This document shows, piece after piece, positions 1 to 64,000 of a stretch of DNA of 64,000 nt. The notes under the pieces are model-generated. The model was not told where the DNA came from, made no database searches, and was given only the letters and a program-made list of their open reading frames with translations. Both the position numbers and the translations under genes were made by a program. How positions within the stretch are numbered: position 1 is the stretch's first letter; every line of letters starts with the position of its first letter. Source of the DNA: Nitrosopumilus sp. (GTDB taxonomy: Archaea; Thermoproteota; Nitrososphaeria; Nitrososphaerales; Nitrosopumilaceae); the NCBI GenBank assembly GCA_024644105.1, contig JAHELP010000001.1:20672-84671 (forward strand). The letters run 5' to 3'.

Positions 1-85
1 AAATTGAGCATAGATATTATCATGAAACTGGTAGAATATTAAAAATAGAATCAAAAGAGTTTAGATAAAATAGATCAATAACAAA

Positions 86-940
86 GTGAAAACATACATG
101 AAATTCATTCCTTCAGAATACAAGCAACGAAATATGAAAATTTGGAATGAAGTTGCACCTAGATATCATAAACGATGGGCAAGTGTCAATAAAGGACCAT
201 TTCAAAGTACAAAAAAACTAGTCAACTTGGTAAACATCAACAAGGGTGATTCAGTTTTAGATGTTGCATGTGGTACAGGAGTAGTTACAAATGAAATTCA
301 AATGAAAATAGGAAAATCAGGATTTGTTGTAGGGGTTGATACTTCAAGTGCAGCAATTAAAATTGCAAAAAAGTGGAATGGAAAAAAATCAAATGTAAAT
401 TTTGTAAATACAGATGCTGAAAAATTTTCATTTTCAAAAAAATTTGATATTGTTACTTGTCAATATGCTTTGTTTTTTTTTCCAAATGCTCAAAAAGCAT
501 TAAAAAATATGAAAAATAGCCTCAAGAAATCAGGAAAAATAGGGATTTCTGTACATGGGAGTAAAGAAGCTGTTCCTTTCTTTAGCAGTATTATTGATTC
601 CGTTACCAAGTATATTCCAGATTATGTTCCACCAGACTCTCCAGATCTTGATAGATTTGGAACAAAATCAGCTTTAAGAAAAGAAGTGAGCAAAGCAGGA
701 TTCTCAAAAATTATTGTGAAAGAATTTGTTTTTCAGTATAGTCCAGGAAAATTTGAGGATTATTGGAAAAATTATCTAAAATACATTGCAAAACCTCTGA
801 AAGAAAAACTAAATGAATTAGATTATAAAAAAAGAAAAGAATTGAAACAGTTAGTCAAAGCGAAAACATTACAGTATACCAAAAAAAGTGGAGAGATTGT
901 ATTTCCTTGGCAAGTTTTAATTCTAAGTGCAAAAAACTAG
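86..940 (+). CDS. Class I SAM-dependent methyltransferase
   Basis: 284-aa ORF. Contains SAM-binding motif I 'VLDVACGTGVV' followed by an acidic loop 'VVGVDTS'. GTG start; an alternative ATG lies at 98. Confidence 0.75.
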   Translation: MKTYMKFIPSEYKQRNMKIWNEVAPRYHKRWASVNKGPFQSTKKLVNLVNINKGDSVLDVACGTGVVTNEIQMKIGKSGFVVGVDTSSAAIKIAKKWNGKKSNVNFVNTDAEKFSFSKKFDIVTCQYALFFFPNAQKALKNMKNSLKKSGKIGISVHGSKEAVPFFSSIIDSVTKYIPDYVPPDSPDLDRFGTKSALRKEVSKAGFSKIIVKEFVFQYSPGKFEDYWKNYLKYIAKPLKEKLNELDYKKRKELKQLVKAKTLQYTKKSGEIVFPWQVLILSAKN

Positions 941-954
941 AGAATTAGAGAGAA

Positions 955-1437
955 ATGGGTAAAGAAAAGAAGAAAAAGGAAGATAAGCCAAAAAAGAATG
1001 ATTTTAAGTCATTTCTAAAAAAGAGGGCCCCAATCTATCTTGCATTAATTGCAATGTTTGTAGTATTTGTAATTCCTGAAATGACAAAGGGAACTTTGGA
1101 AAAAAGTTTTCCTGAATTCTCAGCAGAAGAACAACAAGTAATAGATATTTTGATGAAATATGATGGCCCAAATAATTCAGGTCTAACTGTATTGGAAGCA
1201 TTAGAGACTAAAATAAGTGAAGAGTATCCTGATGAGAAAATTTTTGATAATAAGAAAACTAGTATAGATATAAAAATATCAACTGTAAATCCTGATGAAT
1301 TTAAAGTATTACTAGATTTTAAATCTCACAAGGGAGAAATAAATTATGATTGGAATGTAAATGTAGTCTCAGAAAAAATTGATTCAAACAATCCAAATTC
1401 TAAATATATAATTGATCTTGTTGACTATTATGACTAG
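955..1437 (+). CDS. Hypothetical membrane-anchored protein
   Basis: 160-aa ORF with a Lys-rich N-terminus, one hydrophobic helix (IYLALIAMFVVFVIP) and an acidic soluble domain. No family recognised. Confidence 0.5.
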   Translation: MGKEKKKKEDKPKKNDFKSFLKKRAPIYLALIAMFVVFVIPEMTKGTLEKSFPEFSAEEQQVIDILMKYDGPNNSGLTVLEALETKISEEYPDEKIFDNKKTSIDIKISTVNPDEFKVLLDFKSHKGEINYDWNVNVVSEKIDSNNPNSKYIIDLVDYYD

Positions 1438-1439
1438 GC

Positions 1440-2504
1440 TCAAATTGTAACTAAATCTTTAGTGAATTTGTGCATTACAATTGGTTTTTCTTTTACAATT
1501 AATGAATCCTCTATCCTAATTCCAAATTTATTTTGAATATAGATACCTGGTTCTACTGTTATTGCCATATTTTCTTTTAATTTTGTGTTACTTCTATATG
1601 ATACAGTTGGTAACTCATGTACTTCTAAACCAATCCCATGACCTGTTGAATGAATAAAGTATTTACCATAATTTTTTTCTTCAATGTATTTTCTACATGC
1701 AAAATCAATATTTTTACAATCAACATTTGGTTTTACAGCTTTTAATCCAAGTCGTTGTGATTCTTTTACTATTTCATAAGCTTCATTTGCTTGTGATGTA
1801 ATTTTTCCTAATGCAAATGTTCTAGTGGCATCAGAAACATATCCTTTGTATCTTAAAGTAAGATCAGTAACTACAAGATCACCTTTTTTGAATTTTCTAT
1901 TTGTAACTTGAGCATGTGGAAGTGCTCCATTTGGGCCACCAGCAATTATCAATGGGTTTAAAGTCGATTTGTATCCAGTGTCAAACATTTCTTGTTCCAT
2001 TGCATATGTCATCAAAATTGTCTGTAATTCTGATTCTTTTTGACCTACTTTCATCTTTTTTGAACAAATTTGGAACATTTCATCAATGATTTTTGAAGCT
2101 TTTTTGAGAATTTTTATTTCTTTTTCATCTTTGATTATTCTAGTATTGTAAAATGGTTCAGTTGATGATTTAATTTTTGGAATTGATTTTTTTAATGACA
2201 TCATAATAGAGTAGTTTTGGCAATCAGTACAGACTCTATTTTTCTTAATTTTTTTAATTAATGAAGTTATCAGACCCTCTCCTCGTTCTGCTGTGATGAC
2301 ATCACAATCTTCAGATTCTTCTTTTGCTCTCCCTACTTCTAATTCTGGTGCAATAATCGTAGTTTTACCATTTTTTTCAAGTAAGCCAATTGCTTCTCCC
2401 CAAAATCCAGTCATGTAAAACAAATTTTCAGGCTCAAATGTAACCAAAGTGTCACAATCTATTTTTTGAGCATATTTTAGAAGATTCTTTCTACGCTGCT
2501 TCAT
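1440..2504 (-). CDS. M24-family Xaa-Pro dipeptidase/aminopeptidase
   Basis: 354 aa. Pita-bread metal-ligand motifs 'DATRTF', 'HSTGHGIGLEVHE', 'ITVEPGIY' and 'RIEDS'. Confidence 0.85.
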   Translation of the reverse strand: MKQRRKNLLKYAQKIDCDTLVTFEPENLFYMTGFWGEAIGLLEKNGKTTIIAPELEVGRAKEESEDCDVITAERGEGLITSLIKKIKKNRVCTDCQNYSIMMSLKKSIPKIKSSTEPFYNTRIIKDEKEIKILKKASKIIDEMFQICSKKMKVGQKESELQTILMTYAMEQEMFDTGYKSTLNPLIIAGGPNGALPHAQVTNRKFKKGDLVVTDLTLRYKGYVSDATRTFALGKITSQANEAYEIVKESQRLGLKAVKPNVDCKNIDFACRKYIEEKNYGKYFIHSTGHGIGLEVHELPTVSYRSNTKLKENMAITVEPGIYIQNKFGIRIEDSLIVKEKPIVMHKFTKDLVTI

Positions 2505-2530
2505 ACAGAAACTTGTACATTTCTTAATTT

Positions 2531-3589
2531 ATGTATGATGTAAAGTTTGTATATGGAAAATTGAATCAGATCGCATTGGCTGAAGAGAAAGAAAAGAAGA
2601 AAGTAGTTGCATTACTATCTGGAGGATTAGATAGTCAACTAGCAGTAAGAATGATGCAAGAACAAGGCTTTGATGTTTCTGCAGTTGCAATTAAAACTCC
2701 ATTTTGTGATTTTGATTGTGGTAGAGGTTGTGGTTTTGAAATTAGAGAAAGAGCAGATGATCTTAATGTGAATTTAAAAACAGTTTATCTTGGTGATGAA
2801 TACATTGAGATGTTAAAACATCCAAAACATGGAATTGGTGCTGGATTTAATCCATGTGTAGATTGTAGAACTATGATGTTTGATGCAGCAAAAAAACACA
2901 TGGAAGAAATTGGTGCAGAATTTATTATTTCAGGTGAAGTATTAGGTCAACGTCCAATGAGTCAACATGCACCATCATTACACATTATTGAAAATGAATC
3001 AAACTTGAAAGGGAAAATTGTTAGGCCATTATCTGCAGGATTACTACCACCATCAGATGCTGAAAAAGATGGTTTGATTAAAAGAGAAAATCTAGGAATG
3101 ATTAGAGGAAGACAAAGAAAAATTCAAATGAAAATGGCAAAAGAATATGGAATTGAAAATCCACCAAATGCAGGTGGCGGATGTTTGTTAACAGAACCAC
3201 AATTTGGAATTAAGGCTAAAGATTTGTTTGATCATGTTGAAACACCAACAATAAATGAAATTGATTTATTGAAAATTGGTAGACATTTTAGATTAGATGA
3301 AGAAACAAAATTTGTTGTTGGAAGAAACAAGGATGAAAATGAAATGATTAAAGCATTGGCATTACCAGGAGATATTTTATTTGAGGCTAAAGACTACGTA
3401 GGACCAATTTCAATTTTACGTGGTAAGAATGCAAAGTTACATGTTGAATTTGCATCAGCAGTAACTTTGAGATATTCAGATGCACCAAACACTGAACAAG
3501 GTGTTGTTTCAGTAAAAAATGGAGATTCATCTGAAGAAATTACTACAGAATGTGCAGAAGAGCAATCTTATCTTAAATTTAGAATGTAG
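2531..3589 (+). CDS. PP-loop ATP pyrophosphatase, ThiI/MnmA-like tRNA sulfurtransferase family
   Basis: 352 aa. PP-loop 'LLSGGLDSQLA', 'NPCVDCRTMMF' and 'ISGEVLGQRPMSQ', as in ThiI-type adenylating enzymes. The exact subfamily cannot be decided by eye. Confidence 0.6.
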   Translation: MYDVKFVYGKLNQIALAEEKEKKKVVALLSGGLDSQLAVRMMQEQGFDVSAVAIKTPFCDFDCGRGCGFEIRERADDLNVNLKTVYLGDEYIEMLKHPKHGIGAGFNPCVDCRTMMFDAAKKHMEEIGAEFIISGEVLGQRPMSQHAPSLHIIENESNLKGKIVRPLSAGLLPPSDAEKDGLIKRENLGMIRGRQRKIQMKMAKEYGIENPPNAGGGCLLTEPQFGIKAKDLFDHVETPTINEIDLLKIGRHFRLDEETKFVVGRNKDENEMIKALALPGDILFEAKDYVGPISILRGKNAKLHVEFASAVTLRYSDAPNTEQGVVSVKNGDSSEEITTECAEEQSYLKFRM

Positions 3590-3662
3590 GCGTGAAATTT
3601 TTTAAAAATTAGTTAAAACTAAGGAAGAGTTTTTGAACAAGTAGATCTCATTTTCAACAAGG

Positions 3663-3941
3663 ATGCAAAAGCAAGAAAATTCCACATATCTAAAGGCTAT
3701 TACAATTAGGGATATCAGTGATGTTCATTCTATCAAAGAAGATATCAAAAAAAATATGATTTTAATTCTAAGAGTTACACCTTTGGCACAAAAAGATGTG
3801 GAGCAACTTCGTAAAGTAGTTGAAGAATTGTATTCTATTGCAAAAGCAGAAGATGCTGAAATTGCAAGATTGGGTGAAGAGAGAATCATAATTGCTCCAT
3901 CTAGTATAAAGATCTGGAAACCAGAGTACGATCTAAAATAA
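3663..3941 (+). CDS. SepF-like (DUF552) small protein
   Basis: 92 aa. The pattern 'ITIRDISDVHSIKEDIKKNMILILRV...LRKVVEELYSIAKAEDAEIARLGEERIIIAPSSIKI' resembles the SepF core fold. Convergent 9-nt overlap with aCPSF1. Confidence 0.45.
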   Translation: MQKQENSTYLKAITIRDISDVHSIKEDIKKNMILILRVTPLAQKDVEQLRKVVEELYSIAKAEDAEIARLGEERIIIAPSSIKIWKPEYDLK

Positions 3942-5912
3942 TTTTATAGCTTCTTGAACTTGAGGATAATGTGCAGGTACTTTGTACATTCTTCTAATAT
4001 TCATTGCAAGATTTTCTGATTTCTTCCTTTCTCCATGATTAACTAACACACGTCGAAGTTTAGGTCTTAGTCTTTGTACAAATGACATTAATTGATTATA
4101 ATCACTGTGTCCACTAAAACCATCCAATTTTTCAACTCCACAGTTAATTGAGACAACTTCAACTTTACCTTCTTTACCTAACATTGTTGCCTGTTTTGAA
4201 CCATCCAATACTCTTCTTCCCAAAGTTCCATTTACTTGGTAAGAAACAAAAAGTACTTTGTTCTTTTTATCAGGAGCTATATTTTTAAAATATTCCAATA
4301 CAGGGCCTCCTTCTAACATTCCAGAGGTGGCTAAGATAATACATGGAGAATTATCTCGCATTGGTTCTTCTCTAGCATCAGCATGTTCGATGTTAGTAAA
4401 GTATTCAGAATCAAATGGATTATCATCAGTCTCTAGAATTTTTTGTTTTAGTTCTCTTGCAAGGTATTCAGGATATGATTCATGTATTGCCGATGCCTCT
4501 GAAATCATTCCTTCTGTAAATACAGGAGCTTCAACCATCTCACCAGATTTCATATAATGATCTATTACCATCATAATTTCTTGTGCACGCCCAACTGCAG
4601 GAATTGGAATTAAGACTTTACCCCCATCTGCTAAAGTATTGTTTACTGCATTAATGAAAGCAGATTCTACTTCTTGTCTAGTTGGTTGAATATCTTCTTT
4701 AAGACCATAAGTACTTTCAATCAATAATGTTTCAACTCTTGGAAAATTCCAACTAGCAGCTTCAAACAAAATACTTTTTCCAAATTTAATATCGCCAGAA
4801 TAAACAAAGTTATGATCACCATTTCCAATATGAAAATGACATAATGCTGAACCAAGAATATGGCCTGCATTTGCAAGTACTAATTTAATATCTGGAGAAA
4901 TATCGGTAACTGTTCCGTATGGCAAAGTAATTGTTTGACGCATTATTTGTTTCACGTCCCGTTCTGAATAAATTGGAGTTCTACCTTGAGCAGAAGCAAC
5001 TTTGATTGCATCTAATTGAATTAGATTCATCATGGGTAAAGTTGGTTCAGTACAATAGATTGGGCCTTTGTATCCATATTTACAAAGTGTTGGTAAAAAT
5101 CCAGTATGATCCAAGTGTGCATGTCCAATTACAATTGCATCAAGTTCATCTAATGTGATGTTTAGAGAATCAAGTCTTGGAAATGCATCCATAGGTGAAC
5201 GTGCACCAGGATTTATTCCACAATCAATCAGAATCTTACTTTCTGGAGTGGATAGTAGTAACGAAGACCTTCCTACCTGACCAAATCCTCCAAGGGTATA
5301 AAGAGAAACTTCTGTCCTTTGAGATAATCTAGGTCTAAAAATTTCATCACCAACTTGTTTTAGCTGTTTACTTCTCTCAGCTGATGCCTGTTTGAGAGTT
5401 GCATTTATTGTTTGAATTGTACGTGATGGTATGGTTGTGGCTTTTCTAACGCGTAATCTCCATCCTATTTTTTCTGTAACCTCTGCATGATTGAATTCTT
5501 TAGCATTTCTTTGTAATAACCAAGGTCTTTTTGCTTCTATGGATACTTCTCCAGTTGCAGTATCAAAAATTGTTCCTTGTAGATTTGCTTCTTTTGGAAC
5601 ACATTCAGCTATGATTTTTCTTGCTTCATCTTCAGATTTTCTAATTGATTCATCGGTTCTAACAACAATTCTTTTTTTAATAATATTAACAAGATTAGAA
5701 ATTGTGTCATTGTTTTCCATCAAATAACGTGGAGAATTTGTATAGAGAGCAATTCTTGGTCCTTCATATTCTATTTTTGTGACACTTGCTTCTTTAGGTA
5801 TACTTTGCAGTATGGTGGCCATTATATTCTGGCTACTAGGAGGTAATTCTTTTTCTTGATATTTTCTTTGCATTAAATCACTAAAGTTCGATGACGGCTT
5901 TCTTTTGCTCAT
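3933..5912 (-). CDS. aCPSF1 / FttA beta-CASP ribonuclease with N-terminal KH domains
   Basis: 659 aa. Metallo-beta-lactamase motif 'IGHAHLDHTG', beta-CASP region and C-terminal 'GFSGHSD...LVNHGE'. The N-terminal ~180 aa is KH-like. The start may instead be Met14 (about 5873), which would remove the overlap with psmB. Confidence 0.9.
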   Translation of the reverse strand: MSKRKPSSNFSDLMQRKYQEKELPPSSQNIMATILQSIPKEASVTKIEYEGPRIALYTNSPRYLMENNDTISNLVNIIKKRIVVRTDESIRKSEDEARKIIAECVPKEANLQGTIFDTATGEVSIEAKRPWLLQRNAKEFNHAEVTEKIGWRLRVRKATTIPSRTIQTINATLKQASAERSKQLKQVGDEIFRPRLSQRTEVSLYTLGGFGQVGRSSLLLSTPESKILIDCGINPGARSPMDAFPRLDSLNITLDELDAIVIGHAHLDHTGFLPTLCKYGYKGPIYCTEPTLPMMNLIQLDAIKVASAQGRTPIYSERDVKQIMRQTITLPYGTVTDISPDIKLVLANAGHILGSALCHFHIGNGDHNFVYSGDIKFGKSILFEAASWNFPRVETLLIESTYGLKEDIQPTRQEVESAFINAVNNTLADGGKVLIPIPAVGRAQEIMMVIDHYMKSGEMVEAPVFTEGMISEASAIHESYPEYLARELKQKILETDDNPFDSEYFTNIEHADAREEPMRDNSPCIILATSGMLEGGPVLEYFKNIAPDKKNKVLFVSYQVNGTLGRRVLDGSKQATMLGKEGKVEVVSINCGVEKLDGFSGHSDYNQLMSFVQRLRPKLRRVLVNHGERKKSENLAMNIRRMYKVPAHYPQVQEAIKLF

Positions 5913-6513
5913 CGGTTAATAGACGGAAACCGTCTTTGTCCATAACTGCGATGTTAATACCATCGCCTGTACCAATGTTTCTAACTATTGCGGCTTTAAC
6001 AGCTCGTAGAGCTACTTGTTTTGCTTCTTCAACTGTAAGATCTTCTTTGTATTCTTCTTCAAGTAAACCATATGCTACTGGAGAACCGCTACCAGTTGTA
6101 ACATATGATTTCTCTTCTACTGAACCAAACATATCAACATTGAATAATGAAGGGCCAGTTGCATCATATCCACCAAGTAAGATATCAGCCATGAATGGAT
6201 AGCCTCTGTTTTGATGAAATATCAATGAACAAAGTCTTGCAAGTGAATGAATCGAGATTGAACTCTGTTTTTCAACTCTATGAAGATTAGAATGATAACG
6301 TAAAATATCTACTATATTTTGTGCATCTGCAACTCCTCCTGCCAAGGTTAATCCTGCATGCAAATCAATTTGTTGAATTTTCATAGTGTTGTTGTTTGCT
6401 ATAAAATAGCCTGCACTGGCTCTCATGTCGGCACATAATACGACACCATCTTTAGCCTTGATACCTACAGTGGTAGTCCCATGCAAAATTTTTTCTTCAA
6501 CGTTATTTGACAA
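5881..6513 (-). CDS. psmB: Proteasome subunit beta
   Basis: 210 aa. Propeptide followed by the catalytic 'GTTTVGIKAKDGVVLCAD' Ntn-hydrolase signature. Confidence 0.9.
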   Translation of the reverse strand: MSNNVEEKILHGTTTVGIKAKDGVVLCADMRASAGYFIANNNTMKIQQIDLHAGLTLAGGVADAQNIVDILRYHSNLHRVEKQSSISIHSLARLCSLIFHQNRGYPFMADILLGGYDATGPSLFNVDMFGSVEEKSYVTTGSGSPVAYGLLEEEYKEDLTVEEAKQVALRAVKAAIVRNIGTGDGINIAVMDKDGFRLLTDEQKKAVIEL

Positions 6514-6588
6514 AATACACCTACTAAGATGAAATGAATGGCATCTAACCCTTTTAAATAACTTTTTGATCCCTTGAAATCATAAATA

Positions 6589-7653
6589 ATGACAAAAAAT
6601 CAAGATCGCATGGTTTCACACACGATGGAATTACCCAGACAAATTGTTGTGGGTGAAAAGAATATCAATGAGTTTGCAGATTTTCTTCAAAGTTTAACTA
6701 AACCTAAGAAAGTATCATTAATTTCTGGAATTCATGTAAAAAAAATTCTTAAACAGAAAATTGAAAAATCGTTAAAAAATAAAAAAATTAAATTTGCTTG
6801 GCATACATCAAAAGATAATCAGATAAGTACTCTTAAAAAAATTCAGATTGAAGTTAAAAAAGATTGTAGTGATATAATTGCTGGAATTGGAGGAGGACGT
6901 TCTGTAGATACTGCAAAAATGGTTGCTTTTAATTTGGATATTCCATTTGTTAGTGTACCTACAGCTGCTTCACATGATGGAATAGCCAGCCCATTTGTTT
7001 CAATAAAAAGTGATAAACCTCATTCAATTGTTGCGACTGCACCCTTGGGTGTTTTTGTAGATATTGATATTATCAAAAAAGCTCCTTCTCGATTACTTGC
7101 AAGTGGTTGTGGGGATTTGGTAGCAAATATCAGTGCTGTCAAAGATTGGAAATTGGGTAGAGACAAAACTGGGGAATATTATGGAAGATATTCAGCGAAT
7201 TTAGCAATAATGAGTGCAGATATAGTAATGGAAAAATCAAGTCAATATGCTAAGAAAGGTCTAGATGCTAGAGTAATTGTTGAAGCTCTAATTAGTGCAG
7301 GAGTTGCATCATGTATTGCAGGAAGTAGCAGACCATGTTCAGGTGCAGAGCATCTTTTTTCACATGCACTAGATAAAATCGCCCCAGGTAAAGGATTACA
7401 CGGAGAGAAATGTGGGTTGGGTGCGATTATGATTACAAAACTTCAAGGACAAAATTGGAAAGATATTGTAAAAACATTGAAAGATGTAGGTGCACCAACA
7501 AATGCAAAAGAAATTGGTTTGACTGAAGAACAAGTAATAGATGCATTAATGATTGCACAAGATTTACGTCCAGAAAGATATACAATTCTAAAAGAAGTAG
7601 AAATGACTGAGAGAAGAGCTAAAAATCTCGCAAAATCTACTAGAGTAATTTAA
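6589..7653 (+). CDS. egsA: NAD(P)-dependent glycerol-1-phosphate dehydrogenase
   Basis: 354 aa. Contains 'GIGGGRSVDTAKMVA' and 'VSVPTAASHDGIASPF', typical of archaeal G1P dehydrogenase. Confidence 0.85.
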   Translation: MTKNQDRMVSHTMELPRQIVVGEKNINEFADFLQSLTKPKKVSLISGIHVKKILKQKIEKSLKNKKIKFAWHTSKDNQISTLKKIQIEVKKDCSDIIAGIGGGRSVDTAKMVAFNLDIPFVSVPTAASHDGIASPFVSIKSDKPHSIVATAPLGVFVDIDIIKKAPSRLLASGCGDLVANISAVKDWKLGRDKTGEYYGRYSANLAIMSADIVMEKSSQYAKKGLDARVIVEALISAGVASCIAGSSRPCSGAEHLFSHALDKIAPGKGLHGEKCGLGAIMITKLQGQNWKDIVKTLKDVGAPTNAKEIGLTEEQVIDALMIAQDLRPERYTILKEVEMTERRAKNLAKSTRVI

Positions 7654-8396
7654 GCAGTTTTTTGTTCAGGTGCTTTTTCTTTTATTTCAGGTTTCTTTTC
7701 CTGAGCTTGTTTGTTGATGTGAGATTCAACAAAATTAACTTTTTCCAAAGTTGGAACGAATTTAAAAATATCTAGTTGAATAAAGTGTTTCATGATTTGT
7801 AATCCATCAGCTCGTAAGATATCCTCAGGAATAGTAACGCTTACTTCTTTATCTTTTAGGTCAAAAGCAATTTTTGTGTCCTCAACAGGTAATCTATTTT
7901 TAAGAATTCCATCAACTTTATCACTTGGGGAATCTAAAGATTTGATGACATTAACATCAAACAAAATAGTTTTTCCTGCATATCTATGATTATAATCAAC
8001 TTGAACTCTTCCAGAACCAATAAAACGAATAATTCCTCTTTTATTATCAACTTCAATTGTGTCACCTACTGAAACTTTCTCTGCATCTTCTCCTAATTTT
8101 CTAATAGGAATCATTCTAACTTTTCCAGAATCTCTTTCACCAAAACCTTTGTCCGGTGTGACTTCTACTGTAAGCTTATCTCCAACTGCAGTTTTTGCAA
8201 GTGCCTCATCAAGTCCTTTGAGAACAGGATAAGAAACTTCACCAATAGAAACTAACTTTGGTTGATACTTGACATTTTGTTCATGAATAGAATGTTTTTT
8301 TGCATCTTCTTCAATAGTGGTATCAAAAATTTCCTCAGTATCTTTTACTTTTGCAGTATAATCAACTAAAATTAATGAGCCTTTATCAAATGTCAA
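7650..8396 (-). CDS. Long-type FKBP peptidyl-prolyl cis-trans isomerase
   Basis: 248 aa. FKBP core with an insert-in-flap arrangement (YTAKVKD...GLDEAL...GEKLTVEV-like segments) and a C-terminal extension. Confidence 0.75.
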   Translation of the reverse strand: MTFDKGSLILVDYTAKVKDTEEIFDTTIEEDAKKHSIHEQNVKYQPKLVSIGEVSYPVLKGLDEALAKTAVGDKLTVEVTPDKGFGERDSGKVRMIPIRKLGEDAEKVSVGDTIEVDNKRGIIRFIGSGRVQVDYNHRYAGKTILFDVNVIKSLDSPSDKVDGILKNRLPVEDTKIAFDLKDKEVSVTIPEDILRADGLQIMKHFIQLDIFKFVPTLEKVNFVESHINKQAQEKKPEIKEKAPEQKTA

Positions 8397-8437
8397 TGTG
8401 ATCGGTCTCGAATTTCCTTATATTAAGTTAACAGGGT

Positions 8438-9583
8438 TTAGAGAGCTTTGAGTTTTTCTTCTGCAGTTTTAAGTCCTGCTTGAGCATCAACATTGAATCC
8501 CATCATTGTTAGTGTAGCTGAAATTGCAGAAATAGTTCTCATAACATGATATGGACTAACTTCTCCCATACATCCTACTCTGAAAACTTTACCTTTGAGA
8601 TTTCCAAATCCACCAGCAACTAAAACTTTGAACTTATCAGCTAATGTGCTTCTGAAAGTTTTGTCTTCAAGACCATCCAAGTAATTTAATGCAACAATTG
8701 AGATTGACCGATCTTCTTCTTTAGCAAATGGAGAAAGACCCATAGCACTTAATCCAGAGTATAATGCATCTGAACAAACTTTGTGACGGTTAAAGACATT
8801 TTGTAATCCTTCTTCTAACATTACAGATAATGCTTCTCTATATGCATAAAGTAATGGAAGTGCGGGTGTGAAAGGAGTATGTTTTTCTTCATCATAATAT
8901 TTGAAGTATCTTGCTAAATTGAAATACATTGTAGCTGGTGGATTTTCAATCATGTATTTTTTGGCTTTAGCACTTACAGAAATTGGTGAAATTCCTGGAG
9001 GAGCTGCAATTGCTTTTTGTGCACCTGTCATACATACATCAATGTTCCATTTATCAACTGGAAGTGGAGCACCGCCTAATAGTGAGACTGAATCTACAAC
9101 ATAGAATGCATCATTTCTAGATGTTAAATCAGATACCTTATCAAGATAATTTATCATTGTTCCTGTAGAAGTTTCATTGTGAACAACATAGAATGCTTTA
9201 ACATCCTTATTGTTATCAAATGCTTCTTTTACTTGTTCAAACGTTGCATTTTCTCCTGGTGGAGTTTGAAGTTTTACTACGTTAGCTCCTTGGCCTTCAA
9301 TTAATTGTGATAATCTATTACTAAATTCACCATTTACAGGCATAATGACTTTGTCACCTTTCTTAACTAAATTCACAACACCTGCTTCTACTGCACCAGT
9401 TCCAGATGCAGATAATGCTACGATGTCATTTTTAGTTTCAAATACCTGCTGAGTTTTATCAACAACATCAGTGTATAATTCTACAAAATCATCACTTCGA
9501 TGGTTAATCATTGGGGCAAGCATTGCTCTCATTACTCTATTTGGTACATTTGTTGGACCAGGAAGCATTGAGAGATATTCCAT
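8438..9583 (-). CDS. Class V PLP aminotransferase (serine-glyoxylate/alanine-glyoxylate type)
   Basis: 381 aa. Begins 'MLPGPTNVPNRVMRAM', has 'SGTGAVEAG' and the PLP-lysine region 'TGAQKAIAAPPG'. Confidence 0.75.
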   Translation of the reverse strand: MEYLSMLPGPTNVPNRVMRAMLAPMINHRSDDFVELYTDVVDKTQQVFETKNDIVALSASGTGAVEAGVVNLVKKGDKVIMPVNGEFSNRLSQLIEGQGANVVKLQTPPGENATFEQVKEAFDNNKDVKAFYVVHNETSTGTMINYLDKVSDLTSRNDAFYVVDSVSLLGGAPLPVDKWNIDVCMTGAQKAIAAPPGISPISVSAKAKKYMIENPPATMYFNLARYFKYYDEEKHTPFTPALPLLYAYREALSVMLEEGLQNVFNRHKVCSDALYSGLSAMGLSPFAKEEDRSISIVALNYLDGLEDKTFRSTLADKFKVLVAGGFGNLKGKVFRVGCMGEVSPYHVMRTISAISATLTMMGFNVDAQAGLKTAEEKLKAL

Positions 9584-9622
9584 AAGTTATCTATGAGCAG
9601 TTATTTTGGGGTTTATTTATAA

Positions 9623-10117
9623 TTAGAGATTTTTCAAGTGTTCTTTAGCATCAATTTTTTCCAAAAAATTTCTTGTTCCATCAGGTACTAGATCATCCCA
9701 TTTTTGATCGGTAAGTATCAAATCACGAATATTAGTTCCTGATAGGGATTTTCTGTTTAGAAAAGGAATTGAGAGAACTTGAATATTCCTTTTAGAGTAC
9801 AAATGTTTTGTCAAGTCATCATTTGAAAAAATTATATCAAATTTTGGTACAATGGTATCTATTTTTTCAATCCATCGTATATGATTATCCAAATCTGGAA
9901 TAAAATAAATTGAAATTTTCTCTTTCAAATTATTATCAATAGAAGATAGAATCATTTCTTTGCGTTGATCTGCTGTAAATGGATTATCTTTTTCTATAGG
10001 TCTGTTGGAACTCCCTAAACCCACCCATAATTTATCAACTTTAGATAATGCAAATTGTAATGCTTCTAGATGACCCAGGTGAAATGGTTGAAATCTTCCT
10101 ATTAACAGACCATTCAT
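9623..10117 (-). CDS. Nicotinamide-nucleotide adenylyltransferase (archaeal NMNAT)
   Basis: 164 aa. Nucleotidyltransferase motif 'GRFQPFHLGHLEAL' and C-terminal 'SGTNIR'. Confidence 0.8.
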   Translation of the reverse strand: MNGLLIGRFQPFHLGHLEALQFALSKVDKLWVGLGSSNRPIEKDNPFTADQRKEMILSSIDNNLKEKISIYFIPDLDNHIRWIEKIDTIVPKFDIIFSNDDLTKHLYSKRNIQVLSIPFLNRKSLSGTNIRDLILTDQKWDDLVPDGTRNFLEKIDAKEHLKNL

Positions 10118-10178
10118 ACAAATTATAGTAAATTTCTTTTTAAAAAACTATCATAAAGAGCACAAATCGGAAAAAATT

Positions 10179-11201
10179 ATGGATTTTTTAAAAATTAATG
10201 GTGCTCATGGAGAAGGAGGTGGACAAATAATTCGATCAGCTATTACACTTTCATGTATTACAAAAAAACCAGTTCATATAGATAACATTAGAAAAAATAG
10301 AAAAGTTCCAGGTCTAAGACCACAACATCTTTCTGCAATTACTATTCTTCAAAAAATTGTAAATGCAAAAGTAATTGGGGCAGAAATAGGTTCAACAGAA
10401 ATTAAATTTATTCCAGGTAAGATTGAAAATTTGGATTTAGTTGAGGATGTAGGTACTGCTGGGAGCATTCCATTAATTTTACAAGTTTTAATTCCAGTAG
10501 TATCTATTTCACAAAAAAAATTAAATCTAAGAATCAAAGGTGGAACAGATGTACTCTGGAGTCCAACTATTGATTATACTCAATGTGTTCTAAAAGAAGC
10601 ATACACTAGAATGGGAATTAATTTTACATTTGAAGTAAAAAAACGAGGATATTATCCAAAAGGAGGAGGGGAAATTAAATTGCAAATTTCCACATCTAAT
10701 TTAAAATCAATATCATTTTCTAAAAGAAAAACAAAAAATGTAAAATTAATTTGTTCATTTTCAAAATTATCAAAAGAAAAAATTGAGGATGAAATTAATA
10801 AAATTGTAAAAAAATTAACTGATCTTAATTTTATTGTTGATGTAGAAATTAAAGATGAAGAAGCTCTGGATCAAGGGGCAACTCTGTTAGTTTACAGCAT
10901 TGATGATAGTTCTATTATAGGAATGGATGCATTATTCAATAGTAAAACGGGTAAATTTGATTTAGATATCGAAAATTTTATTACAAATTACTCTATTGAC
11001 GAAAATTTAGCAGACATGTTAATAGTTCCTACTAGTTTAATTTTAGGAAAGACAATTTTGCCTGTTAGAAAAATTACAAAACATTTAGAGACAAATTTGT
11101 TTGTTACATCCAAAATTACAGGCTGTAAATATGGAATTGGTAAAACAAGTTATGGGTATGAAGTAATAATTGAAGGAATTTCAAACTCCTGCATCAAGTA
11201 A
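10179..11201 (+). CDS. rtcA: RNA 3'-terminal phosphate cyclase
   Basis: 340 aa. N-terminal 'GEGGGQIIRSAITLS' and 'PGLRPQHL', characteristic of RtcA. Confidence 0.85.
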   Translation: MDFLKINGAHGEGGGQIIRSAITLSCITKKPVHIDNIRKNRKVPGLRPQHLSAITILQKIVNAKVIGAEIGSTEIKFIPGKIENLDLVEDVGTAGSIPLILQVLIPVVSISQKKLNLRIKGGTDVLWSPTIDYTQCVLKEAYTRMGINFTFEVKKRGYYPKGGGEIKLQISTSNLKSISFSKRKTKNVKLICSFSKLSKEKIEDEINKIVKKLTDLNFIVDVEIKDEEALDQGATLLVYSIDDSSIIGMDALFNSKTGKFDLDIENFITNYSIDENLADMLIVPTSLILGKTILPVRKITKHLETNLFVTSKITGCKYGIGKTSYGYEVIIEGISNSCIK

Positions 11202-11678
11202 TGAAGCAAAAAATAGAATTGCTACAGATAAAACTACAGTAATTTCGCCAAGTATGATAATTTTTTTTCTTAATTTTTGAATTTCAGGTTCAGGCATTTG
11301 GTTTGACATTATTTTTTCTTCAACATCTTTTCGAATTACTCTAACATGAACAGCATATGTAATAATTAATGCAACGACAAGAATTATCTTAATAATTAGA
11401 AATGAACCATAACTAGTTGAGACTAGAAGATCAGGTTTAGCAATTAAAGCATGAGAAGTATACAAACCTGTTACCATTAGGATTATCAATGAGGGTACAG
11501 CAATTTTGTTAAATCGTTTTCCAACACGAATCATAATTTGCATTCGTTCTTCAACAGAATTGGTCATTGTTTTTAAAAGTGGAGAAAATACAATTCCAAT
11601 AAATAGAGAACCTCCAACCCAGATTGAAGCAGATATTAGATGAATCCAAGTGATAATTGCTTGCTCTATTGCAGCCAT
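11181..11678 (-). CDS. CopD-domain membrane protein
   Basis: 165 aa with 4 predicted TM helices. 'HLISASIWVGGSLFIGIVFSPLL' resembles the CopD family. Convergent 21-nt overlap with rtcA. Confidence 0.55.
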   Translation of the reverse strand: MAAIEQAIITWIHLISASIWVGGSLFIGIVFSPLLKTMTNSVEERMQIMIRVGKRFNKIAVPSLIILMVTGLYTSHALIAKPDLLVSTSYGSFLIIKIILVVALIITYAVHVRVIRKDVEEKIMSNQMPEPEIQKLRKKIIILGEITVVLSVAILFFASLLDAGV

Positions 11679-11744
11679 AGTTTATGATATTTTAAATCAA
11701 ATATTATGTATTTGGATCTTGACAACCTTTTTTAGTTAAACAAA

Positions 11745-12254
11745 TTGGAAATCAATGATTTGGCACTTCAAAGTAAAATGACAGTATATGCAGCAATAGC
11801 TGGAGTTTTTGCTTTAATGGGAGGAATTGTTTTCTATGCAAGTCTTGATAATATTGAACTAGATCAAATAGAAATTGAATTAACAAATGTAGAATTAAGA
11901 GATGTAAACACTGTAAACAATCAAGCAAAGCTTGAGGTTACATTTTTGGTAAAAAATCCCAGTGATAAAACATTAACAGTTTCACTGATTGATTTCCAAT
12001 TGTTTGGAAATGGTGAATTATTAGGTTCAGGATTATATTCTACGGCCGATATTGCATTGCCTGGAAGAGCATTATTTTATTCAGGTGCAGAGATTCCGCT
12101 GAAAAATACATTTGTTTTAACAAAGTCTGAAGAAAATTCAGAATTATATGATGATATAATTAATGAAAGAATTTCTAGTTTTAGTGCTGAAGGAAAGATC
12201 ACTACTCAAACTTCATGGAGTGAAACTGACAAAGATTTCAAAACAGGTTATTAA
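11745..12254 (+). CDS. Membrane-anchored LEA_2/WHy-like protein
   Basis: 169 aa. N-terminal TM helix followed by a beta-rich domain ('KLEVTFLVKNPSDKTLTV...FQLFGNGELLG'). Paralogous by eye to 17759-18211. TTG start. Confidence 0.4.
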   Translation: MEINDLALQSKMTVYAAIAGVFALMGGIVFYASLDNIELDQIEIELTNVELRDVNTVNNQAKLEVTFLVKNPSDKTLTVSLIDFQLFGNGELLGSGLYSTADIALPGRALFYSGAEIPLKNTFVLTKSEENSELYDDIINERISSFSAEGKITTQTSWSETDKDFKTGY

Positions 12255-12262
12255 TTAAAAAG

Positions 12263-12336
12263 TGGGCCTAATGAGATTCGAACTCATGATCACCGCCATG
12301 TCGAGGCGGTATCCTAACCAGCTAGACTACAGGCCC
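12263..12336 (-). tRNA. tRNA-Val (anticodon GAC), no encoded CCA
   Basis: Hand-folded cloverleaf. Acceptor GGGCCTG/TAGGCCC, T-arm ATGAG-TTCGAAT-CTCAT, anticodon stem CCGCC/GGCGG with loop TCGACAT, discriminator A. Position 33 reads C rather than U. Confidence 0.8.
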
Positions 12337-12403
12337 ATTGAAAAATAAATCAAATAATTGACATTATTAACGTTTAACAAAAGAAAGAATCAGGGTTGAA
12401 TAG

Positions 12404-13114
12404 ATGACAGAAAATTTTACAGATGAAGAAAAAAGAGGCTTCTATAAGGCAATTTATTCAAGAAGAGATGTAAGATCTCATTTTACCTCAAAACCAATTG
12501 CTGATGAGATATTATCAAAAATTCTTAATGCTGCACATCATGCACCATCAGTTGGATTTTCTCAACCATGGAATTTTATTTTGATTAAAGATATTGAGAC
12601 AAAAAAGAAAATAAAACAATCTTTTGAGCAAGAAAAAAATCGTTCGTCACAATTAGTAGAAGAACCAAAAAAATCAAAATACCTTTCATTCAAGCTAGAA
12701 GGAATTTTGGAATCTCCAATTAATCTCTGTGTAACTTATGATCCTACAAAATTTGGTCCATTTGTTATTGGTAGATCAAGTATTCCAGAAGCAGGACTCT
12801 ATAGTGTTTGTTGTGCAATTCAAAATTTGTGGTTATCAGCTAGAACTGAAGGAGTTGGTCTTGGTTGGGTAAGTATTTTATCCAATGAGACATTAAAAGA
12901 AACTCTAGATTTACCTGAACATGTCATTCCTGTAGCATATTTGTGCTTAGGTTATGTGGATGAATTTGCAGAAAAACCAGATCTTGAAACTAAAGGTTGG
13001 TTACCAAGACTAGAATTGAAAGATGTAGTATTTTTTGAAAAATGGAATGACAAAGAAAATAAAAATTGGAAAAAAATTCAAAATATGATTAAAGAAAATC
13101 TTGATTACGCTTAA
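12404..13114 (+). CDS. bluB: 5,6-dimethylbenzimidazole synthase (BluB, nitroreductase fold)
   Basis: 236 aa. 'YKAIYSRRDVRSHF' and 'AHHAPSVGFSQPWNFILI' match my memory of the BluB signature region. Confidence 0.8.
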   Translation: MTENFTDEEKRGFYKAIYSRRDVRSHFTSKPIADEILSKILNAAHHAPSVGFSQPWNFILIKDIETKKKIKQSFEQEKNRSSQLVEEPKKSKYLSFKLEGILESPINLCVTYDPTKFGPFVIGRSSIPEAGLYSVCCAIQNLWLSARTEGVGLGWVSILSNETLKETLDLPEHVIPVAYLCLGYVDEFAEKPDLETKGWLPRLELKDVVFFEKWNDKENKNWKKIQNMIKENLDYA

Positions 13115-13138
13115 ATAATTAAGAATGTTTTTTTTGCT

Positions 13139-13231
13139 GGGCTTGTAGCGCAGAGTCAATTTGACGCGCAACATGGATAGCGCAGTAGCCTCCTAAGTTA
13201 CAGGTCGAGGGATCGAAGCCCTCCAAGCCCG
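13139..13231 (+). tRNA. tRNA-Arg (anticodon CCU) with an 18-nt non-canonical intron in the D-loop
   Basis: Acceptor GGGCTTG/CAAGCCC, anticodon arm GTAGC-CTCCTAA-GTTAC, T-arm GAGGG-ATCGAAG-CCCTC, discriminator G. The segment between the D-stem halves (GCGC...GCGC) is 28 nt instead of about 10. It contains the hairpin GTCA-ATT-TGAC and a duplicated GCGCA. Confidence 0.8.
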
Positions 13232-13284
13232 TTTATTTTCAATAAGCCATTGGAATTTAAATACAAAGACAAAGGGTTGAGATT

Positions 13285-13815
13285 ATGAAAGTTGTTGTAA
13301 TTTCTGGTAGTCCAAGAAAAAATGCAAATACACAAATCTTAATGAAATATGTTTTTGAATATACAAAATCAAAATATCAAGATACAAAATTAATTAATCT
13401 CTCTGATGGTCACATTGAATACTATAGAGGACCAGATATAGAATACAATGAAACAACAAAATCTGCTGCAAATGATATCATGGATGCAGATGTATGGCTA
13501 ATTGGATCCCCGATTTACAATTCATTCTTTAGTTCAGCGTTAAAAAACTTGTTTGAATATATTGATTATAAAAAAACTCCTGGAAAAGTTGCAGGAATCA
13601 CAATTTTAGCAGCTGGAAATATTGGTTTTATCAACGTCCAGACATTAATCACACAATTGATGTCATACTTTAGAGTAATAACAAATCCAAAAGCTGTATT
13701 TTTAACCACAGAATCTGTAAAAGAAAATTCAATAACGGATGAAGATACAAAAAGTAGACTAAGAGAAATGGTGGATGAAACTTTGGAGATTGCCCTAAAA
13801 TTACATAAAAATTAG
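13285..13815 (+). CDS. NAD(P)H-dependent FMN reductase (flavodoxin-like fold)
   Basis: 176 aa. N-terminal 'MKVVVISGSPRKNANT' and 'LIGSPIYNSFFSSALKN', typical of SsuE/NADPH-FMN reductase family proteins. Confidence 0.7.
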   Translation: MKVVVISGSPRKNANTQILMKYVFEYTKSKYQDTKLINLSDGHIEYYRGPDIEYNETTKSAANDIMDADVWLIGSPIYNSFFSSALKNLFEYIDYKKTPGKVAGITILAAGNIGFINVQTLITQLMSYFRVITNPKAVFLTTESVKENSITDEDTKSRLREMVDETLEIALKLHKN

Positions 13816-14078
13816 CCTCAATTTGGTCTTATGATAGTTTTAACATTGCAGATTAATATGAAAAATAATTTCCATAATTTATCAAAACATGCTACTAGTA
13901 GAATATCCATTTTTTATTTAAAATAGCTAAAATAAACATATCTTATTTAATCAAAAATTATTTTGTATGAAAACTTCCCAAGATCTTAAATCCATAAAAA
14001 TAGTAAAATAATTTTTAGATTTTTTTATTTTAATCAAATCAGATGATAGTGATTAATTTAAAAAAGAATGAAACAAAA

Positions 14079-14116
14079 ATTTTCTCTATTTAGAAAAAAT
14101 CGATTTTCTCTATTTA
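14079..14116. repeat. Perfect 14-bp direct repeat ATTTTCTCTATTTA x2 (24-bp period)
   Basis: Copies at 14079-14092 and 14103-14116, inside the 546-bp extremely AT-rich non-coding gap 13816-14361. Confidence 0.9.
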
Positions 14117-14239
14117 AAATAAATCTCAAAGGGTATAGGAAAAATGTTATTTTAATAGATAAATTATAATTTTGGATCTAAAATACGATCTATTGATGAT
14201 TAAAACATTAAAGTCAAATATTAATAAAATGAAGTGTTA

Positions 14240-14359
14240 TTGAATTTGAATAAAGATCCAACTGAATTATGTTCATGTAAATGTCATTTTGGTGGCGCAG
14301 TTAGTTGTCCAGGTTGCAAAGAAAATCATGGTGAAGTTTGTTGCCATTGTAAAGATTAG
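14240..14359 (+). CDS. Cys/His-rich mini-protein (metallothionein-like), not in the ORF track
   Basis: Hand translation: (L)NLNKDPTELCSCKCHFGGAVSCPGCKENHGEVCCHCKD*. It has 9 Cys and 3 His in 39 aa. Possible starts are GTG 14234, TTG 14240 and TTG 14246, with an in-frame stop upstream at 14225. Confidence 0.35.
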   Translation: MNLNKDPTELCSCKCHFGGAVSCPGCKENHGEVCCHCKD

Positions 14360-14361
14360 AA

Positions 14362-14835
14362 TTATTTTTTCTTAGTTTTTCTTTCTGAAGCTAACATTTT
14401 GAGATTTGCAAGTTCAGTTTTTAGTGATTCAATTTGAACTAAAGTTTCTAAATTAGAAATTTCTTGGTTTAATCTTTCAATTTCACTATCTTTGAGTTTA
14501 ACAGTTTCTTTAACATGGGATAATTCCAATGTTAATTCATTTTGAATTTGTTTAATTTCTGATAAACTTACTTGGGAACCAGTAGATGTTGTTTCAATAG
14601 TTTGTGTACTACTCAAGCTTTTTTTTTCACTGTGAGAGGGTGCATGATTATGCATGTAATCAGTACTTTTTTGTGAAATCCAACAGGTAAATGTCATGAA
14701 CCACGTAATTGGAACTGCCATCAAAAATACAAAGTCCAGTATTGGTGATAAGTCCCAGAATGCCCAAAGTCCAGTTAACACACCTGCAAAAACTCCGGTT
14801 ACTAATGTTGCTAAATGGTTACCAACATATCCCAT
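14362..14835 (-). CDS. Hypothetical membrane protein with C-terminal coiled coil
   Basis: 157 aa. Three N-terminal hydrophobic helices followed by heptad-like 'LSEIKQIQNELTLELSHVKETVKLKDSEIERLNQEISNLETLVQIESLKTELANLK'. Confidence 0.5.
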   Translation of the reverse strand: MGYVGNHLATLVTGVFAGVLTGLWAFWDLSPILDFVFLMAVPITWFMTFTCWISQKSTDYMHNHAPSHSEKKSLSSTQTIETTSTGSQVSLSEIKQIQNELTLELSHVKETVKLKDSEIERLNQEISNLETLVQIESLKTELANLKMLASERKTKKK

Positions 14836-14916
14836 AATTATTTGAAAATTTCATTATTTATAACAGTAATGCTAAAAATCACAAAATAATTAATGAAAAA
14901 GAAAAAAGAGCCGAGT

Positions 14917-15147
14917 TTATTCGTCTGCTTCAGAGGGGGTAGTTGCTTTTGGCATATCTGATTGTAAGATTTGTATTTTTTGCAATAGTTCAGTTCTTAG
15001 ATCTCTTGCAACTCTTCTTACGGTTGGTCTTGGAACGCCAAGTTCATCAACTACTTTGGTGTAAATATCCTGCTTGTCGGTTACCCCTTTGTCAAGATAA
15101 GAATTAATCGCTTCTTTAATTATCGTGCTTTGATTTGTACGATTCAA
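14917..15147 (-). CDS. Small putative HTH DNA-binding protein
   Basis: 76 aa. The segment 'VVDELGVPRPTVRRVARDLR' looks like a helix-turn-helix. No family assignable by eye. Confidence 0.45.
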   Translation of the reverse strand: MNRTNQSTIIKEAINSYLDKGVTDKQDIYTKVVDELGVPRPTVRRVARDLRTELLQKIQILQSDMPKATTPSEADE

Positions 15148-15393
15148 CGAATTCTAAATTTTAATTGTTCTATATAAGACTATAACTTTTGAAATTTGAA
15201 AAGGTCAAATCTAATAAATTTAAATTGCTAATATTTCAGTAGAAACAAAAAATTCCAAAGTCTACTCCAAAAAGTTTTCTAACGAAAAACGTACTTATCG
15301 TTATGGATTTTTCAATATTGTTAAAATATCTGTAAGAATTTTCTAAGACAAATTCACAAAAGACTATTAAGATGTCTTTGTAGATTCAATTTA

Positions 15394-15870
15394 TTGACTA
15401 CAGCAAAAATTGAAACTAACTTAGGAAACATTTCATTTAAACTTCTTCCTGAATTAGCACCTGAGACTGTAAGGAATTTTGAAAAATTAGCTAAGGATGG
15501 ATTCTATGATGGAACTCTTTTCCATAGAGTAATACCAGGATTTATGATTCAAGGAGGAGACCCCAATACAAAAAGTGATAACAAAGGTTCATGGGGAATG
15601 GGAGGACCAGGATATAATATCAAGGCTGAATTTAGTTCAAGATCTCATTTGCGAGGCATTGTTTCCATGGCTAGATCACAAGATCCTGATAGTGCAGGCT
15701 CACAATTTTTCATCGTTACCTCTGACAGTGCGTTTTTAGATAGACAATACACTGTATTTGGTGAAGTAACAGAAGGAATGGATATTGCAGATAAAATTGT
15801 AAAATTAGATAGAGATGGTAATGATTGCCCGTTAGAAAAGGCACAAATGCTTCATGTTACTGTGGGATAA
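15394..15870 (+). CDS. Cyclophilin-type peptidyl-prolyl cis-trans isomerase
   Basis: 158 aa. Contains 'FHRVIPGFMIQGGDP' and 'GSQFFIV...LDRQYTVFGEV'. TTG start. Confidence 0.9.
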   Translation: MTTAKIETNLGNISFKLLPELAPETVRNFEKLAKDGFYDGTLFHRVIPGFMIQGGDPNTKSDNKGSWGMGGPGYNIKAEFSSRSHLRGIVSMARSQDPDSAGSQFFIVTSDSAFLDRQYTVFGEVTEGMDIADKIVKLDRDGNDCPLEKAQMLHVTVG

Positions 15871-16767
15871 ATGATTTCAAAAAAAATACTATTTCTTATA
15901 ATTTCATTAGTTCTTGTAATTCCAGCAGGATATGCTCAGGAAGTAAACTTTGGAGATACAGCAAATCAAAAATTGGTTTTAGTAATTATTAATGATTTAG
16001 GAGAGATTCATGTTAAACATATTGTAAAGTCTTCACATTTACCACAACAAGTTAATCTAATTGAGGGTAATGTTGAAAATTTGATTATAACTGATGAAGA
16101 TGGTGAAGAACAAATACTATCCACATTGGGGGATAATAGTGCAGTAGTTATTTTCCCAACATCCAAAGATTCTATTGTAGATTATGATTTGAAAGATGCA
16201 CTTTTGTTAAAAGATAATATTTGGACACTAGATTTTCTATATCTAGAACAAACAAGTTTTATGCTACCGGAAAAACTTGACATGGTTTTTGTAAATGAAA
16301 GATCATTATATCTAGATGATAAAAAAGGATTTACTTGTCATGGATGTCAAGTAGTTTTAGAATACATGTTTGATCAACCAAGAGATATCATAGAAGTGAA
16401 TTGGGAAGATAAAAAATTTCTTGTAGAGATTAAATCTTTTACTGAAATAGAAAATTTTCAATTTAATCAACCTAGAAAAGAAATAAGTTTTGATGTAAAT
16501 GAAAGTAATCAGTATATTACAACAATAATTCCATTAGAATTATTGTGGGGACCATATGCAGTATTTCTAGATGATGATAAAATGTATTTTGATGACTCGA
16601 AGAATAATGGAACTCATGTTTGGATTAACATGAAACCTAACACCTCAGGTGAAATTACAATTATTGGAACTACAGTTATTCCTGAATTTCCAATTATAGC
16701 TCCCTTAGCTATTGGATTTTTAATGATAATGATGATTCCTTTATTTAGAAAATTTAATCTCCGCTAG
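15871..16767 (+). CDS. Secreted protein with PEF-CTERM-like C-terminal sorting signal
   Basis: 298 aa. N-terminal signal/anchor (ILFLIISLVLVIPAGYA). The C-terminus 'IPEFPIIAPLAIGFLMIMMIPLFRKFNLR' consists of a PEF motif, a TM helix and a basic tail. Its start abuts the ppiase stop. Confidence 0.55.
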   Translation: MISKKILFLIISLVLVIPAGYAQEVNFGDTANQKLVLVIINDLGEIHVKHIVKSSHLPQQVNLIEGNVENLIITDEDGEEQILSTLGDNSAVVIFPTSKDSIVDYDLKDALLLKDNIWTLDFLYLEQTSFMLPEKLDMVFVNERSLYLDDKKGFTCHGCQVVLEYMFDQPRDIIEVNWEDKKFLVEIKSFTEIENFQFNQPRKEISFDVNESNQYITTIIPLELLWGPYAVFLDDDKMYFDDSKNNGTHVWINMKPNTSGEITIIGTTVIPEFPIIAPLAIGFLMIMMIPLFRKFNLR

Positions 16768-16909
16768 AACCACATGAACAGAACCCATATTCATCAATTC
16801 GTACATTACAAATGACACATTTTTCACCATAGTCTACCTCCCATGGTTCTTTTCCAAAAAGCTTGAAATGATCATCAATTTCGATTGGAATTTCTCTTTT
16901 CTTTTCCAA
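16754..16909 (-). CDS. Small CxxC/CxC protein, not in the ORF track
   Basis: Hand translation: (L)EKKREIPIEIDDHFKLFGKEPWEVDYGEKCVICNVRIDEYGFCSCGSSGD*. TTG start. The 3' end overlaps the convergent 15871-16767 gene by 14 nt. Confidence 0.3.
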   Translation of the reverse strand: MEKKREIPIEIDDHFKLFGKEPWEVDYGEKCVICNVRIDEYGFCSCGSSGD

Positions 16910-16957
16910 TGATTTGTATAGTCATTTCAACTATACATACATTATCGGAGATTAGTC

Positions 16958-17149
16958 ATGAAAATTGAATGTGGTTGTCATTGTATAAAATGTAAAAGTA
17001 CAGATTTGGATTCAAATAGAATTGGACAAGTTGAAAAAGATGGGTATTTTGATATGCATCACACTTGTAAACAATGTAATACACATTTCGATCATTTAGA
17101 TGGAGAAGTTTTCTCTGAATGTAAAAAATGTAATTATTTTTCTAGTTAG
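16958..17149 (+). CDS. Small Cys-rich zinc-ribbon-like protein
   Basis: 63 aa with CGCHCIKC, CKQC and CKKC clusters (9 Cys, several His). Confidence 0.5.
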   Translation: MKIECGCHCIKCKSTDLDSNRIGQVEKDGYFDMHHTCKQCNTHFDHLDGEVFSECKKCNYFSS

Positions 17150-17627
17150 CTACTAATTGTTCTTGAGAAAAATAGTGAGTTCTATTTTCTTCAGAATTTT
17201 TCATGATTTCTTTGTTAGAGGCCATTTTTGCTAGAGCTTTTGAAACATCCAATGGACTAGCAGCCCATCCATATTCTCTGAGTTGTTGAACAGTTTCAGT
17301 GACAGTTCTAGGAGAGTCAAAAAACTTACTTGTTTCTAAAATTCTTAATTTTGATTTAATTTCATGAGAAGTAATGTATTTTGGTTCATTGAATTCTGGT
17401 TCATATGCTTCAGCATCATCTAGATATTCTAAACCAAATTGAGCTGGATGTTCAATAGTTGTTGGAGTTGGAGTAGAATCTGTCTCGTATACAATTTTAG
17501 CTTGATTTTCTGGTAAGTGATGAGATAGATCATCAATAATTTCACCTAATGTTTGATTATCAACATAAAAATCTCTAGAGTCAACCTCAATTTCATTTTC
17601 TCCTATTTTGAGCTTAATTCTAGCCAA
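17142..17627 (-). CDS. Hypothetical protein
   Basis: 161-aa ORF with balanced composition. The C-terminal 'TVTETVQQLREYGWAASPLDVSKALAKM' may be winged-helix-like. No family recognised. Confidence 0.45.
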   Translation of the reverse strand: MARIKLKIGENEIEVDSRDFYVDNQTLGEIIDDLSHHLPENQAKIVYETDSTPTPTTIEHPAQFGLEYLDDAEAYEPEFNEPKYITSHEIKSKLRILETSKFFDSPRTVTETVQQLREYGWAASPLDVSKALAKMASNKEIMKNSEENRTHYFSQEQLVAN

Positions 17628-17758
17628 TGCTAAATAATCATATAATTTTGATTTATTCTGTTAGCTCTAATGAGCTTTAAGATTAGATCAAAACTTTTAC
17701 ACAATTTATTGGGTTTTTTTTCCTTTTTGGTTAAAATGTAAATTCATAAAAACCAGTC

Positions 17759-18211
17759 GTGAAAGGATCAAAAAAAGCAGGCATAGTTGTATTATTTGTA
17801 TTAGGCATGAGTATTTTTGGATATTCGCAATATGCATCAGCTTCACAAATTGGAGTAAGTATCAATCAAAGCGAATTATTAAATGAAAATGATGAAGGCC
17901 AAAACTATAATGTTGAATTGCAGTTTGAAAATCCTTCATTGCTAATATTATCAGCCGGTGAAACTGAATTTTTTGTAATTTCAAATGATGAAATAATTGG
18001 AAAGGGTAATTTAGAATCATTTACTTTACAGCCATTAGATAGTAGTTATGTTAAGGGTACATTTCACACAGATGTTAATTCAGATGGTGATTCGCATTCA
18101 GTAAAGATTTCAGGTGTTATAAAATATGATTTGTTATTAACATCAATTGATGTTCCGTTTGTATATTATCCCACTGAAGAGCAAGCAAGAGAATTTATAC
18201 ATCAAGACTAG
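17759..18211 (+). CDS. Membrane-anchored LEA_2/WHy-like protein (paralog of 11745-12254)
   Basis: 150 aa. N-terminal anchor, then 'NVELQFENPSLLILSAGETEFFVISNDEIIGKGNL', which parallels 'KLEVTFLVKNPSDKTLTVSLIDFQLFGNGELLGSG'. GTG start. Confidence 0.45.
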   Translation: MKGSKKAGIVVLFVLGMSIFGYSQYASASQIGVSINQSELLNENDEGQNYNVELQFENPSLLILSAGETEFFVISNDEIIGKGNLESFTLQPLDSSYVKGTFHTDVNSDGDSHSVKISGVIKYDLLLTSIDVPFVYYPTEEQAREFIHQD

Positions 18212-18222
18212 TTTCTCAAATA

Positions 18223-19116
18223 ATGCTTACTGTTTTTGGATCTACAGCGTTAGATACTATTAGAACTCCAAAAAAAACATTAAAGAATGTTTTAGGTGGT
18301 GCTGCAACATTTGCTGCAATTTCAGCTAGTAATTTTGTAGATACCGGACTAATTGCAGTGGTTGGAAAAGATTTTCCAAAGACACATCATAAGATTTTAT
18401 CAAAATATTTAGATTTAAAAGGATTAACTATTAAAAATGGAAAAACATTTCGATATGATGGGAAATATGATGATACACTAAGTACAAGATCAACATTAAA
18501 AACAGAACTAAATGTGCTTGGTGATTTTAAAGCAAGTGTCCCTGAAGCATATAAAAAATCTCAGTTTGTATATCTTGCAAATAATGATCCAGAGCAAAAT
18601 ACTTCATTAATTAAAGAATTTGATAAAGTAAAATTTTCTATGTGTGATACAATAGATTTTTGGATTTCAACAAAACGTGATGCAGTAATTAAAATGATAA
18701 AATCAGTTGATGCTGTAGTGATTAATGATGAAGAGGCCAAACTCCTTACCAAAGAATTCAATCTGATAAAATGTGCAAAAAAAATGATGCAATGGGGAGC
18801 AAAATATGTCATTATTAAGAAAGGTGAGCATGGATCCTTGATGTTTTATGATGATGTTATTTTTCCAACTGCAGGATTTTCCTTAGAGGATGTAGTAGAT
18901 CCTACAGGTGCAGGAGACTCTTTTGCAGGTGCAATGATTGGATATCTTGCTAGTAAAAAATCTACAAGAATATCTGATATTAAAAAAGCAGTAGTATATG
19001 GAAATGTTTTAGGATCATTTGCAGTTGAAAAATATGGTTTAGATGGATTATTAAAAATAAAAAATGGGGACATTGCAAAACGTGTTAAGATATATGAAAA
19101 AATGATCCGTTTCTAA
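18223..19116 (+). CDS. PfkB-family carbohydrate/nucleoside kinase
   Basis: 297 aa. N-terminal 'GGAATFAA' and the C-terminal signature 'DPTGAGDSFAGAMIGYL'. Confidence 0.8.
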   Translation: MLTVFGSTALDTIRTPKKTLKNVLGGAATFAAISASNFVDTGLIAVVGKDFPKTHHKILSKYLDLKGLTIKNGKTFRYDGKYDDTLSTRSTLKTELNVLGDFKASVPEAYKKSQFVYLANNDPEQNTSLIKEFDKVKFSMCDTIDFWISTKRDAVIKMIKSVDAVVINDEEAKLLTKEFNLIKCAKKMMQWGAKYVIIKKGEHGSLMFYDDVIFPTAGFSLEDVVDPTGAGDSFAGAMIGYLASKKSTRISDIKKAVVYGNVLGSFAVEKYGLDGLLKIKNGDIAKRVKIYEKMIRF

Positions 19117-19154
19117 AAAGACTTAAGTTTTATTATTTCTCAAATTAATTATAA

Positions 19155-19505
19155 TTGTCACAAGAAACATCTGTAAAAGATCGATTAGATGAAATATTCA
19201 ATCTACAAAAAGGTCTTTCTGAAATGATGAAATTAGACAGATACCCAAAAGACTCTGAAGGTAGAGTTTCTGCCCTATGTACAGCAATTATGCATGAAGC
19301 AGTAGAACTACAGAGAACAACAAACTGGAAATGGTGGAAAACTCCAGTTGAATTTAATGAGGCGGAGGCAAGAGAGGAACTAATTGATATTTGGCATTTT
19401 GTTGTTCAAGCATCACTTGAGCTAAAACTTACTCCAGATGATATTTTGGATGAATACAAAAAGAAAAATGAAATTAATCGTGAAAGACAGCGAAATGGAT
19501 ATTAA
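19155..19505 (+). CDS. All-alpha NTP pyrophosphohydrolase (dimeric dUTPase/MazG-like)
   Basis: 116 aa. Contains 'AIMHEAVELQRTTNWKWWK' and 'REELIDIWHFVVQASLEL', as in dUTPase_2/MazG-type enzymes. TTG start. Confidence 0.55.
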   Translation: MSQETSVKDRLDEIFNLQKGLSEMMKLDRYPKDSEGRVSALCTAIMHEAVELQRTTNWKWWKTPVEFNEAEAREELIDIWHFVVQASLELKLTPDDILDEYKKKNEINRERQRNGY

Positions 19506-19978
19506 AAAATTCTAGATTTTTTTAAAACTGATTCAAATTTAGTTTCATTTATCAAGTTTACAAGATGTATATTATCTTGAAAGTATTTAATTTCTAATTT
19601 AGATACAGTAAGATAAGGATCGGGACTAGTAGAATTAATTATTCTATTATTTTGATCAATTCCATTTTTGTGTAATTGAAATAAAGAATGTCCTGATTTA
19701 TGACCCCAAACCTCTTTTCCACAAACTATTATGGTATCAACATTATGATTGTCATTTACATATTTAATTATAGAATCAATCCCCTTGTTTTCAGAAAGTA
19801 AACGACCTACTATTGAGATTTTTTTAATAATTTCAGAATTTGCAAAATTTTTGAGTAAATCTATGCTTGAAAGAGTACAAATTGCTATAGAAGAGTCGGG
19901 ATTCCCAAGGTAATATTCTTCATTTATGGGTAAAATGGCTTTACAGAGTTCTCCTATTGCCTCACCTAGTGCATTCAT
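19502..19978 (-). CDS. MtrA-like protein (tetrahydromethanopterin S-methyltransferase subunit A family, soluble form)
   Basis: 158 aa. 'YYLGNPDSSIAICTLSS', 'SENKGIDSIIKYV...DTIIVCGKEVWGHKSGHSLFQLHKNGIDQNNRII' and 'YFQDNIHLVNLI' line up with my memory of MtrA (YEVGD..VAV.T.GS; TENLGIEK...LLV.G.EVKGH.TGQ...LH.NGV...RIIGA; RFQ.QVELV.LI). No C-terminal TM helix. ATGA overlap with the upstream DegT gene. Confidence 0.6.
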   Translation of the reverse strand: MNALGEAIGELCKAILPINEEYYLGNPDSSIAICTLSSIDLLKNFANSEIIKKISIVGRLLSENKGIDSIIKYVNDNHNVDTIIVCGKEVWGHKSGHSLFQLHKNGIDQNNRIINSTSPDPYLTVSKLEIKYFQDNIHLVNLINETKFESVLKKSRIF

Positions 19979-21060
19979 AATATTTCACGTATAGTTTTGG
20001 CAATAAATTCAATATTTTTTTGAGTTACATGTGGGTGAATTGGTAAGGATAGCACATGTGAAGATGCCCAATCTGTAATTGCAAGTTTAGTTTTCAATTT
20101 GTAAAATGGAGTTTTATGAACTGGAGTTGGATAATAGGACGCTGCACCAATTCCTTTATTATTTAATTTTTGTAAAAGTTTGTTTCGATTATTAGCTGAA
20201 ATTGTATAAAGATACCAATTAACATTTTCATTTTTTCTTTCTTTAGGTATTACAATTTTTAGATCAGATATTAAATTTGATAAAAGTTTAGCATTGTTTT
20301 TTCTAGTCTTTAAAAATTTTGGAAGTTTTTTCATTTGTACAGATGCTATTGCAGCATTTATTTCAGGTAATCTCAAATTTAGTCCAAACATTCTAGTATC
20401 ATATCCATGAACCATTCCATGATTTCTAACCATCAATAGTTTATCTCTAAGTTTTTTATTGTTAGTTACAATAAACCCACCCTCACCTGCAGTCATTACT
20501 TTTGCAGGATACATACTATAACATCCCATTTCAAAGAAAGTTCCAGTGTGTTTTCCTTTATACGTAGAACCCAATGATTGTGCAGAATCTTCTATGATAG
20601 GAAGATTATATTTTTTAGAAATTTCAGATAGTCTCTCGATATTTGCAACGTTTCCATAAAGATGAACTGGAATTATTGCACGAGTTTTTTTAGTGATTTT
20701 TTTTTCTATTTCAATAGGATCTATAGTATAATTTTCTTTTAGAATATCAACAAAAATCGGTTTAGCTCCGGTAGAAACCACTGCATTTGCAGTAGCCACA
20801 AACGTGAATGAAGGAACCAAAACTTCATCTCCAGGTTTAATATCTAATGCATAAAGTGCTGCTTGTAATGCAGCAGTACCAGAATTTACTGCAATAGCAT
20901 ATTTCGAATTAACAAAAGATGAAGCAGATTTTTCAAATTCTTGAACATATTTTCCTCCTAAATTTGCAGCAGATGTTAAAGCACCATTTTTCAGAATAGA
21001 TGTGACTACATCTATTTCCTCCTTGCCTACAATTGGAATGTTAATGGCAATTTTCAACAT
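19975..21060 (-). CDS. DegT/DnrJ/EryC1/StrS-family PLP sugar aminotransferase
   Basis: 361 aa. Contains 'NSGTAALQAALYAL', 'VPSFTFVATANAV' and 'YPAKVMTAGEGG'. Confidence 0.85.
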   Translation of the reverse strand: MLKIAINIPIVGKEEIDVVTSILKNGALTSAANLGGKYVQEFEKSASSFVNSKYAIAVNSGTAALQAALYALDIKPGDEVLVPSFTFVATANAVVSTGAKPIFVDILKENYTIDPIEIEKKITKKTRAIIPVHLYGNVANIERLSEISKKYNLPIIEDSAQSLGSTYKGKHTGTFFEMGCYSMYPAKVMTAGEGGFIVTNNKKLRDKLLMVRNHGMVHGYDTRMFGLNLRLPEINAAIASVQMKKLPKFLKTRKNNAKLLSNLISDLKIVIPKERKNENVNWYLYTISANNRNKLLQKLNNKGIGAASYYPTPVHKTPFYKLKTKLAITDWASSHVLSLPIHPHVTQKNIEFIAKTIREIL

Positions 21061-21124
21061 TATTCCTGTTTATAACTAGTCTATAAATCTCAGCAAAGAA
21101 ACATGAATTTTTATATTTCAAAAT

Positions 21125-21703
21125 TTGGCAAACGGCATCATGAAACCACGTCATTTAGAAAAATCAGATTCAGGCTACAAAGTCTATCTATACATTTTCT
21201 ATATTTGCGGTTTCATAATGTTATCTTCATTAGTTTTTGGCGTATATGTTACCATGATAGAGTGGATAGAAAATGGAACATATGTAATGGGTGAAGCAAT
21301 TCATAATACAACTATTCCATTTGAAAATTTTGCTAGAGTATCAACTTGGATTTTTTTCTCTACAATAATTGGCTGGTACTGTGTTTCAAGAATTGGATGG
21401 AGAAGAACAGCTGGTGATAAAATTGTTGGCACAAAGATGGCACTTCTTCAGTTAATGCTATTAGGATTTTCAATTATTTCACTCTACGAAGTATTATACA
21501 ATTTTACTGTCTTAAATGCACAAATGACTGCAGGTGTTATTGATGGGGTAGTTCCTGATATTGATAAATTATCAGTTGCATATCCAGATCCTGATAGACC
21601 ATGGAATTTGGTTTTTGCAACCAAAGTTTTTCTTGCATCATTTATTATTAGTACTCATGCATTTTATCTCAGTGTGAAACCTAGAAAAAGTCTAGAAGAA
21701 TAA
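21125..21703 (+). CDS. Hypothetical integral membrane protein
   Basis: 192 aa with about 4 hydrophobic helices. The likely true start is ATG at 21140 (MKPRHLEK...). Confidence 0.5.
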   Translation: MANGIMKPRHLEKSDSGYKVYLYIFYICGFIMLSSLVFGVYVTMIEWIENGTYVMGEAIHNTTIPFENFARVSTWIFFSTIIGWYCVSRIGWRRTAGDKIVGTKMALLQLMLLGFSIISLYEVLYNFTVLNAQMTAGVIDGVVPDIDKLSVAYPDPDRPWNLVFATKVFLASFIISTHAFYLSVKPRKSLEE

Positions 21704-21747
21704 AAAATTTAAAAAAACTATTTCTACTTTGTGTGACTTAGAGCTAT

Positions 21748-21936
21748 ATGGGATTATTTGGATCCAGTAAAAATGAATTAAAATGTAAAAAATGTGGAAC
21801 AGTTTTACCTGATTCTGATAGATTAAAAAAACATCAAGATAAAGCTCATAACAAGAAGAAAGAGAAATGCAGAGTTTGTGGAGCTGAATTTGATTATTCT
21901 GAAGAGTTAAGAAAACATAAAAAGAATTGTAAGTAA
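21748..21936 (+). CDS. Double C2H2 zinc-finger mini-protein
   Basis: 62 aa. Two classical C2H2-like units: 'CKKCGTVLPDSDRLKKHQDKAH' and 'CRVCGAEFDYSEELRKHKKNC'. Confidence 0.6.
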   Translation: MGLFGSSKNELKCKKCGTVLPDSDRLKKHQDKAHNKKKEKCRVCGAEFDYSEELRKHKKNCK

Positions 21937-21939
21937 AAT

Positions 21940-22194
21940 TTACTCTGATAATCCAGATTCATATTTTGGTTGTCTTTTCAAAGCTTTTTCAATTGATTCC
22001 AAATTTTTAATCTCATTTTTTGAATTCAGAGATAAAGCTTGTATCATTTCTGAGCCTAATTGTACTGATTGTTCAGGCAATGTTTCAAGAAATTTTTCAA
22101 GACCTTTTTTATAATTTTGAATTAATTCTAATCCATCTTCAAGAGTCATAAACACTGTAAAGATGCACCCTCTATTCAAAGCTTGCAAGTTCAA
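21940..22194 (-). CDS. Hypothetical small protein
   Basis: 84-aa ORF with helical, charged composition. Non-ATG start. No family recognised. Confidence 0.35.
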   Translation of the reverse strand: MNLQALNRGCIFTVFMTLEDGLELIQNYKKGLEKFLETLPEQSVQLGSEMIQALSLNSKNEIKNLESIEKALKRQPKYESGLSE

Positions 22195-22244
22195 ATAATT
22201 TTTTAAATAACTTTATACGTTTACTACTCAAAAGTTGTTTTGAT

Positions 22245-23291
22245 TTGGATATTTTAGAAAAAATAGATTTAATTCAAAGACCTCCAACTGAAGAAATTGT
22301 TACGCAAGAAGAATTAGTAGAGTTATTCAAAACAAATTCATCACCAAATCATTACATTGGTTTAGAAATTTCTGGTTTCTTACATCTTGGTAGTCTAATT
22401 AGTACAGGTTTCAAAATTAATGATTTTGTTAAAGCTGGAGTAAAGTGTAAAATTTTTCTAGCAGATTGGCATACACTGATTAATGATAAACTAGGTGGAG
22501 ATTGGGAAACAATTGCCAAAGTTTCAAAATATTATCAAGATGCTTTCAAATTAGTTTGTCCTGATGCCGAAATCATTTTGGGTTCAAAACTATATCAAGA
22601 AAAAACAGAATATTGGTCAGAACTTGTCAAATTTACAAAACACATGACGATTGCTAGAACAATGAGGACTCTAACAATAATGGGAAGATCAGAGGATGAT
22701 GATAAAATTGATGTTGCAAAGTTGCTTTATCCTGCAATGCAAGCAGTTGATATTCATTCTTTAGATGTAGATATTGCACATGCTGGAATGGATCAAAGAA
22801 AAATCCACATGCTAGTAAGAGAAGTATTTCCAAAAATGAAATGGAAAGTTCCTGTTGCAGTTCATCACAAGTTGTTACCTGGACTTTCAAAACCTGCTGA
22901 TACAAGTGATGATAAGATACTAGGAAAAATGAGTAAATCAGATCCAAATTCAGGTATATTTGTTCATAATACTGATGATGAAATTAAGAAGAAAATTAGT
23001 AAAGCTTGGTGTGAAGAAGGAAATATTCAAAATAATCCACTATTAGAAATTTCTCGAACTGTAATCTTTCATGAATTTGATGAAATGAAAGTAGAAAGGC
23101 CAGAAAAATTTGGCGGTAATATCTCATATACTGATTATAATCAATTAGAAGTAGATTTTGCTGAAAAAAAATTACATCCGGGAGATTTGAAACAAACTGT
23201 TGGGAATTATTTAGTTAAAGTAGTTTCTCCAATTAGAGAAAAACTAAATCTCAGTGAAGAATTGACTGAGACAATTAAGAAAAGCTTTTAG
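22245..23291 (+). CDS. tyrS: Tyrosine--tRNA ligase (archaeal type)
   Basis: 348 aa. HIGH-region variant 'GLEISGFLHLGS'. 'LLYPAMQAVDIHSLDVDIAHAGMDQRKIHMLVRE' matches archaeal TyrRS. 'KMSKS' motif present. TTG start. Confidence 0.85.
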   Translation: MDILEKIDLIQRPPTEEIVTQEELVELFKTNSSPNHYIGLEISGFLHLGSLISTGFKINDFVKAGVKCKIFLADWHTLINDKLGGDWETIAKVSKYYQDAFKLVCPDAEIILGSKLYQEKTEYWSELVKFTKHMTIARTMRTLTIMGRSEDDDKIDVAKLLYPAMQAVDIHSLDVDIAHAGMDQRKIHMLVREVFPKMKWKVPVAVHHKLLPGLSKPADTSDDKILGKMSKSDPNSGIFVHNTDDEIKKKISKAWCEEGNIQNNPLLEISRTVIFHEFDEMKVERPEKFGGNISYTDYNQLEVDFAEKKLHPGDLKQTVGNYLVKVVSPIREKLNLSEELTETIKKSF

Positions 23292-24082
23292 ACTTTAAGA
23301 TTTGGATTAGTTTGTTCTTCTAGATTATATTTTGATTTGTATCCACGTGGATTAATCATCAAATCTTTGTATGTGTAGGTTGATGAATTACCTATAATTA
23401 CAGTGCTAATCATGCCTAATTGATCTGAATGATTCGGTAAATTTTCTAAATCAGTCATTACTATAGTTTGTGATTCTCTAAATGCTCCCATGATGATTGC
23501 AACTGGTGTTGTAGGTTTTCTATATTTCAAAAGAACTTTTCTTGTATCTTGTAATTGATGTATTCTCTTTTTACTAGCTGGATTGTAAATAACAATTACA
23601 AAGTCACCTTGTGCAGCTGCCTCAACTCTTTTTGAAATAACCTCCCATGGAACTAATAAATCACTCATACTAACAACCGCAAAATCTGTCATTAGTGGTG
23701 AACCGATGATTGATGCACATGAATTTAGTGCAGATACACCAGGAACAATTTCAACTTTAAGACCATCTTTAGGATTCCATCCTGATTCAGCAAGAGTTTC
23801 ATAGATTAAACCTGCCATTCCATAAATTCCAGGATCACCACTCGAAACAAGTGAGACTATTTTTCCAGATTTAGCAAGATCAATACATTGATGAGCTCTC
23901 TCAACTTCTTGAGTCATTGCATAACGATGAACGGTTTTACCTTCAATCAAATCTTGAACTAAATTTACATAAGTTTCATATCCTACAATGGTATCACTTT
24001 CACCAATCACTTCTTTTGCTCGAAAAGTCATATGATCATGATGTCCAGGACCAACACCAACAATGTAGAGTTTACCAGTCAA
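23288..24082 (-). CDS. cbiH: Precorrin-3B / cobalt-factor III C17-methyltransferase
   Basis: 264 aa. Tetrapyrrole methylase motifs 'LYIVGVGPGHHDHMT' and 'VSSGDPGIYGMAG'. Confidence 0.8.
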   Translation of the reverse strand: MTGKLYIVGVGPGHHDHMTFRAKEVIGESDTIVGYETYVNLVQDLIEGKTVHRYAMTQEVERAHQCIDLAKSGKIVSLVSSGDPGIYGMAGLIYETLAESGWNPKDGLKVEIVPGVSALNSCASIIGSPLMTDFAVVSMSDLLVPWEVISKRVEAAAQGDFVIVIYNPASKKRIHQLQDTRKVLLKYRKPTTPVAIIMGAFRESQTIVMTDLENLPNHSDQLGMISTVIIGNSSTYTYKDLMINPRGYKSKYNLEEQTNPNLKV

Positions 24083-24128
24083 TTTTAAAAGAAATATTTT
24101 TTCAAGTAATTTATCCGTTTACTGAATT

Positions 24129-25592
24129 TTATTGAAATGGATCTATGAATGGACAATTAACTATGTGATCACTGTTAGTTGGTCGCGCAATACTAACTGA
24201 TAACAATTCATCTACTCTAAATGAGTCAATATCTGACTTTGTTTCTAAAATTTTTGCAGATTCTTCATTGTTCCATTCAACGAGATAAATTCTCCACATT
24301 GGACTATAATTTGCATCTCCAAGCGAAGCTCCTGCAATTCCTGCCTGAAATCCTAATGGGCCAGATCCAATGATTCCGTTTTTAAATTGGAAAAGATCAA
24401 CTGCTCCGGAATGAGCAATTAGATTTGCAGAACTGGGAGATGATACTACTCCCATGGTCTTAGCAGGTCCTGATGGAGTGGCATCTGTTACAATATAGTA
24501 GATTGTTCTTCCATCTGGTCCCCAACCCCTATGAGCTACAAAAGTTACAGTCATTTCTTCTTCATTAATTTCAGTTATTTGACCACCGCTGTATGACATT
24601 TCATTAGTAATTTCTTTATCAGAACGAACAGTCAGTTGTCCATCAGGCCACATAATTTGTGGAGTATTTAATACAACTCCTGTTTCATTGAAAATAATTC
24701 TACCACCTTTTTCTGCTGCAATAATTTCTTCTGCAGATTTGAATTCAATTTGTTTTTGACCAACTTTCCATGTAACTTCAATTACAGAATTCAAAGCACT
24801 GTATTTTGATTCTTGTGAGGGAGTACTAGAGAATACTTCATTTTGAAATCCATAGATTCCATCTCCTTTTACTCCATTTTTAAAAATAAATAATTTTTGT
24901 AGAGTTTTATCTGGGACTGTACCAATTACAGGAGCAAGTTCTACTTTCCATTCTTGTTTATCTGTAATTATTTTTGCATAATTTTCATCACTGCCATCAG
25001 TGATTATGTAAAAAACAGGATTTCCTTCATAAATTCCTTGATGCATTGGAATTGTAGCTGGAACATTTGTTCTTGAAAGTAGCATTGATGGTTTTTCTTT
25101 TTCTAATTCAATTTTTTGCATTATTACTTCAGTAGGTTGCCCTCTAATCCATCCATCAACACTTACAGTAGAAGTAAATTCTTTAGAATTAGGAGAATGT
25201 AAAGCAAGAGCAGCACCTGTAAATTCAAACGAACCAGATTTTTCTTGCAAGTCAATTAAAGACAAACCATAAACAGTTTTTCCATCTACACTCCAAGTAG
25301 GTTGTCCTTTTGATTCCTGAGAACTAATTTCATGTAAAACTACAATCTGTACAGGCTCACTAGAGGTAAATGTCATTGAACCGTCATAGATTGTTCCTTT
25401 ATTTGGAGATAGTATAATTGATAGTTGATGATTTTCATGTCCTTGTCCTGGATCTTGAGAGGATGTAATAGTTTGAGTAAAGTGAATTTTTTTTCTAGAA
25501 CCAGCATCAACAAATTGTTCTGATGTTGAAGATACAAAAATTATACTTATAGCAAAAATTCCAATTATTAATAGAGCTGGAAGTTTTTTCAA
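24129..25592 (-). CDS. Secreted protein of unknown function with an internal duplication
   Basis: 487 aa. Signal/anchor 'LPALLIIGIFAISIIFVSS'. Two repeats share Y(Y/I)I(V/I)TD...AK...LF.FKNG..G.G..GFQ...YS....W. Confidence 0.6.
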   Translation of the reverse strand: MKKLPALLIIGIFAISIIFVSSTSEQFVDAGSRKKIHFTQTITSSQDPGQGHENHQLSIILSPNKGTIYDGSMTFTSSEPVQIVVLHEISSQESKGQPTWSVDGKTVYGLSLIDLQEKSGSFEFTGAALALHSPNSKEFTSTVSVDGWIRGQPTEVIMQKIELEKEKPSMLLSRTNVPATIPMHQGIYEGNPVFYIITDGSDENYAKIITDKQEWKVELAPVIGTVPDKTLQKLFIFKNGVKGDGIYGFQNEVFSSTPSQESKYSALNSVIEVTWKVGQKQIEFKSAEEIIAAEKGGRIIFNETGVVLNTPQIMWPDGQLTVRSDKEITNEMSYSGGQITEINEEEMTVTFVAHRGWGPDGRTIYYIVTDATPSGPAKTMGVVSSPSSANLIAHSGAVDLFQFKNGIIGSGPLGFQAGIAGASLGDANYSPMWRIYLVEWNNEESAKILETKSDIDSFRVDELLSVSIARPTNSDHIVNCPFIDPFQ

Positions 25593-25630
25593 TAAATAAT
25601 CTTGATGTTGTTCCCTTAAATTATTTTGTC

Positions 25631-27034
25631 TTAATTGATTTTGTCTAGAGCAAATTCATTATGTAATGCTTTTACAGCAGCATTTGTATCAGAATTTTTC
25701 ACAACAAATGCAAGATTTAGTTCAGAAGAACCTTGAGTTATCATTGAAACGTTTACTTTATTTTTCTCAATTGCACCAAAAACTTTTGAGGCAACTCCCA
25801 CAGTTCCTCTCATTCCTGAACCAATTAATGCAATAATTGCAACATTTGTAGTAACTTCTAATTTTTTAATTATTTTACCTAACAATTCTAATTCTAATGC
25901 ACTAACTGCTTTGTCAAGATCAGTGTTCTTTACTACAATCGTGATACTTGATTCAGAAGGATTTTGAGAAATCATCATTACATTGATTCCTGCTTTTGCT
26001 AGTGTTGCAAATATTTTTGCTGCAGTACCTGGAGTTCCAACCATGCTACCGCCCTGAACATCAATTAATCCATTATTTCTGACATTACTTACACATTTTA
26101 CAGTATTTTTTACAGCAGCAGAAGTTGATGCAGTTACTAAAGTTCCCTCATTTTTTATGTTAAATGAATTTCTAATTTTCATTGGGATTTTCTTTGTCAT
26201 TAGAGGCTCAAATGTTCGTGGATGTATTTGCTTTGCACCAAACAGAGCCATCTCAATTGCCTCAATGTAGGACACTTCTTTGAGTAATTTTGCATTTTTT
26301 ACAATCTTGGGATCAGCAGTCATTAATCCATCAACATCACTCATTAACCAAATTTCATCTGCTTTAATGCAAGAACCAATAATTGTAGCAGAATAATCTG
26401 AACCTCCTCTACCAAAAGTAGTTACATGACCATGTTGATCAGCTCCCACAAATCCTCCTACAACAGGAATTGTTTTCTTTGAAAATAGTTCATCTACATT
26501 CTTTGATACACGTAAACGAGTTGTATCTATGAGTGGTTTTGATTCACCAAAATTTGAATCAGTAACAATTCCTACTTCTTTTCCTGTCAAAGGAATAGAT
26601 TTTTTTCCTGAATCATTGATTGCTGATGAAACTAATTTTATTGATAGTCTTTCTCCAAATGAAAATAAATAATCCATTGTTCTAGGTGTAACCTCACCTA
26701 GTAACACCATTCCATCAATTAATGCAACAAGTTCATTAAAGTCTTGATCAAATTTTACAAGTAATTTTTTTCTAATGTCAGATTTTTTGATTGTTTGTTT
26801 TGCTAATTGTTTATGTCTATTGGTAATTTTTGATGCAAGTTGCTCAGCTTTAGATTTATTTTCTTTTTTTATTGATTCTGAAATTTCTATTAGATCATCA
26901 GTAGTTCCACTAGTTGCAGAGCATACAACAACAATTTGATGTTTCTTTGATAATTCGTTTAGGTGTTTAGCTATTGATTGAATATCTTTTGCTGCAGATA
27001 TTGATGTTCCACCATATTTTATTACAAGTCTCAA
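25631..27034 (-). CDS. Aspartate kinase
   Basis: 467 aa. Contains 'VIKYGGTSI' and 'TFGRGGSDYSA', plus two C-terminal ACT-like repeats. TTG start. Confidence 0.9.
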   Translation of the reverse strand: MRLVIKYGGTSISAAKDIQSIAKHLNELSKKHQIVVVCSATSGTTDDLIEISESIKKENKSKAEQLASKITNRHKQLAKQTIKKSDIRKKLLVKFDQDFNELVALIDGMVLLGEVTPRTMDYLFSFGERLSIKLVSSAINDSGKKSIPLTGKEVGIVTDSNFGESKPLIDTTRLRVSKNVDELFSKKTIPVVGGFVGADQHGHVTTFGRGGSDYSATIIGSCIKADEIWLMSDVDGLMTADPKIVKNAKLLKEVSYIEAIEMALFGAKQIHPRTFEPLMTKKIPMKIRNSFNIKNEGTLVTASTSAAVKNTVKCVSNVRNNGLIDVQGGSMVGTPGTAAKIFATLAKAGINVMMISQNPSESSITIVVKNTDLDKAVSALELELLGKIIKKLEVTTNVAIIALIGSGMRGTVGVASKVFGAIEKNKVNVSMITQGSSELNLAFVVKNSDTNAAVKALHNEFALDKIN

Positions 27035-27069
27035 TTCAAAATACCTGAACTAGTTAATCTTTAAATGCT

Positions 27070-27816
27070 TTAACTTTCTACGCGTGGAGCCAAGTAAAAG
27101 TGGATTCTACCAATATTTGCAACTTTAAATTCAATTCTAAGAGGTTTTGCGCTTGAAAACTCACATGTAATTGAGCCTGCATTAGAGCCTACAGCTTTTA
27201 CAACTGGATTCAAATATTCAAGGCTGTAAGTACCCTCGCTATCTTCTGTAGAAGAAATTTCTTCAATTTCTTTATCATCTTTATCTAATTCAATTACAAC
27301 TTCACCTGAATCCCCTTTTCCTGAGAAATCACCTTTAGAATCAGATGTTTGAATTGTAAGATAATCAGATACTACCTGAACATCTCCAAGAATTTTGTCA
27401 AACTTTGAAGAAGTCAAAATAATTTTTGAATCATAAGGAATTTTAGGTAATGGGGTATCAGTTGCAGAACTTTCGATTAAACGCATTTTGTATTTTTTAT
27501 TTTTACCAACTGTTACAAGTAACATGTTTTGTTCAGAGATACTAATTTCTATGCTATCCTTTTTGTCTGCTCTTTTGATTAGTTTTGAAAATTCATCAAT
27601 TCTAACTCCAAATTTAATATCGCTATCACATTCATATTTTTCAAAAGCAGAATTTGGCCAAGAAATATCAATTAAAGCTACATGTGATGGATCCATTCCT
27701 CTAAAAGTAATTCCTTCTGCTGTTGCAACAAATGTTGCTTCTTCAACTAGAGTAGATATTGCAGATATGATAGCCTTTAGATCATCTGATCCACTTGTTT
27801 TTGCTCCAAAAGTCAA
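27070..27816 (-). CDS. pcn: DNA polymerase sliding clamp (PCNA)
   Basis: 248 aa. 'LKAIISAISTLVEEATFVATAEGITFRGMDPSHVALIDI' and the C-terminal 'FYLAPRVE' are typical of archaeal PCNA. TTG start. Confidence 0.9.
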   Translation of the reverse strand: MTFGAKTSGSDDLKAIISAISTLVEEATFVATAEGITFRGMDPSHVALIDISWPNSAFEKYECDSDIKFGVRIDEFSKLIKRADKKDSIEISISEQNMLLVTVGKNKKYKMRLIESSATDTPLPKIPYDSKIILTSSKFDKILGDVQVVSDYLTIQTSDSKGDFSGKGDSGEVVIELDKDDKEIEEISSTEDSEGTYSLEYLNPVVKAVGSNAGSITCEFSSAKPLRIEFKVANIGRIHFYLAPRVES

Positions 27817-27850
27817 ATCAATTTTCTTCTCTTTAAGTACAAGTTAAACG

Positions 27851-28168
27851 TTATGTGTAATCACGCCAGGTGTATTTGCACTTTTGACATCGATAAAATC
27901 TGGTTGTCGGTTCATCAGCACTTCTAGTTTGGAACATCCAACCAACTGCTTCATCATGTCCACATTTTTCACAGTCAATTTTTACTGTTGGATTTGATTC
28001 TTCTCCTTCATTTCCTTCAAAAGCAAGTAGTGAAAAGTCTGGTTCTTCTTCAGCAGCAATTTTTTTTGTGGGTTTAGCTTCTCCCCCTTCAGTGTATCCA
28101 CATTTAGAACATTGAAGGCCTGAACCATTATTTTTTAATTTGACCTCACATTTGGGGCAAAACTTCAA
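27851..28168 (-). CDS. tfs: Transcription factor S (TFS/RpoM-like)
   Basis: 105 aa. N-terminal ribbon 'CPKC...CSKC'. C-terminal ribbon 'CEKCGH...QTRSADEPTTRFYRCQKC' carries the acidic hairpin. TTG is the only start upstream of the first CxxC. Confidence 0.9.
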   Translation of the reverse strand: MKFCPKCEVKLKNNGSGLQCSKCGYTEGGEAKPTKKIAAEEEPDFSLLAFEGNEGEESNPTVKIDCEKCGHDEAVGWMFQTRSADEPTTRFYRCQKCKYTWRDYT

Positions 28169-28169
28169 T

Positions 28170-28448
28170 CTAATTTACCTTAATTTTAGAATTGAATAGT
28201 TGTTTGAACTCTTCAGCCATTTTGATCGCATTGTCTGTAGCTTTTTTAATTTCACCTAGTGGCTTTGAACTAGAATTAATTCTCATCCAACATTCATTGG
28301 TTAGAGGATGTTTTACAATTACACCTGCAAAATCGATATTTGATGCTTTTAGGAGTTCATGCTGAATTATGTACAATATTCCAATATCAGTTTCAGTGAT
28401 AGAAAGGCTGATTTCTTTGGGTTCAGAACTGATCACTTGTGCGTTCAT
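28170..28448 (-). CDS. rpoL: DNA-directed RNA polymerase subunit L (Rpo11)
   Basis: 92 aa. 'TETDIGILYIIQHELLKASNIDFAGVIVKHPL' fits the RpoL/Rpb11 dimerisation motif. Its stop lies 1 nt before the tfs start. Confidence 0.8.
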   Translation of the reverse strand: MNAQVISSEPKEISLSITETDIGILYIIQHELLKASNIDFAGVIVKHPLTNECWMRINSSSKPLGEIKKATDNAIKMAEEFKQLFNSKIKVN

Positions 28449-28499
28449 GTATTCAGAAAAAGCACTTATTGCGGATATAAATCATTATGAGCGGTAACA

Positions 28500-29036
28500 A
28501 TGGGCGAAAGTAAGATTTCTGCGATCGAATTAGTAAAATCTAAGGATGAGTACTCTTCTGATGAAAATATAGAGATAAACGTGCAGTTTTCCGTCGAAGG
28601 AGACATTAGAAATGCCTTCAATGAGGCTAATTGGACTAAAGCCTACAACAATAACGATGTTTCATTCAAAATGAAATACGGCATAAAATTAACCTCTGGT
28701 GGGTTCAGAAAGAAAGAATTGGGAAGAACTATTGATACATACAGAAAGGCATCAATTTTTTGGACAAGGAATCCAAAACTGGTCAATCCAATGAAAGATA
28801 GACGAATTTGGGTACAAGTGGCCAAAAATTTTGAGCCATTTATCAGACTCACAGAAGAAGAAGTTAGAGAGGAATTATTTGACTTTAATGAAAAATTTGT
28901 ATTCAAAGCATCTGATTTAGGAACAGGAAAACACAAAATCAGTGCAGAGGCTTTTGCATCTTGGCAAAAACATGATTTTACAGAAACTGGAAGTGTCAAA
29001 AACAGTTCAAGTGAAATAGAAATTTCCATCAATTAG
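28500..29036 (+). CDS. Hypothetical protein
   Basis: 178-aa ORF with balanced charged composition. The nested antisense ORF (28643-29032) is Leu/Ser/Phe-rich and looks spurious. Confidence 0.5.
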   Translation: MGESKISAIELVKSKDEYSSDENIEINVQFSVEGDIRNAFNEANWTKAYNNNDVSFKMKYGIKLTSGGFRKKELGRTIDTYRKASIFWTRNPKLVNPMKDRRIWVQVAKNFEPFIRLTEEEVREELFDFNEKFVFKASDLGTGKHKISAEAFASWQKHDFTETGSVKNSSSEIEISIN

Positions 29037-29067
29037 GGATATAAGGAACTTTTTTGGGTAATCAATA

Positions 29068-29220
29068 ATGGCAAAATACGATGGTCTGTTAGGACAACCA
29101 ATACTTGAAGTTGAAGAACCTGATAAAGAAGGAGGAATTACCTTTATCTTCAAAGATAACAGGTTTATGTTCATTAAAGCAGTTGATGGTAAAATTGAGA
29201 CCGTATCAATTCCAGAATAG
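29068..29220 (+). CDS. Mini-protein, tandem paralog A (not in the ORF track)
   Basis: Hand translation: MAKYDGLLGQPILEVEEPDKEGGITFIFKDNRFMFIKAVDGKIETVSIPE*. About 14 of 32 core positions are identical to the next ORF. Confidence 0.5.
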   Translation: MAKYDGLLGQPILEVEEPDKEGGITFIFKDNRFMFIKAVDGKIETVSIPE

Positions 29221-29229
29221 GTGATATGA

Positions 29230-29376
29230 ATGGAAAAATTTGATGCAATCAAAATGCTAGAACTTGTCAAAGTAGAAGATCCTGATTCAGATGGTGGATT
29301 AACTTTATTCTTTCAAGAAGACAAAACCTTGAAGATTAAAGTTGTAGATGGAAAATTAGTTTCAGAATTTGTTTAA
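29230..29376 (+). CDS. Mini-protein, tandem paralog B (not in the ORF track)
   Basis: Hand translation: MEKFDAIKMLELVKVEDPDSDGGLTLFFQEDKTLKIKVVDGKLVSEFV*. Shares the core V-E-x-P-D-x-x-G-G-x-T-x-x-F...I-K-x-V-D-G-K with paralog A. Confidence 0.5.
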   Translation: MEKFDAIKMLELVKVEDPDSDGGLTLFFQEDKTLKIKVVDGKLVSEFV

Positions 29377-29377
29377 A

Positions 29378-29872
29378 CTAATTTCTTACATGTTTTTCAT
29401 AAAATGATATAGCTATCTCTTGTACTTCAGATTGAATTGAACCTGGTCTTTCATCTCGAATTTTTTTAATTGCATTTTCTGCTGAAAATTTTTTATATTT
29501 TATAAAATAACATGCCAAGATTGTTCCAGCTCTCCCCATTCCAGCTGCACAGTGAACCATAACTGCTTGATCATTATTGATTTGTTCATGTATGAAATCT
29601 ACTGCTGAATCTATTCTGTCCATATCAGGAGCTGTCAAATCAGGAGTTGGGACATGTAGATAACCAATATTTTTTACCCAATCATCAGGTAGTGACTGTT
29701 CAGTCATTGTAACAATTGATTTTACTCCTTGGTTTAGAAGCCAATCAAATTCATGAGAACTAGTTGGAATACCAGAACCTGCCAATTTTTCTTCAATTAA
29801 CCAAGAAAAGTTTGTGGGTTTTTTTGTAATTTTTCCATGAACTTTTCTCCAAATATTTCCAGGCTTGCTCAT
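29378..29872 (-). CDS. Dual-specificity/tyrosine protein phosphatase
   Basis: 164 aa. Catalytic P-loop 'VHCAAGMGRAGT' (HCxxGxxR). Confidence 0.8.
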   Translation of the reverse strand: MSKPGNIWRKVHGKITKKPTNFSWLIEEKLAGSGIPTSSHEFDWLLNQGVKSIVTMTEQSLPDDWVKNIGYLHVPTPDLTAPDMDRIDSAVDFIHEQINNDQAVMVHCAAGMGRAGTILACYFIKYKKFSAENAIKKIRDERPGSIQSEVQEIAISFYEKHVRN

Positions 29873-29927
29873 ATAGAATTATGATTTGTTCAGTATTTTT
29901 AGTATTACGTAATCAAATGTGAGTAAA

Positions 29928-30569
29928 TTATGAAGCAATTGCTCTTACGGGAGAGCCTGTTACATCTTTTAGTTTTAATGGAAGAATTGTAAAATTGAAT
30001 TCTTTTGATTTAATTTTATTCAAATTTGTTAGATTTTCCACAATCAAAATATTATTTTTTGAAAAAATATGATGAACACTATATGATTGATCTCGTCCAA
30101 GATCAATACTCGGGGAATCTATTCCAACTAGATTAGTTTTTTTTGATGTAAGATATTTTGCTGATGATAAATCTAATCCAGGATTTTCAGTAAAATAATT
30201 TTTATTTTTTAGATTTTTTTGCCATTCTGTATAGAAAAAGACTGAAGAGTGATTTTTGATTTTTCCATTCTTTTTTTCAAATAACGTGATATCTGATTTT
30301 GTAATGGGTGTATTCTTGGATTTTTTGAGTTTTATGAGAACTGCTTTGCCAACTAGTCTATCTAGTGGAATTTGATGAATTTTTAGACCATTTTTGACAA
30401 AATGATATGGAGCATCAATGTGTGTACCTGTATGTGAACTAAGAAATAATAGTTCAAGATTATATCCATCTTTTTTGATGTCTGACCAACCAATGAATTG
30501 TGGAGTTGGAGATCCGGGAAAACTTGGAATGGATTCTGATATCGTAAGTGACAAATCTATTGGTTTCAC
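29928..30569 (-). CDS. Cyclase-family protein (kynurenine formamidase-like)
   Basis: 213 aa. Contains the motif 'SSHTGTHIDAPYHF' (HxGTHxDxPxH). Confidence 0.75.
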   Translation of the reverse strand: MKPIDLSLTISESIPSFPGSPTPQFIGWSDIKKDGYNLELLFLSSHTGTHIDAPYHFVKNGLKIHQIPLDRLVGKAVLIKLKKSKNTPITKSDITLFEKKNGKIKNHSSVFFYTEWQKNLKNKNYFTENPGLDLSSAKYLTSKKTNLVGIDSPSIDLGRDQSYSVHHIFSKNNILIVENLTNLNKIKSKEFNFTILPLKLKDVTGSPVRAIAS

Positions 30570-30629
30570 ATCAACAAATTGTATTGGGGATTAATCAGTT
30601 TTCAAAAATGAAAGGTTAAATACTGTCTG

Positions 30630-30902
30630 ATGAAAAAAGCCCTTGTGCCTACAGCATATGTTCTATTGAATTCTGATTTAGGATCAGATGAATCTATTAT
30701 CAATGAAGTAAAGCAAATCCTTGCTGAAGAACAAATCAAATATGAAGTTCAAGGCGTCTACGGAGTTTATGATATCGTATTAAAATTAACTTCAGATGAT
30801 TCTGAAAAATTACGTGCAATTATCACAAACAAAGTCAGAAAGATCAGTAAAGTTCAATCTACTCTAACTATGATGGTAATAGAAGAGCAAGAAAATCTAT
30901 AG
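30630..30902 (+). CDS. Stand-alone Lrp/AsnC ligand-binding (RAM) domain protein
   Basis: 90 aa. Contains 'AYVLLNSDLGSDESIINEVKQI...VQGVYGVYDIVLKL...KVQSTLTMMV'. No HTH domain. Confidence 0.6.
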   Translation: MKKALVPTAYVLLNSDLGSDESIINEVKQILAEEQIKYEVQGVYGVYDIVLKLTSDDSEKLRAIITNKVRKISKVQSTLTMMVIEEQENL

Positions 30903-32045
30903 TTTCTTTATTGCATCAATTACCTGTAATATCTGACTTTCAGTATTGAAAAAGTGAGGGGATGCTCGGACTATTTTTGTATCCATAATTTCTCTTACTG
31001 CTAAAATGATATTTTGTTTTTCAAGTTTATCAACAACATCTTGCGAATCAACTCCTTTGATATTAAAAGATACAATGCTAGTTCTTTCATTCTGATTATC
31101 AGAACCATACAAAATGATATTTTCAATTTTGGATAATTCTTCTCTCAAAAGATTTGAGAGATGTTTATTTTTATCACGAATATTATTCATTCCAAAATTA
31201 AGCATATAGTTTACTGATGATTCTAGACCAACAATTCCTACATAATTTCTAAAACCGGTTTGAAATTTGTCTGGTAATTCTTTGAAAGCCAATTTTGAAT
31301 CATCATAAATGATCGCTGATTCACCACCAATAGTTTTCGGTTCTAATAATGCACTAGATTTTCTATTGCAATAGAATAATCCTGTACCCATAGGACCACA
31401 TAACCACTTTGAGCCATTAAATGACATAAAATCACATTTTAATTTTGATACATCAATTTCACCAATACATCCTATAGTTTGTGCACTATCAAGAAAGAAC
31501 GGGACTTGATCTACAATTTTTCCTATTTCTTCTATGGGTAATATTGAACCAGTGTTATACAGTGCATGACTTAGAGCAACTAATTTTGTATTTTTATCAA
31601 TTGATGATTGTAAATCATCTAATTTAAAAAAACCATTATTGTCAATAGGTAAATTACGTATTGAGATTTTATCTTTTAATTTTATCCAAGGATAAAAATT
31701 TGAATGATGTTCGTGTGTCATTCCACGAATTATCATATTGGAATCACTATCAAATGATAATCCATTTGCAACAAAATTAATTCCATCAGTTGTACTTTGT
31801 GTAAGTACAACTTCATCAGGTTGGCAAGTAATTATTTTTGAAATAATTTTTCTCACATTTTGTAGTTTTTTAGTTATAAAAGGCTCAGAATCTTTTGAAT
31901 CAGGACCAATAGAATTGTAAGTAATTAGGAATTCCTTCATAGCTTCAATGCTCTGAGTAGGCATTAGAGAAACAGAAGCATTGTTTAGATAGATTTTATC
32001 TGATAATGGGAAATCATCTGAAATATCTTTAGTGACTAAATTCAT
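30897..32045 (-). CDS. Class V aminotransferase (cysteine desulfurase/selenocysteine lyase-like)
   Basis: 382 aa. Contains 'YLNNASVSLMP', 'LDSAQTIG' and the PLP-lysine region 'SFNGSKWLCGPMGTG'. Confidence 0.75.
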   Translation of the reverse strand: MNLVTKDISDDFPLSDKIYLNNASVSLMPTQSIEAMKEFLITYNSIGPDSKDSEPFITKKLQNVRKIISKIITCQPDEVVLTQSTTDGINFVANGLSFDSDSNMIIRGMTHEHHSNFYPWIKLKDKISIRNLPIDNNGFFKLDDLQSSIDKNTKLVALSHALYNTGSILPIEEIGKIVDQVPFFLDSAQTIGCIGEIDVSKLKCDFMSFNGSKWLCGPMGTGLFYCNRKSSALLEPKTIGGESAIIYDDSKLAFKELPDKFQTGFRNYVGIVGLESSVNYMLNFGMNNIRDKNKHLSNLLREELSKIENIILYGSDNQNERTSIVSFNIKGVDSQDVVDKLEKQNIILAVREIMDTKIVRASPHFFNTESQILQVIDAIKKL

Positions 32046-32071
32046 TATTATATCTGTAAAATCTTAAAGCG

Positions 32072-32659
32072 GTGTTGGATAAAAATCCTGAGCAAATTAT
32101 AGAAAATGATATTTCAGGAATTCAAATAAAATTTGAACAAAATAATCCCAACATAGTTTTATGTTCAAACCCTTTCCATAAAATAGAATTTCTCAATAAA
32201 TTAATTAATTCAACTGAAGATCCAATAATTTTTGTCGATATGGATTTGCTTTACAGTGGATATGTTCAATCGAAAATGATTCAAAAAAAAGATAACTTGA
32301 CAATTTTTTGTCCAGATAAAACAAATTGGGGGAAAAAATTATCAGAAATTATTTCCAAAATATCTAATGAAAGGTTTTTGGTAATCATTGACTCTTTTAA
32401 TGGAGTTTACAATTTGTATGATGAATTAGAATCTGCCAGATTCATTAATTCTTGTATAATGATACTATCATCAATTGGAAATTTTGCAAAATCATCAATT
32501 GTAATTACTGGAATGGCGAGAAAAAAAGACAATAAAGATTGGATTCTATCACCGGGTGGAAAACATATCATTAAATCAGAAAAAACTGGTGTTTATTTTC
32601 TAAAAAAAAATCAAAATAACTTGGTTATCAGTTCATTGAATAATTCAGGCATAAAATAA
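32072..32659 (+). CDS. Hypothetical protein, possibly RecA/KaiC-superfamily-like without a P-loop
   Basis: 195 aa. Walker-B-like 'FLVIIDSFNGVY', but no GxxxxGK[ST] anywhere. GTG start. Weak call. Confidence 0.35.
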   Translation: MLDKNPEQIIENDISGIQIKFEQNNPNIVLCSNPFHKIEFLNKLINSTEDPIIFVDMDLLYSGYVQSKMIQKKDNLTIFCPDKTNWGKKLSEIISKISNERFLVIIDSFNGVYNLYDELESARFINSCIMILSSIGNFAKSSIVITGMARKKDNKDWILSPGGKHIIKSEKTGVYFLKKNQNNLVISSLNNSGIK

Positions 32660-32690
32660 GAAAAATTAATTTACTTTACACTGCGATCAA

Positions 32691-32730
32691 AATATCAAAC
32701 GGCGTTATAAAATATCAAACGGCGTTATAA
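32691..32730. promoter_or_regulatory. Perfect 20-bp tandem direct repeat AATATCAAACGGCGTTATAA x2, upstream of the ferredoxin gene
   Basis: Copies at 32691-32710 and 32711-32730. A TATA-like AAATTATATTAAGA at 32747-32760 lies about 30 nt before the ATG at 32784. Confidence 0.85.
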
Positions 32731-32783
32731 GACCATATTTTTAGGCAAATTATATTAAGACCAAATCAAGAATTAATTTTGTT

Positions 32784-33083
32784 ATGCCAGTAGGAATTAT
32801 TCCAGACATCAGCGAACAAATGTGTATCGGATGCGCACTATGTGTAGAAATCTGTACCACACTTGGACCAGATGTCCTTAGAGTAAAACCAGTTGAAGGC
32901 TGGAAGAGAGGTAAAGCATTTGTCTTCTACCCAGAAAGATGTATTTCTGATGGTGCATGCATTGGTGTATGCCCAACAAAAGCAATCTTTTGGATGAGAC
33001 CAATGGACTTTACAGTTGGACAACCAGTTCCACTCTACAAGAACTCAGTCTTCGTCAAAGGTTGGACTGAATTAATCGATTAG
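32784..33083 (+). CDS. 2x[4Fe-4S] ferredoxin-domain protein
   Basis: 99 aa. Contains 'CIGCALCVEIC' and 'CISDGACIGVCP'. Confidence 0.85.
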   Translation: MPVGIIPDISEQMCIGCALCVEICTTLGPDVLRVKPVEGWKRGKAFVFYPERCISDGACIGVCPTKAIFWMRPMDFTVGQPVPLYKNSVFVKGWTELID

Positions 33084-33118
33084 ATTAGTTCATCAATTTT
33101 TAATTTCTTTTTATTATT

Positions 33119-34111
33119 TTAGACTTTAAGAGGACCTGATGTTTCATCTTGAATTTTTGGTTTTTTCTTTAACCAAAACATTGCAATTAGAAACATTACA
33201 CCAGGAATGAGAATTATCAACAACATTAACTCGTAATAAGTTGATAGTCTTTGAGCAGGTTTTGTATGATAAGTTTCGTGAGATGTTTTTTCAGGATTAT
33301 CATAAACAGCTGTAGTAAAATCAACAGAGCGTTGTTCTTTATTTTGGAAATTTCCAGATACAGTAACACTTTCCTCAGCAAAAACTGAAGGGGAATGAAT
33401 TCCTTCAATTCTTACAATAATTGAACCTGAATCACTAAAAACAAAATTTCTATAATCACCACCAATCTGACTTAGGCCTTCATCCCTAAGAATTTCTTTT
33501 CCATTTTGAAATATTACAAAATTGTATTTCATGCTTGCAAGATTAGAATTTGTTTGTGGATCATAAAATTGGTAAACAAATTGTATTTTTTCATGTGTTT
33601 TAATTACTTGTGGATCCCATGTTAAATTAACTTCAATACTTCTATCTGGTGTATATTGTAATAATGGAAACTCTAATTTTTTACCAGTTGCATCATGTGG
33701 AAAATCAGGAATTTCTTTTTCAACAATTAGTATACCTTCCATCCAAGGATGAATTGTACAATAGTAAGAAAATGTACCAGATTCTTCAAATTTATATGAC
33801 CATGATTCGCCTGGCATGAATCTACCACTATCAAAAATTCCGTTTGACTGTCCAAAGTTATCGCTCATCCAACCAAATCTTCCTGAACCCTCTCCACTTG
33901 TAACTGTGTGACCCTCTTTGTCATCATTATACCAAGTAACTGTATCACCTACTGTTACAAACATCTGAGGAGGATCATACCAAACTTCTGCAACTGTGTT
34001 TAATTCTGGGTTGTATGCTCCTATTGGAATATCAATGATATATTCTTCGGCATAGACTAAAGAGGTAGAGCCTAAAATAAGAAAAATTGATGATAATAAC
34101 AAAAATTTCAT
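33119..34111 (-). CDS. Membrane-anchored blue-copper (plastocyanin-like cupredoxin) protein
   Basis: 330 aa. Signal peptide, then 'VGDTVTWYNDDKEGHTVTS' and 'YYCTIHPWMEG' (type-1 Cu ligands H..C..H..M). A second beta-rich domain follows, then a C-terminal TM helix. Confidence 0.8.
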   Translation of the reverse strand: MKFLLLSSIFLILGSTSLVYAEEYIIDIPIGAYNPELNTVAEVWYDPPQMFVTVGDTVTWYNDDKEGHTVTSGEGSGRFGWMSDNFGQSNGIFDSGRFMPGESWSYKFEESGTFSYYCTIHPWMEGILIVEKEIPDFPHDATGKKLEFPLLQYTPDRSIEVNLTWDPQVIKTHEKIQFVYQFYDPQTNSNLASMKYNFVIFQNGKEILRDEGLSQIGGDYRNFVFSDSGSIIVRIEGIHSPSVFAEESVTVSGNFQNKEQRSVDFTTAVYDNPEKTSHETYHTKPAQRLSTYYELMLLIILIPGVMFLIAMFWLKKKPKIQDETSGPLKV

Positions 34112-34217
34112 ATTGTAAAACCATTATTTAGTTAATTAAATACTTTAGATAATTTTCATTTTTGTGAGTAATTATCAAGTTAAAGAATAACTCTAGGCAC
34201 AATATACACAAGAAGAG

Positions 34218-35999
34218 TTGATATTTGTACAAAGTAAACAAAGAACAAAAATGACAATTTCAATTAATCTTGGTAAAAAGCTAATTTTCTTAGTATTGAT
34301 AGTATCTATTGTAACAATAACAATAACTGGTTTTCTTAGTTTCAACCATGCTGATCAAATTCTCGATAAAAGAACGGGTGAACAATTATTGGGTGAATCA
34401 AATGCAAGAGGAGAAACTTTAAGATTAATTTTTGAATCACGAATTGAGCAAAATAATATTCTTGCAAGTGATCCTATGATTAAATTATTAGTAACAGAAA
34501 TGAATCAGATTCCTGAAAATCAATTAAAAGAAATTAAAGATGAAAATAGAAGGGATTTTTTAATTCAAGTTCAGGCATTTCAAAAATTAATTGGTTTTTC
34601 TATCGGTTTTGAGGATACAAAAATTATAGGTAATAATGGAAAAGTGTTTTTTTCGTTGACTGGTATTTTAAATGAAAATTTTTCTGAAGATGAACTTTTT
34701 CAAAGAGGATTAAAAGAATCGTTTATAGAATTTGAGTCGGCAGAATCCGGTAAAAAAATGATTGTAGTATCACCAATTTTTGCTGATGATAGTAAAAAAG
34801 GAGATAAGCCAATTGGAGTAATTATTTCAAAGATGAGGACAGCATCAATTGATAATATTCTAATCGGTAAAAGTGGATTAGGAGAAACTGGTGAGGTGTA
34901 TATTGTAAATAATGAATCATTAATGTTATCTCAATCCAGATTTTTAGAGGATGTAATATTCAAGCAACAAGTGAATACTCTGGCTGTTCAGAAATGTTTG
35001 GATGAAGGAGAAGATTATTTAGGATTTTATCAAGATTATAGAAATGTTACAATTTATGGATCATCGTATTGTGCAGATGATTTAGGTATAGTACTACTTG
35101 TAGAGATGGATAAAGCAGAAGTAGAAAAACCAGTAGAAATACTTCAGGAAAGAATTTTTGAAACAGGTATTATTATTACTGTAGGAATGGTAATTGCTGC
35201 CTTTCTAATATCAAAATCTCTTTCAAGACCGCTAATCAAATTAAAAAGTGCAGCAAACAAAATTGCAAGCGGGGATTTTGGAGTAAGAACCAATATTACA
35301 ACTGGTGATGAAATCGGGGAATTATCACAAGCATTTGATTCAATGGCACAAAAATTACAAGAATCATTAATTGAGATTAAAGAAAAAGAAGAAGTAATTA
35401 AACAACAAGAAGAAATATTGTTAAAATTTTCTCAACATACTCAAAACGATTGTGTAGGTGTAATTGACATGAAAGATTCTACAAGAATTTCAAGTGAATT
35501 ATCCGATGAGAAGGTTACCAAAATGTATGAAATATTTTTGAATTTTATGGCAAAAATTGTTCGTAACCATAATGGAGAAGTTGTAAAAAATATTGGAGAT
35601 GCTTTGATGTTTAGATTTGGAAATGTTGATCCAAAAAATATTGAAGAAATGAAAAATATTTTGGAATGCTGCCTATCAATGATTGATTCTCATGATGAAT
35701 TAAAAAAACAACTTAATGCAGAAGGTATGCCTGAAATAGATTTCAAGATTAGTGCAACGTATGGATCTGTAAAAGTAGCTGAAAGTACTACTTCAAATAT
35801 TTCAGATATCTTTGGACCTACAGTCAATAAATGTTTCAAGATAAATTCACTTTGTCCAAAAAATAGTGTGGTTGTTGGCATTAATCTATATGAAATTTTG
35901 AAAGATTTAGATGAATACGAATTTACAGAATTTTCTTCTGCTGAATTGAAAGAAAAATATGGTTATAGTATTTTTGAAGTTAAAAGAAGAAAGAATTAG
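34218..35999 (+). CDS. Cache-like sensor / HAMP / class III nucleotidyl-cyclase-like signalling protein
   Basis: 593 aa. TM helix, ~290-aa extracytoplasmic domain, second TM helix, then HAMP ('SRPLIKLKSAANKIASGDFGVRTNITTGDEIGELSQAFDSMAQKL') and a coiled coil. The cyclase-homology region has 'VGVIDMKDSTRIS', 'VKNIGDALMFRFG' and 'GPTVNKCFKI'. The likely true start is ATG 34251. Confidence 0.7.
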   Translation: MIFVQSKQRTKMTISINLGKKLIFLVLIVSIVTITITGFLSFNHADQILDKRTGEQLLGESNARGETLRLIFESRIEQNNILASDPMIKLLVTEMNQIPENQLKEIKDENRRDFLIQVQAFQKLIGFSIGFEDTKIIGNNGKVFFSLTGILNENFSEDELFQRGLKESFIEFESAESGKKMIVVSPIFADDSKKGDKPIGVIISKMRTASIDNILIGKSGLGETGEVYIVNNESLMLSQSRFLEDVIFKQQVNTLAVQKCLDEGEDYLGFYQDYRNVTIYGSSYCADDLGIVLLVEMDKAEVEKPVEILQERIFETGIIITVGMVIAAFLISKSLSRPLIKLKSAANKIASGDFGVRTNITTGDEIGELSQAFDSMAQKLQESLIEIKEKEEVIKQQEEILLKFSQHTQNDCVGVIDMKDSTRISSELSDEKVTKMYEIFLNFMAKIVRNHNGEVVKNIGDALMFRFGNVDPKNIEEMKNILECCLSMIDSHDELKKQLNAEGMPEIDFKISATYGSVKVAESTTSNISDIFGPTVNKCFKINSLCPKNSVVVGINLYEILKDLDEYEFTEFSSAELKEKYGYSIFEVKRRKN

Positions 36000-36056
36000 A
36001 AAAATATTCTATAGTTTCGTATAGATATTTCAGGTATTTTGAGGCTAATTTTATTA

Positions 36057-36431
36057 TTATTGATTACTTTTTTGAGCATCAAGTTTTGCATGGATAAAAT
36101 CAATAATTTTCAAATAATCTGCTCTTGGTTCTGTACTAATTAGAAATAGTTCATTTGTATTAATTGGAATACTAATCATTGAAACTAATTCATATTCTGT
36201 TATTGATGATTTTTCAGAACCAATTTTGTATGCTAAATTTGTGTAAAGATCTCTTTTTTGTAAAGCATAATGAATTGACATGTTTATCTCATCACCAACT
36301 AACATTTTCTCAACATTTTCTTTATGTCCTCCTGCAATCAACTCTCCTTTACTATTTGCAATACCTGCAAATCTCACTTGGGAATCTAAATCAAGTACTT
36401 GTTTTGTTAATTCTTCATAATTGATTGTCAT
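36057..36431 (-). CDS. Roadblock/LC7-like small protein, translationally coupled to amt
   Basis: 124 aa. 'LDSQVRFAGIANSKGELIAGGH' resembles the Roadblock/MglB pattern. Its ATG overlaps the amt stop (ATGA at 36428-36431). Confidence 0.5.
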   Translation of the reverse strand: MTINYEELTKQVLDLDSQVRFAGIANSKGELIAGGHKENVEKMLVGDEINMSIHYALQKRDLYTNLAYKIGSEKSSITEYELVSMISIPINTNELFLISTEPRADYLKIIDFIHAKLDAQKSNQ

Positions 36432-37756
36432 TTTTCATCCTTATCAGATTTCTTTTTGAAAAGTATTTCATCTTTTTCTTCTAATCTATCAGTGTAATCA
36501 TCCATATCCAACAAGAATTCTTCTTCATCTGAGTAAGCAGATTCAGCATGTTCGCTAATGTCCAAACCTATATCTTCCACTTCAGCAGAAACTCGAATTC
36601 CGATTGTGTGTTTTAGAATTTGTAATATGATCCATGTTCCTCCAAAGCCCATCGCTGCTGCAATACCAACACCTACTGCTTGAATCCATAGTTGATCAGG
36701 ATTTCCAAATAACAAACCATCTACCCCTCCAGGATTTATTGCAGTACTTGCAAAGATTCCTATAGCTAATGCACCAACAATTCCTGCAACACCGTGGACA
36801 GAGCTAACATCAAGTGCATCATCAATCTTTAGTTTTTCTTTGAATAACACTACTCCAGAGTATGAAATAACACCAATTGCAATTCCGATAATGAAAGCAT
36901 GTTCAGCACTAACAAATCCTGATGCAGGAGTAATTCCAGCAAGACCTGCAATTGCTCCGTTAATTGTGGCTACAACAGAAGGTTTGCCAGTTCTAATCCA
37001 TGAAAGACCTGCCCAAATTAAAGCAGAAACAGATGATGCCATATGAGTTACAATTACTGTGTTACCAGCTACACCACCTGAAGCAGATAATGCACTTCCT
37101 GCGTTAAAACCAAACCAACCAAGCCATAGCAAAGAAGATCCAAGAACTGCAAGTGGAATACTATGAGGAATCATAATAGCAGGACCATAGTTACGTCGTT
37201 TTCCAAGAACTAGTGCGGCAGCAAGTGCTGCCATTCCAACACTGGTGTGAATTACGATACCACCAGCAAAGTCAACAACACCAAGATCTGATAACCAACC
37301 TCCTCCCCAAACCCAGTGAACAAGTGGATAATAGATTAGCATTGACCATGCTGCAATGAATATGATAAATGAACTGAACTTCATTCTTTCAGCAATTGTT
37401 CCAGTAAGTAAAAGTGGAGTAATTGCTGCAAACATTAATTGAAACTTAACAAACAAGACACCAGGAATTGTTGGGGCATACTGCTCTAATGGAGCATCTG
37501 ATGGAACTCCTTTAAGAAATACCCAATCAAAATTTCCAACTAATCCTGCGGTTGTTTCACCAAAGGAAATACTAAATCCAAATACAAACCACATGACACT
37601 CAAAAGTGCCAATCCAAAAAAGATTTGCATAAAAATTGATGCTGCATTCTTCTTTCTCAAAAGTCCAGATTCAAAAAGACCTAATGCAGGGATCATCAGC
37701 AATACAAGACTACCTGCTACAAGCATCCATGCTGTATCCCCAGAATCTAGAACCAT
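36428..37756 (-). CDS. amt: Ammonium transporter (Amt family) with an acidic C-terminal tail
   Basis: 442 aa with about 11 TM helices. Contains 'VDFAGGIVIHTSVGMAALA', 'WFGFNAGSA' and 'DDALDVSSVHGVAGIVGA'. The C-terminal ~60 aa is rich in D/E. Confidence 0.95.
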   Translation of the reverse strand: MVLDSGDTAWMLVAGSLVLLMIPALGLFESGLLRKKNAASIFMQIFFGLALLSVMWFVFGFSISFGETTAGLVGNFDWVFLKGVPSDAPLEQYAPTIPGVLFVKFQLMFAAITPLLLTGTIAERMKFSSFIIFIAAWSMLIYYPLVHWVWGGGWLSDLGVVDFAGGIVIHTSVGMAALAAALVLGKRRNYGPAIMIPHSIPLAVLGSSLLWLGWFGFNAGSALSASGGVAGNTVIVTHMASSVSALIWAGLSWIRTGKPSVVATINGAIAGLAGITPASGFVSAEHAFIIGIAIGVISYSGVVLFKEKLKIDDALDVSSVHGVAGIVGALAIGIFASTAINPGGVDGLLFGNPDQLWIQAVGVGIAAAMGFGGTWIILQILKHTIGIRVSAEVEDIGLDISEHAESAYSDEEEFLLDMDDYTDRLEEKDEILFKKKSDKDEK

Positions 37757-37795
37757 GATAAAAAATTGAATTTTAAACTAATAACAATGACTAAA

Positions 37796-37828
37796 TTTGA
37801 TTATCATTTGATTATCATTTGATTATCA
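37796..37828. promoter_or_regulatory. Perfect 3 x 11-bp tandem repeat TTTGATTATCA in the amt/PII divergent intergenic region
   Basis: Units at 37796-37806, 37807-37817 and 37818-37828, followed by a partial AAATCA. A TATA-like AAATTATATTTG at about 37837-37848 lies ~29 nt before the PII ATG (37871). Confidence 0.9.
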
Positions 37829-37870
37829 AAATCAGAAATTATATTTGTGTAAATTACATACAATAACTAA

Positions 37871-38200
37871 ATGCTCAAAATTGAAGTCATACTTGGAAAC
37901 AATGATGTTATGGCTATTAGTGAAGGATTAAAAAAAATTGGTATTGGGGGACTTACTGTTTCTAAAGTAAGAGGAAGAGGGAAGAAACCAGGTCCGGAAA
38001 TTCACGCATCTAAAGGAAGTGAAATTTTTGTGCCTCAATTTAGTGAAAAATACAGATTGGAAGCCATAATTTCAGATACGCAAGAAGATGAAGCAATATC
38101 AATTATTAAAAAAAATGGGAGAGTAGGTAAAATCTTTGTTTCTCAAATTTTACGGGCAGTGGATATTGCTACTGATGACGAAGGAGAATCTACAATCTAA
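37871..38200 (+). CDS. PII-family signal protein with a divergent T-loop
   Basis: 109 aa. 'KIEVIL...GLTVSKVRGRGKK...RLEAIISDTQEDEAISII...GKIFVSQI' has the PII beta-alpha-beta topology. The T-loop reads 'GRGKKPGPEIHASKGSEIFVPQF', with no Tyr at the usual modification site. Confidence 0.75.
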   Translation: MLKIEVILGNNDVMAISEGLKKIGIGGLTVSKVRGRGKKPGPEIHASKGSEIFVPQFSEKYRLEAIISDTQEDEAISIIKKNGRVGKIFVSQILRAVDIATDDEGESTI

Positions 38201-38204
38201 AGAT

Positions 38205-38342
38205 ATGAACATGAAGTTTATTCGTAAAAGTAAATTGTTTCATAGAGAAGAGATGAAACCATTAAACTCAAAAGATTTTCTTAAGGTTCTTGTAATTGCA
38301 GGAATCATTGTTATACCACTTCTTGTTGGTTTAGCTGTATGA
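38205..38342 (+). CDS. Micro-ORF encoding a single-TM peptide (45 aa)
   Basis: MNMKFIRKSKLFHREEMKPLNSKDFLKVLVIAGIIVIPLLVGLAV*. This is the ATG-initiated 3' part of track ORF 38136-38342, starting 5 nt after the PII stop. Confidence 0.3.
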   Translation: MNMKFIRKSKLFHREEMKPLNSKDFLKVLVIAGIIVIPLLVGLAV

Positions 38343-38431
38343 AAATATCTAAAATTTGGTTAACTAAGCTGGCACTTGCAATTATTGGAATGACTCTAAT
38401 TGGTTTGTATTTATTCTTACCAACTTTATAA
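38339..38431 (+). CDS. Micro-ORF encoding a single-TM peptide (30 aa)
   Basis: Hand translation: MKISKIWLTKLALAIIGMTLIGLYLFLPTL*. Its ATG overlaps the previous stop (ATGA at 38339-38342). Confidence 0.25.
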   Translation: MKISKIWLTKLALAIIGMTLIGLYLFLPTL

Positions 38432-38434
38432 TAA

Positions 38435-39016
38435 TTAATACTCACCAAAATTATTTTCATAAATAATTGTAGGATTCTTTAGTTGTTTTTCAATTGTTGG
38501 TAAGGATTTCATGATGCAATTATTTACAAAAGCACTGAAAGATTTGATTTGGTAATATTCTCGTAATGTTTCTTTATTGTTTTCATAAATAATTTGTAAT
38601 TTATTGAGAGTAAATTTTTGTAACGGAACAAATCTACTTCGTTTTGGTAATTGTCTTTTTTCTAAATTTTTATCAATTGAGATTTCAAGATCTTGCTCTC
38701 CGTCAAGTGTATCCATATCTACAACTTCCTCCATTTCAGAGACGAAAATTTTTCCTCCATGAATGGTTGATAGTCCAGAATTTTTAGAAATCATTTCAAC
38801 AAGTTTTCTAGCATCTTTATCAGAAACTACCATTTCGATTTTTGCCAATGGTACTGACTTTAAACCAGTAGAACCAACATGTGATCCTTGTGATTCATCA
38901 TAAATATGGCTATCATCTAAATTTCGTTTATCAATTATGTATGTCCCTATTTCATTCAAATTTGTTTTAATTATAGGAAAATTTTTTCGCTTAATTATAG
39001 CCTCTATTTTTTTCAC
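38435..39016 (-). CDS. PII-like domain fused to an uncharacterised ~90-aa C-terminal domain
   Basis: 193 aa. The N-terminal 'MKKIEAIIKR...KIEMVVSDKDARKLVEMISKN...GGKIFVSEMEEVV' is canonical PII framing, but the T-loop is replaced by 'DKRNLDDSHIYDESQGSHVGSTGLKSV'. I recognise no family for residues ~105-193. Confidence 0.65.
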   Translation of the reverse strand: MKKIEAIIKRKNFPIIKTNLNEIGTYIIDKRNLDDSHIYDESQGSHVGSTGLKSVPLAKIEMVVSDKDARKLVEMISKNSGLSTIHGGKIFVSEMEEVVDMDTLDGEQDLEISIDKNLEKRQLPKRSRFVPLQKFTLNKLQIIYENNKETLREYYQIKSFSAFVNNCIMKSLPTIEKQLKNPTIIYENNFGEY

Positions 39017-39090
39017 AAATAAAATTCAGAGAAAGACCCTATTTATCAGAAATGGTTATTTTCAAGGCTAGAATTGGCTTTCAAACCTAA

Positions 39091-40242
39091 TTATTTTTTA
39101 GAAAATCCAAATTTTGATGCCCAACCATGTTTTTGTTTTTTAGATGGTTTCATTGATAGATTATCCAGCATTTCATATGTTATAGTAAATCCATGGCCAA
39201 CCATGGTTGCATCTTTATTGTAATTTTCTTTGTTTGGTACAAATTCATCAGCTAAATCTTTGATTTTTTTAGTTTTTAGATCAAATAATCTAATTTTTTT
39301 ACCATTTTCAAGTTTTATTATTGCATCACCACTTAAACCCTGAATAGAAAAAGTTTCAAAGAATCGAATTGTTCCACCTTTCTTTAGTTCAATTACGGAA
39401 TCATAAGTTAATTTTCCACCATAAAATAAAATTTCTCTTGCAGATATTATTACATCATCTTCTACATTCAAAACAATAACTGAATCAGCTTCAAGTAAAA
39501 CAGTGTCTGCAAGATTTTCTGCAATAATTTTTCCATTTGGTGCTAAAATATGTGTTCGGTGTTCTTGAATTTGAAAAACTCCTACACGTACAGGATCTTC
39601 TACTCTAAATTTTCTACCATAAATATTCCCAACTACTACATTTCCATTATCAACAGTAATTTTTGCACCATTATCAATTTTATATTTATTTTCTAATGGA
39701 TTAATAAATTTGAAATCACCATTTGTTAAATGAATATCTGTTTGAAATTCTTTCGTCCAAGAAGGACTAGTTATACTACCTTGCATAATTATTGAACCAT
39801 CATAACAAAAACTTCCCGCCATGAAATTACCTTTAATAGATAATGCTCCATTAGCTTTTCTTTCTAATTCAATTTCCCCAAGAGTTTTTGAACCAAACAA
39901 TCTAGATGCAGTAGTGTTTGATATATTCAAAGCTGAAGCCCAGTCTTGAGCAATTTTCATTTCTTTAAATAATTCTTGACCTAAAATCTGATTTTTTCTT
40001 CTTACATCTGCCTCAGAATCACCTGAATATACTTTGGAATTTTTTAATTTTTCATAATCAGTCTCTGGATACTTTTTACCAATCTTTAGATCATCATAAG
40101 CTTGTTTAATTTTGATAAATTGTTCATTTTCACCTCCACGATCTGAGTGAAATTGTAGAGCTAATCGTCTAAATGCATCACGAATTTCTTTCTCTGTGGT
40201 ACCTTCAACAATTCCTAAAATATCATAATTACTTTCCACCAC
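39091..40242 (-). CDS. J-domain protein (HPD replaced by HSD) with a beta-strand-rich C-terminal domain
   Basis: 383 aa. J-domain 'YDILGIVEGTTEKEIRDAFRRLALQFHSDRGG...IKQAYDDL'. The C-terminal ~270 aa has repetitive short beta-like segments (ITVDNGNVVVGNIYG, LLEADSVIVLNVEDDVIISA). Confidence 0.7.
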   Translation of the reverse strand: MVESNYDILGIVEGTTEKEIRDAFRRLALQFHSDRGGENEQFIKIKQAYDDLKIGKKYPETDYEKLKNSKVYSGDSEADVRRKNQILGQELFKEMKIAQDWASALNISNTTASRLFGSKTLGEIELERKANGALSIKGNFMAGSFCYDGSIIMQGSITSPSWTKEFQTDIHLTNGDFKFINPLENKYKIDNGAKITVDNGNVVVGNIYGRKFRVEDPVRVGVFQIQEHRTHILAPNGKIIAENLADTVLLEADSVIVLNVEDDVIISAREILFYGGKLTYDSVIELKKGGTIRFFETFSIQGLSGDAIIKLENGKKIRLFDLKTKKIKDLADEFVPNKENYNKDATMVGHGFTITYEMLDNLSMKPSKKQKHGWASKFGFSKK

Positions 40243-40340
40243 AATCTACACCAAAGTTATTTTTTCAAATTCCTATACTTGTAGGTTATTAAACATAGAA
40301 TATCAAGGATGTGAAAAAATGGAAAAAAGTTCAGATTGAA

Positions 40341-40763
40341 CTATTTGACTACTAATACTGGAACTTTTGTTTTGTGCATAACATAATTTGATGTACTTCC
40401 AAGAAATGCCTCTCTGGCTCCACCTAATCCTCTTGCACCAATTACAATCATGTCATACTTTCCTTTTTGTGCAAATTTGACAATTTCTGAGCCAGTATTT
40501 CCACCCCCAGTTTTGTATTTGAAAGTAGCACCAGCTTTTTGAGTCCTATTCATAGCAGGCCCAATAGCCTTTACGGCTTTTTTTTGTGCCTCGTCTTTCA
40601 TTTTTTGAGTATATTTTATTCCGGCAGCTAGAGGTAAATGAAATACATAAAATCCAGTGATTTCTGCATCACTACCTTTTGCAATTTCAATTGCTCTATC
40701 TAATCCTCTCATAGAATTGGATGATCCGTCCAGAGGAACTAGTATTTTTTTGAATTTAGCCAT
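40341..40763 (-). CDS. Universal stress protein (UspA family)
   Basis: 140 aa. Contains 'KKILVPLDGS', 'DMIVIGARGLGG' and 'LGSTSNYVMHKTKVPVLVV'. Confidence 0.85.
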   Translation of the reverse strand: MAKFKKILVPLDGSSNSMRGLDRAIEIAKGSDAEITGFYVFHLPLAAGIKYTQKMKDEAQKKAVKAIGPAMNRTQKAGATFKYKTGGGNTGSEIVKFAQKGKYDMIVIGARGLGGAREAFLGSTSNYVMHKTKVPVLVVK

Positions 40764-40867
40764 ATAAACAAAAAGTATGATTATTCAATATAAAAAACGA
40801 TGATGATTTTCAAGGTTGGGATTCTCCGTTTAAATAAATCAGATCATGTTAATTATAGAAGATACAT

Positions 40868-41551
40868 ATGAAATGGCATTTTGATGATTTTATTTATGGG
40901 TCTATAGATGGTGCAGTTACAACTTTTGCTATTGTTGCAGGTGTAATGGGCGCTTCATTACCTTCTACAATAATTCTAATTCTTGGATTTGCAAATCTAT
41001 TTGCTGATGGATTTGCTATGGCTGTTGGTAGTTATCAAGCAGCAAAGGCAAAAAATGAATTTGTACAAATGAAAAGAAAGCAAGAAGAATGGGAAATAGA
41101 TAATTTAGAAGAACAAGAAAGAGATGAAATCAGAGAAATTTATAGAAAGAAGGGTTTCAAGAATGAGTTGTTAGAAGATGTTGTACGAATAATTACATCA
41201 AAGAGAAAAGTATGGATAGATACAATGATGAAGGAAGAATTAGGATTAATTGAAGATGAAAAAAATCCAATGCATAGTTCTCTAAGTACGTTTGTTGGTT
41301 TTAATCTTGTTGGATTGATTCCATTAATTCCATTTATGATTTTTATGATAATAGGAATTGAATTGTATTCAGAAGCTTTTGTATATTCAATTGTATCTGT
41401 TTGTGCTGCATTTTTTCTTGTTGGAATGATAAAAGGAAAGATTGTAAAAAAATCAAAAATACATTCTGCAATTAATACATTAATCATTGGTGGAATTGCT
41501 GCACTAGTTGCTTATTTAGTAGGATATGGATTGAATTCTCTAGTTTCCTAG
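40868..41551 (+). CDS. VIT1/CCC1-family iron/manganese transporter
   Basis: 227 aa. '[19 protein letters not shown]', an acidic cytoplasmic helix bundle ([20 protein letters not shown]) and C-terminal TM helices. Confidence 0.8.
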
Positions 41552-41561
41552 GATTGTAAGA

Positions 41562-42857
41562 ATGTCTGAATTAACACGCCATATGGGATTATTTCATCTT
41601 ACCATGTACGGTGTTGGATTAATTCTCGGAGCTGGTATCTATGTTTTGATTGGTGAGGCTGCAGGTTTTGCTGGAAATTCTATGTGGATTTCTTTTTTGC
41701 TGGGTGCAATAGTTGCATTATTTGCTGGATTAAGTTACTCTGAACTTTCGGCTTTGTATCCCAAAGCGGCAGCAGAATACACTTTTGTGAAAAATGCATT
41801 CAAGAGTCATTTCTTTGGTTTCATAATTGGCTGGTTAACGGCAATAACATCAATCATAGTTGCTGCAACAGTAGCGCTAGGATTTGGTGGATATCTTACT
41901 AAATTTGTTGATTTACCAATTACAATTGGTGCAATTCTCTTAATTGGGATTTTATCAATAGTGAATTTCATTGGAATTAAAGAATCTGCATGGGCAAATA
42001 CCATTTTTGCATTAATTACAGCTGGTGGATTAGTACTGATAATATTTCTAGGATTTACAATTGAACCAGTTGAATCGATAGATTATTTTGAAGCACCAAA
42101 TGGAATTACAGGCATTATTCTAGCATTTGTGTTAATTTTCTTTGCCTTTATTGGATTTGAAGATATGGCAAATGTTGCAGAAGAAGTTAAGAGACCTAAA
42201 AAAACAATTCCAAGAGCAATTATTTTATCTGTAGTAATTACTGGAGTGATTTACATTCTAGTTTCATTTTCAGTGATTCGAATTTTGAATTGGGAAGAGT
42301 TAGCAGCCTCTTCTGCACCACTTGCTGATGTAGCTCAGAGTGCTTTAGGTATCAATGGTAGTATCACTCTATCATTAATTGCACTTTTTGCAACTGCTAG
42401 TACTGTTTTGATAACGTTGGTAGCTGGTGCACGAATTTTGTATGGAATGGCAAAAAGTAATTCATTACCTCAGTTTTTTGCAAGGATTCATCCTAAAACA
42501 AAGACTCCATGGATTGCAGTCGTTGCGATTTTAATTACTTCTGTAGGATTTGCATTTGTTGGAGATATTGTAATAATAGCAAATATTGTTGTTTTTGCAG
42601 TAGTTATTACTTTTGCAGCAATTAATCTAGCTGTGATTGTTCTTAGATACACTGAACCTGTTTTAGAAAGACCTTTTAAAGTTCCAATTAATGTTGGAAA
42701 GTTTCCCATATTACCATTATTTGGATTTGGAACTACAGTTTACATGGCATTACAGTTTGAATTTGAAGTTGTACTAGTAGGAGTGGCTATTATTGGAATT
42801 GGCTCAGTTTTGTATTTTATTTTAAAAAAACAAAATAATTTTACAAATGGAATCTAA
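41562..42857 (+). CDS. APC-superfamily amino acid permease
   Basis: 431 aa with about 12 TM helices. Contains 'GAGIYVLIGEAAG' and 'FAFIGFEDMANVAEEVKRPKKTIPRAI'. Confidence 0.85.
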   Translation: MSELTRHMGLFHLTMYGVGLILGAGIYVLIGEAAGFAGNSMWISFLLGAIVALFAGLSYSELSALYPKAAAEYTFVKNAFKSHFFGFIIGWLTAITSIIVAATVALGFGGYLTKFVDLPITIGAILLIGILSIVNFIGIKESAWANTIFALITAGGLVLIIFLGFTIEPVESIDYFEAPNGITGIILAFVLIFFAFIGFEDMANVAEEVKRPKKTIPRAIILSVVITGVIYILVSFSVIRILNWEELAASSAPLADVAQSALGINGSITLSLIALFATASTVLITLVAGARILYGMAKSNSLPQFFARIHPKTKTPWIAVVAILITSVGFAFVGDIVIIANIVVFAVVITFAAINLAVIVLRYTEPVLERPFKVPINVGKFPILPLFGFGTTVYMALQFEFEVVLVGVAIIGIGSVLYFILKKQNNFTNGI

Positions 42858-43489
42858 TTCTTTTTTGATTTTGTAATTGCAACTATTGCTAAAGTAATTC
42901 CAATAATGCCAACAGTAATTCCGAAATATCCAATATTGTTTGACTGTGATTCTTCCAACATTAATACTGAATCTTTTAGCTCACTGACATCTTCAATCAA
43001 TGCTGTATGTCCATCAATCATTTGTGTTATTGTAATATCAGATGGTTCAGGAAATTCAATGTATGAGCGTTCATCAACTTTAGGTGGATGCATTGACAAA
43101 CTAATTGGAGTATCTTCAATTGTACCTAAAATATTTGCTTGATAGAATCCAGATATTGTTGGATTTACAAATGCATAATATTTTCCGGGAATATTATGAT
43201 CTGGAGATAATGGAAGAGTAATGCTTTCATCTTTGAAAATTAATTTTATTTTAACTGTATTTTTTAAATCTGGAATTCCATTTTTGAAAATTTGTTCTTC
43301 TAATTCTAATCCTGGTTCTAGAGGACTGACATAGAATTCAATTGCATTTGTTTCTCCAGAAACAACAGGTTCATTCATCCAACCAATTTCGACTCTATAT
43401 TCGCCAACAGAATCTACCGTGTGCCCAAATGCCATTCCAACTAAACCAGGAATAATTAAAAAAGAGAAAATGATGAATTTTAATTTCAT
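42854..43489 (-). CDS. Secreted, C-terminally anchored protein of unknown function
   Basis: 211 aa. Signal peptide ending '...GMAFG', then 'HTVDSVGEYRVEIGW...'. Beta-rich domain and a C-terminal TM helix with a basic tail. Confidence 0.5.
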   Translation of the reverse strand: MKLKFIIFSFLIIPGLVGMAFGHTVDSVGEYRVEIGWMNEPVVSGETNAIEFYVSPLEPGLELEEQIFKNGIPDLKNTVKIKLIFKDESITLPLSPDHNIPGKYYAFVNPTISGFYQANILGTIEDTPISLSMHPPKVDERSYIEFPEPSDITITQMIDGHTALIEDVSELKDSVLMLEESQSNNIGYFGITVGIIGITLAIVAITKSKKN

Positions 43490-43559
43490 ATTAAAAAATC
43501 TAAATCTGATTTTAAAAACGTTCTACTAATTTTCACTAAATTTTTGATATTTGTACCAC

Positions 43560-45005
43560 TCAGGCATCAGCATACATTGAAACTTCCCATGCAGTAGGAG
43601 TTTGTGCAAATGCGGTATACTCTTTGTATTTTAGTTCAGAATAAGCATCAAGAAAATCTTTTGTGAAAACATCAACTAAGAAATTTGAATCACTTGATAA
43701 AGAATCGAGAGCACCTTTCAGAGATACAGGAAGAGAGCCAATTTTGTATTCACGTTTCTTTTCTGCAGAAAGTTTGTAAACATTTTCTTCTACCGGATCA
43801 CCAGGATCAATTTTATTTTTAATTCCATCTAGACCGGCAAGTAATAATGCAGATTCTAAAAGATAGATGTTTGCGGTTGGATCAGGAACACGATATTCAA
43901 TCCTCTTGCTTTTTTCTTGGTTTCTGTTGTACATTGGAACTCTAATTGCAGTAGAACGATTTGCTAATCCCCAGCATACATTAACAGGTGCTTCAAATCC
44001 AGGTACGAGACGTTTGTATGAATTTGTTGTTGGATTTGAGATTGCACATAATGCTGAAGCATGGCTTAAGATTCCACCAATATAATATCTACCAGTTTGG
44101 CTCATTTGAGCTAGATCATCATCTTTATCATACATGACATTTGAATTTTCTTTCCATAAACTTTGGTGTGTATGCATGGCAGAAGCATTATCACCAAAAA
44201 TTGGTTTTGGCATAAAAGTTGCAACTTTATTTTTTCTTTTAGCTTTAACTTTTACTAAATTTTTAACTGCAATAACATTGTCAGCCATAGCAATCATTTC
44301 ATCATAAACTAAATTGATTTCACATTGACCAGATGTTGCAACCTCATGATGTTCAGCTTCAATTTTTATTCCAAAATAATTATACAAATCATCACAAACA
44401 TCTTTTCGAAATCCTTCTAGTGTATCCTTGGGTTGTGATGGATAGTATCCTTCTTTGATATCTATTGCAGTACTAACATTTCCTTTTGCCCATGGGGATT
44501 CTTTAGATTCTATAGAATATCCAGAACCTCCTCCTGAGTGAGTTGCTGCATATGGGGATGGATAAACATTGATTGCATCAAATACAAAAAATTCAATTTC
44601 AGGTCCCCAATTAGTATGAGTAAAACCAAATTCTCCAAGCTTCTGTGCTGCTTTAAATGCAATTCCCCGAGAATCTCTATTGTATCGTGATTCTTTGTTT
44701 GTATTACCATCATAGAGATCACAAAAAATTCTTGCATTTTTTCTATTACCAGGATCATAATCATTTGGAAGAACTTTGAAAGAATTAGGATCAGGCATTA
44801 AAATCATATCAGAATTATTAACAGATTTGAATCCAACAATTGAACTTGCATCTAGTTTTTCAAGACCGTTAACAAAACTATTTTTATCAATTGCATAACT
44901 GGGCATTCCAACATTATGTAGCTCACCAAAAATATCTACAAACCAAAAATCTATGAACGATATATTTTCATCTTTAATAGCTTGTAATACTTGATCTGAG
45001 TTCAA
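43560..45005 (-). CDS. glnA: Glutamine synthetase, type I (copy 1)
   Basis: 481 aa. Contains 'GPEIEFFVF', 'HHEVATSGQCEIN', 'MPKPIFGDNASAMHTHQSLW', 'NSYKRLVPGFEAP' and 'NRSTAIRVP'. Confidence 0.9.
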   Translation of the reverse strand: MNSDQVLQAIKDENISFIDFWFVDIFGELHNVGMPSYAIDKNSFVNGLEKLDASSIVGFKSVNNSDMILMPDPNSFKVLPNDYDPGNRKNARIFCDLYDGNTNKESRYNRDSRGIAFKAAQKLGEFGFTHTNWGPEIEFFVFDAINVYPSPYAATHSGGGSGYSIESKESPWAKGNVSTAIDIKEGYYPSQPKDTLEGFRKDVCDDLYNYFGIKIEAEHHEVATSGQCEINLVYDEMIAMADNVIAVKNLVKVKAKRKNKVATFMPKPIFGDNASAMHTHQSLWKENSNVMYDKDDDLAQMSQTGRYYIGGILSHASALCAISNPTTNSYKRLVPGFEAPVNVCWGLANRSTAIRVPMYNRNQEKSKRIEYRVPDPTANIYLLESALLLAGLDGIKNKIDPGDPVEENVYKLSAEKKREYKIGSLPVSLKGALDSLSSDSNFLVDVFTKDFLDAYSELKYKEYTAFAQTPTAWEVSMYADA

Positions 45006-45079
45006 TAGTGAATTTTTTTACTGGTTATTTTACTAATGTGGTGTTGTAAGAATCATTTGTCAAGTTGGTCAGGTTAATT

Positions 45080-46507
45080 CTAAGATTCGGGATAATCTTC
45101 AATTGGATGTGTAGCTTTGAAATTTTTCATCTCTTCATCAAAAAAGAATTTGTCAGTAAGAGCTGGCTTCAAATCATCTAACCAAATTGCATTTTCGTCA
45201 TATTTTGCAAAGAATGGTACTTGTACCCAATCAGGATTTCTACCCTGCAAAAATCTCAGAACAATTACTTTTTGATCATTTAGATTTGCAGTTCCGATAA
45301 CATGTACTTTTCCAGGTGTTGCTGACATACTTGGACCACGAACAGTTCTAGCTAATCCACTAACTGAAGAATATGCTTTTCTGAAAATTTCATAAGCCCT
45401 TACCAATGGAATTCCAAAGTAATGTTGAGCACCTGTATCTCTAACTACAAACATGTAATACGGAATACAGCCAAGCTGAACCTGTTTTGTCCACATTTTT
45501 GCCCACATTTCTGCATCATCGTTTATGTGTGCTAAGATAGGAGATTGCGTTCTAATTTGTGCACCTGTTTTTCTTACTTCTTTTATTGCACTTTTTACTG
45601 CATCAGTTGATAATTCATTTAGATGATTGAAGTGAGCCATAAATGCAAGATGTAATCCACTGTCTGTAATTTTTTTGAATATATCTAACATTTCTTGAGA
45701 ATCAGAATCTGTTAAGAATTTGTATGGCCAGTATGCTAAAGCTTTTGTTCCAATTCTAATAGTTTTAAGATTTGGGAGTTTTGCATCAATTAAAGCATCA
45801 ACGTATTTTGAGAAAATTTTTGCTTTCATTATCATTGGATCCCCACCAGTAAAAAGGACATCAGTAATTTCTGGATGCTCACTAACATACTGTACAAGTT
45901 GCTCACCTTCTTGCATGGCAAATTTCATTTCGTCCATTCCAACAAATTGAGGCCATCTAAAACAAAAACTACAATATGCATGACATGTTTGACTTTGACT
46001 TGGAAAGAAGAGACAAGTTTCTTTGTATTTATGTTGCATTCCATAGAGTTTGGTTCCGTCTTTTAATGTTGGAACATTTAGTTCCATTTGTCCAGCAGGG
46101 TGTGGATTTAGTTGTAAACGGATTTCATTTGCAATTGCTGTAATTTCTTTTTTATCTAAATTATTTTTTAAAGCAGTTTCCATTTTTTTATAATGTTCTG
46201 GTTTTAGCATTCCTCTTTGGGGGAATGTCAATACAAAGATTGGATCATTTGGAATATTATTCCAATCAATTAATTGTTCAACAACATAATTATTTGCTTT
46301 AAAAGGTAAAACATTTCCTACTACTTCCATTTCAAATTGAGTTTCTTCACTTAATTTTTGAATTTGTGGAAGGGTTCTAAAATTTGCTAGTGTATAAGAT
46401 TTGAGAGAGGGAGAATCATCCCATAATGATTCTTGTTGGGTCATTTTGTAATTAGTACATTTACCCTTGTTAAAGGTTACATGATTTTTACGCATAAAAT
46501 TTATCAA
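45080..46507 (-). CDS. KamA-family radical SAM protein (lysine 2,3-aminomutase-like)
   Basis: 475 aa. Radical-SAM cluster motif 'CHAYCSFCFRW' and 'VLFTGGDPMIM'. The likely true start is Met22 (MTQQESLW). Confidence 0.75.
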   Translation of the reverse strand: MINFMRKNHVTFNKGKCTNYKMTQQESLWDDSPSLKSYTLANFRTLPQIQKLSEETQFEMEVVGNVLPFKANNYVVEQLIDWNNIPNDPIFVLTFPQRGMLKPEHYKKMETALKNNLDKKEITAIANEIRLQLNPHPAGQMELNVPTLKDGTKLYGMQHKYKETCLFFPSQSQTCHAYCSFCFRWPQFVGMDEMKFAMQEGEQLVQYVSEHPEITDVLFTGGDPMIMKAKIFSKYVDALIDAKLPNLKTIRIGTKALAYWPYKFLTDSDSQEMLDIFKKITDSGLHLAFMAHFNHLNELSTDAVKSAIKEVRKTGAQIRTQSPILAHINDDAEMWAKMWTKQVQLGCIPYYMFVVRDTGAQHYFGIPLVRAYEIFRKAYSSVSGLARTVRGPSMSATPGKVHVIGTANLNDQKVIVLRFLQGRNPDWVQVPFFAKYDENAIWLDDLKPALTDKFFFDEEMKNFKATHPIEDYPES

Positions 46508-46586
46508 TATACTAGAGATTTCATAAAAATTAGAAATAATAATAGAGGTCGCCTATGTATTCTAGAACAGGAGATCGTGTTAGGTA

Positions 46587-48380
46587 ATGGCTGAAGAAAT
46601 AATTGAAGCAGTGGTTGGTCAAACATCTGAATTTGAAAATATTTCTGAATTGATAGCTTCATCAGAAGCATTACAAATTGCCTTTACTATTCTTATAATT
46701 GGGATAATTGGCATTTCTTTGGTTTATCGAGTTTTTTCAAAGTGGGTTTCATCGCAAAAATTCACCTATGTTAAACCTCATTTTTCAAGATTTGTTAGAG
46801 TTGGAGTGTTACCATTCTTTGCAATTATTTTAATCACTAGCATGAATGTATACATTCAATCTTTTGATTTATTTGATAATCCCATAATATCTGATTCTCA
46901 AGATGTACTAACAGATACTCAAGAAAGTTTCACTACACAGATTGATCGTAAAAATTTATCATCAGCTGAAACATTTGCAAAAATTCTCAATACCATCAAT
47001 ATTCTAGTAATAGGCTATTCAATAGCACATCTAATTCCAATTATGATTAGTAAACATGAAAAATCAAATTTGGAAAAAGAGGATTATGAATCTTGGAAAG
47101 AAATGAGAGGATTCCTTGATGACAAAGATGATTTATTTCACAGATGTTTTAAATGGGTTCCACCTAAAAACACGCCAGAAGATATTTCAGATGAGGATTT
47201 TTTAAATAATCTAAAAACAGAAGAAGGGAAAAAATTTCTGGAAGAATTTAGAACAACTAAAGGATTACCAATAGGAAGTTATGAACAACTAGTAAAGAAT
47301 CCATTTGAAGTATGGAAACAATCAGAGAGAGGAAAATATATTGATTATTTTGAAAAATGTATTTCTGGAAATAATCAATCAGGGAAAAAACTTAGACTTG
47401 GACAAGATGAAGAAGAGATCTATCCAATAGATACTTGGAGAGAGGAGAAGAGATTAGAATCATATGAACCAATTATTGCTGGTGGAAGACCACCAGGATA
47501 TGCGACACGAAAGAGAAAAAATCTCCCAAAAACTATTAGTCAAATTCTACCACTAGGAATTTTTGTTGCAGTAATAATTGGTGTTGTTAATTGGTGGGGC
47601 TTTGATCTCTTTGTATTAGCTACTGCTACTGGTGGATTGGCAATTGGTGTAGGATTAGCTTTGCAGGAAACAATGCAGAACTATTTTGCATATATCCTGA
47701 TTAGAAAAGATAAAATTTTTGCTGAAGGTGAGCGTATTAAATTAGATACTGGATATAATGGATATGTACACAAAATTACTCCTAGAGTTACATACATCAG
47801 AGATGCACTCAATGAATCGTTTGCAGTAATCCCTACCAGACAGCTAGTAAATGCACAGATTATCAATTATTCAAAAGAGATCAAAATGGTTCCAGCAATA
47901 GTCCAAGTTGGAGTTTCATATCTCAATGATCCTAAACAAGTTTCTGCAATATTGGTAAAAGTTGGAAAACGTGTAATGAATGAATCAGTTGATAATAAAG
48001 GCAGACATCTTGTTACCCAATTACGTTGTCCATATTTAGAAGAGAATAAGCCTAGTTGTGGATGTGATAAAGATATTCATGTAGACATAAATCAACCAGT
48101 TGTAAGATTCAATAATTTTAATGATTCTTCATTGGATTTTTCTTTGTGGTTGTATGTTAGAGATTATGGTTCTCAGTTTAAAGCTAAAACAGAGATGAGG
48201 ATAATTATGTATGAAGAATTTAAAAAATATGATATCAGAATTCCATGGCCTATTAGAACTGTCTATCAGGGAGATGAAAAACGTGAGCAAGAGGAAATTG
48301 ACAAGCTCACTGAACAAAGAGATGATGTTGTTGATGAATATGGTATAGGCGATATTGGTCGTGGTAGTGGAGAAGAATAG
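46587..48380 (+). CDS. MscS-family mechanosensitive channel (long form)
   Basis: 597 aa. Core 'GLAIGVGLALQETMQNYFAYILI...FAEGERIKL...GYVHKITPRVTYIRD...VIPTRQLVNAQIINYS'. Long N-terminal and linker regions, and an acidic C-terminus. Confidence 0.8.
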   Translation: MAEEIIEAVVGQTSEFENISELIASSEALQIAFTILIIGIIGISLVYRVFSKWVSSQKFTYVKPHFSRFVRVGVLPFFAIILITSMNVYIQSFDLFDNPIISDSQDVLTDTQESFTTQIDRKNLSSAETFAKILNTINILVIGYSIAHLIPIMISKHEKSNLEKEDYESWKEMRGFLDDKDDLFHRCFKWVPPKNTPEDISDEDFLNNLKTEEGKKFLEEFRTTKGLPIGSYEQLVKNPFEVWKQSERGKYIDYFEKCISGNNQSGKKLRLGQDEEEIYPIDTWREEKRLESYEPIIAGGRPPGYATRKRKNLPKTISQILPLGIFVAVIIGVVNWWGFDLFVLATATGGLAIGVGLALQETMQNYFAYILIRKDKIFAEGERIKLDTGYNGYVHKITPRVTYIRDALNESFAVIPTRQLVNAQIINYSKEIKMVPAIVQVGVSYLNDPKQVSAILVKVGKRVMNESVDNKGRHLVTQLRCPYLEENKPSCGCDKDIHVDINQPVVRFNNFNDSSLDFSLWLYVRDYGSQFKAKTEMRIIMYEEFKKYDIRIPWPIRTVYQGDEKREQEEIDKLTEQRDDVVDEYGIGDIGRGSGEE

Positions 48381-48419
48381 TCTTCTCAAAACTTAAGAAT
48401 CCCATTAAATCACATTTCC

Positions 48420-49301
48420 TTGTTGAGTAAATTATCAGTAATTGCAGGGAAATCATCAGAGGATGTAGCCAAAAAATTGTCTAGAAAGATAAAAGCAAAT
48501 CTTGTGAAATCACAGATTAGAATTTTTGCTGATGGAGAAAGTAAGATTACACTTTATGGAAAAATATCTAAACAAAAATCAATTGTAGTACAATCAATTT
48601 ACCCTCCAGTTGATACAAATCTAATTCAAGCGTTATCACTTATATCAAAAGCTAAAGAAACATCATCTGAAGTAATTGCTGTAATTCCATATATGGGATA
48701 TGCAAGACAAGATAGAGAATTTTTACCAGGGGAGATAATTACAATGAAAGTTCTAGGTAAACTCTTCAAAGGAGCTGGTGCATCAAAAATTATTGCAGTA
48801 GATATCCATAGTATGATAGGATTCAAACATTTCACAATTAAAACAAAGAATGTGTCTGCAATTCCAGATCTTGTACAATATTTCAAGAAATTGAGCCTGA
48901 AAAATCCACTTGTCGTATCCCCAGATCAAGGAGGAAAAGAAAGAGCTCATGAATTTGCTAAAGAATTAGGCTCAGAGTATATTGCATTAGAGAAAAAAAG
49001 GGATAGAAAAACAGGGATAGTTAAGATAAAAACAAAAAATCTTGATGAAGTTGCAAATAGGGATTTAATTTTAGTTGATGATATGATTAGTACCGGAGGA
49101 AGTATAGTTAAAGCTACACAATTTCTTAAAAAACAAAAATGTAAAAAAGTGTATGTAGCATGCACACATGCTTTGTTAATGAATGATGCTGAAAAAAGAA
49201 TTAAAAAAGCTGGAGTAACAAAAATTGTTAGTACAAATACAATTCCAGGTAAAACATCTATTGTAGATATTTCCAATACCATTGCAAAGGCAATTCAATA
49301 A
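48420..49301 (+). CDS. prs: Ribose-phosphate pyrophosphokinase
   Basis: 293 aa. Contains 'FADGESKI', 'YMGYARQDR' and 'LVDDMISTGGSI'. TTG start. Confidence 0.9.
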   Translation: MLSKLSVIAGKSSEDVAKKLSRKIKANLVKSQIRIFADGESKITLYGKISKQKSIVVQSIYPPVDTNLIQALSLISKAKETSSEVIAVIPYMGYARQDREFLPGEIITMKVLGKLFKGAGASKIIAVDIHSMIGFKHFTIKTKNVSAIPDLVQYFKKLSLKNPLVVSPDQGGKERAHEFAKELGSEYIALEKKRDRKTGIVKIKTKNLDEVANRDLILVDDMISTGGSIVKATQFLKKQKCKKVYVACTHALLMNDAEKRIKKAGVTKIVSTNTIPGKTSIVDISNTIAKAIQ

Positions 49302-50248
49302 TGCCAGAAAGTTTTTTTGTCTTATCTAAAGATTATCTTGAACTTGCTATTGATGAAATTACAGCAATTGCAAAAATGTATGATAGGTTTTCTAAAATTA
49401 ACGTAATTTCTAATCTTGTTATAGTACAATCAAAAACAAATTGGAATGAAATTGCAAAAAGAGCAACGTTTGTAAAAATATCTGGTCAAATTTTAAGAAA
49501 AATGTCTGGACTGTTTTTAGATGAAGAAAATATTGGTGTATTAAAAAATGCTAAATCATTTGTTTGTAGAATCGTTAATTTATCATCTAATCAATTCAAT
49601 ATTCCTGAATTGGAAAGCTCTATGGGAGATATGATATCAAAATTCTCGCATGCAAAAGTGAAGTTAGATAATCCAGATATTACAGTATATCTAATTTTTA
49701 CAAATAAAGAGAATTTTTTTGGATTTTCAAAACGAGTCAAAAATCAGATTAGGCCAAAAAAGATCAAGAAGCATCCACATGAATTAGATTGGAAATTAAC
49801 ACGAGTAATGATAAATCTGATAGGGATGAAAAAGGGAGAAACAATCTGTGATCCATTTTGTGGAACAGGTACCACCTTACTTGAAGCTGAATCAATGGGA
49901 ATACATGCCATTGGATTAGATTTTGATGAAAAAATGTGTGAAATTGCTAAAGAAAATCTTGCTGTGAACAAATATCATTCAAAAGTAATCAAATCTGAAT
50001 ATCAAGGATTATCAAAAATATCTGATAAATTTGATGGAATAGTGACTGATTTACCATATGGAGTAGCCTCAAAAACTTCAGAAAAGCCTCAGGAAATACT
50101 CAAGAAGTTTTTCGCTAGTCTTCCTAAAAGAAAAAAAGTAGCAATAATGTACAAAAAAGAATTGGATTTTAATTCAAAGTTGAGCGGATTAAAAAAATAT
50201 CATATCTATAGGCATAAAAGCTTGACAAGAACAATCCTGATTAAATGA
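49301..50248 (+). CDS. THUMP-domain tRNA (guanine-N2)-methyltransferase (Trm11/Trm-G10-like)
   Basis: 315 aa. N-terminal THUMP-like region, then 'DPFCGTGTTLLEA' and 'VTDLPYG'. 1-nt overlap with the prs stop. Confidence 0.7.
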   Translation: MPESFFVLSKDYLELAIDEITAIAKMYDRFSKINVISNLVIVQSKTNWNEIAKRATFVKISGQILRKMSGLFLDEENIGVLKNAKSFVCRIVNLSSNQFNIPELESSMGDMISKFSHAKVKLDNPDITVYLIFTNKENFFGFSKRVKNQIRPKKIKKHPHELDWKLTRVMINLIGMKKGETICDPFCGTGTTLLEAESMGIHAIGLDFDEKMCEIAKENLAVNKYHSKVIKSEYQGLSKISDKFDGIVTDLPYGVASKTSEKPQEILKKFFASLPKRKKVAIMYKKELDFNSKLSGLKKYHIYRHKSLTRTILIK

Positions 50249-51144
50249 AACTTGTATTTTTAGGAACATCTGCAGCTCAACCAACTGAAAATAGAGGATT
50301 ATCATGTATTTGCTTAGAAAGAGATGGAGAGATCTTGATGTTTGATGCCGGTGAATCTGCTCAAATATCATTTATGAAATCAGGTTTAGGTTGGAATAAA
50401 AAAATGAAATTGTTTGTAACCCATATGCACGGTGATCACTGTGTTGGAATCCTGGGATTATTACAAACAATGTCAATGCAAAATAGAACTGAAACCTTGG
50501 AGATTTTTGGACCTAATGGAATTGAGGAATTCATTGCAGCTAATATAAAAATTCTAAATTTTGGATTATCATTTCCAATTTTGATTACAACTATTAAAGA
50601 AGGAAAAATGTTTGAGGATGAAAAATTTACTATATACGTTTGTAAAGCAAATCATTCTATTACAGCATTTTCATATTTGTTTGAAGAAAAAGATAAACCT
50701 GGAAGATTTAATCTAGAAAAAGCAAAACAATTAGGAATTCCAGAGGGGAAGTTATGGAGTGAATTACAAAAAGGTTATGAAATTACAATTAATGATAAAA
50801 AAATAAAACCAGATCAAGTACTAGGAGAAAAACGACCAGGTAAAAAAATTGGAATTTCTGGTGATACTATGCCTACAGAAAGGTTAGAGGAGTTTTTTAA
50901 AAATTGTGATTATCTTGTATTTGATTCAACATTTTTAGAAGAAGAAAAACTAAGAGCACAAGAAACATGTCATTCAACTGCAAAACAAGCTGCAACACTT
51001 GCAAAGAATGCTAATGTTAAAAATTTAATTTTGACACATTTTTCAGCAAGATACAAAGATGAGAGTGAACATTTCAACGAAGCAAAAGAAATTCATAATT
51101 CAGTAATTACAGCCAAAGATCTTTTAGAAGTAGAAATTAAATAA
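50245..51144 (+). CDS. rnz: Ribonuclease Z
   Basis: 299 aa. Begins 'MKLVFLGTSAAQPT', with 'THMHGDHCVGILGLL' and C-terminal 'HSTAKQAA...LTHFSARY'. ATGA overlap with the upstream gene. Confidence 0.9.
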   Translation: MKLVFLGTSAAQPTENRGLSCICLERDGEILMFDAGESAQISFMKSGLGWNKKMKLFVTHMHGDHCVGILGLLQTMSMQNRTETLEIFGPNGIEEFIAANIKILNFGLSFPILITTIKEGKMFEDEKFTIYVCKANHSITAFSYLFEEKDKPGRFNLEKAKQLGIPEGKLWSELQKGYEITINDKKIKPDQVLGEKRPGKKIGISGDTMPTERLEEFFKNCDYLVFDSTFLEEEKLRAQETCHSTAKQAATLAKNANVKNLILTHFSARYKDESEHFNEAKEIHNSVITAKDLLEVEIK

Positions 51145-51145
51145 A

Positions 51146-51874
51146 ATGTTTGAATTAATTGAAGAGCAAATTACAAATTTTAAAAAAATTGTTTTTGTAA
51201 CAGGTGCTGGAATTTCTCAAGAAAGTGGAATTCCTACATTTAGAGGAAAAGATGGGTTATGGAGAAATCATGATGCAATGAAGTTAGCTACAATTGATGC
51301 GTTTTATGACAACCCAAAACTGGTCTGGGAGTGGTATAATGAGCGAAGAATGAATATTTTTCAGGCACAGCCAAATGCAGGTCATAAAGCAATTGCTGAA
51401 CTTGAAAAATATACTCAAGTTGTAGTTTTAACACAAAATATTGATGGATTACACCAAAAATCAGGCAGTTCTAATGTTTTGGAACTTCATGGGAGCATAG
51501 TACAAATCAAATGCACAGTTTGTAATTTTAAAGAGGAAATTTTAGAGGAGTTTTTCGATTTACCACCCATTTGTAAATGTGGGAATATACTTAGACCTGA
51601 TGTAGTATGGTTTGGAGAATCATTACCTCAAGATGTATGGCAAAATGCTATGAATTTTTCAAGCAAATGTGATTTAATGGTTATTGCAGGTACATCACTT
51701 GTAGTATCCCCTGCAAATACACTTCCAATATATGCAAAACAAAACAATGCTACACTAGTAGAAATTAATCCAGAAATTACAGAAATGTCTGGAGAAATGG
51801 ATTTATCAATTAGAAACACTAGTGCTGAAATATTACCACAATTAGTATCATTGTTTAAAAAAAGTTATGACTGA
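51146..51874 (+). CDS. cobB: NAD-dependent protein deacylase (Sir2/CobB)
   Basis: 242 aa. Contains 'TGAGISQESGIPTFRG', 'TQNIDGLH', a Zn ribbon 'CTVC...CKCG' and 'GTSLVVSPA'. Confidence 0.9.
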   Translation: MFELIEEQITNFKKIVFVTGAGISQESGIPTFRGKDGLWRNHDAMKLATIDAFYDNPKLVWEWYNERRMNIFQAQPNAGHKAIAELEKYTQVVVLTQNIDGLHQKSGSSNVLELHGSIVQIKCTVCNFKEEILEEFFDLPPICKCGNILRPDVVWFGESLPQDVWQNAMNFSSKCDLMVIAGTSLVVSPANTLPIYAKQNNATLVEINPEITEMSGEMDLSIRNTSAEILPQLVSLFKKSYD

Positions 51875-52596
51875 GAAAATACACCATTAATTTTAGTATC
51901 TGAACTATCTCCAGGATTATAAACTGAAGAAGTTACAGTTCCATAATCTTCATGTTCTACAACCATATCAATATAATATGGATTTCCAGTTGCATCATTT
52001 ACATTTGTATCAAACATTGAAGTAAAATATGTTCCAGAAAAAATTTCTTTATCGGTAGTTCTGATCACTACCTTAACACTTTTTGTTTTATCACTTGTGT
52101 CAACATATTGTAAAAGAATATTATCATCAGATTGTTGTTTGGTTGATAGCGATAATGTTTCATAGATTATTGGAGTGTTATTTGGAGTATGAATATTATT
52201 TGAAGATTCTTGAATAGATGAGCTGTCTGAACCAGAATTCGAATTTCCTGTAAAAATACTTTGAATTGATTCAATTGGATTAAAATTGAAAAATTCTTCC
52301 TTGATTATTTCTTGAGAAGATTCCTTTACATCTGAAATTTCATTAGCTACTTTATCTCCAGCAGAACTAATTTCATCAGATATTGACTCAGCCGTCTTGT
52401 CTACAATTTTATCAACAGACGAATCAATTCTTTGTTCTACAGCATCTGATGCATCAGTGCCAAAATTACTTACATCATTTTTTAATGAATCAAAGACAGT
52501 TGCAGATGTTGTGGGAAACAAATTATCAATTTCATTTGAAAAAATCATGCCTCCTAGGATTATAATCCCACCAATTATGCCTAGTTTGATGAACAT
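51865..52596 (-). CDS. Hypothetical membrane-anchored protein, Ser/Asp-rich
   Basis: 243 aa. N-terminal TM helix (LGIIGGIIILGGMIF), a low-complexity acidic/Ser-rich linker and a C-terminal beta-rich domain. Confidence 0.45.
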   Translation of the reverse strand: MFIKLGIIGGIIILGGMIFSNEIDNLFPTTSATVFDSLKNDVSNFGTDASDAVEQRIDSSVDKIVDKTAESISDEISSAGDKVANEISDVKESSQEIIKEEFFNFNPIESIQSIFTGNSNSGSDSSSIQESSNNIHTPNNTPIIYETLSLSTKQQSDDNILLQYVDTSDKTKSVKVVIRTTDKEIFSGTYFTSMFDTNVNDATGNPYYIDMVVEHEDYGTVTSSVYNPGDSSDTKINGVFSQS

Positions 52597-52679
52597 ACTA
52601 GATGATTTAAAAAAATAGATTTTAGATTAAAACTAAAAAAAATAGTCAAAAATGAGTGAATTTTCTTAGCTAATCTCCA

Positions 52680-53078
52680 TTAATTTGCAAAAGCTATCCA
52701 ATCAATAATTCCATCAATATTTGATGAAGTCAGAGTTACCTTAATTGGTCCTAATGGAGATTCTTCAGGTTCATCACAGATAGCAATTTTTTCAACAAAT
52801 GCAGCTTGCTTGTTTAAAAAAAACCAAGTTGTATCACCTTCTAAGTTATTTTCCAAATTTCGAGTATAACTTTTTTGAGATTGTGACAAAGTAATTGCTT
52901 CATAAATTTTTTCCAATGATCTTAATTCTTTAGATTGAGCTTTAATTGAAAAATTTTCATTTTTTATTTCTGAGAATGGAAAAATATTTGAAATAGCTTG
53001 CTTTACTTTTTCGGGATTTTCAGATAAATTAACCGGACAAATCATTTCAATTTTACAATTGATGTTCGGTATTTTCAT
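52680..53078 (-). CDS. UPF0201/COG1931-like putative RNA-binding protein
   Basis: 132 aa. 'PVNLSENPEKVKQAISNIFP' resembles the conserved PTED-EKV..A..N.FP region of this archaeal family. ATGA overlap with the upstream kinase-like gene. Confidence 0.5.
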   Translation of the reverse strand: MKIPNINCKIEMICPVNLSENPEKVKQAISNIFPFSEIKNENFSIKAQSKELRSLEKIYEAITLSQSQKSYTRNLENNLEGDTTWFFLNKQAAFVEKIAICDEPEESPLGPIKVTLTSSNIDGIIDWIAFAN

Positions 53079-53626
53079 TCTACCCAGCTTTGAATAATTT
53101 TAAAAGTTTGATCAATTAATTTTTCTTTTGTTATACCCACATTTGAAATTGCATAATCAGATAGAGCTATTGAATTACTTATTCCAACACCTAATTCTCT
53201 AGTATCTCTTTCCTCAAAGTGCTCTTTTGTTTGTGGATCATCTGATCTTCCTCTTTTTTGCAAAAAATCAAATCTAGTATCAGTGGATGCATGTACAGCT
53301 AATAATTTAACATTCCCAAATTTTTTAAGTACTTGAATTTCATCATTTGATCTAACTCCATCTATTAAAATTACATTTGAATTTGAAGATTCTATTTGTG
53401 ATTTAACTAATTCTGCAATTGCTCCAGGACCATTTTTTTCTCTAAGCTCTAACATTAATTTTCCAAGATTATCTCTTGTAGATTCTAAATTTCTCTTTTT
53501 TGCCTCTTCTCTAACGGCATTTCCCATATTGATAATTTCATATCCTTTAGATTTCAAACCATCTGCAATTGTAGATTTGCCCGCACCAGGCATTCCGGTC
53601 AAACATACAATGAGTTTTGTCAACAT
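53075..53626 (-). CDS. P-loop nucleotide/nucleoside kinase-like protein (UPF0200/dephospho-CoA-kinase-like)
   Basis: 183 aa. Contains the Walker A motif 'LTGMPGAGKST'. Small NMP-kinase-like size. Confidence 0.65.
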   Translation of the reverse strand: MLTKLIVCLTGMPGAGKSTIADGLKSKGYEIINMGNAVREEAKKRNLESTRDNLGKLMLELREKNGPGAIAELVKSQIESSNSNVILIDGVRSNDEIQVLKKFGNVKLLAVHASTDTRFDFLQKRGRSDDPQTKEHFEERDTRELGVGISNSIALSDYAISNVGITKEKLIDQTFKIIQSWVE

Positions 53627-53692
53627 ATATCAAAAAAAGAGGTCGTCTATGAAGCTACCGGAAATAATTATAAACATTATTCAAAAAATCTT

Positions 53693-54238
53693 ATGATGCG
53701 TGTTTTTGTAGCAATTGAAATCACAGATAAAATAGTGATTAATTCAATTACAAAATTTCAGGATAAATTAGAAATAGATGCAAAACCTATTGAAGCACAG
53801 AATTTTCATTTTACATTACAATTTTTAGGAGAAGTTTCTAAAGATACCTTAGTTAAAATCAAAGAGGCCTTGCAAACAGTCGAATTTTCAAGTTTTGATA
53901 TTATTCTAAAAGGTGTAGGAGTATTTCCAAAACCCAGATTTCCAAGAGTGATTTGGGTAGGAACGGATGAAAAGGGAGGAGAAATTTTAATTGAACTATC
54001 TAAAAAGATAGTAAAAGTGCTTGAACCCCTAGGATTCTTTCAAGACAAGTCATTCAAACCTCATATCACAGTATTTAGAATTAAAAAGAAGATTGGAGAT
54101 ATATCAAGAGAATTGGAATCTATAAAAATGGAAAATTTTGGAATGCAAAAGATATCAAATATTAAATTGAAAAAAAGTGAACTAACATCAAGTGGACCAA
54201 TTTATTCAGATTTATTGGAGATTTGTGCAATTAAATGA
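53693..54238 (+). CDS. thpR: RNA 2',3'-cyclic phosphodiesterase (2H family, ThpR/LigT)
   Basis: 181 aa. Two HxT/S motifs: 'FHFTLQFLGE' and 'PHITVFR'. Confidence 0.8.
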   Translation: MMRVFVAIEITDKIVINSITKFQDKLEIDAKPIEAQNFHFTLQFLGEVSKDTLVKIKEALQTVEFSSFDIILKGVGVFPKPRFPRVIWVGTDEKGGEILIELSKKIVKVLEPLGFFQDKSFKPHITVFRIKKKIGDISRELESIKMENFGMQKISNIKLKKSELTSSGPIYSDLLEICAIK

Positions 54239-55566
54239 AACAAATAATTTCTAAGGTTTCTAAAACTGTAGTACCTTCAAAAATAGTAGAAAAATCAAAA
54301 CAGAAAATTGCAGAAAAAGCTTTCAGTCTTGTTGAAAAAGAAATTAAGAAATATTCAGAAATTGTAGGATTAGAATTTGGTGGATCATTTGCTAAAGGTA
54401 CTTGGTTATCTAAAGATGCAGATGTTGATATTTTTATTAAATTTAAAAAAAATGTCTCTGAAGAAAAATTTGAGAAAGTTTCTAAAAAAATTGGATTTGA
54501 TTCATTGAAAAAATATTCTCCCTATGTTAGATATTCTCAACACCCTTATGTCGAGGCTAAAATTGGAAATACCAAAATAAATGTTGTACCATGTTATGAT
54601 GTCAAAATTGGAGAATGGAAAAGTGCCGCAGATAGATCTCCATTTCATACGAAATTTATGAAAAAATCATTATCGCCAAAAATGAGAAATGAAGTACGAG
54701 TTCTAAAGACATTTCTAAAATCAAATGGAATTTATGGTGCTGAAATAGCAAAACAAGGATTTAGTGGATATATTTCAGAAGTTTTAATTTTAGAGTTTGG
54801 TAGTTTTCAAAATCTAATAAAATCTGTTTCAAAAATTAAAGAAAATCAAGTGATTGGAAAAACAACTAAAAAATTTGATACATCAATTGTAGTGATTGAT
54901 CCTATAGACAGTAACCGAAATTTAGCCGCTGCAATTTCAGATGAAAATATTGGAAAATTTATTCTTGTTTCTAGAGCAATTAAAGAAAAACCTAGTTTAG
55001 TATTCTTTAAGATTAGAAAGTCAAGAATATCAAATAAATTTTGGAATAATTTGTTGGTTGTAAAATTTAATTTTAAATCAAGAAGTCCAGATATTATTTG
55101 GGGACAAATAAAAAGAACTACTTCCACTTTATCTACTCAGTTAGAATTAGCAGGCTTTACTGTATTGAGGAGTAAATCTCACACAGATCAACTAAAAGAA
55201 GCCTATCTTTTGTTCTTTTTAGAGTCTACAAAAATTAATGAGATCTATTCTAAAAAAGGACCAGAGTTTTTCAGAGAGCACAGTACTCATAGTTTTATTG
55301 CTAAAAATCTTAAAAATGCAGAATTATTATGGGTTGGAAATCAAAGAAAAATAATTTCTTTAGAAAAAAGAAACCACACAGATGCTGTAAGTTTTATGAA
55401 AGAATTTTTGAAGAAAAATCTTCAGATAGGCATACCAAAAGGTCTTCAAAGTGATTTGAAACGAGGTTTTAAAGTGTCAGTAGGAAACAAAGGACTAAGC
55501 AAATCAATTAAAGAGGAAGCGGCAGAATTGATTTCAGTAGATGGCACACTCCTTCATTTCAATTAA
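54235..55566 (+). CDS. cca: CCA-adding enzyme (archaeal class I tRNA nucleotidyltransferase)
   Basis: 443 aa. Contains 'GGSFAKGTWLSKDADVDIFI' and 'RSPFHTKFM'. ATGA overlap with thpR. Confidence 0.85.
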   Translation: MKQIISKVSKTVVPSKIVEKSKQKIAEKAFSLVEKEIKKYSEIVGLEFGGSFAKGTWLSKDADVDIFIKFKKNVSEEKFEKVSKKIGFDSLKKYSPYVRYSQHPYVEAKIGNTKINVVPCYDVKIGEWKSAADRSPFHTKFMKKSLSPKMRNEVRVLKTFLKSNGIYGAEIAKQGFSGYISEVLILEFGSFQNLIKSVSKIKENQVIGKTTKKFDTSIVVIDPIDSNRNLAAAISDENIGKFILVSRAIKEKPSLVFFKIRKSRISNKFWNNLLVVKFNFKSRSPDIIWGQIKRTTSTLSTQLELAGFTVLRSKSHTDQLKEAYLLFFLESTKINEIYSKKGPEFFREHSTHSFIAKNLKNAELLWVGNQRKIISLEKRNHTDAVSFMKEFLKKNLQIGIPKGLQSDLKRGFKVSVGNKGLSKSIKEEAAELISVDGTLLHFN

Positions 55567-56302
55567 GAAATTTTTAGAAGAACCATACTCAAACATTTTA
55601 GGATATCCAAATGCAACTAATCGTCAAATTAAATCAAGAATTAATGAATTAGAAAAATTAAAAATTAAATCTATTTCTTTAACAGGTCCAACTACTCTTG
55701 GAAATTTAGCAATTCTAGGAAAAGGATACGTTGGTGTTGTGGTGATTGCAAAAAAAGGCAACAAAATGATAGCTCTAAAAATTCGAAGAACAGATTCTCC
55801 AAGAAAGAATATGAAAAATGAAGCAACATTACTAAAATTAGTTAACTCAGTTAAAGTTGGTCCTAAAATGATAGATGCTAGTAAAAATTTCTTAGTTATG
55901 GAATATTTGGATGGAGAGAAATTTAGTGATTGGATTGAGATGTTGAAAGGAGTTGGAAGTGCAAAAAAATTAAAATCTACAATAAAAAGTGTGTTAGAAG
56001 ATTGTTATAGATTAGATCAGATTGGATTTGATCATGGTGAATTGAGTAATATTTCAAAGCATGTTATTGTAGGTAAAACAAAAGCTTCACTAATTGATTT
56101 TGAAAGTTCTAGCACTAAAAGAAGACCATCTAATGTAACATCAATCACTCAAGCCTTTTTTATTGGCTCAGGAATTTCGAAAAAGGCTCAAAAAATTTAC
56201 AAAAATTCATCCAAAGAAAAAATTATTCAAGCACTAAAATTATACAAACAAGAGAAAACTCGCGAAAATTTTGAAAGATTACTCAAAATTCTAAAATTAT
56301 AA
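55541..56302 (+). CDS. Atypical RIO/Bud32-like protein kinase (COG2112-type)
   Basis: 253 aa. 'LGKGYVGVVVIAKKGNKMIALKIRR' (Gly-loop plus Lys) and 'FDHGELSNISKHVIV...LIDFES' (catalytic and DFG-like regions). 26-nt overlap with cca. Confidence 0.6.
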   Translation: MAHSFISIKKFLEEPYSNILGYPNATNRQIKSRINELEKLKIKSISLTGPTTLGNLAILGKGYVGVVVIAKKGNKMIALKIRRTDSPRKNMKNEATLLKLVNSVKVGPKMIDASKNFLVMEYLDGEKFSDWIEMLKGVGSAKKLKSTIKSVLEDCYRLDQIGFDHGELSNISKHVIVGKTKASLIDFESSSTKRRPSNVTSITQAFFIGSGISKKAQKIYKNSSKEKIIQALKLYKQEKTRENFERLLKILKL

Positions 56303-56376
56303 TGGGATCGGCAGGATTTGAACCTGCGACCACTAGTCCCCCAGACTAGTATCATACCAAGCTAGACTACGATCCC
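56303..56376 (-). tRNA. tRNA-Pro (anticodon GGG), no encoded CCA
   Basis: Hand-folded. Acceptor GGGATCG/CGATCCC, anticodon arm CTAGT-CTGGGGG-ACTAG, T-arm GCAGG-TTCAAAT-CCTGC, discriminator A. Its 3' end directly abuts the stop codon of the convergent kinase gene. Confidence 0.9.
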
Positions 56377-56429
56377 TCGTTTCAGAGGCACAAAATGAAA
56401 TTATTAAATCGTCGTATTGATAAACAAAA

Positions 56430-56642
56430 TTGATGAAACTTTGTAATATTTGTCATAAAATTTCTGCTACAGACCAAGATCATCTTGATTGTGTTCAAAG
56501 AAGAAGTATAGAATTAGAAGATGAGAATTTTAAAAATAATATTCCAGAAAAACTAACTCTTTCAAAAAATACTCAGGAATTAGGTGTAGAAGTCAGAGCA
56601 CTTTTAGAACATCTTTCCAAAAGCAAGGACTCAGACGAATAA
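56430..56642 (+). CDS. Hypothetical small protein
   Basis: 70-aa ORF. N-terminal 'CNICH...HLDC' may bind metal. The rest is charged and helical. Confidence 0.4.
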   Translation: MMKLCNICHKISATDQDHLDCVQRRSIELEDENFKNNIPEKLTLSKNTQELGVEVRALLEHLSKSKDSDE

Positions 56643-56643
56643 A

Positions 56644-57792
56644 CTAAAACCATTTTGATAGTCTTTCTTTTTCAAATTCAATTTTTTTAGAGAGATTATC
56701 AGATGTTGATTCTGTGAGATTTGTTGATGGTTTATCGTTTGTGAACATATCAACTTCAATTACAGATGCTGTTTCTCTACCAGATTCAATGAAACATCCT
56801 CCTTTTCCATCAAAAAGGACTGAATCTGATTTTGATTGAATTTTTGAAATAATATTTTTAGCAACTGTAATTCCTTCTCCTTCTGCAAAAATTCCTGCTT
56901 TAGGAACTGCCATATTTTCTGCAACGATTAAACTAGTTACATCACCCACTGCAAAGATATTTTCAAAAGGTGTTTTGCAATCTCTATCTATCTGAATGAA
57001 TCCAGATTCTTTTGCTAATCCAGAATCATAGATTACTTTAGGAGCAATATGTGGTGGGATTGCTAAAAGTAAATCAAAATCAGCGTCACTATCTTCAAAA
57101 ATTAATTTTTTATGTTTAACTGATTTTATTTTTGAGGAATTATGAAATACAATCTTTTCAGAGTTGACCATGTCAAGAATTTGTTTACTAACATCTGGTC
57201 CAGCTGCAGGCAGAGTTATAGGGGCTGGACTGTAAAAATCAATTTGAATAGAATCACGAACTCCTCGTTTTCTTAGCATAGCATCAATTAGTAAACTAGC
57301 CTCAAATGGTGCTGGAGGACATTTGTAAGGCATGCCCATTATGGATATTGCAATTTTTCCGGATGTTATGGTCTCAAGTTTTTCGTGAATTTGTGAAAGT
57401 TGTTTGTGATCATATAGATTGAATCCATTTTCTTCTAACCCAGGAATTTTTTGAGGTGCTAATACAGCACCCATTGAAATTATTAGAAAATCAAAAGAGA
57501 TTGTTTGGGATTTTGTTTCAATATTCTTCTTTTCAGGATTAATTGATATTATTTCATCTTTAATGAAATTGATTTCTTTTTTTTCTAATTCATTTAATGA
57601 TCCAATTGAATTTTCAAAAGTTCGTGTTCCATTTATGATCCATAACTTTGCAAACCCAACCATAAACCAGTCTTTTTTATCAATTAAAGTAATTTTTACT
57701 TTAGATGATGATAGTGAGTTTCGTATCTCATTAGCAGCTGATAATCCACCAAAACCGCCACCTAAAATTACAACATGGGGAATATTTGACAA
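56644..57792 (-). CDS. FAD-dependent pyridine nucleotide-disulfide oxidoreductase (sulfide:quinone reductase / type II NADH dehydrogenase-like)
   Basis: 382 aa. Dinucleotide fold 'VVILGGGFGGLSAA' and 'FAVGDVTS'. Confidence 0.75.
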   Translation of the reverse strand: MSNIPHVVILGGGFGGLSAANEIRNSLSSSKVKITLIDKKDWFMVGFAKLWIINGTRTFENSIGSLNELEKKEINFIKDEIISINPEKKNIETKSQTISFDFLIISMGAVLAPQKIPGLEENGFNLYDHKQLSQIHEKLETITSGKIAISIMGMPYKCPPAPFEASLLIDAMLRKRGVRDSIQIDFYSPAPITLPAAGPDVSKQILDMVNSEKIVFHNSSKIKSVKHKKLIFEDSDADFDLLLAIPPHIAPKVIYDSGLAKESGFIQIDRDCKTPFENIFAVGDVTSLIVAENMAVPKAGIFAEGEGITVAKNIISKIQSKSDSVLFDGKGGCFIESGRETASVIEVDMFTNDKPSTNLTESTSDNLSKKIEFEKERLSKWF

Positions 57793-57793
57793 A

Positions 57794-58555
57794 TTAACGT
57801 TCTTGAGTTGTAGGTCTAATCAGAATTTCATTTACATTAACGTGATTTGGTGAATCAACTGCATACAAAATTGCTTTTGCAATATCTTCTGCTTGTAAAG
57901 CTTCCATCTTCTTTGTATTTTCTACAAAGCCTTGTAGGGATTCATCAGTGATTGTATCATTTAGTTCTGTAGCAACTACTCCAGGTTCAATACTGGTTAC
58001 TCTAATGTTTGAGCGTACACTGAATTCTTGTCTCAGGCCCTCACTAAATGCAGCAACTGCATGTTTTGTTGCACAGTATACACTACCAGCAGGAAATACA
58101 ATTCTTCCAGCTACAGATGAGAGATTAACAATATGACCAGACTTTTTTTCTTTCATATGAGAAATTACAGCACCTGTAGAATACAAAACACCTTTGATAT
58201 TCACATCTATCATTCTATCCCATTCATCAACTTTGAGACTTTTGAAAAAACTTAGAGGCATTAAACCTGCATTGTTTACAAGAATATCTATAGAACCCCA
58301 TTTGTCTAAAACTGCTTTAGCAAAATCTTCACATTCAGATCTTTGAGTTACATCAAGTTTTTGGAAAAATACTTCTCCACCATCAGAAGAGATTTTTTTA
58401 GCTAGCTCTTCTAATCTATCAACTCGTCTAGCACCTATTGCAATTTTTGCGCCAGCTTTTGATAACTCTAAAGCAGTTGCAAAACCAATACCACTACTGG
58501 CTCCAGTAATTATTGCAACTTTATCTTTAATCACAAACAAACTAAATTTGAACAT
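57794..58555 (-). CDS. Short-chain dehydrogenase/reductase (SDR)
   Basis: 253 aa. Contains 'ITGASSGIG', 'NNAG' and the catalytic 'YCATKHA'. Confidence 0.9.
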   Translation of the reverse strand: MFKFSLFVIKDKVAIITGASSGIGFATALELSKAGAKIAIGARRVDRLEELAKKISSDGGEVFFQKLDVTQRSECEDFAKAVLDKWGSIDILVNNAGLMPLSFFKSLKVDEWDRMIDVNIKGVLYSTGAVISHMKEKKSGHIVNLSSVAGRIVFPAGSVYCATKHAVAAFSEGLRQEFSVRSNIRVTSIEPGVVATELNDTITDESLQGFVENTKKMEALQAEDIAKAILYAVDSPNHVNVNEILIRPTTQER

Positions 58556-58631
58556 CGTAAAAATGTTTAGACATTAAGAAATCTCAAGAAATACTGGCAC
58601 CTTTATTAAAAGAAAAGTAGTAGTTGAAAAT

Positions 58632-58853
58632 ATGGAATCAGAAAAATGTGCATATTGTGGAGATCTTACAGATATGCCATTTCAATGCAATTATTGCAAA
58701 GATCCTTTCTGTGCAGAACACAGACTACCTGAAGAACATAGATGTGTAAAACTAAGCCAAATTAGAGCTAAAAGATTTGGAGAGAGAAAAGTTATTCGCG
58801 ATGGTGGACCTAACAGACCTAATATTTTAAAACGAATTTTTGGAAGATTTTAA
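58632..58853 (+). CDS. AN1-type zinc-finger mini-protein
   Basis: 73 aa. 'CAYCGDLTDMPFQCNYCKDPFCAEHRLPEEHRC' matches the AN1 pattern C-x2-C-x(9-12)-C-x2-C-x4-C-x2-H-x5-H-x-C. Confidence 0.7.
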   Translation: MESEKCAYCGDLTDMPFQCNYCKDPFCAEHRLPEEHRCVKLSQIRAKRFGERKVIRDGGPNRPNILKRIFGRF

Positions 58854-58855
58854 AA

Positions 58856-59140
58856 TTAATATGGACTTTTGTCAGGTGAGATTTTTGCTCTTCTCCCCTG
58901 ATAAATTAAAGCAATAGCAAGTGCAAACATTACCATTGCAGTCAACGGAAAATTTTGTGGTGCTGGTAGAATAAACCAATAGTAAATTCCAAAACCAATT
59001 GATACAATTGCCTGTGTCCATAATTTGATCCATTTTGGTATTTTTGCTAGACGACTAATAACTTCAACCAGGAAAATTCCAATTACAGGATATATTGTGT
59101 AAAAAAGAAAATCTATAACATCAACGCCTGTATGAGACAT
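58856..59140 (-). CDS. Hypothetical small membrane protein
   Basis: 94 aa with 3 hydrophobic helices. Confidence 0.45.
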   Translation of the reverse strand: MSHTGVDVIDFLFYTIYPVIGIFLVEVISRLAKIPKWIKLWTQAIVSIGFGIYYWFILPAPQNFPLTAMVMFALAIALIYQGRRAKISPDKSPY

Positions 59141-59171
59141 ATTATTCGGTAATGATAGGTATAATTTCTAT

Positions 59172-59729
59172 CTAATCTTCCAAATGGACCTTAGTTGCAA
59201 CATTTTTGGCAATTAGAGCCTGAGCATTCTCATATGGAATTGTAGCTATATCTTCAGTTTTGAAAGGCCCATATTTTTCAAGATCAGCTCCAACAATCTC
59301 ATCAACTTCATTTAGAAATCTAACAACGATTTTCTTAGTTTTGTGATTTTGGGCTAATGATTCTAAAAATTTTGATTTACCGTTAATTGTTGCTGAAAGA
59401 ATCATTTCTGTTCTCTCTTTTTGATCTTCTTGTGAATCAAAAATAAATTTTTCTTCATCTAAAAGATTACTAATTTCTATATCTGAAGTTTTTGAAATTT
59501 TTTCTAATCTTATTTCTATCAGTAAAGTTGTTAATTCAATAACCATATCAATCATTGTATCTTTTATTTTATTTTCCACTCCATCAAATTCTTGCTTTCG
59601 TAAATTTCCAATAAAATCAGCTAGATTTCTGTAAAAATCGGGATCAATTTCTTCAATGGAATCACTTTCAGTTTCACGTAAAACTGTATGATGAAGGGAA
59701 ATGATATTGATTTGATTTGATTCTGACAT
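59172..59729 (-). CDS. Possible GINS subunit (Gins51/Gins15-like)
   Basis: 185 aa. Helical N-terminal domain with 'IDPDFYRNLADFIGNLR...LLIEIRLEKI', then a small C-terminal domain. Size and pattern resemble archaeal GINS. Not verified. Confidence 0.4.
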   Translation of the reverse strand: MSESNQINIISLHHTVLRETESDSIEEIDPDFYRNLADFIGNLRKQEFDGVENKIKDTMIDMVIELTTLLIEIRLEKISKTSDIEISNLLDEEKFIFDSQEDQKERTEMILSATINGKSKFLESLAQNHKTKKIVVRFLNEVDEIVGADLEKYGPFKTEDIATIPYENAQALIAKNVATKVHLED

Positions 59730-59770
59730 TTCTTACCTAATCCTTAAATGGCTGATGTATTTGTGTTTGA

Positions 59771-61243
59771 TTGAAGAATAAATTGCCATATAAAGTCAGC
59801 CACGGTAAAGCTATCCAAGTAACATATTCACCGGATGAAGTCTTTTCAAGAATTCAACATGAAGGAATTCAGTTTATAGATCTACAATTTACTGGTCTTA
59901 CTGGCCATTTTCATCATACTACAATTTCAGCTAATACTTTTACTCCAGAACAAATGAGAGATGGATTACCAAAATTAGATGGTTCATCAATTATTGGATT
60001 TACAAGTATTGATGACTCTGATTTGCTGTTAAAACCAGATCCAAATACATTTGCTATTATTCCTTGGATGACTGAAAATAAAACCGCTAGGCTCCTCTGT
60101 GATGTCTATTGGGGAGAGGATAGAGGTAGATTATCAAGAGACCCAAGAGGGATTTCTCAAAAAGCTGAAGAATATATCAAAACTCAAGGATTTGATTATA
60201 GTAATTGGGGTCCTGAAGTTGAATTCTTTGTATTTGATAAAGTACATTGGGATGTTCTAACACCATACAAAGGTCAATCATATTCCATTGAATCAAAAGA
60301 AGCTCCTTGGAATCAATCAGGTGAAGGATATCCAATGGGATTACAAGAAGGATACTATCCAAGTACCCCAGCAGATACTCTTACTCCTTATAGAAATGAA
60401 TGTGTAAATATTCTCAATACAAATTTTGGAATCTTGTGTGATAATCATCATCATGAAGTAGCAACGGCAGGACAATGTGAAATTGATATCAAATATGATT
60501 ACATGACAAATGCTGCAGATGCTGCACAGTCATACAAGTATGTAATTAGAAATGTTGCACAAAAGTATGGAAAAGTTGCAACAATGATGCCAAAACCAAT
60601 AGCAATGGATTCAGGTTCTGGTATGCATGTCAATGTTAGTTTATGGAAAGGAATGGAAAATGCATTTTATGATCCTGATGATGAAATTGAATTAAGCCAG
60701 GTTGGGAGATATTTCTGTGGTGGTATAGTTAACCATGCAAAAGCATTATCAGCTATTTGTAATCCTACTACTAACTCATATCACAGATTAGTTCCAGGAT
60801 ATGAGGCTCCTGCATACATTGCATGGAGTTCAGGAAATCGTTCTGCAATAGTAAGAGTTCCAAAGCATCTCAGAGGCAAAAATTATTCTAATCTTAAAAG
60901 ACTTGAATTTAGAGCCCCAGATCCTTCATCAAATCCATATCTGGTATTTGCAGCGGTAACTGCAGCAGGAATGGATGGAATAAAGAAAAAGATGGATCCA
61001 GGAGAGGAAGTTCGTGATGATATATTCAAGATGACAAAATCTGATAGAGCAAAGAGAGGAATTGGAGTTCTTCCAAAAAGCCTTGGAGAAGCATTAGATG
61101 AACTTGAAAGTGATAGAAAATTCCTCAGTCCAATTTACACTAATGATGTGATTGATAAAATTATTGAATTAGAGAGGAGAGATCAACGTGAAATAGCCAT
61201 TAGACCACATCCACATGAATTTTATCTATACTTTGATGTTTAA
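59771..61243 (+). CDS. glnA: Glutamine synthetase, type I (copy 2)
   Basis: 490 aa. Contains 'GPEVEFFVF', 'HHEVATAGQCEID', 'MPKPIAMDSGSGMHVNVSLW', 'NSYHRLVPGYEAP' and 'NRSAIVRVP'. TTG start. Confidence 0.9.
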   Translation: MKNKLPYKVSHGKAIQVTYSPDEVFSRIQHEGIQFIDLQFTGLTGHFHHTTISANTFTPEQMRDGLPKLDGSSIIGFTSIDDSDLLLKPDPNTFAIIPWMTENKTARLLCDVYWGEDRGRLSRDPRGISQKAEEYIKTQGFDYSNWGPEVEFFVFDKVHWDVLTPYKGQSYSIESKEAPWNQSGEGYPMGLQEGYYPSTPADTLTPYRNECVNILNTNFGILCDNHHHEVATAGQCEIDIKYDYMTNAADAAQSYKYVIRNVAQKYGKVATMMPKPIAMDSGSGMHVNVSLWKGMENAFYDPDDEIELSQVGRYFCGGIVNHAKALSAICNPTTNSYHRLVPGYEAPAYIAWSSGNRSAIVRVPKHLRGKNYSNLKRLEFRAPDPSSNPYLVFAAVTAAGMDGIKKKMDPGEEVRDDIFKMTKSDRAKRGIGVLPKSLGEALDELESDRKFLSPIYTNDVIDKIIELERRDQREIAIRPHPHEFYLYFDV

Positions 61244-61518
61244 GCTCTTCCAGTTAATTGAAAAATATAGTATAATGAAATAGCCATTAAAGCAAATCCA
61301 CTTCCTAGAAATATTGCTCTTTTACTTTCAGATGTTGCGGCTCGGTATAACAAAACTCCACCGGCAAGACCTACAAATAATACCAACACACCAGATATTG
61401 TCCCATCAAAACTAGTGTTTGTAATAAGAGGATGAAAGAGACCTGCAAGTAATGCAAAAAATGCAACTAGGTAAACATACTTGAAACCAGTTAACATTGT
61501 AGAGGATGTTTTATTCAA
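61240..61518 (-). CDS. Hypothetical small membrane protein
   Basis: 92 aa with 3 hydrophobic helices. Convergent 4-nt overlap with glnA copy 2. Confidence 0.45.
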   Translation of the reverse strand: MNKTSSTMLTGFKYVYLVAFFALLAGLFHPLITNTSFDGTISGVLVLFVGLAGGVLLYRAATSESKRAIFLGSGFALMAISLYYIFQLTGRA

Positions 61519-61571
61519 TATTGTTCGTAAATTTGTTTAGCAATTAAAGTTTTGAAAAATTTCAAAATGAT

Positions 61572-63290
61572 TTACATCATTCCGCCCATGTCAGGCATTC
61601 CACCCATACCTGGCATGCCGCCCATTCCACCCATTCCAGGTGGCATTCCTGGCATTCCACCTTCTCCTCCACCTGGAGGTCCTCCTGCAGATTTCTGAGT
61701 TGCAATAACATCATCTATTCTTAGAATCATGCATGCAGCTTCTGCAGCAGCTGAAACAATTTGAAGTTTAACTGCAAGGGGTTCAATGATATCACTTGAT
61801 TTCATATTACCAATCTTTGCTTTCATTACATCAATTCCAGTCCATTTTTCTCCTTTCTGTTGTTTAGAACGAAGAAGTGTAAGAGTGTCAATTGGATCCA
61901 TTCCTGCATTATCAGCTAGAGCCATTGGAATTTCTTCTAATGCATCTGCAAATTTTTCTGCTGCTAGTTGTTCTCTACCTTCCAAAGATTTTGCCCAACC
62001 ACGAATTTTGGTTGCTGCAAATGTTTCTGGAGCTCCACCACCTGCAACTATCTCAGGTTTTAAAATTACATCTTTTACAACCATTAAAGCATCATGAACA
62101 GAGCGTTCAACTTCATCAACTACTCTTTGAGAACCAGCACGAAGAAGTAATGTGACAGCCTTTGGATGTTTACAACCTTCAACAAATACCCATTTGTCTT
62201 CTTCAATTTTTCTTTCTTCAACAACTTCAGCAGAACCAAGATCTTTTTCAAAAAGATCATCAAGATTTGTAACTATTCTGGCTCCTGTTGCTTTTGCAAG
62301 TTTTGTAAGATCACTTTCTTTAATTCTTCTAACTGCAATTATACCTGCTTTTGCTAGATAATGTTGAGCCATATCATCTAATCCTTTTTGACATAAGACT
62401 ACATTTGCACCAGAACCAATGACTTTGTCAACCATTGTTTTTAACATTCTATTTTCTTCATCTAGGAATGATTTTAGTTGTTGAGGATTTGAAATGTTAA
62501 TTTTAGCATCAGTTTCGGTTTTACTAATTTCTAATGCAGTATTAATTAATGCAATTTTAGCATCAGTGATTTTTCTAGGCATACCACCATGAACAATTTC
62601 TTTATCAAGAACAATTCCTTGAATAATCATTGAATCTTTGATTGAACCACCTGCTTTCTTTTCAACTTTAATATCATCAATGTCTACATCAAAAGATTCA
62701 CCATCCTTTTCAGCAACAGCAAGTACCGATTTTACTATAATATCTGCAAGGAGATCAGAGTCTTTTCTAACAAGTTTTGTTTGCATTGAAGTTTTTGCAA
62801 TTTTATTTAGAATATTTTTATCATTTGCTGTAATTGTATCTGCAATTTCTTCAAGGTATTCTTTTGCCTTTCTTGCAGCTTTTCTATATCCATCAACAAT
62901 AATTGTTGGATGAACATCTTGATCAATTAATGATTCAGCTTGTGATAGTAATGCACCTGCTAAGATAACTGCAGATGTTGTTCCATCTCCAACTTCATTA
63001 TCTGTAGTTTTTGAGATTTCTACTAGCATTTTTGCTGCTGGATGTTGAACATCAATTTCTTTTAAGATGGTTGCACCATCATTTGTAATAGTAACATCAC
63101 CTAGTGAGTCAACTAGCATTTTATCCATTCCTCGTGGACCTAGGCTTGTATGAACAATTTCAGAAATGATTTTGGCTGCAGCAATGTTATTTTTTTGGGC
63201 TTCTCGTCCTTTGGTTTCAGAACCGCCCTCTTTGAGTAATACAACGGGCATATTACCTTTTGAAGTTGCTTGCATTCCCATAGATGCCAA
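61572..63290 (-). CDS. ths: Thermosome subunit (group II chaperonin)
   Basis: 572 aa. Contains '[11 protein letters not shown]', 'ITNDGATIL', 'GDGTTSAV' and 'VAGGGAPE', plus a C-terminal GGM-repeat tail. Confidence 0.95.
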
Positions 63291-63326
63291 AACTCCGGAT
63301 TCCCCTTTTATACCTTCCAGATCAAG

Positions 63327-63358
63327 ATCGGTGTTTTTGAAATCATATCGGTGTTTTT
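63327..63358. promoter_or_regulatory. 12-bp direct repeat ATCGGTGTTTTT x2 (20-bp period) in the thermosome/glyA divergent promoter region
   Basis: Copies at 63327-63338 and 63347-63358. These are among the few G+C-containing words in the 94-bp intergenic region 63291-63384. Confidence 0.85.
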
Positions 63359-63384
63359 AAATTGGGAAAATTAAGTTGCAAAAT

Positions 63385-64000
63385 ATGGCTAAATCACAGA
63401 ATAAAGCATCTTATGATAAAATTTTTGCAAAATTAAAAGAACACCACAAATGGTTTGAAAATTCAATTCCATTGATTGCAAGTGAGAATATTCCTAGTCC
63501 AGCAGTTAGAGAAGCAATAATTTCTGATTTTGGAAATAGATATGCTGAAGGATGGCCTGGTGAGAGAGTATACGCGGGTTGTGTCTACATTGATGATGTA
63601 GAGTTTGAATGTATGAAATTAGCTAAAAAGTTATACAAAGCAAAATTTGCTGATGTAAGACCAATTTCTGGTGTTGTTGCAAATTTAGCAGTGTATTCTG
63701 CATTTACAAATCCTGGAGACATTATGTTAGCACCTTCTATACCAGCAGGTGGACATATTTCACATGGTAAAAAAGAACATTCAGGAACTGCAGGTTTGGT
63801 ACATGGATTGGAAATAGAGTTCTATCCATTTGATGCAGAAGAAATGACAATTGATGTAGATAAGACAAAACAAAAAGTTAAAGATCTTAAAAAAGCAAAT
63901 CGTCTTCCTAAGATGGCAATGTTTGGTGGTTCGTTATTCTTGTTTCCTCATCCTGTAAAAGAATTATCAGATTTTCTAAAAAGTTATGGAATGCATATCA
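63385..64000 (+). CDS. glyA: Serine hydroxymethyltransferase (5' part, runs off the window)
   Basis: Hand translation from ATG 63385: MAKSQNKASYDKIFAKLKEHHKWFENSIPLIASENIPSPAVREAIISDFGNRYAEGWPGERVYAGC.... The 'LIASEN' and 'RYAEG.PG.R.Y.G' motifs are those of SHMT. Confidence 0.9.
   Translation, partial: MAKSQNKASYDKIFAKLKEHHKWFENSIPLIASENIPSPAVREAIISDFGNRYAEGWPGERVYAGCVYIDDVEFECMKLAKKLYKAKFADVRPISGVVANLAVYSAFTNPGDIMLAPSIPAGGHISHGKKEHSGTAGLVHGLEIEFYPFDAEEMTIDVDKTKQKVKDLKKANRLPKMAMFGGSLFLFPHPVKELSDFLKSYGMHI

Follow-up and report, generated by a model that had tools for sequence, protein, structure and literature searches.

The window analysed here is a stretch of 64,000 nucleotides from Nitrosopumilus sp. 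in which positions 34,218 to 40,242 had been singled out, in an original prediction made from the sequence alone, as a seven-part ammonium- or nitrogen-sensing module built around the ammonium transporter gene amt. All seven elements are present, and glutamine synthetase was located further along, as anticipated (Table 1).

Table 1. Features of the amt1 locus, with positions numbered along the window
Feature	Position	Strand	Evidence
Membrane sensor, 582 aa from ATG 34251	34251..35999	+	Pfam
DUF6659 protein, 124 aa	36057..36431	-	PF20364
Acidic C-terminal extension of Amt1, residues ~409-442	36431..36532	-	Motif conservation
Ammonium transporter, 442 aa	36428..37756	-	PF00909, 384 bits; TIGR00836
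Divergent amt1/PII control region, 114 nt	37757..37870	.	Fixed length, conservation profile
A/T-rich TATA-like box, amt side	near 37770-37786		Conservation profile
Operator-like array, three TGAT(A/T)ATCA palindromes, 11-bp spacing	37795..37828	.	TRF, intergenic comparison
A/T-rich TATA-like box, PII side	near 37836-37847		Conservation profile
Atypical GlnK-like PII, 109 aa	37871..38200	+	PF00543, 54.9 bits
Microprotein 1, ~42-45 aa	38205..38342	+	Conservation, codon-position divergence
Microprotein 2, 30 aa, one TM helix	38339..38431	+	ATG overlaps microprotein 1 stop (ATGA)
PII fusion protein, 193 aa	38435..39016	-	PF00543, 39.6 bits
C-terminal domain of the PII fusion, residues ~125-193	38438-38644	-	
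J-domain protein, 383 aa	39091..40242	-	PF00226; alignment to DNAJA1
Glutamine synthetase	43560-45005	-	

The transporter and its neighbours

The lack of a signal peptide and the PII genes on its flanks suggest that the transporter is of the low-affinity Amt1 type (for Amt1/Nmar_0588 see PMC7490402 and PMC4836417), which is down-regulated under ammonia starvation (PMC7490402). Its orthologues across the Nitrosopumilaceae are 77–96% identical. The long acidic C-terminal tail was borne out: ~34 residues extend beyond the end of the Pfam domain, and carry a motif (SDEEEF.L.MD.YT..L..KDEILFKKK) that is conserved in Nitrosopumilus and Nitrosarchaeum-like loci. Nitrosotenuis-like loci have a shorter version; in Nitrosotalea and Nitrososphaeraceae the extension is short or missing altogether.

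As predicted, the gene coupled to amt is not a PII gene. It encodes a DUF6659 protein whose ATG overlaps the amt stop codon (ATGA); the overlap recurs in ~20 loci and a 10–18-nt gap takes its place in ~20 more, which makes ~40 loci with one spacing or the other. Almost every Nitrosopumilus locus has the gene directly downstream of amt, and in L003, L147 and L067 it is found near the module in other gene orders. The top 50 PDB matches to its AlphaFold2 model (pLDDT 70.7; Foldseek) are mostly Roadblock/LC7/LAMTOR proteins, with a few COPI/AP adaptor subunits, at modest scores (E 8e-4 to 2.5e-2, TM ~0.45–0.54). These matches agree with the Roadblock-like character first proposed, and a Roadblock/LC7-like fold is predicted.

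The open reading frame of the sensor (34218–35999) opens at a TTG at 34218; the ATG at 34251 is the likely start. A transmembrane segment is followed by dCache_1 (48.2 bits), a second transmembrane segment, HAMP (58.3 bits) and a class III cyclase-homology domain, or CHD (Guanylate_cyc, 47.8 bits, E 1.6e-12); thus all three domains recognized at the outset match in Pfam. The CHD aligns with P. aeruginosa CyaB and other adenylate cyclases. In it both metal-binding Asp residues, the Lys/Asp pair that sets specificity and the Asn are conserved, and all homologues seen have Lys in the place of the transition-state Arg. At the other end of the region, the J-domain protein does have a mutated HPD motif, with HSD in 35 of the 35 orthologues seen; its C-terminal 300 aa match no family.

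The two ATGA-chained micro-ORFs have also held up. Microprotein 1, in which a single TM helix comes after a basic N-terminus (RKSKLFHREKMQP), is conserved in loci of the genus Nitrosopumilus and is called as a gene in L081. Among distinct nucleotide variants from related loci (63 for microprotein 1 and 60 for microprotein 2) the reading frames are never interrupted, and divergence at third codon positions (0.42 and 0.37, respectively) far exceeds that at second positions (0.13 and 0.17). Both microproteins are under clear coding constraint.

Two PII-family proteins and an operator-like array

Among PDB entries, the best match for the 109-aa PII is the E. coli GlnK of the AmtB complex (2NS1, E 3e-11). 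Relative to GlnK the T-loop is two residues longer, lacks Tyr51 and has Lys for Arg47; the B-loop is five residues shorter, and Arg101 and Arg103 are replaced by Asp and Ala. The T-loop is therefore aberrant, as first noticed, but the deletion in the B-loop and the loss of the arginines are odder still. Because the canonical ATP-binding B-loop and both arginines are missing, GlnK-like sensing of ATP, ADP and 2-oxoglutarate cannot be assumed. The T-loop itself (GRGK[KR]PGPEIHASKGSEIFVPQF) is nearly invariant among 70 unique PII sequences. The locus resembles E. coli AmtB–GlnK and archaeal Amt/GlnK pairs in the genetic linkage of an Amt-family transporter to a small PII with a long, highly conserved T-loop; it differs, beyond the residues just listed, in that amt1 and the PII gene are divergent rather than co-transcribed, in the coupling of amt to DUF6659, and in the addition of a PII fusion, two microproteins and an operator array.

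The second PII-family gene, on the opposite strand and convergent on the first, encodes the predicted fusion of a PII domain to an unassigned domain. The PII domain (residues 1–~100) matches GlnK structures at ~E 1e-6 (AF2 model, Foldseek), and is joined by an acidic disordered linker to a conserved helical C-terminal domain. There are more than 1000 homologues in the Nitrosopumilaceae, of constant length (roughly 190 aa), named 'P-II family nitrogen regulator' or 'transcriptional regulator' at NCBI. The C-terminal domain is confined to 14 clusters at 50% identity, one of them a repetitive protein that is not related; in the others every full-length member inspected has a PII-like N-domain. 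DNA binding by this domain is an idea that fits the layout, yet it failed every homology test: no similarity to any DNA-binding family, ribbon-helix-helix included, was detected.

The control region between amt1 and the PII gene (115–117 nt in most loci) contains two A/T-rich boxes, which we infer to be TATA boxes, and between them three TGATAATCA palindromes, 11 bp apart and helically phased. In the window the array is a perfect 11-bp x 3.1 tandem repeat (TRF score 68). No phased double site was found outside the amt1/PII intergenic region in ~1.04 Mb of sampled AOA DNA, which covered the regions upstream of glutamine synthetase and the sensor where these genes fell inside the sampled loci.

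Cooperative binding by ribbon-helix-helix proteins typically involves short palindromes at 11-bp intervals. If the operator is bound by a separate regulator of this kind – a 195-aa protein encoded near amt in other genera, or another factor encoded elsewhere – then the action of the PII fusion would be confined to the post-translational level, with Amt1 or glutamine synthetase as possible targets. The 195-aa protein has a textbook ribbon-helix-helix N-terminus (TRSITYRLPAKVVEELETEAMHKNISQNVLVKQILEKY; weak CopG_antitoxin match, E 1e-3), and is encoded directly after amt in L083, L084 and L169, and 1.5–4 kb from the module in L004, L007 and L168; on general grounds, the phased 11-bp palindromes suit such a protein. 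However, the 64-kb window and all sampled Nitrosopumilus loci are devoid of a homologue despite the same operator being there, and we regard this explanation as possible, though doubtful.

Conservation across related loci

In order to sort the elements of the locus into tiers, ~90 related loci were compared. About 80 of these were retrieved by querying with the PII fusion, and all of the 80 are genus-level relatives, which means that much of the seven-gene order could be inherited synteny. The core, common to the family Nitrosopumilaceae, comprises divergent amt1 and PII genes, the control region with three palindromes and the convergent PII fusion. A second tier, that of the genus Nitrosopumilus, consists of the two microproteins, DUF6659 coupled to amt1 and the acidic Amt1 tail extension; the dCache-HAMP-cyclase sensor and the HSD J-domain protein make up a variable tier. 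The seven parts are thus not of equal standing, as a single module would have them, although several of the extras do keep their association with amt. Conservation of the gene order, proposed as a check on the module, is family-wide for the core, but the J-domain gene belongs to one syntenic block and the sensor is often missing.

No partner of amt is more constant than the atypical PII: all Nitrosopumilaceae loci that extend far enough upstream (Amt at least 77% identical) have the divergent pair. In distant Nitrososphaerota (L011, L068) a same-strand PII-family match lies directly downstream of amt, which is the textbook amt-glnK order. Loci in which nothing separates the PII fusion from the PII gene (L003, L005, L083, L167–L169) lack microprotein 2.

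The sensor lies beside the module in at least four arrangements. It is found downstream of DUF6659 in either orientation, directly after amt in L004, and overlapping amt in L147, where a third PII follows; in L085/L086 it is split into a dCache-HAMP-PAS kinase, a receiver and a stand-alone CHD, placed between the PII gene and the PII fusion (the L085 histidine kinase is 38% identical to the dCache-HAMP part of the sensor). These arrangements, the split version included, make a functional link to the module likely. The sensor was not found within 8–10 kb of amt in L081, L010, L067, L083, L006, L007, L136, L143 and L163. The J-domain gene occurs only in one syntenic block common to close relatives; its membership of the module is doubtful and it may be a bystander.

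It is conceivable that only amt1 and the divergent PII cooperate, as an ordinary Amt/GlnK pair, the other genes being neighbours by recent common descent. The full seven-gene order is confined to close relatives (Amt 91–96% identical), which share a wider block from glutamine synthetase to an aminotransferase; the J-domain gene is never seen in another context, DUF6659 has kept its place in one genome without the amt block (L082), and in L083 and L169 the amt gene and both PII genes stand without microproteins, DUF6659 or sensor. Yet in each of the three sampled lineage types (Nitrosopumilus, Nitrosarchaeum-like and Nitrosotenuis-like) the PII fusion stays beside the PII gene despite differing surroundings, the sensor recurs in four architectures, and both amt–DUF6659 and the two microproteins are translationally coupled. 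We consider so narrow a partnership unlikely. That there is more here than amtB-glnK, as originally argued, is upheld by the PII fusion, microproteins, DUF6659, operator and sensor, which stay amt-associated across many genomes and rearrangements.

Conservation profiled over 48 unique genus-level intergenic sequences is highest at the two A/T boxes and at the central palindrome, the best-conserved site of the array. Most of 63 unique intergenic sequences have the three-site array at the equivalent place; a few loci outside Nitrosopumilus have an altered (TGTATAACA-type) or degenerate form, and copy number changes by whole 11-bp units, reaching six in L087 and L152 and 11 in L132. The perfect repeat first noticed is real, but rather than a one-off it is an allele of a conserved three-site operator. 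That it is a neutral slippage product (VNTR) without regulatory role is very improbable: perfect repeats exist and strains differ in copies (3, 6, 11), but three diverged copies persist at one position in most lineages, the palindromic core is conserved and the spacing constant, the central site ranks with the best-conserved columns of the region and expansions preserve helical phase.

Known systems and a model of the locus

Several known systems share features with the locus. In cyanobacteria, SbtA–SbtB joins a transporter for bicarbonate to a PII-like partner that binds adenine nucleotides, cAMP among them. Here, too, a transporter has a non-canonical PII-like protein as its partner, a PII-like protein bears a C-terminal addition, and by analogy the nearby cyclase-type sensor may suggest cyclic-nucleotide input; specific sequence relationship is lacking, however, and the addition is a ~70-aa domain, not a short loop. 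The PII fusion resembles NikR-type and other one-component regulators (ribbon-helix-helix plus ferredoxin-fold sensor) in combining a ferredoxin-fold sensor domain with a small basic helical domain, although the domain order is reversed and the C-terminal domain has no detectable ribbon-helix-helix or other DNA-binding homology. A dedicated operator of short phased palindromes at a nitrogen gene also recalls PII-controlled transcription (NtcA/PipX/PII, NrpR, TnrA/GlnR).

The predicted alpha-beta-alpha fold of DUF6659 matches structures of Roadblock proteins (Roadblock/LC7/MglB/LAMTOR family) and, as in the Streptomyces conservons (membrane sensor plus Roadblock protein), its gene adjoins a membrane sensor, here with a nutrient transporter; unlike that family, it has no Pfam Robl_LC7 match and no small GTPase in its neighbourhood, and model quality is moderate. 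The sensor shares with class III adenylate cyclases with HAMP/Cache inputs (P. aeruginosa CyaB, 3R5G) the catalytic residues noted above, the Lys/Asp pair being adenine-specifying, but differs in its invariant Lys, in an altered G-x-H/N-T-G motif and in the stand-alone CHD downstream of a kinase and receiver in one lineage. KdpF, AcrZ and MgtS are small membrane subunits of transporters. The microproteins are likewise single-TM, 30–45 aa and encoded in a transporter-related operon, but they lack homology to these subunits, and their genes come after that of the PII rather than that of the transporter.

An earlier paper (PMC4836417) had remarked on PII genes close to low-affinity Amt in AOA of group 1.1a, and to that extent the module is not new. 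No report of the other parts beside Amt1 was found in the searchable literature; the three-site operator, PII fusion, microproteins, Roadblock-like partner and recurring membrane sensor thus seem undescribed.

We propose that the 109-aa PII would act like GlnK, its invariant T-loop docking on Amt1 and gating uptake. The microproteins and DUF6659 could be accessory subunits or adaptors of the Amt1 complex, for which the acidic tail is a possible docking site. A dedicated local regulator would occupy the three phased sites and set transcription of amt1 and the PII-microprotein operon, with nitrogen or energy status as its putative input; the repression of Amt1 reported for ammonia starvation (PMC7490402) would be consistent with this. 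Among the local genes, the PII fusion is the best candidate to link metabolite status with operator control, on DNA or via a partner. The dCache sensor may pass on a signal from outside, a cyclic nucleotide being its probable form; shared descent alone probably explains the presence of the J-domain protein. With functions that we infer for its parts, we lean, by a modest measure, toward the view that the region is an Amt1 control locus of Nitrosopumilus-type ammonia oxidizers – a lineage-specific elaboration of the AmtB–GlnK principle.

Gene content and synteny of the amt1 locus

The window has a G+C content of about 31%, and the closest relatives of its Amt, PII and neighbouring proteins belong to Nitrosopumilus genomes and marine metagenomes (75–96% identity); on the basis of these relatives we assign it to a Nitrosopumilus-type ammonia-oxidizing archaeon (AOA). 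All seven elements that the original prediction had grouped around amt are present where it had placed them, and glutamine synthetase does lie 3.3 kb further on. Gene order, coupling, conservation and motif anatomy at the locus are direct observations. An Rfam search of the window returned three tRNAs and nothing else; the promoter and terminator scan was of bacterial type and is not meaningful for an archaeon. The window contains no further paralogues of DUF6659, PII or the C-terminal domain of the PII fusion.

Features of the amt1 locus, its flanks and related archaeal loci (L-numbers); positions are those of the window unless a locus is named
Feature	Position	Strand	Assignment or remark
Phosphatase-like (164 aa) and putative cyclase (213 aa) pair	29378-30569	-	dual-specificity/tyrosine phosphatase-like; PF04199
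Tandem repeat upstream of ferredoxin	32689-32730		perfect, 2.1 x 20 bp
2x[4Fe-4S] ferredoxin, 99 aa	32784-33083	+	95-100% identical across loci
Sensor	34218-35999; likely start ATG 34251	+	Pfam dCache_1, HAMP, Guanylate_cyc
DUF6659 protein, 124 aa	36057-36431	-	PF20364
Amt1	36428-37756	-	full-length Amt-family protein
Triple repeat	37795-37828		11 bp x 3.1
109-aa PII	37871-38200	+	PF00543
Microproteins 1 and 2	38205-38342, 38339-38431	+	shared ATGA junction
PII fusion, 193 aa	38435-39016	-	PII N-domain
J-domain protein, 383 aa	39091-40242	-	DnaJ domain
195-aa RHH protein	L083 10407-10994	+	also L084, L169, L004, L007, L168
Third PII-family protein	L147 5552-5869	-	105-108 aa
Third PII-family protein	L003 1214-1540	-	105-108 aa
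Second Amt, 523 aa	L167 11466-13037	+	Nitrosotenuis-like

About 90 archaeal loci were collected from an Amt genome scan, a PII-fusion metagenome scan and seven look-ups of encoding contigs. The metagenome loci, all at genus level, were selected through the PII fusion, so only the genome and look-up sets can serve as proof of its linkage. The original prediction treated the seven elements as one set, and conservation of gene order divides them into tiers. Conserved across the family (Tier 1) are the 109-aa PII, divergent from amt in every Nitrosopumilaceae locus where Amt identity reaches 77% and the flank is long enough, and the PII fusion, which converges on the 109-aa PII gene in Nitrosopumilus (L001, L010, L081), Nitrosarchaeum-like (L003, L083, L169) and Nitrosotenuis-like loci (L005, L085, L167, L168); the genes around this pair vary among these loci. 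Within the genus Nitrosopumilus (Tier 2) both microproteins are present and DUF6659 lies directly 3' of amt. The variable parts (Tier 3) are the J-domain gene, limited to one syntenic block, from glutamine synthetase to an aminotransferase, common to close relatives, and the sensor, whose position varies. The pairing of amtB with glnK is textbook, and two more distant Nitrososphaerota loci (L011, L068) have that order, with same-strand PII-family matches directly 3' of amt.

The phased array and its candidate regulators

In most loci 115–117 nt separate amt from the PII gene. Within this space stand three copies of the palindrome TGAT(A/T)ATCA, one every 11 bp and in a constant position; the two A/T-rich boxes that flank them lie approximately 20–35 nt from the amt and PII start codons. 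Intergenic conservation is highest at the central palindrome and in the A/T boxes. The perfect triple 11-bp repeat first seen in the window is real and is one allele of this three-site array. The number of perfect copies is three, six (L087 and L152) or eleven (L132), always in whole 11-bp steps, and in several strains with homogenised repeats the unit variants differ (TGATAATCAAA, TGATAATCATT, TGATTATCAAA, TGATAACCAAA). Such variation in copy number and unit sequence suggests that slippage and concerted evolution have shaped a regulatory array. In Nitrosotenuis-like loci, TGTATAACA-type sites stand in place of TGAT(A/T)ATCA.

In approximately 1.04 Mb of sampled AOA DNA no phased site pair was found outside the amt/PII intergenic region, and none upstream of the glutamine synthetase and sensor genes. 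Single TGATNATCA sites are not enriched in the window (7 found versus 5.1 expected); it is the phased array alone that is special. Given its fixed position, phasing, conservation and absence elsewhere in the sampled DNA, the array looks like a dedicated operator of the divergent promoter pair. A regulated promoter is to be expected, because ammonia starvation is reported to down-regulate Amt1 (Nmar_0588; PMC7490402).

Which protein might act at these sites? The original prediction described a PII domain joined to an unknown domain on the opposite strand, and the description was accurate. The N-domain matches PF00543 (39.6 bits against a cut-off of 25) and GlnK1 of M. thermolithotrophicus (phmmer, E 8.6e-9), and the protein model matches PII structures at about E 1e-6 (Foldseek). 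Protein length is constant (189–195 aa), with 50–86% identity across Nitrosopumilaceae. In the AlphaFold2 (AF2) model the PII fold is confident, the acidic linker disordered and the C-terminal domain helical; an invariant basic segment, KRSR[FL]VPLQK, precedes that domain. In the monomer model this domain comprises a coil at 126-133 and helices at 134-146, 148-155, 160-170 and 172-180, with a pLDDT of 42-85 per 10-residue block. A phmmer search of 1.84 billion representatives placed the domain in 14 clusters at 50% identity, made up of fusion-family members or fragments and one unrelated repetitive protein, and found no stand-alone or differently fused relatives.

Ribbon-helix-helix (RHH) homology of the C-terminal domain was suspected, and every homology test was negative. 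Pfam returned no match at E <= 10 to the isolated domain from three orthologues, profile searches of PDB sequences returned none, and hhalign against CopG, NikR and a small RHH alignment gave a probability below 1%. Fold searches with the whole model recovered only PII proteins from the PDB library and nothing interpretable from the viral library. DNA binding by this domain is retained as a reading of low probability.

Three circumstantial observations bear on the PII fusion as regulator. It is the only uncharacterised gene that always adjoins the operator, an element unique to this site in the roughly 1 Mb of AOA DNA sampled; its KRSR[FL]VPLQK segment and the half-site sequence co-vary between Nitrosopumilus-type and Nitrosotenuis-type loci, a co-change that represents one evolutionary split only; and some NCBI records name it a transcriptional regulator. 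They would fit a one-component nitrogen/energy-sensing transcription factor, a reading that we consider improbable. In such a factor a PII trimer would carry a new small DNA-binding domain, and dimerised C-terminal domains (three per trimer pair) would occupy the three phased TGATAATCA palindromes so as to control the PII-microprotein operon together with amt1; a cyclic nucleotide from the sensor could adjust the state of the factor. A 195-aa protein with a clear RHH N-terminus and a weak CopG_antitoxin match is another candidate to act at the operator. Its gene lies directly after amt or within 1.5–4 kb of the module in Nitrosarchaeum-like and Nitrosotenuis-like loci; none turned up in Nitrosopumilus loci.

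Only 3 nt lie between the stop codons of the convergent PII fusion gene and PII-microprotein operon (window 38431-38435). This leaves no room for separate terminators, and the 3' ends of the two transcripts therefore probably overlap. A 539-aa gene lies upstream of the PII fusion in L167 and L168; we considered it as a sensor and rejected it, as it looks like a secreted repeat protein.

Proteins encoded with Amt1

The 109-aa PII is a family member by score (PF00543, 54.9 bits against a cut-off of 25), matches 37 PDB PII sequences at E <= 1e-3 and has E. coli GlnK as its best solved relative. It departs from canonical GlnB/GlnK at the B-loop motif (NGRV-----GKIF, a 5-aa deletion relative to T-G-x-x-G-D-G-K-I-F), at Arg101/Arg103 (Asp/Ala), at the T-loop modification site (Ile/Phe at the Tyr51/Ser49 positions) and at Arg47 (Lys). 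The T-loop, which had been called non-canonical from the outset, is also 2 aa longer. These T-loop, B-loop and Arg101/Arg103 changes are kept in 70 unique sequences. Archaeal PII proteins commonly lack Tyr51; Arg47 is the apical T-loop residue that plugs AmtB. The linkage is of GlnK type, in that the gene adjoins amt in all Nitrosopumilaceae loci with enough flank, divergently and without co-transcription. Since the nucleotide pockets are altered in both PII proteins, canonical sensing of ATP, ADP and 2-oxoglutarate cannot be assumed for either. The window lacks a third PII-family protein (PF00543, E 2e-17) whose B-loop is full-length and whose T-loop is short; in two different lineages (L147, L003) the gene for it converges on that of the sensor.

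Amt itself is full-length (PF00909, 384.4 bits against a cut-off of 23.2; TIGR00836, 422 against 343). The long C-terminal tail of the original prediction corresponds to an extension of approximately 34 residues beyond the family domain (SDEEEF.L.MD.YT..L..KDEILFKKK) and depends on the group: Nitrosopumilus and Nitrosarchaeum-like loci keep it, Nitrosotenuis-like loci have a shorter form, and Nitrosotalea and Nitrososphaeraceae lack it. In L167 the gene next downstream of the Amt1-type one encodes a second Amt (42% identical), possibly of the high-affinity Amt2 type, in which case both transporters lie in tandem.

The start of the 124-aa DUF6659 gene overlaps the amt stop, as predicted, in an ATGA; the same overlap occurs in about 20 loci and a 10–18-nt gap in about 20 more. 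The gene also occurs in the same context without the whole fusion-PII-amt block (L082), upstream of the PII fusion (L003) and after a sensor and a third PII (L147). The protein had been called Roadblock-like. Its sole family match is PF20364 (37.1 bits against a cut-off of 27), with none to Roadblock/LC7 PF03259, and the top 50 Foldseek PDB matches to its alpha-beta-beta-alpha-beta-beta-alpha model are mostly Roadblock/LC7/LAMTOR/MP1-p14 proteins, with a few COPI/AP adaptor subunits, at modest scores (E 8e-4 to 2.5e-2, TM 0.36-0.54, rmsd 8-12 A; model pLDDT 70.7).

The two ATGA-chained micro-ORFs have a coding pattern of substitution at first, second and third codon positions (0.24/0.13/0.42 for microprotein 1 and 0.23/0.17/0.37 for microprotein 2). 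Among 63 and 60 distinct nucleotide versions, respectively, none is interrupted, and other reading frames are mostly closed. The J-domain protein matches the DnaJ profile (39.8 bits against a cut-off of 27.8) and DNAJA1 (E 1.8e-8). The HPD tripeptide is needed for Hsp70 stimulation; the mutation noted in it, to HSD, is kept in 35/35 orthologues. We consider this protein most likely a bystander.

Pfam agrees with the original description of the sensor as a Cache-like, HAMP and cyclase-homology protein. Its C-terminal cyclase-homology domain (CHD) matches the class III cyclase profile (47.8 bits against a cut-off of 21.9) and CyaB 3R5G (E 2.4e-8). Its conserved residues include both metal-binding Asp, the Lys/Asp pair usual in adenylate cyclases and the Asn, and every homologue aligned has an invariant Lys at the position of the transition-state Arg (VN[KR]C.K[IL]N). 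In dCache_1 amino-acid sensors the membrane-distal module carries a conserved binding motif (Tyr, Arg, Trp, Tyr, Asp); by eye, its expected positions (R-x-W-Y, Y-x-D) appear in the window sensor as ELFQRG and FES; judging from these residues, the ligand is probably not an amino acid.

What argues most strongly for placing the sensor with the PII/Amt module is that the two recur together in rearranged forms. The gene lies within the glutamine synthetase-aminotransferase block in either orientation, directly 3' of amt (L004), overlapping amt and followed by the third PII gene (L147), or adjoining that same third PII (L003). In L085/L086 the sensor is split, and its parts are encoded between the PII gene and the PII fusion. 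They are a dCache-HAMP-PAS histidine kinase that shares 38% identity with the window sensor in its dCache-HAMP part, a receiver, and a CHD protein that stands alone and has the same motifs as the window CHD. Approximately 4 kb from the window sensor, genes for a phosphatase-like protein and a 'putative cyclase' lie side by side.

In all close relatives the sensor/amt block is flanked by the ferredoxin and a 330-aa membrane-anchored cupredoxin (window 32784-34111). In the window the tandem repeat precedes the ferredoxin gene by about 55 nt; thirteen other loci have, in the same place, GCGATCA-N7-AAACG[C/G]CGTTATAA-N7-AAACGCCGTTATA and then a TATA-like AAATTATAT. It makes a second conserved operator-like element, built on a palindromic AACGsCGTT core and bearing no relation to the amt/PII array. 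In Ca. Nitrosopelagicus brevis, AMT1, two ferredoxins, a membrane cupredoxin and amoABCX fall in one co-expression module (preprint 10.1101/175141), and the neighbourhood may reflect regulation shared with the ammonia-oxidation machinery.

A proposed elaborated control unit for Amt1

The best-supported reading takes the locus as a control unit for Amt1 that elaborates on the AmtB-GlnK type. The 109-aa PII would gate Amt1, with DUF6659 and the microproteins as putative accessory parts of the Amt1 complex. A local factor would act through the three operator sites, the PII fusion would tie metabolite state to this three-site control, and the sensor would relay an external signal via cyclic nucleotide.

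That group 1.1a AOA carry PII genes close to those for low-affinity Amt has already been noted (PMC4836417), as has the wide variation of PII gene sets among AOA (PMC7490402). Our literature search found no description of the operator array, PII fusion, microproteins, DUF6659 or sensor association, and nothing on DUF6659, Nmar_0584-0590 or PII fusions in Thaumarchaeota.

For research on archaeal nitrification and PII signalling the locus offers several handles that lend themselves to experiment: an apparently dedicated cis-element whose copy number varies naturally; a PII subfamily in which the nucleotide pocket is altered; a PII fusion limited to Nitrosopumilaceae; a Roadblock-like protein and two conserved microproteins linked with Amt1; and a membrane sensor with a predicted cyclase output, found repeatedly beside PII genes. 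Should the suggested wiring hold even in part, this would be the first nitrogen-control circuit defined in ammonia-oxidizing archaea, and it would widen the range of PII signalling architectures.

Follow-up and report, generated by a model that had tools for sequence, protein, structure and literature searches.

The 124-aa open reading frame directly 3' of the ammonium transporter gene amt is a real gene under purifying selection and encodes a soluble protein of the family DUF6659. It is the closing gene of a four-gene nitrogen module that is conserved in Nitrosopumilaceae. The analysed stretch of DNA, called the window in the following, comprises 64,000 nt of Nitrosopumilus sp. (GCA_024644105.1, contig JAHELP010000001.1, positions 20,672-84,671, forward strand). 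Taking fold, family, linkage and dual expression as one reading, we consider the product to be a sensor or adaptor in the cytoplasm that is expressed together with the nitrogen module of Amt and PII; the probability of this reading is put at about 0.55. The DUF6659 protein would act as a sensor or adaptor platform, probably dimeric by its likeness to Roadblock proteins. It would bind a partner or ligand related to nitrogen status, namely the PII proteins, the cytoplasmic face or tail of Amt, or a downstream signalling protein. Its gene would be expressed with amt through transcriptional read-through, probably supplemented by transcription from a TATA-like element in the tail codons of amt.

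In the window the core genes are arranged in the order PII-193, PII-109, Amt, DUF6659, with PII-193 as the first and DUF6659 as the last gene. The PII-like protein PII-193 (193 aa) is encoded at 38435-39016 on the minus strand (Pfam P-II, E 7.1e-10). PII-109 (109 aa, GlnK-like), located at 37871-38200 on the plus strand, was recognised by Pfam P-II (E 1.2e-14) and by NCBIfam P-II. Its gene is divergent from amt, with 114 bp between them, and lies beside amt in nearly all related loci. Amt (442 aa, 36428-37756, minus strand) matched Pfam Ammonium_transp with E 6.8e-115 and TIGR00836 with 422 bits, and has a long, acidic and conserved C-terminal tail. The DUF6659 gene follows at 36057-36431 on the minus strand. 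Convergent with it, a Cache-HAMP-class III nucleotide cyclase is encoded at 34218-35999 on the plus strand (Pfam dCache_1, HAMP, Guanylate_cyc). In relatives, the cyclase gene was found downstream in either orientation, between amt and DUF6659, or was missing; it is a variable neighbour outside the four-gene core. No paralog of the 124-aa protein was detected within the 64-kb window, and an Rfam scan of 35500-39500 gave no RNA family match.

For the 124-aa protein 673 homologs were detected at E<=1e-3. The median pairwise dN/dS was 0.13 at a dS of ~1.25 (918 ortholog pairs). Homolog count, dN/dS and the confidence of the structural model rule out that the reading frame is not a gene. Pfam DUF6659 (PF20364) matched residues 4-116 with 37.1 bits (gathering cut-off 27, E 4.1e-9), and this profile also matched 24 of 25 diverse relatives. 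DUF6659 is the fastest-evolving gene in the cluster; compared with Nitrosopelagicus the identity is 39% for DUF6659, 81% for Amt, 62% for PII-109 and 52% for PII-193. The original prediction had stated that the product is not a PII. This was confirmed, as neither Pfam nor NCBIfam gave a P-II match for the protein; the predicted topology differs from PII as well.

A resemblance to Roadblock/LC7/MglB-type domains had been proposed from the sequence, with a fold search as the means of checking it. The AF2 model (pLDDT 90.6, pTM 0.83) has the secondary structure H5-15, E19-25, E31-36, H47-64, E76-79, E84-89, E95-100 and H106-122. This alpha-beta-beta-alpha-beta-beta-beta-alpha topology is the Roadblock/LC7/MglB order, including the MglB-like third helix, and the segment VRFAGIANSKGELIAGGH falls on strands beta1 and beta2 (E19-25, E31-36). 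With Foldseek, 111 matches in the PDB were obtained at E<=1e-3, and the best 50 were all MglB, Roadblock or LAMTOR. The best matches reached a probability of 1.0, E ~1e-6 and TM 0.6-0.72. MglB (1j3w, 3t1r), Asgard Roadblock proteins (9jue, 7yh1, 7f8m) and LAMTOR were among the matches. Thus, with a confident model and these matches, the Roadblock guess was correct. Furthermore, the ortholog of N. ureiphilus is named 'Roadblock/LAMTOR2 domain-containing protein' in UniRef. With Pfam Robl_LC7 (PF03259), the window protein had no hit at E<=1, and only one of 25 family members was matched (E 0.21). Searches of the PDB sequences with phmmer and with hmmsearch, using a 25-sequence profile, found nothing relevant, so that AF2 and Foldseek were needed for the fold assignment. 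Because no significant sequence-profile match exists, the membership predicted from the model is one at the fold or superfamily level only. MglB of Thermus thermophilus and Myxococcus xanthus and related prokaryotic Roadblock proteins (1j3w, 3t1r, 6hjm, 3kye) have the same fold, the same order of helices and strands, the third helix and a similar size of ~120-135 aa, but their sequence identity to DUF6659 is only 9-16%.

The overlap of the amt stop with the start of the next gene in ATGA, described in the original prediction, was verified by direct reading. On the minus strand the junction reads ...GATGAAAAATGACAATC..., and the TGA of amt and the ATG of DUF6659 have four bases in common (36428-36431). 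The exact overlap was found in the window and in 14 related Nitrosopumilus loci, which is only part of the genus. Most other amt-adjacent loci have a spacer of 9-17 nt, and their start codon, ATG or TTG, is often preceded by a GGTG motif. At the junction a single codon differs, with TCT in the window, TAA in L023 and TAG in L009. Hence, the overlap is probably a derived state. The distance between amt and DUF6659 ranges from the 4-nt overlap to a 17-nt spacer, and up to 43 nt in Nitrosopelagicus; the conserved feature is the tight spacing rather than the ATGA overlap. Judged from this arrangement, co-transcription of both genes is plausible, but it would be incomplete as an account of DUF6659 expression.

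The linkage to amt was surveyed within the Nitrosopumilaceae. Amt is encoded directly upstream of DUF6659 in 39 of the 51 informative Nitrosopumilus species loci (distance -11 to +38 nt) and at most 2.2 kb away in 43 of them. The order PII-193> <PII-109 Amt> DUF6659> is shared by Nitrosopelagicus (identity 39%), the L062 lineage (51%) and N. ureiphilus. Depending on the start codon, the spacer between amt and DUF6659 is +37 to +43 nt in Nitrosopelagicus and +4 to +10 nt in the L062 lineage. A conserved linkage in related genomes, for which a count had been suggested, is therefore present in Nitrosopumilus as well as in other lineages of the family. The core was found within four sets of flanking genes: Usp-DnaJ...cyclase-cupredoxin, wHTH...Na/Ca exchanger, FAD/NAD oxidoreductase and LeuA...CBS. 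The four genes move together as a unit among at least four flanking contexts. In a neighbour-joining tree the Nitrosopumilus-type clade obtained 96.5% support, and the amt-linked genes were not recovered as a single clade (0.5-18.5% bootstrap). For genes of different genera, the assignment as orthologs is based on synteny. Outside the Nitrosopumilus group the closest representative is P0123, which was considered as amt-linked and rejected; it is linked to SHMT and has no amt remnant upstream.

DUF6659 is intact in loci from which PII-PII-Amt was deleted (L002, L032, L010, L036), with a dN/dS of 0.08-0.12; its constraint there equals that elsewhere. The gene does therefore not depend on the PII-associated Amt, and a role wider than this transporter would follow from its persistence after loss of amt and both PII genes. 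Wherever amt is not adjacent to DUF6659, a remnant of its tail (40-75 nt) persists upstream. Hence, the adjacency of amt and DUF6659 is ancestral. A candidate for a TATA-like promoter element lies inside the amt gene of the window, in the codons of its tail (..DEIL..): GATGAAATACT (36462-36472, minus strand), which begins 38 nt 5' of the start codon of DUF6659. The motif GA[AG][AG]T[ACT][CT]T was found at -38/-39 from the DUF6659 start in 39 of 55 loci. It is also present at -37 to -40, no longer coding, in the amt-less loci L002, L032, L010, L036, L022, L030, L049 and L007. In the amt-less loci it has the form GAAATAYT, ~38 nt before the start codon, and this element may be a TATA-like internal promoter of DUF6659. 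Its retention in every amt-less locus suggests that DUF6659 may also own a promoter.

These observations bear on a less probable, but still considerable, alternative. DUF6659 could be a passenger whose function concerns neither ammonium nor nitrogen and which uses the transcription of amt or a chance promoter in the amt tail. The constraint in amt-less loci and the candidate promoter of its own in all of them agree with this, as do the fast evolution of the gene within the cluster and the housekeeping contexts of close paralogs, which adjoin ribosomal S24e/S27ae, purL and SHMT genes. However, the adjacency outlasts saturated synonymous divergence in at least three lineages and four flank contexts, in spite of changing neighbours and changing cyclase orientation. 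Moreover, in an alternative arrangement DUF6659 again adjoins a PII gene (PII-132, P-II E 9.5e-16).

The sensor or adaptor reading is also consistent with the fusions of the domain. In the kinases P0203, P0227, P0264 and P0265, DUF6659 is the sole input domain of soluble DUF6659-HisKA-HATPase proteins, and in TIR/NACHT/caspase-pentapeptide proteins it is located at the C-terminus. Both architectures would support a role in signalling. The Roadblock-related domain NitrOD3, treated below, agrees with the reading as well. A more specific version appears unlikely to us: a DUF6659 dimer could be the signalling arm of an Amt transporter-receptor, docked on the tail or face of Amt or on PII, and relay ammonium flux or nitrogen status. 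Targets of this relay would be the neighbouring Cache-HAMP cyclase or the histidine kinases of the DUF6659 type. If true, organisms for which ammonia is both fuel and nitrogen source would have a new level at which ammonium is sensed. The arrangement would further be a GTPase-free archaeal parallel to Ragulator beside a nutrient transporter.

In the classic amtB-glnK operon, glnK is located immediately 3' of amt. GlnK is a trimer with T-loops entering the Amt pores, and Roadblock proteins are dimers. Like GlnK, the DUF6659 product is small and cytoplasmic, and its gene follows amt directly on the 3' side, in tight coupling. Unlike GlnK, it differs in fold and family, coexists with genuine PII genes and survives the loss of amt. 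The original prediction had seen in this position the slot of glnK, taken by an alternative Amt partner. This was not supported, as PII genes are present at 37871-38200 and 38435-39016 and DUF6659 survives the deletion of PII-PII-Amt. Two PII genes adjoin amt upstream; thus, a replacement of PII is ruled out. It is also quite improbable that the Roadblock protein substitutes for GlnK by blocking or gating the Amt trimer directly at nitrogen sufficiency. The classic glnK position, the tight and conserved coupling to amt and the long acidic conserved tail, which could serve as docking site, fit such a function. However, two PII genes belong to the same conserved cluster, an adjacent glnK is already assigned to this Amt type (PMC9277239), the predicted fold is Roadblock and not PII, and DUF6659 is retained after amt loss. 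In the sensor or adaptor reading preferred here, DUF6659 would not take over from GlnK the plugging of the Amt pore.

Least probable of all is an MglB-like function, in which DUF6659 would partner a Ras-like small GTPase encoded elsewhere, as its scaffold or as activator of its GTPase: the best structural matches are MglB/Roadblock proteins that pair with small GTPases, the three-helix topology with its C-terminal helix is MglB-like, and among 749 prokaryotic homologs of MglB, 328 are 'orphans' that lack an adjacent GTPase (PMC4316618), but no GTPase was found within 5-7 kb in annotated loci (L053-56, L062, L066), no ORF of the 64-kb window has both P-loop and NKxD motif (the sole small P-loop ORF encodes an AAA_17 kinase-like protein), Robl_LC7 gave no significant sequence match, and the domain is connected with histidine kinases and STAND NTPases rather than with GTPases. 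In contrast to MglB systems, no coupled MglA-type GTPase occurs at the DUF6659 loci examined, which have a transporter gene and PII genes as neighbours.

Other Roadblock proteins were compared as well. LAMTOR/Ragulator and Asgard Roadblock proteins have the Roadblock fold in common with DUF6659 (1veu, 6ehr, 5y3a, 9jue, 7yh1, 7f8m). In contrast to these, DUF6659 has no Rag/Arf-type GTPase nearby and represents a distinct sequence family. Ragulator-Rag, which signals the nutrient status next to a transporter in the membrane, serves as an analogy only. As described by Galperin et al. 2018 (PMC5847659), NitrOD3 is a Roadblock-related domain of ~120 aa in Thaumarchaeota; it occurs as multi-copy stand-alone protein and in two-component fusions, in Nitrososphaera with receiver domains as partners. 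DUF6659 is likewise found as stand-alone protein and fused to HisKA-HATPase, with the two compared by description only. Unlike DUF6659, NitrOD3 is fused to receiver domains, and no amt linkage was reported for it (PMC5847659). In the conservons of Streptomyces (PMC4316618), the Roadblock/LC7 protein CvnB and a histidine kinase work together as parts of a signalling module. A small GTPase and a DUF742 protein belong to these conservons as well; neither was seen at the DUF6659 locus.

A literature search found no paper on DUF6659 or on a link between Roadblock proteins and amt. It gave nothing for Nmar_1698 or Nmar_0586/0587/0589/0590 either, and Nmar_0588 is the only one listed in the supplements of Qin et al. 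2020. A search for transcript and proteome data yielded none that could be assigned to the DUF6659 gene; the N. maritimus ortholog of the DUF6659 gene was not identified among the named cluster members. With these results a Pfam family expanded in these archaea gains a fold and a likely role as sensor or adaptor, and DUF6659 represents a Roadblock-fold case without GTPase partner nearby. If the linkage is merely positional, the annotation is still useful, with DUF6659 as Roadblock fold and GlnK as present at the locus. A major step in the nitrogen cycle of the sea is controlled by ammonia-oxidising archaea (AOA), which must split ammonia between energy and assimilation. For the regulation of their Amt transporters and many PII paralogs, the four-gene module and the operator-like palindrome in its divergent promoter are concrete, testable candidates for a circuit.

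Kellom et al. 2022 noted that Amt proteins of this type in AOA have a long tail at the C-terminus and a glnK gene next to their own (PMC9277239). On the basis of PMC9277239 and PMC7490402, the Amt of the window would be of the PII-associated type, taken as the low-affinity Amt1/Nmar_0588 type. PII-193 may be a regulator and is labelled 'transcriptional regulator' in some NCBI records. Its AF2 model contains a PII domain (1-95), a disordered linker (96-131) and helices at 132-180; the C-terminal part forms a three-helix domain in this low-confidence model, with a mean pLDDT of only 63.8. The divergent control region between amt and PII-109 (37757-37870 in the window) was compared across loci and is conserved over ~115 bp in 46 of them. 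Most of these 46 contain an operator-like 17-bp palindrome, CAAATGAT-A-ATCATTTG. The control region of the window has three direct 11-bp repeats, GATAATCAAAT, at 37795-37827, and that of L015 carries ~11 tandem copies of the 11-bp repeat.

The 124-aa ORF (36057-36431, minus strand) most probably (about 90%) encodes a Roadblock-fold protein which is tightly coupled to a PII-associated amt in a conserved four-gene module and whose family is used as a signalling input domain. The protein belongs to the family DUF6659 (Pfam PF20364), matching its profile with 37.1 bits at a curated threshold of 27. In a set of 5.8 billion proteins 673 homologs were found at E ≤ 1e-3. The best 120 of them all contain PF20364 (120/120) and are named, where a name is given, "hypothetical" or "DUF6659 family protein". 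For the Nitrosopumilus orthologs a median dN/dS of 0.13 and a median dS of 1.25 were determined (918 pairs). Thus, the ORF is a gene under purifying selection, and the synonymous sites of these genomes are near saturation.

The AlphaFold2 model, calculated from 120 homologs (mean pLDDT 90.6, pTM 0.83), has the predicted topology alpha-beta-beta-alpha-beta-beta-beta-alpha. With Foldseek, 111 matches in the PDB were obtained at E ≤ 1e-3. The top 50 were all MglB (1j3w, 3t1r, 6hjm, 6h5b), bacterial Roadblock/LC7 (3kye, 3leq), Asgard Roadblock (9jue, 7yh1, 7f8m) or LAMTOR/Ragulator subunits, with probability 1.0, TM 0.6-0.72 and 9-16% sequence identity. Hence, the Roadblock/LC7/MglB-type fold guessed in the original prediction is confirmed; the motif named there, VRFAGIANSKGELIAGGH, forms the beta1-beta2 hairpin. 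For HMMER the relationship is invisible: Robl_LC7 gave no match to the window protein in the profile search and matched one of 25 relatives (E 0.21), and nothing relevant was detected among PDB sequences. The databases already hold the family DUF6659 and, for the N. ureiphilus ortholog, the UniRef label "Roadblock/LAMTOR2 domain-containing protein"; therefore, the Roadblock assignment was partly known.

The gene amt (36428-37756, minus strand; 442 aa, Ammonium_transp E 6.8e-115, TIGR00836 422 bits) shares ATGA at 36428-36431 with the ORF, exactly as predicted. This overlap looks derived, because the TCT of the window corresponds to a stop codon in L023 (TAA) and L009 (TAG), making amt six codons longer, and because Candidatus Nitrosopelagicus and the lineage of L062 have spacers. 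In L001 a 24-nt tandem duplication within the amt tail (about 1170-1241) leads to an 11-nt overlap with DUF6659. In L050 blast splits both the amt and the PII genes into two pieces, with a shorter DUF6659 beside them; pseudogenes or assembly errors may be the reason.

The scan for the linkage covered one genome per GTDB species and gave 52 loci, all from Nitrosopumilus-like archaea. An intact amt lies directly before DUF6659 in 39 of the 51 loci having upstream sequence, so the linkage is conserved in related genomes. The spacing in these 39 is a 4-nt overlap in 14 and 9-17 nt in most others, ranging from -11 to +38 nt. The order PII-193> <PII-109 Amt> DUF6659> (PII genes named by length in aa) was also found in cultured N. 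ureiphilus, in the L062 lineage (51% identity) and in Nitrosopelagicus, with an identity of only 39% for DUF6659 against 81% for Amt. The flanking contexts of this core differ: Usp-DnaJ with cyclase-cupredoxin at the opposite end (the context of the window), wHTH115 (a 115-aa gene without a Pfam family above threshold) with a Na/Ca exchanger, an FAD/NAD oxidoreductase, or LeuA with CBS/Usp. As the core stays intact while flanks and cyclase orientation vary, there is good evidence that it represents a functional module. This evidence goes beyond what common descent by itself would yield at a dS of about 1.25, and we consider it unlikely that DUF6659 is an unrelated passenger gene.

The Cache-HAMP-class III cyclase (34218-35999, plus strand) varies in position and orientation among genomes (L012, L030, L049, L051). 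It is located downstream of DUF6659, convergent or co-directional, or right after amt and followed by an extra PII-132 gene. By eye, both metal-binding Asp motifs (IDMKD, IGDALM) are there, with Asn..Lys at the site of the usual Asn..Arg. The arrangement Amt> cyclase> <PII-132 DUF6659> occurs in L030, L049 and L051, and in degraded form in L007.

PII-193, PII-109 and amt are all absent from L002 and L032 (DnaJ context) and from L010 and L036 (Na/Ca-exchanger context), where DUF6659 is intact with a dN/dS of 0.08-0.12; L022 and L046 are partial deletions. Every amt-lacking locus and the cyclase/PII-132 arrangement keep a remnant of the amt tail in the 40-75 nt before the DUF6659 start (L002, L032, L010, L036, L022, L046, L030, L049, L007, L048), for example ..MDDYNDDLQEKDEILFKKKSNGSNK in L002 and ..DKDEILRKKK* in L010. 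Judged from these remnants, amt>DUF6659 is the ancestral order, and the exceptions arose from it through at least four separate events, deletions or rearrangements, each of which spared a short stretch with GA(T/C)GAAATAYT. In 39 of 55 loci the distance from the first base of this element to the start codon is 38-39 nt, and in the non-coding remnants 37-40 nt; the element is a candidate TATA-like promoter inside the amt tail codons. The independent deletions all end just upstream of the remnant bearing it. In an unrelated paralog, TTTATAT stands roughly 30 nt ahead of the ATG. The co-transcription deduced from the overlap has to be softened: read-through from amt is likely, as there is no space for a terminator, and DUF6659 probably has its own promoter as well.

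The proposal that DUF6659 occupies the usual place of glnK as an alternative Amt partner fails, since two PII genes are among its neighbours. PII-109 (37871-38200, plus strand; P-II E 1.2e-14) lies 114 bp from amt in divergent orientation, and PII-193 comes next (38435-39016, minus strand). A substitution of GlnK by the DUF6659 protein is accordingly improbable. That this Amt type of ammonia-oxidising archaea has glnK beside it and an extended C-terminal tail was already reported (Kellom et al. 2022, PMC9277239). From its tail and its PII neighbour we infer that the window Amt is of this PII-associated type, an assignment by features. Qin et al. 2020 (PMC7490402) name the type low-affinity Amt1 (Nmar_0588) and report that deep-ocean lineages have lost it. 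In Nitrosopelagicus (L053-L056, 585-1966) the amt module is immediately preceded by the gene of an SbtA-type bicarbonate transporter and a PII (SbtB-like) gene belonging to it, thus two transporter-PII pairs adjoin.

The intergenic region between amt and PII-109 (37757-37870) is conserved in 46 loci, most of which contain the 17-bp palindrome CAAATGAT-A-ATCATTTG. Its form in the window is three direct 11-bp repeats GATAATCAAAT at 37795-37827; L015 has about 11 tandem copies. The palindrome looks like an operator for some regulator. A candidate for its binding is PII-193, called "transcriptional regulator" in some NCBI records. Its AlphaFold2 model, whose confidence is no more than moderate (pLDDT 63.8), shows a PII domain (1-95) joined by a disordered linker to a three-helix domain at the C-terminus (132-180).

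The DUF6659 family is small, with 193 proteins at E ≤ 1e-3 among 1.84 billion cluster representatives. It forms the sole N-terminal (input) domain of soluble HisKA-HATPase kinases (P0203, P0227, P0264, P0265) and the C-terminal domain of TIR/NACHT/caspase-pentapeptide-repeat proteins (P0171, P0206, P0224, P0237, P0253, P0255). Such fusions speak for a role as sensor or adaptor and against an enzyme. The TIR/NACHT/caspase fusions resemble defence or STAND NTPase architectures. By description, DUF6659 is similar to NitrOD3 of Nitrososphaera, a Roadblock-related domain known to be fused to receiver domains (Galperin et al. 2018, PMC5847659). A gene for a small GTPase, the defining partner in MglB-type systems, is missing both from the surroundings of all amt-linked copies and from the whole 64-kb window; that the protein is an orphan GTPase regulator of the MglB type is therefore very improbable, despite the fold.

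DUF6659 thus represents a Roadblock-fold protein that is tied to an Amt/PII module and has no GTPase partner nearby. Tentatively, the protein may work in the cytoplasm as an adaptor or sensor that takes part in signalling nitrogen status. It would probably be dimeric and act beside the PII proteins without replacing them, and its role would extend beyond this single transporter. In the literature searched, no paper on DUF6659 or a Roadblock-amt link was found, nor a description of the conserved pairing, the four-gene core, the persistence of DUF6659 with an amt-tail remnant after transporter loss, or the kinase fusions. For ammonium sensing in this biogeochemically important group it is a concrete lead, based on genes and models.

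Several DUF6659 paralogs are present per genome of ammonia-oxidising archaea at other sites, including after purL and after SHMT, some with lysine-rich tails. A paralog of 117-127 aa directly follows the ribosomal protein genes S24e/S27ae in Nitrosopumilus sp. K4, a groundwater contig (whose protein falls into one cluster with a protein of Nitrosarchaeum) and three further contigs (L057, L058, L059, L061, L064, L065). With about 50% identity, this paralog is nearer to the window protein than is the amt-linked copy of Nitrosopelagicus. In a neighbour-joining tree of the family the Nitrosopumilus-type clade has 96.5% support, and a single clade of all amt-linked genes is without support. The short metagenomic contig L063 (462-3947) contains four paralogs within 3.5 kb, a local expansion of the family.

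What the first reader, a model, noticed from the sequence alone, without database searches (positions are those of the whole stretch)
38435..39016. PII domain with a rewritten T-loop fused to an unknown ~90-aa C-terminal domain
Residues 1-105 keep the PII framework ('MKKIEAIIKR', 'KIEMVVSDKDARKLVEMI', 'GGKIFVSEMEEVV'). The T-loop, which mediates target binding in canonical PII, is replaced by 'DKRNLDDSHIYDESQGSHVGSTGLKSV'.

Residues ~105-193 ('...LPKRSRFVPLQKFTLNKLQIIYENNKETLREYYQIKSFSAFVNNCIMKSLPTIEKQL...') match nothing I recognise.

PII proteins are normally stand-alone ~112-aa trimers. A C-terminal fusion implies a built-in output or localisation domain.
Basis: partly seen in the sequence, partly recalled or inferred. 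Interest (0 to 1): 0.6.

Follow-up and report, generated by a model that had tools for sequence, protein, structure and literature searches.

The report
PII protein with DNA-binding-like tail
Marine ammonia-oxidising archaea encode a conserved nitrogen-signalling (PII-type) protein with an extra small basic domain that probably binds three evenly spaced palindromes in the neighbouring ammonium-transporter promoter, which makes it a testable candidate for the unknown regulator of ammonium uptake, although DNA binding has not been shown.

Summary
The 193-aa ORF (38435-39016, minus strand, GTG start) is real and is not a frameshift artefact. More than 1000 database proteins share its length and architecture.

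Residues 1-112 are a genuine PII fold. However, most canonical ATP/2-oxoglutarate ligand side chains are replaced (T29D, Q39Y, K58L, G87H, R101D, R103D). A variable acidic linker (113-124) leads to a basic domain (125-181, pI about 9.9), which is the best-conserved part of the protein.

This tail has no Pfam, NCBIfam or PDB sequence match. New here: it is homologous (hhalign 99%) to free-standing 57-70-aa proteins of related archaea, and these give weak ribbon-helix-helix signals.

The gene occurs only in Nitrosopumilaceae and a sister family. Three 11-bp-spaced TGATnATCA palindromes lie in the amt1/PII divergent promoter and occur nowhere else in this genome. Across genomes they co-occur with the gene:
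- They persist where the gene is unlinked from amt1.
- They are missing from four genera that keep amt1-PII but lack the gene.

Best reading (about 0.5): a one-component, PII-based DNA-binding regulator of amt1. DNA binding and the sensed ligand are inferred, not shown.

The scan reached a similar reading on six other genomes. No paper describing the fusion was found.

The parts
38435..39016 (-). Gene for the 193-aa PII-CTD fusion protein (GTG start at 39016, stop at 38435-38437)
   Evidence: ORF list and sequence. The start position is conserved, GTG or ATG, in orthologues. More than 1000 homologues of the same length.
38681..39016 (-). PII-like domain, residues 1-112 (b1 2-9, a1 10-23, b2 27-33, T-loop, b3 57-64, a2 66-79, b4 90-94, C-loop motif TLxGxxDLE)
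   Evidence: PF00543 39.6 bits. GlnK1 7p4v E 2.5e-8. AlphaFold model and Foldseek probability 1.00 to GlnK/GlnB. Family alignment.
38849..38914 (-). Diverged T-loop, residues 35-56 (DSHIYDESQGSHVGSTGLKSVP). Lacks G35, G37, Q39, R47 and Y51 of canonical PII. Family motif GS(R/K)xGSTGLKS.
   Evidence: Residue-by-residue alignment to GlnK1. Conservation in the family alignment. pLDDT below 50 in the model, as is usual for T-loops.
38645..38680 (-). Acidic flexible linker, residues 113-124. Its length varies from about 8 to about 70 aa among orthologues.
   Evidence: Mean pairwise identity 0.14 and length variation. pLDDT below 50. pI 4.1 for residues 100-124.
38474..38644 (-). Conserved basic C-terminal domain, residues 125-181. 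Basic extended arm KRSRFV, then helices 131-146, 148-155 and 160-180. Invariant R128, V130, L132, Q133, T136, Y144, C167.
   Evidence: Alignments A1 and A2. AlphaFold on the domain alone, pLDDT 82. Highest conservation in the protein, 0.61. pI 9.9. hhalign 99.1% to stand-alone 57-70-aa proteins.
38438..38473 (-). Poorly conserved C-terminal tail, residues 182-193
   Evidence: Mean pairwise identity 0.29. pLDDT below 50.
37795..37828 (.). Candidate operator: three perfect 11-bp-spaced units, each holding the 9-bp palindrome TGATTATCA (37798-37806, 37809-37817, 37820-37828). It lies between the divergent amt1 and PII promoters, about 10 bp upstream of the TATA-like AATTATATTT of the PII gene.
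   Evidence: Repeat finder. The exact tandem arrangement is unique in the 1.29-Mb genome. Conserved in 28 of 30 loci from genomes that carry the fusion gene, and at background level in 9 loci from genomes that lack it.
37871..38200 (+). Stand-alone 109-aa PII paralogue, convergent (tail-to-tail) partner of the fusion gene and directly downstream of the operator
   Evidence: PF00543 54.9 bits. The convergent pairing is conserved in nearly all loci, with abutting or overlapping stops in several genera.
36428..37756 (-). Ammonium transporter (Amt1-type, 442 aa), transcribed divergently from the operator
   Evidence: PF00909 384 bits. Synteny. Same-genus genomes without the fusion gene lack this Amt paralogue.
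39017..39090 (-). Own promoter region of the fusion gene. TATA-like ATAAATA at 39040-39046. The upstream half-palindrome seen in relatives (TGATAATGa) is degenerate here (TGAAAATAA).
   Evidence: Upstream comparison of 29 loci. Three exact tandem palindromes at this position in L033, and one or two in L031 and L035.

Best explanation
The gene encodes a lineage-specific member of the PII family with three parts.
1. An N-terminal PII-fold domain (1-112). It keeps the trimer-type scaffold but has lost most side chains that bind ATP/ADP and Mg-2-oxoglutarate in GlnB/GlnK.
2. A flexible acidic linker.
3. A small basic domain (125-181). It descends from a family of free-standing 57-70-aa proteins with ribbon-helix-helix-like features.

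Most likely the basic domain dimerises and binds the three TGATnATCA palindromes, spaced one helical turn apart, that lie between the divergent promoters of the low-affinity ammonium transporter gene amt1 and its PII partner. In some lineages it would also bind similar sites in its own promoter. The PII-like domain would then act as a built-in sensor or oligomerisation platform. It could set DNA affinity in response to a still unknown ligand, a modification, or contact with the partner PII. Two trimers bridged by three tail dimers would match the three sites.

Shown: the gene, its conservation, the PII fold, loss of canonical ligand residues, homology of the tail to stand-alone proteins, and the operator with its phyletic co-occurrence with the gene.

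Inferred: DNA binding, ribbon-helix-helix fold, oligomeric state, the signal sensed, and the direction of regulation.
For: Gene and fold.

Ligand residues: judged against the Methanococcales GlnK structures (PMC8395244), the alignments give T29D, Q39Y/F, K58L, G87H, R101D/E and a variable R103. K90 and F92 are kept. That paper also shows that a free C-terminus is needed for 2-OG binding.

Tail properties:
- It is the most conserved region (0.61 identity against 0.47-0.53 for the PII body and 0.14 for the linker).
- It is basic (pI 9.9).
- It models confidently as an extended arm plus a helical hairpin (pLDDT 82).

Ribbon-helix-helix leads, each weak:
- RHH proteins among the top structural matches: TraM 3on0 Z 3.6, rmsd 2.4 A over 47 residues; ParB 3no7; MazE6; ParD2; Rv0298.
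- Language-model neighbours RHH_1, MetJ, RHH_6 and CB_ParB_C at 0.88-0.90.
- Stand-alone homologues (hhalign 99.1% to the tail) align to an RHH_1 profile over strand, helix A and helix B with P 0.003. They also give a sub-threshold RHH_5 hit.

Operator:
- Three 9-bp palindromes at 11-bp spacing. Half-sites 5 bp apart fit a reader that occupies a single major groove.
- The exact tandem arrangement is unique in this genome.

Co-occurrence of operator and gene:
- Of 101 family genomes, 21 have both, 4 have the gene only (the two of these examined, G215 and G209, have weakened sites), 5 have a motif only (all chance hits away from amt) and 71 have neither.
- In genus g2 the gene is unlinked, yet the operator stays at amt1-PII.
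- Four genera keep amt1-PII but lack both the gene and the operator. Their best tandem pair has 5-8 mismatches, which equals the shuffled background, against 0-2 in 28 of 30 loci from genomes with the gene.
- On an Amt1 tree these lineages fall in at least two separate places.

Supporting parallels:
- The gene's own promoter has three exact palindromes in one lineage.
- A stand-alone homologue sits behind its own array of four repeats spaced 11, 11 and 18 bp apart, next to a TATA box.

Physiology: amt1 expression falls at low ammonia (PMC7490402). No NrpR regulatory domain was found in this genome.
Against: - No experiment shows DNA binding.
- The tail profile itself has no significant similarity to RHH_1 (hhalign probability 0.1-0.2%) and no Pfam hit.
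- All structural matches have Z below 4, and any helical hairpin could give them.
- In the helix-A register, the positions that would face DNA in a classical ribbon are S127, F129 and P131, which is atypical. The monomer model shows no strand.
- A three-fold PII platform and two-fold tail dimers do not match in symmetry.
- Co-occurrence may partly reflect inheritance of the locus as a block. It rests on few independent events and on an Amt1 gene tree, not a species tree.
- In this window's own promoter the motif is degenerate.
- One genome with the gene (G209) has only a weak operator.
- Another, unlinked transcription factor could bind the palindromes.
Confidence: 0.5

Rival explanations
1. 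The tail is a protein-protein interaction or oligomerisation module, not a DNA binder. It would tether a PII-like trimer to Amt1 (whose C-terminal tail is long and acidic), to the convergently encoded partner PII, or to another copy of itself. The palindromes would be bound by an unrelated transcription factor.
For: - The gene is almost always tail-to-tail with a stand-alone PII gene and usually lies next to amt1.
- PII proteins classically act through protein contacts.
- The tail is basic and the Amt1 C-terminus is acidic.
- Sequence tests for RHH membership of the tail itself are negative.
- The top structural matches also include non-DNA helical dimerisation modules such as ZapA, the PKA D/D domain and Tim proteins.
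Against: - In genus g2 the gene is not near amt1, yet it is retained together with the operator.
- The operator disappears exactly where the gene is missing although amt1-PII remains.
- Stand-alone homologues of the tail occur without any PII or Amt neighbour. One of them lies behind tandem repeats in its own promoter (spacing 11, 11 and 18 bp), as autoregulated small DNA binders do.
- The canonical T-loop residue that plugs Amt (R47) is absent.
Confidence: 0.3
2. It is functionally an ordinary GlnK-type regulator of the adjacent ammonium transporter. It would sense ATP/ADP/2-oxoglutarate and block Amt1 through its T-loop. The tail would only modulate stability or localisation.
For: PF00543 match, GlnK as the best PDB relative, and adjacency to amt. 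Sources name it 'P-II family nitrogen regulator'.
Against: - Five of the seven side-chain ligands for ATP/2-OG are replaced. Two of the replacements put acidic residues where phosphate-binding arginines sit.
- T-loop R47 and Y51 are absent.
- NCBIfam GlnB/GlnK equivalog scores are 26 and 23 bits against cut-offs of 202 and 181.
- A blocked C-terminus abolishes 2-OG binding in GlnK (PMC8395244).
- The tail is the most conserved region, which a passive appendage would not be.
- A separate stand-alone PII already occupies the GlnK slot next to amt1.
Confidence: 0.1
3. The fusion is an artefact: a frameshift, a mis-assembly or a read-through joining a PII gene to a separate small gene.
For: In a few genomes the frame is interrupted: G060 is split, G196 has an in-frame TGA, G460 and G455 have stops. 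Gene callers sometimes report 99-133-aa fragments.
Against: One uninterrupted frame of about 190-240 aa covers both domains in 7 genera and a sister family, including many closed genomes. More than 1000 database proteins have the same architecture. Linker length varies, but the frame is always kept.
Confidence: 0.01

Closest known systems
GlnK/GlnB PII signal proteins (Pfam PF00543), e.g. GlnK1 of Methanothermococcus thermolithotrophicus (7p4v) and Methanocaldococcus jannaschii (2j9c, 7p52)
   Same: Same fold and length of the core domain, a T-loop of canonical length, retained K90/F92 and the B-loop GGK, and a gene next to an ammonium transporter.
   Different: - 193 aa rather than about 112 aa, so there is no free C-terminus.
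- T29, Q39, K58, G87, R101 and R103 are replaced, and R47 and Y51 are absent.
- It carries an extra conserved basic domain.
- It scores far below the GlnB/GlnK equivalog cut-offs.
NikR (ribbon-helix-helix DNA-binding domain fused to a ferredoxin-like, ACT-type ligand-binding domain)
   Same: Same design logic: a small two-fold DNA reader joined to a beta-alpha-beta regulatory domain that oligomerises and senses a small ligand. This genome has one such protein (RHH_1 hit in a 137-aa frame). The comparison rests on established knowledge of NikR.
   Different: The domain order is reversed. The regulatory domain is PII, not ACT. NikR is a tetramer with matched symmetry, whereas PII is trimeric. 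RHH membership of the tail here is unproven.
Ribbon-helix-helix repressors with tandem operators (MetJ metboxes, Arc/Mnt, CopG, omega, plasmid ParB/ParG, TraM)
   Same: - Small size and a basic N-terminal arm followed by two helices with an S-x-S cap before the last helix.
- Top, though weak, structural and embedding neighbours.
- Candidate operator made of short palindromes repeated at about one helical turn.
   Different: - No significant sequence or profile match for the tail itself.
- An extra 8-residue segment or short helix between helices A and B.
- Atypical residues at ribbon positions.
- Dimeric ribbon not demonstrated.
Indirect PII control of transcription (PII-PipX-NtcA in cyanobacteria, GlnK-TnrA in Bacillus, NrpR in methanogens)
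   Same: The same physiological task: coupling nitrogen status to transcription of ammonium-assimilation genes. This is established knowledge (cyanobacterial network reviewed in PMC8042125).
   Different: In those systems PII never touches DNA and works through separate partner proteins. NrpR senses 2-OG itself, and its regulatory domain was not found in this genome. Here the PII domain and the putative DNA reader are one polypeptide.
Plant PII with C-terminal Q-loop extension
   Same: A precedent for a C-terminal addition that gives PII a new input (glutamine sensing; PMC5768801).
   Different: The Q-loop is a short segment that folds back onto the PII body. Here a linker of 12-70 aa carries an independently folding domain of about 60 aa that also has stand-alone relatives.

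Membership tests
PII (GlnB/GlnK) family, PF00543 | Significant match to the family profile | tested here: met
   PF00543 39.6 bits against a cut-off of 25. 35 PDB PII sequences hit, the best at E 2.5e-8.
PII (GlnB/GlnK) family, PF00543 | Double beta-alpha-beta ferredoxin-like fold with a T-loop between b2 and b3 | tested here: met
   The AlphaFold model has b1-a1-b2-(loop 36-52)-b3-a2-b4. Foldseek probability 1.00 and TM about 0.7 to GlnK/GlnB/GlnZ.
PII (GlnB/GlnK) family, PF00543 | Side chains binding ATP/ADP (T29, Q39, G87, K90, R101, R103; F92 stacks on the adenine) | tested here: not met
   T29D, Q39Y, G87H, R101D and R103D. Only K90 and F92 are kept (alignment; residue list from PMC8395244; family conservation).
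PII (GlnB/GlnK) family, PF00543 | Mg-2-oxoglutarate site (Q39 side chain, K58 and R9 salt bridges, free C-terminus) | tested here: not met
   Q39Y/F, K58L, R9K. The C-terminus continues into the linker.
PII (GlnB/GlnK) family, PF00543 | T-loop functional residues (Y51 uridylylation/adenylylation site, R47 that inserts into Amt) | tested here: not met
   Y51 aligns with G51 and R47 with V47. G48-S49 is present, but its role is unknown.
PII (GlnB/GlnK) family, PF00543 | Stand-alone protein of about 112 aa forming homotrimers | tested here: not met
   Length is 193 aa in this window, and 177-225 aa in the orthologues examined (open frames up to 243 aa in the sister family). Trimer formation is not testable with these tools.
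GlnB/GlnK equivalogs (NCBIfam NF008111, NF007946) | Score above the curated equivalog cut-off | tested here: not met
   26.4 and 23.0 bits against cut-offs of 202 and 181.
Ribbon-helix-helix superfamily (Met_repress clan: RHH_1, RHH_5, MetJ, Arc, ParG) | Sequence or profile similarity to an RHH family | tested here: inconclusive
   - The tail gets no Pfam hit.
- hhalign of the tail against a 29-sequence archaeal RHH_1 alignment gives probability 0.1-0.2%.
- Stand-alone homologues (99.1% to the tail) give probability 9.6% and P 0.003 over the full strand-helix-helix span.
- They also give RHH_5 at E 0.04, 14 bits against a cut-off of 26.
Ribbon-helix-helix superfamily (Met_repress clan: RHH_1, RHH_5, MetJ, Arc, ParG) | Strand-helix-turn-helix topology of about 45 residues | tested here: inconclusive
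   The monomer model shows an extended arm (125-130), helix 131-146, a short helix 148-155 and helix 160-180. RHH chains are among the best structural matches, but all have Z of 3.6 or less.
Ribbon-helix-helix superfamily (Met_repress clan: RHH_1, RHH_5, MetJ, Arc, ParG) | Intertwined dimer whose two N-terminal strands form the DNA-reading ribbon | not testable with these tools
   No multimer prediction was available. It needs AlphaFold-Multimer/AF3 or an experimental structure.
Ribbon-helix-helix superfamily (Met_repress clan: RHH_1, RHH_5, MetJ, Arc, ParG) | Binding to short palindromic or direct repeats arranged in tandem | not testable with these tools
   Only circumstantial evidence exists: the unique 3 x 11-bp palindrome array and its co-occurrence with the gene. 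Binding itself needs EMSA or footprinting.

The most novel reading that the evidence does not exclude
This would be the first PII-family protein that acts directly as a transcription factor. A PII-like sensor platform would carry ribbon-helix-helix-type DNA readers, assemble (for example as two trimers joined by three tail dimers) on three phased palindromes, and switch the low-affinity ammonium transporter operon of marine ammonia-oxidising archaea in response to a non-canonical signal. That would fill the empty position of nitrogen regulator in this globally important group.
Probability: 0.4. Interest if true: 0.85.

Novelty: new variant of a known kind. Interest (0 to 1): 0.66.

Why it matters
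Ammonia-oxidising archaea control a large share of marine nitrification. Ammonia is both their fuel and their nitrogen source.

Their low-affinity transporter gene amt1 is known to be down-regulated at low ammonia and is lost in deep-sea lineages (PMC7490402). The regulator is unknown, and the methanogen-type regulator NrpR was not found in this genome.

This gene supplies a concrete candidate protein and a concrete 33-bp target that can be tested in vitro within days.

For the PII field, a PII domain wired directly to DNA, with its classical nucleotide/2-oxoglutarate site rebuilt, would be a new output mode. It would also prompt a search for a new ligand or signal.

Tried and rejected
Searches on the tail that gave nothing:
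- Pfam and NCBIfam, on the tail alone and on 25 orthologous tails.
- A profile search of PDB sequences. The best hit was E 0.45 to a bHLH basic region, judged to be chance.
- Foldseek on the tail model. The top row is the RHH protein ParB 3no7, but at E 7.8.
- VIA-align over 48,161 chains: all Z below 4.
- hhalign of the tail alignment against an RHH_1 alignment built from 29 archaeal loci: probability 0.09%, with a reversed control at 0.3%.
- A word-indexed profile search for short relatives returned only fragments of the same family.

Calls that failed:
- The first Atlas call failed because the sequence is not held, so a stored orthologue was used instead.
- No RNA holder was listed for the locus, so read laying was not attempted.

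Extra motif hits considered as regulon members and rejected:
- A site inside a transketolase-like coding region in genus g4.
- A site between convergent glnA and purK in G455.
- A site upstream of a TFB gene in G108 and one upstream of a cation antiporter in G116.
- These are single lineages with one or two mismatches.
- Five motif hits in genomes without the gene lie away from amt/PII and were judged to be chance.
- Two weak profile hits, G470 (which lies antisense inside a 603-aa gene) and G168, were judged spurious.

Other points:
- The frameshift or assembly artefact reading is rejected.
- An operon with the upstream J-domain gene is not conserved outside close relatives.
- Literature searches found no paper describing a PII fused to a DNA-binding domain or this archaeal fusion. 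That library is incomplete.
Full report
**Observation**

The window holds an uninterrupted 193-codon frame on the minus strand, 38435-39016. It starts with GTG three codons after an upstream stop.

Pfam assigns PF00543 (P-II) at 39.6 bits against a cut-off of 25. phmmer against PDB aligns residues 1-103 with archaeal GlnK1 (7p4v) at E 2.5e-8, with a single one-residue gap. An AlphaFold model built on 11 homologues gives the PII secondary structure with confident core elements: b1 2-9, a1 10-23, b2 27-33, a disordered loop 36-52, b3 57-64, a2 66-79 and b4 90-94. It matches GlnK, GlnB and GlnZ structures at Foldseek probability 1.00.

The remainder has no hit in Pfam, NCBIfam or PDB sequences.

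**Not an artefact**

A search of 5.8 billion proteins returns 1029 matches. Nearly all of the best 120 are 193 aa long, 79-100% identical and from Nitrosopumilus and relatives. Sources name them 'P-II family nitrogen regulator' or 'transcriptional regulator'.

Whole-genome searches with the C-terminal 88 residues find one copy per genome. In all but two broken copies (G060 split, G196 with an in-frame TGA) it lies inside an open frame of about 190-240 aa that also holds the PII domain. Hits occur in 33 of 56 genomes of the window's own family (seven genera) and in a sister family. Nothing was found in the other families sampled from the phylum. A profile search of the order finds it in 27 of 40 genomes of the family and in 11 of 11 genomes of the sister family. 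The start position is conserved, as GTG or ATG.

A few genomes carry broken copies: a split frame in G060, an in-frame TGA in G196, and stops in G455 and G460.

**Anatomy**

A family alignment and the models define four parts:
- A PII domain, residues 1-112, ending in a conserved TLxGxxDLE motif.
- An acidic linker, 113-124. It varies from about 8 to about 70 residues and is the least conserved part (mean pairwise identity 0.14).
- A basic domain, 125-181. It is the most conserved part (0.61, against 0.47-0.53 for the PII body and 0.37 for the T-loop), with pI 9.9 against 5.2 for the PII domain.
- A variable tail, 182-193.

Modelled alone with 25 orthologues, the basic domain reaches pLDDT 82. 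It consists of an extended basic arm (KRSRFV) followed by helices 131-146, 148-155 and 160-180.

**The PII domain is not a canonical sensor**

The ligand contacts in Methanococcales GlnK structures (PMC8395244) were compared with the alignment:
- Nucleotide ligands T29, Q39, G87, R101 and R103 are D, Y, H, D and D here.
- The 2-oxoglutarate ligands Q39 and K58 are Y and L, and R9 is K.
- Only K90 and F92 remain.

These substitutions recur across the family. The same paper shows that a blocked C-terminus abolishes 2-oxoglutarate binding. T-loop R47 and Y51 are also absent, although the loop keeps its length and a family-specific motif. The protein scores 26 and 23 bits against GlnB/GlnK equivalog cut-offs of 202 and 181.

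It is therefore a member of the PII fold family but fails the functional definition of GlnB/GlnK. What it senses is unknown.

**What the tail is**

Sequence tests on the tail itself were negative: no Pfam hit for any of 25 orthologous tails, no PDB sequence hit, and hhalign probability 0.1-0.2% against an RHH_1 alignment built from 29 archaeal genes.

Weak leads nevertheless converge on the ribbon-helix-helix class:
- The only Foldseek row of note is the RHH protein ParB 3no7, at E 7.8.
- RHH chains are over-represented among the best VIA-align rows: TraM at Z 3.6 with rmsd 2.4 A over 47 residues, ParB, MazE6 N-domain, ParD2 and Rv0298. All have Z below 4.
- Language-model neighbours include RHH_1, MetJ, RHH_6 and CB_ParB_C clusters at 0.88-0.90.

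The order-wide profile search added something new: free-standing 57-70-aa proteins in two other families of the order. They are clearly homologous to the tail (hhalign 99.1%, E 6e-19).

Their N-terminus reads like a textbook RHH strand (FKTVTLREKVIEEI). They align with the RHH_1 profile over strand, helix A and helix B, with an eight-residue insertion that corresponds to the extra short helix. The score is P 0.003, probability 9.6%. They also give a sub-threshold RHH_5 hit at E 0.04.

I read the tail as a diverged RHH-like module that was captured by a PII gene. Membership is not established, and in the fused form the ribbon positions S127, F129 and P131 are atypical.

**Context and candidate target**

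The gene is almost always convergent with a stand-alone PII gene of about 110 aa. In several genera their stop codons abut or overlap. In most genera that PII gene is divergent from an Amt1-type ammonium transporter gene.

In this window, three perfect units at 37795-37828 each hold the 9-bp palindrome TGATTATCA, spaced 11 bp apart. They lie between the two TATA-like elements. Related genomes keep two or three such palindromes. In the 1.29-Mb genome the exact tandem arrangement occurs only here. Half-sites 5 bp apart fit a reader that occupies one major groove, as RHH ribbons do, rather than a helix-turn-helix dimer. This last point is inference from established structural knowledge.

**Co-occurrence test**

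In 101 genomes of the family:
- 25 have the fusion gene and 26 have a tandem motif with at most one mismatch.
- 21 have both. In 18 of these 21 the motif lies within a few kb of the gene; the other three are the genus g2 genomes described below.
- 4 have the gene only. In the two of these whose locus I examined with an intact gene (G215, G209) the sites are weakened or degenerate; in G140 the best pair still has 2 mismatches, and G060 (split gene) was not scored.
- 5 have a motif only. All five are one-mismatch hits away from amt/PII and were judged to be chance.
- 71 have neither.

Much of this could be block inheritance, because same-genus genomes without the gene lack amt1 altogether. Two situations break the linkage:
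- In genus g2 the fusion gene lies elsewhere, paired with a different PII paralogue. The palindromes still sit between amt1 and its PII.
- Four genera (g14, g162, g166, g174; nine loci) keep the divergent amt1-PII pair but lack the fusion gene. Their intergenic regions have no such motif.

For that second case, the best tandem pair has 5-8 mismatches, the same as shuffled sequence. In loci from genomes with the gene it has 0-2 mismatches in 28 of 30. On an Amt1 tree these gene-less lineages fall in at least two places, one of them sister to g2 with 97/98 support. With the sister family also carrying the gene, at least two joint losses are implied. This is a gene tree with few events, so the evidence is suggestive, not conclusive.

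**Own promoters**

One lineage (G347) has three exact palindromes at 11-bp spacing directly upstream of the fusion gene. Two others have one or two. Most Nitrosopumilus genomes have a single TGATAATGa next to the TATA-like ATAAATA, and the copy in this window is degenerate.

The 57-aa stand-alone homologue lies behind four direct repeats (spacing 11, 11 and 18 bp) next to its own TATA-like box. This is the arrangement expected of a small autoregulated DNA binder.

**Physiological fit**

According to PMC7490402, Amt1 is the low-affinity transporter of marine ammonia oxidisers. Its expression is depressed at low ammonia or under starvation, and it is absent from deep-ocean lineages. PII homologues near amt1 have been noted (PMC4836417), but without mention of the extension.

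The NrpR regulatory domain was not found in this genome, which is 90% complete; the control search rang in methanogens. No paper in the searchable library describes a PII fused to a DNA-binding domain.

**Conclusion**

The best explanation, at about 0.5, is a one-component regulator. A rebuilt PII-like platform would control an RHH-like DNA reader that binds the phased palindromes of the amt1/PII promoter. A hexamer with three tail dimers matching three sites is an attractive but speculative geometry.

The main rival, at about 0.3, is a protein-interaction role for the tail with a different factor bound at the palindromes.

The same family was flagged and followed up on six other genomes in this scan, with similar readings. 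Those notes are not independent evidence.

New here:
- The stand-alone homologues and their bridge to RHH.
- The negative profile test for the tail itself.
- The genome-wide uniqueness of the operator.
- The unlinked and gene-less lineages that test co-occurrence.

Noticed in passing
window 38205-38342 (+): A 45-aa single-TM micro-ORF between the stand-alone PII gene and the fusion gene is conserved at 64-79% identity in 11 Nitrosopumilus loci. It may therefore be a real small membrane protein of the module.
   Followed up: partly
G000 loci L001, L004, L005 and window 37871-38200: All stand-alone PII paralogues of this genome also lack the phosphate-binding R101/R103 pair (for example ...DALDLCT..., ...SVLNIAS...). 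L001 still keeps the T29, G35, G37, Q39 and TGxxGDGK motifs. PII proteins of ammonia-oxidising archaea may bind nucleotides in a non-standard way in general.
   Followed up: partly
L123:2986-3159 (-) with upstream repeats 3188-3242; L122:2977-3189 (-): These are free-standing 57- and 70-aa homologues of the tail in other families of the order. The 57-aa gene lies behind four copies of TATTGCGGTA-like repeats spaced 11, 11 and 18 bp apart. Both genes overlap the 3' end of a convergent coiled-coil ORF.
   Followed up: partly
G455:C1:19830-23976 (not held as a locus): One genome carries the operator plus fusion-gene module twice, about 3.4 kb apart. One copy is interrupted by a TAG.
   Followed up: no
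L008 (G060) 1173-1767; L021 (G196) 1183-1764: The fusion gene is split by a frameshift in one closed genome.
   Followed up: partly
L024-L030, L034-L041: In several genera the stop codons of the convergent PII gene and the fusion gene abut or overlap by 4 nt. The two transcripts must therefore overlap at their 3' ends, which allows antisense coupling.
   Followed up: no
L073-L082 (G012, G182, G257, G287, G323): Five same-genus genomes have only the Amt2-type transporter (46-47% identity). They lack amt1, its PII, the operator and the fusion gene together. This fits the published loss of low-affinity amt in some marine lineages.
   Followed up: partly
L105, L106 (genus g174) amt-PII intergenic: Where the palindromes are missing, a different conserved element (CTGATAATGA(T/A)G...) sits in the amt1-PII intergenic region. 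It may be another operator.
   Followed up: no
L039 5649-6025 (sister family): Between the fusion gene and a divergent amt (43% identity) lie three TTATCA half-sites, two of them 11 bp apart. This may be a diverged form of the operator.
   Followed up: no
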